Of a DNA stretch of 9,319 bases, positions 1-9,319 are shown in pieces. The position numbers were made by a program, and so were the translations under genes. The DNA is from an uncultured archaeon (lineage in GTDB: Archaea > Asgardarchaeota > Lokiarchaeia > Sigyniarchaeales > Promethearchaeaceae). The stretch covers positions 1 through 9,319 of the forward strand of contig CAYRPF010000099.1 in assembly GCA_964426185.1 (NCBI GenBank), in the 5' to 3' direction. Every line of letters begins with the position of its first letter. The stretch's first letter is position 1. The notes beneath the pieces were generated by a model that worked only from the letters and a program-made list of their open reading frames with translations, ran no database searches and was not told the DNA's origin.

Positions 1-32
1 TGGGGTTCTTTAGTATCATATTCTATCTTCAT
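1..32 (-). CDS. Possible 5' end of a divergently transcribed gene running off the left edge (MKIEYDTKEP...)
   Basis: Minus-strand ATG at 32..30 is open to the window edge, with a TTATA element at 58..54 at roughly leaderless-promoter distance. Only 10 codons are visible. Confidence 0.25.
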   Translation of the reverse strand, partial: MKIEYDTKEP

Positions 33-260
33 AAAAATAATATTATCGAAGAGTATAAGAGGGTTATGTATTTAATTTTGATAGAGAACCATCCTATTTG
101 GATTAACAAAATTAGTTGAATTTCTATATGAAAATATGTATCATTTTTTTATAAATTTTAAACAAATAACTATAAAAAATCATGATCAAATTATGTTACA
201 TCGTAATGGTTTGAGTCTTTGTTCCGCAAATTTCTGAATTGCTTTTTTTTTACTCATTCA

Positions 261-270
261 TTTTTTAAAT
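261..270 (+). promoter_or_regulatory. Candidate archaeal TATA box for the MFS gene
   Basis: TTTTTTAAAT lies about 32-40 nt upstream of ATG 302 and there is no obvious Shine-Dalgarno. The AT-rich background makes this weak. Confidence 0.3.
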
Positions 271-301
271 CATTCTATATTAGGTCATTTAAAAATAGAA
301 T

Positions 302-1564
302 ATGGTGAATAAAATATTTAATCGGCTCAAACAAACTTATCACGATTATCCGAAAACGTTTTGGGTGCTTCTTTTAGGCACTTTTATCGACCGCTTAGGA
401 GGATTTTTATTGTTTCCGTACTTTGCCATTTACATACGGAAGCATTTTCAAGTCGGCATGACCGAAGTTGGTTTTATCTTTACCATGTTTTCAGTGGGAT
501 CTCTTTTAGGTGGAACTCTTGGTGGTGCACTATCGGATAAATACGGCCGTAAAGCTATGCTCTTGGCGGGATTATTGATCAGTGGAACTTTTAGTATTTT
601 GATGATGTTTATAAACAATTTCTCTATCTTTATTGTAATTGCAATTTTGATGGGTATAATGGGCAATACTGGGGGTCCCGCTCAACAAGCTATGGTAGCT
701 GATTTACTTCCACCAGAAAAACAAGCTGAAGGCTTTGGAGCTCTTAGGGTAATTGTCAATCTTGCTGCAACTATTGGTCCCGCAATTGGAGGTCTGATTG
801 CCGCTTATTCATACGTTTATCTTTTTATTGCTGATGCAGTTACTAGCGGTATAACCGCTATAATCGTATATAAAGTAATTCCTGAAACGAAACCGGAACA
901 TTTGAACAAAGAAAAGAATGAATCCCTTAAGTCAACTTTAAAAGGATATATCGAAATTTTGAAAGATGGTGTTTATATTATCTTTGTGCTAATTTCCATG
1001 TTAGTTGCTTTGGTTTACATGCAGATGAACTCAACTTTATCTGTATTTTTACTTGAACAGCATGGATTTGATGAAAAATACTTCGGATTGCTATTGGGCA
1101 TGAATGCGTTAATGGTGGTACTATTCCAATTTTGGGTCACGCGCAAGATTTCCCATTTTCCAGCATTAATTATGATTTCGATTGGTACGGGCTTATATGC
1201 GATAGGTTTTGCGATGTACGGGTTTGTTTCTTTACCGATTTTGTTTTTCTTTGCCATGTTTATAATTACAATAGGAGAAATTATTATTTCACCCTTTGGT
1301 CAAACTGTTGCCGCTCACTTTGCTCCTGAAGACAAACGAGGGCGGTATATGGCCGTATATCAATTTTCTTGGATAATTCCTTCCTTATTTGGAACCCTTG
1401 TAGCAGGAATCATAATGGATCATTATAATCCAAATTGGGTATGGTATTTGGCGGGAATTCTGGCTTTCATTGCCATGGTAAGTTATTTATTTTTGCATAG
1501 GGCATCTAAAAGTAGATTTGAAAGAGATACTTCACCAAAACCAGAAATCCCCACAGTACATTAA
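302..1564 (+). CDS. Major facilitator superfamily transporter (drug:H+ antiporter-like, MdtH/YqjV-type), about 12 TM
   Basis: 420 aa with 6+6 hydrophobic segments around a central hydrophilic loop (PETKPEHLNKEK). MFS motif A GGALSDKYGRK, antiporter motif C-like TIGPAIGG, and APEDKRGRY in the second half. Confidence 0.95.
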   Translation: MVNKIFNRLKQTYHDYPKTFWVLLLGTFIDRLGGFLLFPYFAIYIRKHFQVGMTEVGFIFTMFSVGSLLGGTLGGALSDKYGRKAMLLAGLLISGTFSILMMFINNFSIFIVIAILMGIMGNTGGPAQQAMVADLLPPEKQAEGFGALRVIVNLAATIGPAIGGLIAAYSYVYLFIADAVTSGITAIIVYKVIPETKPEHLNKEKNESLKSTLKGYIEILKDGVYIIFVLISMLVALVYMQMNSTLSVFLLEQHGFDEKYFGLLLGMNALMVVLFQFWVTRKISHFPALIMISIGTGLYAIGFAMYGFVSLPILFFFAMFIITIGEIIISPFGQTVAAHFAPEDKRGRYMAVYQFSWIIPSLFGTLVAGIIMDHYNPNWVWYLAGILAFIAMVSYLFLHRASKSRFERDTSPKPEIPTVH

Positions 1565-1600
1565 TGTTTTCATATCTTTTTTCTTTTTTAGATATTTCCT
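1565..1600 (+). terminator. Oligo-T archaeal-type terminator between the convergent MFS and beta-CASP genes
   Basis: TTTT plus two T6 runs (1577-1582, 1584-1589) directly after the TAA stop, in a 36-bp convergent gap. Confidence 0.5.
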
Positions 1601-3280
1601 CTAAATTACCATTTCTTTTCCCTTGCTCGGTGTTATTATTTCAATTTTATCCGGAAGGCTTAATTTGGACAAAATTTCTGGATGTTCGGAATGTATCACC
1701 AAGATTTTTTTTGGATTGATTGTTTGAATCATTTTTTCTAAATCTTCGGGAGAAAGATGTCCTGAACAATGGGCATTATGAATAGTTGAGGGAGTAATCT
1801 GAAATATATCAAGCCAATTCAATAATTTATCCATTTTTATCTCTGCTTCATCCGTAAATGGTTCACTTTCTGACCGAATCCAATGAGAACCCGCGGGCGG
1901 TCGGATATCTAATAAATCGGTTAAATTATAAAAAGAAAGCTGTAGACAGAATTTAGATGGATTCTGATGTATTTCTTGCGCTCGAATTTGATGTGAATCA
2001 TTATATATTGCCTTACAATCTGGTGATCTACTGTAATCCTTCGCTTCATAAACACCCCATCCTTTTTTCGGCAAAAATACTCGAATTTCCTCAAATTCTT
2101 TTTCAGAAATTTCGGTTTGGCCGAGTTGGACCATTAATTTTAAAAACAGATAAGATTTTGGAAGTAATACAAGAGAACGATTTTGGGATTTACAAGCCAG
2201 GAAAAAAGATTCCAACCGATTTGTATCTCGGCCTGCACAGGTGAATAAGATCAATTTTGGTGAATCTCCTTCCCGATTTTCTTCACGAGCTAAACGAATA
2301 ATCCTGGCTAGTTCTTTGCAAACATCATTTTCAGTGGCAAATTTGTTAAATTCTTTATTATCTATGATATCTTGGGTGAAATTATCTTGATTTGGTGGAT
2401 TTGCCGCTTCAATTCGACCCAAACGTGTACCTTCTGTAATTAAAAGATCAGGATGAAAATTTTGCGCGGCTGAAATGAATTTTTCTGTAAGATCGCGCCT
2501 ACGCCCGTGAAATCTCAGATCACCGGTATAAACTATCCGTTTTTTCGTAATTTTATCTTCGAGAAAATAAGCTCCGGCGCCTGGTAATGAATGATCCACG
2601 GGAAAGAACTGAACTTCGAAACTGCATGTTTCTTCCAAATCACCCTGATAATATGCAGGTAAATCATAAATCTTTCTCCATATAATTTGGAAATTTTTAC
2701 TTTTTTTATTCATACGGCCCCCTTTTTCATCAATTTGAAATCTTACTCCATATCTCAAGATATCTGAAAACATGGTACCGCTTTTCGAATAAGTTTCAAG
2801 AAATTTTAATATGGATTTGCTTATTTTCCCGCACACCAACGAAATTTGAGGATTTAAATATCGGATACTTCCAATGTGGTCCCCGTGACAGTGAGAAATG
2901 AGAACATGGGTAATTTTAAGTGAATCGTTTTTCATGTACGGAAAGATTTCATGAATTTGCTGTTCATTAAAAGCCCATAGATCTGGTCGATAGATTCCTG
3001 AAATCAAATGATCTGGTAGAGGAAGAAATCCCATTTGAAAACCATCAAACAACACTTGTGTTTTCCGAATAGGCAAGAATTCATCGAAATAATCATTAAA
3101 ATACCGAAACTCAAATCCAAAATCCAAAAAGATCGCTCTCCCATCAGCTGCCTTTAAAACGATCTTATTGCCTCCAATTTCATTTAATCCTCCATAAACT
3201 GCAACTGATGTGGTCTGTGTTGAATGAACCGTTAAATTTGCCACATTTGGTCTATTTACTCTACTTTCTCTATTCTTCAT
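1601..3280 (-). CDS. Metallo-beta-lactamase-fold beta-CASP ribonuclease (RNase J-like)
   Basis: Motifs in order: GGLNEIGGNKI, FLDFG, ISHCHGDH (HxHxDH), VDHSLPGA, YTGDLRFHG, LITEGT, C-terminal HCSGH and IHSEH. The exact start is uncertain because about 24 residues precede the first conserved strand. Confidence 0.9.
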   Translation of the reverse strand: MKNRESRVNRPNVANLTVHSTQTTSVAVYGGLNEIGGNKIVLKAADGRAIFLDFGFEFRYFNDYFDEFLPIRKTQVLFDGFQMGFLPLPDHLISGIYRPDLWAFNEQQIHEIFPYMKNDSLKITHVLISHCHGDHIGSIRYLNPQISLVCGKISKSILKFLETYSKSGTMFSDILRYGVRFQIDEKGGRMNKKSKNFQIIWRKIYDLPAYYQGDLEETCSFEVQFFPVDHSLPGAGAYFLEDKITKKRIVYTGDLRFHGRRRDLTEKFISAAQNFHPDLLITEGTRLGRIEAANPPNQDNFTQDIIDNKEFNKFATENDVCKELARIIRLAREENREGDSPKLILFTCAGRDTNRLESFFLACKSQNRSLVLLPKSYLFLKLMVQLGQTEISEKEFEEIRVFLPKKGWGVYEAKDYSRSPDCKAIYNDSHQIRAQEIHQNPSKFCLQLSFYNLTDLLDIRPPAGSHWIRSESEPFTDEAEIKMDKLLNWLDIFQITPSTIHNAHCSGHLSPEDLEKMIQTINPKKILVIHSEHPEILSKLSLPDKIEIITPSKGKEMVI

Positions 3281-3417
3281 GGTTTTTCGCTCAAAAGGTT
3301 TTTTGAATCATATTTACTATCAATATCTCTATTATTATTACTGTGAGAAATACATAAAAAATACCTTGCATTAGGCTTTTTTAAAGTCTTAGATGGGTAT
3401 ATGGGTGATATTTTAAG
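3281..3417. promoter_or_regulatory. 137-bp divergent promoter region shared by the beta-CASP nuclease and the Pelota-like gene
   Basis: Head-to-head genes. Palindromic TTTAAA at 3380-3385 and an archaeal-type Shine-Dalgarno GGGTGAT at 3403-3409, 8 nt before GTG 3418. Confidence 0.6.
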
Positions 3418-4251
3418 GTGGGGAAAAAAAAAACGCGGGGAAAACGAGGATATCCATTGGCACTTCTTATCGGCTTCTTGCCCATGCATCTTGTTTATTA
3501 TAATATCTTCAGTGAACGAGTAGAATTGCGAAAAAAACGAAAATTGCCCCGAAAATTTGATAATATGGATAAAAAACAGAAATATGCATTTTTTGAAGAA
3601 ATTGTGAGTGAACTCCGCCCAATTCTCCAGAATGAATTAAAAAATGTGTTGCTTGTGACCAAACCTAAAAAGAAAGAAGCCCAAGAATTTTTGAATCATT
3701 TACAACAACATCACCGTTGGATACTCAATCCTGATCATCATAATGCGGCTACGTTCAGTCATCTTACCGGAGATGTCTCCGATTTAGAAAATGCATCCAT
3801 TTTTCTTCAATCCTCTGAAATTCAAAAAAAAATCGGCCAAGCAAATGAAATTGAATCAAACAGAATTATGAAAACATTAGAACAGCGCTTAAATGACCCT
3901 GATCAAGGATTTACTCTGCATACATTAAAGGAAATTGAAGATCTCATCTATGCTGGAGGCACGCGCAAGAAAAAATTTAAAAAACTAGCCTTAAATCCGG
4001 AATATATCTTGATAACCGATCAATATTTGGAAAATCAATCTAATAAAAATCGACTCCACCGTCTTTTACAAATCGCCCAAAATCGTCAAATAAGAACGAG
4101 AATTATTGATAGCGGAACAAATGCGGGTAGTCGACTTTCTAATCTTGGAGGAATTGTCTGCTTTTTAAAAATGACCAGCAATTATGAAAAACAAAAAGGA
4201 GAAGAATTTTTCGATAAAAAAGAGGAAAAAGCTAGTGGGAAAAAAACATAG
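3418..4251 (+). CDS. Pelota/aRF1-superfamily protein containing only the middle (eRF1_2-like) and C-terminal (eRF1_3/L7Ae-like) domains
   Basis: LPRK...AFFEEIVSEL...VLLV...EFLNHL resembles the Pelota M domain. ESNRIMKTLEQRL...EYILITDQYL...LLQIAQNRQIRTRIIDSGTNAGSRLSNLGGIVCFLK resembles the eRF1/Pelota C-terminal signature (G..L..LGGI...L[RK]). No GGQ or NIKS. Recognised by eye, not by HMM. Confidence 0.8.
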   Translation: MGKKKTRGKRGYPLALLIGFLPMHLVYYNIFSERVELRKKRKLPRKFDNMDKKQKYAFFEEIVSELRPILQNELKNVLLVTKPKKKEAQEFLNHLQQHHRWILNPDHHNAATFSHLTGDVSDLENASIFLQSSEIQKKIGQANEIESNRIMKTLEQRLNDPDQGFTLHTLKEIEDLIYAGGTRKKKFKKLALNPEYILITDQYLENQSNKNRLHRLLQIAQNRQIRTRIIDSGTNAGSRLSNLGGIVCFLKMTSNYEKQKGEEFFDKKEEKASGKKT

Positions 4252-4265
4252 GAAAAAAATACCAT
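4252..4265 (-). terminator. Oligo-T terminator candidate for the acyl-CoA dehydrogenase gene
   Basis: A7 at 4253-4259 reads T7 on the minus strand, just after the TAG stop in a 14-bp convergent gap. Confidence 0.4.
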
Positions 4266-5486
4266 CTATTGGGGAGTCCATGTGTGATCAGGGGCATCTA
4301 CACCATCATAATGCAATATAAACCCGGTATCCAATGTTTTTGCCCGCTTTTTCAAATTACTCATAACTACTACTCTTTGAATTTGATTAGTACCTTCATA
4401 AATTTGCAACAATTTTGCACCACGGAAAATAACACCCATACCGTATTCTTCTGCATATCCGTATCCTCCCATGATTTGAATGGCATCCACTGCATTTTGC
4501 ATGGCGTTGTCAGAGGCTACCCATTTTGCAATTGCAGATTCTGTTGAATTATTTTTATTATTGTCTGCCAACCAAGCAGCATACTGAGTAAGATGGTGAG
4601 CGGTTAAAGCACGAGCTTGCATATCAGCCAACATGAATCCGATACCTTGGAATTTCGCAATTTTGGTTCCAAAGGCTTTTCGGGTGATTGCAAATTTTGA
4701 AGCTTCATCCACACATCGTTGTGCCACACCTGAAGCAATGGCTGCGATTCCAGCACGAGTTTTATCCAATGTTTTCATGGCAATGTGGAACCCTTTTCCC
4801 ACTTCTCCAACCAAGCAATCTTCAGGCACATGCACATTTTCGAAGATCACTTCTGCTTGTCCAGAGGCTTTTTGACCGATTTTATTTTCGATGTGCCCGA
4901 TCTCTACGCCAGCAGATTTAGGAACCATGAATACAGCTATTCCTTTATATCCTTTGCTGGGATCTGTTTGGGCAAATACAGTAAACATATCTGCTTTAGG
5001 AGAGTTTGTAATCCAGCATTTTCGACCGTTAATAACCCACTCATCGCCTTGTTTTTCCGCCATTGTTTTGGTTGCAGCTGCATCAGATCCGGCTTCACGC
5101 TCAGTTAAACAGAAAGCTCCCAATTTTACCTTTTCTCCGGTAATCAAGGGTTGGATATATTTTTGAAGTTGCTCTGTGGTAGCTCCAATAACTAAAGGTG
5201 CAAATGCTAAATTATTACACATGATGGCAGTAGCGCAACCCGCATCTCCATATCCCGTCGATTCCGATACCAATGTTTCATCCAACAGAGTATACCCCGG
5301 TCCTCCCGCTTCTTTCGGCATATGTAAATTCATTAACCCAGCTTCATATGCTTTTTGCAACAAATCCATGGGGATTTCATCCGCCTGGTCCAACTCAATC
5401 GCATGTGGAGTAATATGCTCTTTGGTGAAGGCGCGTGCCTTCTCTAACAGTTCCTGTTGATAAGGAAGTAAATTGTAATCAACCAT
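4266..5486 (-). CDS. Acyl-CoA dehydrogenase (short/medium-chain, FAD-dependent)
   Basis: GAFCLTEREAGSDAA, WVINGRKCWITN, RKAFG, FQGIGFMLADM, QIMGGYGY and IYEGTNQIQR (catalytic Glu in the SCAD/MCAD position). Confidence 0.97.
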   Translation of the reverse strand: MVDYNLLPYQQELLEKARAFTKEHITPHAIELDQADEIPMDLLQKAYEAGLMNLHMPKEAGGPGYTLLDETLVSESTGYGDAGCATAIMCNNLAFAPLVIGATTEQLQKYIQPLITGEKVKLGAFCLTEREAGSDAAATKTMAEKQGDEWVINGRKCWITNSPKADMFTVFAQTDPSKGYKGIAVFMVPKSAGVEIGHIENKIGQKASGQAEVIFENVHVPEDCLVGEVGKGFHIAMKTLDKTRAGIAAIASGVAQRCVDEASKFAITRKAFGTKIAKFQGIGFMLADMQARALTAHHLTQYAAWLADNNKNNSTESAIAKWVASDNAMQNAVDAIQIMGGYGYAEEYGMGVIFRGAKLLQIYEGTNQIQRVVVMSNLKKRAKTLDTGFILHYDGVDAPDHTWTPQ

Positions 5487-5562
5487 TTCGATTCACATTT
5501 ATATTTTTTTTTAATCAGATCAAAAAGTATGGTACAGCAATTGGTTAATGTTGTGTTAGGAT

Positions 5563-5582
5563 CTATAAAAAAACTTTTTTTT
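5563..5582 (-). promoter_or_regulatory. Candidate BRE + TATA promoter for the acyl-CoA dehydrogenase gene
   Basis: Minus strand reads AAAAAAAAG-TTTTTTTATAG, a purine-rich run followed by TTTATA, about 80 nt upstream of ATG 5486. Confidence 0.45.
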
Positions 5583-5791
5583 ACATTCCTCTAAATTTTG
5601 GAAAAAAAAATTATCAACAATGGATAAATTTATCATCATATCCTAAGATGAATTTTCAATTTTAAACTTATTATTGCATAAAAATTAGCTGTAATACAAT
5701 GTTATTGGAGATTGGGTTAATTTACTGGACGCTATTATGTTCAGTATTATGAAAAATGGAGTTTTGTTGTACTAAAAAGAAAAATAAAGTT

Positions 5792-5818
5792 ATTATTTAA
5801 ATATATGAACAACTACCC
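5792..5818 (+). repeat. Left copy of an imperfect inverted repeat flanking the small orphan gene
   Basis: ATTATTTAAATATATGAACAACTACCC matches the reverse complement of 6192-6220 (ATTAATTAAATATATTTACTTGACTACCC) at 23 of 29 aligned columns with one 2-nt gap. Confidence 0.5.
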
Positions 5819-5890
5819 GATCAGTATAAATTGAAACAGAAAAAATTTTCGCAATAAACTGCAAAATTCTAAATCACTCTTCAATAATCT

Positions 5891-6160
5891 TCATTGTTCT
5901 TCAATTAAATTGAAATCTGGACTAACATCAAAGGTTTTCTCAATATGATGTAATAATTCTTTCTCAAAATCCTTCAATTTTAAGATTTCATCAGCAGTTT
6001 CCTTGATTAAATACAAAAAAAACTGCTTCTCATTCTCTTTGGCTCTTTGGTTTTTGAATATCAGGTTCTTCTTCTGTTCATCTAAATTTCGAATCCGATA
6101 ATTTATTCCGGCCTTTATATTCGTCATAAGATCCAAATCATCTGGAATTGTGAACGGCAT
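5891..6160 (-). CDS. Small hypothetical protein (89 aa), predicted two-helix coiled-coil hairpin
   Basis: GGAGG at 6171..6167 abuts the ORF-track ATG (6166) but lies 6 nt before the second ATG (6160), the more likely start. Charged, amphipathic, helical composition. No family recognised. Confidence 0.75.
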   Translation of the reverse strand: MPFTIPDDLDLMTNIKAGINYRIRNLDEQKKNLIFKNQRAKENEKQFFLYLIKETADEILKLKDFEKELLHHIEKTFDVSPDFNLIEEQ

Positions 6161-6191
6161 AATCATCCTCCAATCAAGTTTAATGTTAAAT

Positions 6192-6220
6192 GGGTAGTCA
6201 AGTAAATATATTTAATTAAT
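6192..6220 (-). repeat. Right copy of the inverted repeat; also the likely promoter (TTAAATATA) of the orphan gene
   Basis: See the left copy. The TATA-like core lies about 45-55 nt upstream of ATG 6160. Confidence 0.5.
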
Positions 6221-6326
6221 GGTAATAAAAGCGAAGATAGTGTAATTGTGAGATTATAACAGAAGACACATTAACATCAAATCTTCATCGACCGTAAGTG
6301 CCTAATCTAATCTTTTTTCTCTCTCT

Positions 6327-7358
6327 TTAAAAAAATTGCCGCCAATCCAATTTATCCTTGATTTTGCGAAAATATTCTCCCAACTCGCGATAAGTATACA
6401 AAATAATATTATTCTTTTCCAAAAAATCCCGAAACTTGGGATTAACCAGCACCTCATAGTCTTGAAATCGACCAATACTCATGTCAGGATCAATTCCTTG
6501 CATTTCATCACTATAAATAGCTGGATGAAAGATTAAATGCGACAATCCTGGCTTAATCGATTTAACCAATCCCTTAAAGGCTCTTAGTTTATTTTTAACG
6601 GGTTGTAAAGAAGTAAATTTAATCTCATCAACTAAAGGATAACCCGCTTCTTGCAAAAGGTTAAGTTGGCTGCTATATTTATTAAAATCTTCTTTAAAGT
6701 CCATATATTCAAACATCTGCTTGGTCATTTTCGGAATCAAAGCCGGAATGCCAAATTCCACTGCTAGTTTTATAAGAACGGGTAAAAATTTCGGATGACC
6801 CGGAGCAAACATATGCGAATCCATATGAGTTAAATTTATGCCCAATTTTTGCAGATGCTGAATTTGAGCACGAAATTCTTGTTCTGCCGCTTCTAAAGAA
6901 ACATGATTTACCGACTCTTTCAAATTTGCCCAGAGAAAACCATTTGCATCGACTAATCCCGAATCTGGTGTGTTGCTCGCAAAAGGTCGCCATTTATATA
7001 ATGGATATTCACTGTTTAGGGTAAGGTGTACCCCAATATCCCATCTTTCTGGTGATGTTTGTGACGTTTGTGACGTTTGTGCTGTTTGTGCTGTTTGGGA
7101 TGTTTGTGCTGTTTGGGATGTTTTTTTCGATGATTTCTCTTGTGTTTTTTCTTGCAATGCTTGAAAATTTAAAAGAATATTGGCAATCTCAGGAACCCAA
7201 GATGAATTTGCAATAATCGAGCCCGTGCGAAAATTTGTCTTGGAAAAAATATTCTTAGCCGCTAAATTCGCACTGTGAGAAATACTCAAATCATCCAGAT
7301 GCAGAATTACAACTTTATCGTTGGTAGAAAAACCTAGATCATTAATTATCGATTCGAT
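6327..7358 (-). CDS. YdjC/ChbG-family carbohydrate deacetylase (about 343 aa if started at ATC 7358)
   Basis: Motifs DIGVHLTLNSE, LTHMDSHM and LIFHPA. The frame extends upstream of the ORF-track TTG (7289) through IESIINDLGFSTNDKVVILHLDD, which holds the family N-terminal xDD motif. The family call is confident; the start coordinate is less so. Confidence 0.85.
   Translation of the reverse strand: MESIINDLGFSTNDKVVILHLDDLSISHSANLAAKNIFSKTNFRTGSIIANSSWVPEIANILLNFQALQEKTQEKSSKKTSQTAQTSQTAQTAQTSQTSQTSPERWDIGVHLTLNSEYPLYKWRPFASNTPDSGLVDANGFLWANLKESVNHVSLEAAEQEFRAQIQHLQKLGINLTHMDSHMFAPGHPKFLPVLIKLAVEFGIPALIPKMTKQMFEYMDFKEDFNKYSSQLNLLQEAGYPLVDEIKFTSLQPVKNKLRAFKGLVKSIKPGLSHLIFHPAIYSDEMQGIDPDMSIGRFQDYEVLVNPKFRDFLEKNNIILYTYRELGEYFRKIKDKLDWRQFF
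7052..7123. repeat. In-frame coding minisatellite, 8 x 9 bp (G[TG]G[AC][TC]GTTT)
   Basis: Plus-strand units: gtgatgttt, gtgacgttt x2, gtgctgttt x2, gggatgttt, gtgctgttt, gggatgttt. Encodes TSQ-TAQ-TSQ-TAQ-TAQ-TSQ-TSQ-TSP on the minus strand. Confidence 0.95.
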
Positions 7359-7364
7359 ACAAAA

Positions 7365-7370
7365 TCCCCC
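7365..7370 (-). promoter_or_regulatory. Shine-Dalgarno-like GGGGGA 6 nt upstream of the proposed ATC start of the YdjC gene
   Basis: Minus strand: AAAA-GGGGGA-TTTTGT-ATC GAA TCG. It is the only long G-run in an AT-rich intergenic region. Confidence 0.55.
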
Positions 7371-7519
7371 TTTTAGTAATGTTTAAGAAGAAGATATTGA
7401 TAAATGTAGCGTTAACTTTCGAATTTTCAAAAAATAAATTGATTAAGGTTTTAAAATAAATAAAAGTGAAAAAAGAGGCTTCCAATAATGAAAAAAAGAC
7501 TTTTATCAAGCGAAGTTAT

Positions 7520-7537
7520 GCGATATTTGCGATATTT
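7520..7537. repeat. Perfect 9-bp tandem duplication (GCGATATTT x2)
   Basis: 7520-7528 and 7529-7537 are identical and lie just downstream of the membrane-protein stop codon. Confidence 0.7.
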
Positions 7538-7550
7538 ATAATATTTACTC

Positions 7551-8096
7551 CTATTCTTCTTTTTTTTCTTTGATTGCAATGATTGCGCCTATTATACTGA
7601 GCAAACCTGCACCAGCTATTACAAATAATCCATAACCATAGCCGACGGAATAACTAGAACCACTTGTTGATAATCCATAAGCTATTAATGAAGCATAAAT
7701 AAAACTATCGAAAAAGATTATCATTAATAGACTGGATATCAAAATAAATATTCCACCTATTAACGCTGCCACAGGATTTCGAAAGCTTGCAAATAAAAGT
7801 AAAATTATTCCAATCAGCATAACAATTGGCATTGAAGTAGTAACCATGGTCATGGTGGTGATTGAAAATGTTAATCCTGCTGTAGCATATGCTTGATTTA
7901 ATGCGTCTGCACCTTGCACCATATAAACAACAAACATTATTAATCCAAATGAGCCGAAAATAAAACTATATCCGGCATAATTAAGACTTATATCACCTTG
8001 CGGAGTTCCATACACTTTTATAACCAAAAATGGAAAGATTGTGGCAATTAACATTACCAATAGACTTACTAAAATTATTATTTTTCCAGTTTTCAT
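7551..8096 (-). CDS. Hypothetical integral membrane protein, 4-5 TM, claudin/tetraspan-like layout
   Basis: AGGAG at 8109..8105, 8 nt before ATG. Basic N-terminus (MKTGK), hydrophobic segments at about aa 6-26, 44-60, 85-106, 110-130 and 155-175, and a charged tail KEKKEE. Confidence 0.85.
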   Translation of the reverse strand: MKTGKIIILVSLLVMLIATIFPFLVIKVYGTPQGDISLNYAGYSFIFGSFGLIMFVVYMVQGADALNQAYATAGLTFSITTMTMVTTSMPIVMLIGIILLLFASFRNPVAALIGGIFILISSLLMIIFFDSFIYASLIAYGLSTSGSSYSVGYGYGLFVIAGAGLLSIIGAIIAIKEKKEE

Positions 8097-8158
8097 TTGA
8101 TACGCTCCTATTGTTGCTGTAATTTAATATTCATCTACATCAATTTAAGCAATGAAAA

Positions 8159-8179
8159 TATCACCCCTTTAAGGTGGTA
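8159..8179. promoter_or_regulatory. Imperfect palindrome TATCACC-N7-GGTGGTA, candidate operator
   Basis: 6 of 7 arm positions pair. On the minus strand it lies immediately downstream of TTTAAA (8186..8181) and upstream of the membrane-protein gene. Confidence 0.4.
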
Positions 8180-8362
8180 CTTTAAAATGTCAAAAATGGT
8201 AAAAAAATTTGATACAACATTCTGTTTGATGTCTCGTATTGGTGAACTAATGATTTCTCTGGTTTTTAATTGTTGTATCTCTAATGTTTATAGCATTATT
8301 GGTTGTAATTTAATTAATTATTCGATTTTTGGGAATTTTAAGTTATCTCTGATTATTTTTAA

Positions 8363-9268
8363 CTATATCAATTTTTTCATTAATTCAGGATGATACTTTA
8401 GCATTTCTTGAAATGATTTATGCGCTTTTTTATTTGTAATTCTGAACATTTTGAGAAATTCATTACAGATATAACGAGATTCCAAAAATAATCCTAAACA
8501 GAATGTTCTTAACAACGGATTCTCGAAAAAAAAGCCGATCAAAAGTGAATCAATAATAACAAAACCATAACGCAACAATGAAGGATTAATCATATAATAA
8601 TTCGTTCGATTTTTCAGTTTTTCCTCTCGTGATTGAATAAATTGAATTTGATGCTGTGGTAAATTCATTAGTAAATCTTCATTAAACACGATTATCTGAG
8701 AAATCTCTATTGAATTATCTTTCAGTAATCGTTCAATTGTATCTGTAACACCTTCTTTCACACCAACCTTATATAAATTCCAATCTCCAACAAAATGTAG
8801 TGTTTTCTGCGCTTGAATAATATAAGAGTTTAATTCTTGGAATATCTCAGTAGGTGAACCCACAACCAGATCATAACTGGTGATAAATGGAGGATGCTTT
8901 CGCTTATCCATTTCTTCTGATTCAAATTGGAGCGTCTGCATAAGGTCAGCAATTCTCACTTGCATATCATCAAATTCTGAGACCTTCTTGGTTAAATGTG
9001 CTTTTTTTTCTGCTAAAATCCCTTTTAAATCACATGGCCAATACTGTTTTGGATGAGTTTCTGCAATCATTATCAATTCTCCTGCAGAAAGATCATCTAA
9101 CAATTGATAAACCTTATTTTGAGGAATGTTGGTCAACTCACCTAAGCGAGGGGCGCTTATACCAGGATGACGTAATATTTCACTGAAGAGCTTCGCTTTC
9201 TGTCCTTTCAAGGATAAAAGATCTAATAATGTTGCCAGATCGTGGTGGGAATTAGAACCTATGCTCAT
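8363..9268 (-). CDS. TrmB-family transcriptional regulator (N-terminal wHTH, coiled coil, PLD-like effector domain)
   Basis: LKGQKAKLFSEIL..PGISAPRLGELTNIPQNKVYQLLDDL...ELI....THPKQYWP matches the TrmB wHTH pattern. A helical linker follows, then IIQAQKTLHFVG...FVIIDS. ATG 9268 is preferred over TTG 9277 because TTTATTTA at 9300..9293 sits about 25 nt upstream. Confidence 0.88.
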   Translation of the reverse strand: MSIGSNSHHDLATLLDLLSLKGQKAKLFSEILRHPGISAPRLGELTNIPQNKVYQLLDDLSAGELIMIAETHPKQYWPCDLKGILAEKKAHLTKKVSEFDDMQVRIADLMQTLQFESEEMDKRKHPPFITSYDLVVGSPTEIFQELNSYIIQAQKTLHFVGDWNLYKVGVKEGVTDTIERLLKDNSIEISQIIVFNEDLLMNLPQHQIQFIQSREEKLKNRTNYYMINPSLLRYGFVIIDSLLIGFFFENPLLRTFCLGLFLESRYICNEFLKMFRITNKKAHKSFQEMLKYHPELMKKLI

Positions 9269-9319
9269 AAATAACAATTCTAACTATGAGGTTAAATAAA
9301 TAATTATACAATTCTGTCT

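What the first reader, a model, noticed from the sequence alone, without database searches (positions are those of the whole stretch)
3418..4251. Pelota paralog missing its whole N-terminal domain: possible EF1alpha decoy or ribosome hibernation/rescue factor
Seen: the 277-aa ORF begins almost at the first M-domain strand (YPLALLIG) after a short basic leader. An in-frame TGA at 3406-3408 and a well-placed SD show that no N-domain is encoded upstream. There is no GGQ, the Pelota (G)PGF loop position reads TKPKKK, and the protein has several Lys/Arg patches (GKKKTRGKR, RKKRKLPRK, GGTRKKKFKK, basic tail). Established: canonical Pelota/Dom34 has an N-terminal Sm-like domain that probes the empty A site, while the M and C domains contact aEF1alpha/Hbs1 and ABCE1. 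The bacterial hibernation factor Balon is a GGQ-less member of the same superfamily. Inference: a stand-alone M+C protein could titrate aEF1alpha/ABCE1, park ribosomes, or split them without reading the A site.
Basis: partly seen in the sequence, partly recalled or inferred. Interest (0 to 1): 0.75.

Follow-up and report, generated by a model that had tools for sequence, protein, structure and literature searches.

The report
Pelota-like protein lacking its N domain
This Lokiarchaeal gene encodes a conserved, very basic, two-domain relative of the ribosome-rescue factor Pelota that has lost both the mRNA-sensing N domain and the GTPase-contact motif, so it is an undescribed candidate ribosome-binding factor of Asgard and Bathyarchaeial archaea.

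Summary
ORF 3418-4251(+) is a real 277-aa gene. Its AlphaFold model (pLDDT 84) matches only the middle and C-terminal domains of Pelota/Dom34 (Z 13-14), ahead of aRF1/eRF1 (about 11) and Balon (about 10.8). An in-frame TGA and a divergent gene 137 nt upstream leave no room for an N domain.

It is not a truncated remnant.
- It belongs to a family of at least 115 sequence clusters, all 219-277 aa apart from gene fragments.
- Members occur in 52 of 301 sampled Asgard genomes and in Bathyarchaeia.
- dN/dS is 0.11-0.23.
- The family shares a basic N-terminal leader followed by an R-G-Y-P motif.
- The same genome also has canonical Pelota and aRF1.

New here:
- The family is strongly basic (median pI 9.6, against 6.8 for the genome's own Pelota).

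Gene context is not conserved, and the beta-CASP neighbour is genus-specific. No paper describing the family was found.

My best reading, which is inferred and not shown, is a ribosome A-site/factor-site binder that ignores mRNA and is uncoupled from the GTPase, acting in hibernation or an alternative rescue route. I class it as a new variant of a known kind.

The parts
3418..4251 (+). CDS of the 277-aa two-domain (M+C) Pelota-like protein; GTG start, TAG stop
   Evidence: 35 homologues at E<=0.01 and 115 representative clusters. AF2 model pLDDT 83.8, pTM 0.72.
3404..3409 (+). SD-like GGTGAT, 8 nt upstream of the start; it contains the in-frame TGA (3406-3408) that closes the frame upstream
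   Evidence: Read directly. In orthologues the open frame also closes shortly upstream of RGYP (stop-to-stop frames 240-291 aa).
3418..3456 (+). Basic N-terminal leader (residues 1-10: 6 K/R, no D/E) plus the family signature R10-G11-Y12-P13. Includes an A10 run at 3424-3433.
   Evidence: Across 42 members the leader has median length 10, median 5.5 K/R and 0 D/E. G11 is present in 42/42 and R10 in 39/42.
3442..3834 (+). Middle (eRF1 domain 2-like) domain, residues about 9-139
   Evidence: Human eRF1 M domain 2hst: Z 8.9, 117 residues aligned, model range 9-139. hhalign to the genome's own Pelota covers Pelota residues 126-357. The Pfam eRF1_2 HMM does not match.
3661..3669 (+). K82-P83-K84, at the position of the Pelota PGF (GTPase switch-contact) motif
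   Evidence: hhalign column mapping to P204-G205-F206 of the genome's own Pelota. Family columns: P 26/42; variable, with G not among the six commonest residues; K/R 29/42, with F not among the six commonest.
3835..4176 (+). C-terminal (eRF1 domain 3 / 'Pelota' L7Ae-like) domain, residues about 140-253, ending in the conserved LGGIVCF strand
   Evidence: Pfam eRF1_3 at 23.6 bits against a 25.8 cut-off, E 7.8e-5; 17/23 homologues also match. Human Pelota C domain 5eo3: Z 13.2, rmsd 2.1 A, 98 residues aligned.
3955..3984 (+). GGTRKKKFKK basic loop (residues 180-189) inserted in the C domain. Present in the Lokiarchaeal branch, shortened or absent in other branches.
   Evidence: Alignments. pLDDT dips to 68 in this block.
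4177..4248 (+). C-terminal helix (YEKQKGEEFF, conserved in the Lokiarchaeal branch) and a basic tail specific to this copy
   Evidence: Helix 255-273 in the model; alignment.

Best explanation
Shown: the gene encodes a member of a conserved, undescribed archaeal family derived from the Pelota/Dom34 branch of the eRF1 superfamily. The family keeps the middle and C-terminal domains and lacks the N-terminal domain. It also lacks the PGF motif and is strongly cationic, with a short Lys/Arg leader in front of an invariant R-G-(Y/F)-P motif. It is an accessory protein added to canonical Pelota, aRF1, aEF1alpha and ABCE1, not a replacement for any of them.

Inferred mechanism: the protein binds the ribosomal factor-binding and A-site region directly through rRNA contacts. 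It does so without probing the mRNA channel, because it has no N domain. It is not delivered by aEF1alpha-GTP in the canonical way, because the switch-contact motif is gone. It would therefore occupy ribosomes, or free large subunits, regardless of what sits in the A-site codon. The purpose would be either to keep idle ribosomes inactive and protected, as Balon does, or to provide a handle for ABCE1-type splitting of ribosomes that canonical Pelota cannot enter.
For: Fold: Pelota Z 14.2/13.3/13.0 over 208-229 residues, ahead of eRF1/aRF1 (about 11) and Balon (10.8).

Sequence affinity:
- hhalign to the genome's own Pelota covers 225 columns at E 5e-4; to aRF1 only 42 columns.
- The family profile hits PDB Pelota/Dom34 at E 1.8e-8 to 5.7e-5, against 1.6e-3 for the best aRF1.
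- TIGR00111 is the only translation-factor model that more than one member hits (5/23, best 2.2e-8).

Conserved architecture:
- 115 clusters, all 277 aa or shorter except one 721-aa repeat-type hit that matches only a 34-residue stretch.
- Present in 52/301 sampled Asgard genomes and in Bathyarchaeia.
- dN/dS 0.11-0.23.

Add-on, not replacement:
- The genome has its own Pelota, aRF1, aEF1alpha and ABCE1.
- Pelota is found in 76/81 genomes of the order.
- No stand-alone N domain was found in the genome.

Charge: pI 9.79 and net +18 for this protein. The median of 22 other family members is 9.55. The genome's own Pelota has pI 6.81 and aRF1 5.76.

PGF loss, read against the published role of PGF in contacting the Hbs1 switch regions (PMC5187420, PMC6397311).

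Precedent: Balon is a GGQ-less eRF1 relative that binds the A site independently of mRNA (PMC10901736).

Weak hint: the model's M-C arrangement superposes better on accommodated, ABCE1-bound or Balon states (rmsd 5.2-5.6 A over 215-234 residues) than on GTPase-bound states (13-16 A).
Against: - There is no direct evidence of ribosome binding. No RNA or protein expression data were available.
- There is no conserved gene neighbourhood to lean on.
- Loss of PGF does not exclude a different mode of aEF1alpha contact through the C domain; Balon binds EF-Tu-GDP in such a way.
- The C domain has the L7Ae-like fold (Z 8.4-8.8 to L7Ae-type proteins), so a non-ribosomal RNA target is possible.
- The patchy distribution (24/90 high-quality Asgard genomes) shows the protein is dispensable.
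- This particular copy departs from four near-invariant family positions: L21, Y28, E73 and N242.
Confidence: 0.5

Rival explanations
1. It is an alternative adaptor for ABCE1. The M+C protein docks in the factor site and presents its C domain to the FeS domain of ABCE1, or of the divergent ABCE1 paralogue found in this genome. This would split ribosomes whose mRNA channel is occupied, or act on large subunits, so it would be a second rescue or recycling route.
For: - In canonical Pelota the C domain is the ABCE1 contact (established knowledge; 3j15 entry), and this domain is well conserved here.
- The model superposes best on the ABCE1-bound Pelota state (3j15_A: rmsd 5.2 A, 229 residues).
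- A 643-aa ABCE1 paralogue, 37% identical to the canonical one, keeps both FeS cysteine motifs.
- Orthologues of this paralogue occur in 27 of the 301 sampled genomes, and 20 of those 27 also hold the M+C gene.
Against: - 32 genomes that hold the M+C gene, including the non-Lokiarchaeal Asgard branch, show no ABCE1 paralogue.
- The co-occurrence is confounded by relatedness and by incomplete genomes.
- No interaction was tested.
Confidence: 0.2
2. It is a decoy or titrator of aEF1alpha. The M+C protein would sequester aEF1alpha-GTP away from tRNA, Pelota and aRF1.
For: In Pelota, the M and C domains are the surfaces that contact the GTPase (established; 3wxm and 5m1j entries). The C-terminal GGI(V/A)xxL strand shared with Pelota and eRF1 is retained.
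Against: - The PGF motif touches switch I and II and is required for Pelota-Hbs1 binding (PMC5187420, PMC6397311). Across the family its Gly and Phe are replaced.
- aEF1alpha is among the most abundant cell proteins, so stoichiometric titration by an accessory factor is implausible (inference).
Confidence: 0.08
3. It is a non-ribosomal RNA-binding protein. The L7Ae-like C domain and the cationic M domain would have been re-used to bind another structured RNA, for example a kink-turn RNP, with no role in translation.
For: L7Ae, eL8 and Nhp2-type proteins match the C domain at Z 8.3-8.8. The pI is high. No translation-linked gene context exists.
Against: L7Ae likeness is a general property of the eRF1 C domain. 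Both domains and their arrangement are kept as in Pelota, and every characterised relative with M+C domains acts on the ribosome (PMC6514570, PMC10901736).
Confidence: 0.15
4. It is a truncated remnant or pseudogene of Pelota.
For: It lacks one of three domains. This copy departs from four near-invariant family residues.
Against: - The same architecture and N-terminus recur in 52 Asgard genomes and in Bathyarchaeia.
- dN/dS is 0.11-0.23.
- The fold prediction is confident.
- An intact canonical Pelota sits elsewhere in the genome.
Confidence: 0.02

Closest known systems
Pelota / Dom34 (TIGR00111, COG1537)
   Same: - M and C domain folds (Z 13-14).
- No GGQ.
- Acidic residue at the end of the first M-domain strand in most members.
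- The conserved F that follows the PGF position.
- C-terminal LGGI strand.
- Pelota is the nearest family by every sequence and structure measure.
   Different: - No N-terminal domain.
- PGF replaced by P-x-K/R.
- pI about 9.6 instead of about 6.8.
- A basic leader plus RGYP motif.
- Own invariant set: W28, S32, Y56, E60, G73, H94, H98, Q218, N222.
- TIGR00111 score 17.5 against a 177.65 cut-off.
- Coexists with canonical Pelota.
Balon / Rv2629-family ribosome hibernation factor (NF052289)
   Same: A GGQ-less eRF1-superfamily protein. Its M+C fold matches at Z 8.5-10.8. Balon binds the A site independently of mRNA (PMC10901736), which is the behaviour proposed here.
   Different: - Balon is bacterial, with candidate homologues reported in Methanosarcinia, Syntropharchaeia and Thermoplasmatota (PMC13324472).
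- It keeps three domains with an HP motif at the decoding centre.
- It binds EF-Tu-GDP through a beta-hairpin.
- It groups with aeRF1, not with Pelota.
- No match of this family to NF052289.
aRF1 / eRF1 (TIGR03676)
   Same: Superfamily and M+C fold (Z about 9-11).
   Different: No NIKS domain, no GGQ, no zinc-ribbon or mini-domain. Only the last 42 columns align by hhalign.
Domain-loss members of the superfamily: acVLRF1, Vms1-like and baeRF-1 families (Burroughs and Aravind 2019, PMC6514570)
   Same: They set a precedent that eRF1-type proteins can lose the codon-reading domain. acVLRF1 replaced it with a short N-terminal extension.
   Different: - Those families belong to the aeRF-1 side of the superfamily, and many keep a catalytic Gln loop.
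- That paper describes the Dom34-like clade as holding only canonical Dom34 proteins.
- None of the Pfam baeRF or acVLRF1 models matches this protein.

Membership tests
Pelota/Dom34 (TIGR00111) | Three-domain architecture with an N-terminal (eRF1_1 / Pelota_N) domain | tested here: not met
   The model starts at the first M-domain strand. There is an in-frame stop 12 nt upstream and only 137 nt of spacer. eRF1_1 is found only in the canonical Pelota and aRF1 genes of this genome.
Pelota/Dom34 (TIGR00111) | Central domain with the eRF1 domain-2 fold | tested here: met
   Met by fold: Z 8.9 to the eRF1 M domain, and whole-protein Z 13-14 to Pelota. hhalign covers Pelota residues 126-357. The Pfam eRF1_2 HMM itself does not match.
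Pelota/Dom34 (TIGR00111) | C-terminal eRF1 domain-3 fold | tested here: met
   Z 13.2 and rmsd 2.1 A to the human Pelota C domain. Pfam eRF1_3 is just under threshold: 23.6 against 25.8 bits.
Pelota/Dom34 (TIGR00111) | Conserved PGF motif that contacts switch I/II of Hbs1/aEF1alpha | tested here: not met
   K82-P83-K84 in this protein and P-x-K/R across the family. The role of the motif is taken from PMC5187420 and PMC6397311.
Pelota/Dom34 (TIGR00111) | Score above the curated equivalog cut-off | tested here: not met
   17.5 bits against 177.65.
Pelota/Dom34 (TIGR00111) | Binding to aEF1alpha/Hbs1, and ribosome splitting with ABCE1 | not testable with these tools
   This needs biochemistry. 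The one complex prediction gave no verdict and is listed under Tried and rejected.
Balon / Rv2629 ribosome hibernation factor (NF052289) | Match to the family model; three domains with an HP motif; EF-Tu-binding beta-hairpin | tested here: not met
   NF052289 does not match this protein or the 23 aligned members. There is no N domain. Sequence affinity is to Pelota, not to aeRF1.
aRF1/eRF1 (TIGR03676) | NIKS-type N domain and GGQ loop | tested here: not met
   There is no N domain and no GGQ in this protein. The loop at the GGQ position varies in length and sequence across the family.
eRF1 superfamily (M + C domains) | Shared fold of domains 2 and 3, in the same order | tested here: met
   Ranks 1-46 of the Foldseek list are all Pelota, Dom34, aRF1, eRF1 or Balon chains (43 at E <= 1e-3). 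VIA Z is 8.5-14.2.

The most novel reading that the evidence does not exclude
Asgard and Bathyarchaeial archaea carry a Pelota-derived minimal A-site factor. Having deleted the mRNA-sensing domain and the GTPase switch-contact motif, it would bind ribosomes or free 50S subunits on its own through a cationic surface and an N-terminal Lys/Arg tail. This would be an archaeal, independently evolved counterpart of bacterial Balon for ribosome hibernation, or a large-subunit quality-control factor. It may work with a lineage-specific ABCE1 paralogue.
Probability: 0.3. Interest if true: 0.75.

Novelty: new variant of a known kind. Interest (0 to 1): 0.6.

Why it matters
- Archaeal ribosome hibernation and quality control are only now being mapped: HibA/AHA in 2025-2026, and candidate archaeal Balon homologues reported only in Methanosarcinia, Syntropharchaeia and Thermoplasmatota (PMC13324472).
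- The published classification of the eRF1 superfamily lists the Dom34-like clade as containing canonical three-domain Dom34 only (PMC6514570).
- A conserved Pelota derivative without N domain or PGF motif would be the first structural variant of that clade.
- It would be a natural experiment on what the M and C domains can do without decoding-centre sensing.
- It occurs in the two cultured Lokiarchaeia, so the idea can be tested directly by gradient fractionation or cryo-EM of lysates.

Tried and rejected
- Complex prediction with the genome's own aEF1alpha plus GTP: no verdict. Run scores were 0.10, 0.57 and 0.24, median 0.24, below the 0.32 mark, and the controls were not run. This counts neither for nor against binding.
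- Expression: no RNA holder was listed among public runs. Only DNA metagenomes from hydrothermal vent, marine and sediment samples hold the stretch.
- Single-sequence phmmer against the PDB: no hit. Only profiles and folds reveal the relationship.
- PADLOC defence models: no hit for three family members or for the neighbouring MBL gene.
- Conserved gene neighbourhood: none in L. ossiferum, P. syntrophicum, another Promethearchaeota MAG, a Thorarchaeota MAG or two Bathyarchaeia contigs.
- The head-to-head beta-CASP/MBL gene recurs only in the same-genus genome G210. I therefore rejected the idea of a surveillance module made of the nuclease and the Pelota-like gene.
- Split gene with a separate N domain: eRF1_1 is found only in the canonical Pelota and aRF1 genes. 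PF26356 is not in the genome-search library.
- An eRF1_3 hit on contig C128 turned out to be an FtsY-like gene, so it is spurious.
- The second EF1alpha-like gene is CysN-like, not Hbs1-like.
- Co-occurrence with the ABCE1 paralogue: suggestive (20 of 27) but confounded by relatedness, so it is kept only as a lead.
- Literature searches for an N-less, truncated or paralogous archaeal Pelota, and for the two locus tags, found nothing.
- A tree against Pelota and aRF1 was not built, because only Lokiarchaeal canonical sequences were at hand and it would not have been informative.
- Mapping conserved residues onto the model was not possible, because no coordinates are returned.

Full report
**1. 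The observation**

The window has about 35% G+C. Homologue names place it in Lokiarchaeia: the best aEF1alpha hit is 97% identical to a Candidatus Lokiarchaeota protein.

The ORF at 3418-4251(+) gives 277 aa from a GTG start. Reading directly:
- GTG is at 3418-3420.
- TGA at 3406-3408 is in frame.
- GGTGAT lies at 3404-3409.
- The divergently transcribed 559-aa gene starts at 3280.

Only 137 nt lie upstream, so a domain of about 130 aa cannot be encoded there. Homologues begin M-G-K...K-R-G-Y-P, which supports the GTG start over the internal ATG.

**2. What it is**

Sequence models barely see it:
- Pfam gives only eRF1_3, just under threshold (23.6 against 25.8 bits).
- TIGR00111 (pelota) matches at E 0.002 over residues 32-252 against profile positions 161-349.
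- phmmer against the PDB finds nothing.

Structure is unambiguous. An AlphaFold2 model built on 23 homologues has pLDDT 83.8 and pTM 0.72. Foldseek ranks 1-46 are all eRF1-superfamily chains, headed by Dom34 and Pelota at E about 1e-10 over about 250 columns.

VIA-align Z-scores:

| Target | Z | Detail |
|---|---|---|
| A. fulgidus Pelota | 14.2 | model 1-252 on chain 104-340 |
| Ribosome-bound Pelota 3j15 | 13.3 | rmsd 5.2 A, 229 residues |
| Human Pelota C domain | 13.2 | rmsd 2.1 A, 98 residues |
| Yeast Dom34 | 13.0 | chain 136-382 |
| eRF1 / aRF1 | about 9-11 | |
| Balon | 8.5-10.8 | |

Profile comparisons agree. The family profile aligns 225 columns to residues 126-357 of the genome's own Pelota (E 5e-4) but only 42 columns to aRF1. 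A 42-member profile hits PDB Pelota/Dom34 at E 1.8e-8 to 5.7e-5, against 1.6e-3 for the best aRF1.

The protein is therefore the M and C domains of a Pelota-type protein and nothing else.

**3. Not a remnant**

- The search for homologous proteins returned 35 relatives of 186-305 aa (most 241-277; the shortest are fragments). They include L. ossiferum NEF87_002146 and P. syntrophicum DSAG12_01744.
- The exhaustive representative search found 115 clusters at E<=1e-3. None exceeds 277 aa except a 721-aa repeat-type hit that matches only a 34-residue stretch. None is a three-domain protein.
- A genome scan found the gene in 52 of 301 sampled Asgard genomes. Four further weak hits were canonical Pelota genes.
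- By family: the window's own family 5/6, the sister family 31/69, f29 6/11, f9 8/76, f7 1/28. Stop-to-stop frames are 240-291 aa in the full-length matches.
- A shorter branch of about 219-232 aa is labelled Bathyarchaeota/Bathyarchaeia. One cluster is labelled Thorarchaeota.
- Nei-Gojobori dN/dS for the four closest ortholog pairs whose dS could be computed is 0.11-0.23. dS is 1.3-2.0, close to saturation, so these values are approximate.
- The same genome (92% complete) has canonical aRF1 (423 aa, TIGR03676 476 bits) and Pelota (360 aa, TIGR00111 253 bits).
- Canonical Pelota is found in 76 of 81 genomes of the order.
- No stand-alone N domain exists in the genome.

**4. Family signature**

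- An N-terminal leader of median 10 residues, with median 5.5 K/R and no acidic residues.
- Then (K/R)-R-G-(Y/F)-P, with G11 in 42/42 and R10 in 39/42.
- Near-invariant positions: W28, S32, Y56, E60, G73, H94, H98, Q218, N222, G244 and G245.
- The loop at the GGQ position varies in length by up to 9 residues and has no conserved Gly or Gln. Peptidyl-tRNA hydrolysis of the eRF1 kind is therefore unlikely.
- The PGF position reads P (26/42), then a variable residue (G not among the six commonest), then K/R (29/42; F not among the six commonest).
- Charge: the window protein has pI 9.79 and net charge +18. The median pI of 22 other members is 9.55. The genome's own Pelota and aRF1 have pI 6.81 and 5.76.
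- The window's copy is a somewhat deviant member. It has L21, Y28, E73 and N242 at positions that are nearly invariant elsewhere. It is also highly diverged from the same-genus ortholog (pN 0.27).

**5. Mechanism**

Published structures show that PGF lies against switch I and II of Hbs1. They also report that the motif is needed for Pelota-Hbs1 binding and for no-go decay (PMC5187420, PMC6397311). Family-wide loss of its Gly and Phe argues against canonical delivery by aEF1alpha-GTP, and so against a decoy role.

Loss of the N domain removes the only part of Pelota that senses the mRNA channel (established knowledge). The large gain in positive charge and the Lys/Arg tail at the point where the N domain used to be attached suggest direct rRNA binding.

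The nearest functional analogy is Balon, a GGQ-less eRF1 relative that occupies the A site independently of mRNA (PMC10901736). All of this is inference, and ribosome binding was not shown.

The modelled M-C arrangement fits accommodated, ABCE1-bound or Balon states at rmsd 5.2-5.6 A over 215-234 residues, but GTPase-bound states only at 13-16 A. AlphaFold domain orientations at pTM 0.72 should not be over-read.

**6. Context**

Neighbours differ in every lineage examined. The head-to-head beta-CASP/MBL gene recurs only in the same-genus genome. This speaks against the nuclease-plus-Pelota module that another first-stage note proposed.

**7. Comparison and novelty**

Burroughs and Aravind (PMC6514570) describe the Dom34-like clade as holding only canonical Dom34 proteins. 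All the domain-loss families they report lie on the aeRF-1 side.

A 2026 survey found candidate archaeal Balon homologues only in Methanosarcinia, Syntropharchaeia and Thermoplasmatota (PMC13324472).

Searches for a truncated, paralogous or Pelota-like archaeal protein, and for the two locus tags, found nothing. Some IMG records label members automatically as 'stalled ribosome rescue protein Dom34', so the similarity has been picked up by pipelines but the architecture has not been described.

I class it as a new variant of a known kind.

**8. Leads**

The genome carries a second, divergent ABCE1 of 643 aa. It is 37% identical to the canonical copy, and both FeS cysteine motifs are intact. Orthologues occur in 27 of the 301 sampled genomes, and 20 of those also hold the M+C gene. 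The overlap is suggestive, but it is confounded by relatedness.

Noticed in passing
L024:1298-3229:- (G000 contig C3); canonical copy at L025:1501-3315:+: A second, divergent ABCE1/RLI paralogue of 643 aa, 37% identical to the canonical 604-aa ABCE1. Both 4Fe-4S cysteine motifs are kept, and there are insertions in and after the FeS domain. Orthologues (48-80% identity) occur in 27 of 301 sampled Asgard genomes, mostly Lokiarchaeial, and 20 of these also hold the M+C Pelota-like gene. No paper on Asgard ABCE1 paralogues was found.
   Followed up: partly
window 1601-3280 (-): A 559-aa metallo-beta-lactamase / beta-CASP-type protein with a C-terminal RMMBL motif and weak RNase J likeness (TIGR00649, 49 bits, far below the cut-off). 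It lies head-to-head with the Pelota-like gene. The adjacency recurs only in the same-genus genome, where the protein is only 58% identical.
   Followed up: partly
window 3418-4251, residues 21, 28, 73, 242: This copy carries L21, Y28, E73 and N242 where 38-40 of 42 family members have E/D, W, G and Q/other. It is also highly diverged from its same-genus ortholog (pN 0.27). This may reflect relaxed or shifted constraint in this genus.
   Followed up: no
window 3424-3433: A run of ten A directly after the start codon (it encodes KKK). It is a homopolymer prone to sequencing or slippage errors. The frame agrees with the homologues, so no error is evident.
   Followed up: no
L021:385-2016:+ (G000 contig C64): A second EF1alpha-like GTPase that scores as CysN/NodQ-type sulfate adenylyltransferase subunit 1 (TIGR02034 345 bits, against a 336 cut-off), not as an Hbs1/eRF3-type factor. 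The gene runs off the contig end.
   Followed up: partly
window 6327-7289 (-): A YdjC-like protein whose N-terminal part carries a low-complexity (T/S)-(S/A)-Q-T repeat (SQTAQTSQTAQTAQTSQTSQTS).
   Followed up: no
L024:127-1041:+: A Gtr1/RagA-Arf-like small GTPase (304 aa) lies next to the ABCE1 paralogue. It is typical of Asgard eukaryote-signature GTPases.
   Followed up: no
family alignment A3 (residues 56, 60, 94, 98 of the window protein): A family-specific polar set in two M-domain helices: Y56 and E60 on one helix face, H94 and H98 on another. It is nearly invariant but is not a Pelota motif. It could be a structural network or a new functional or metal site. It could not be mapped because no coordinates are returned.
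   Followed up: no
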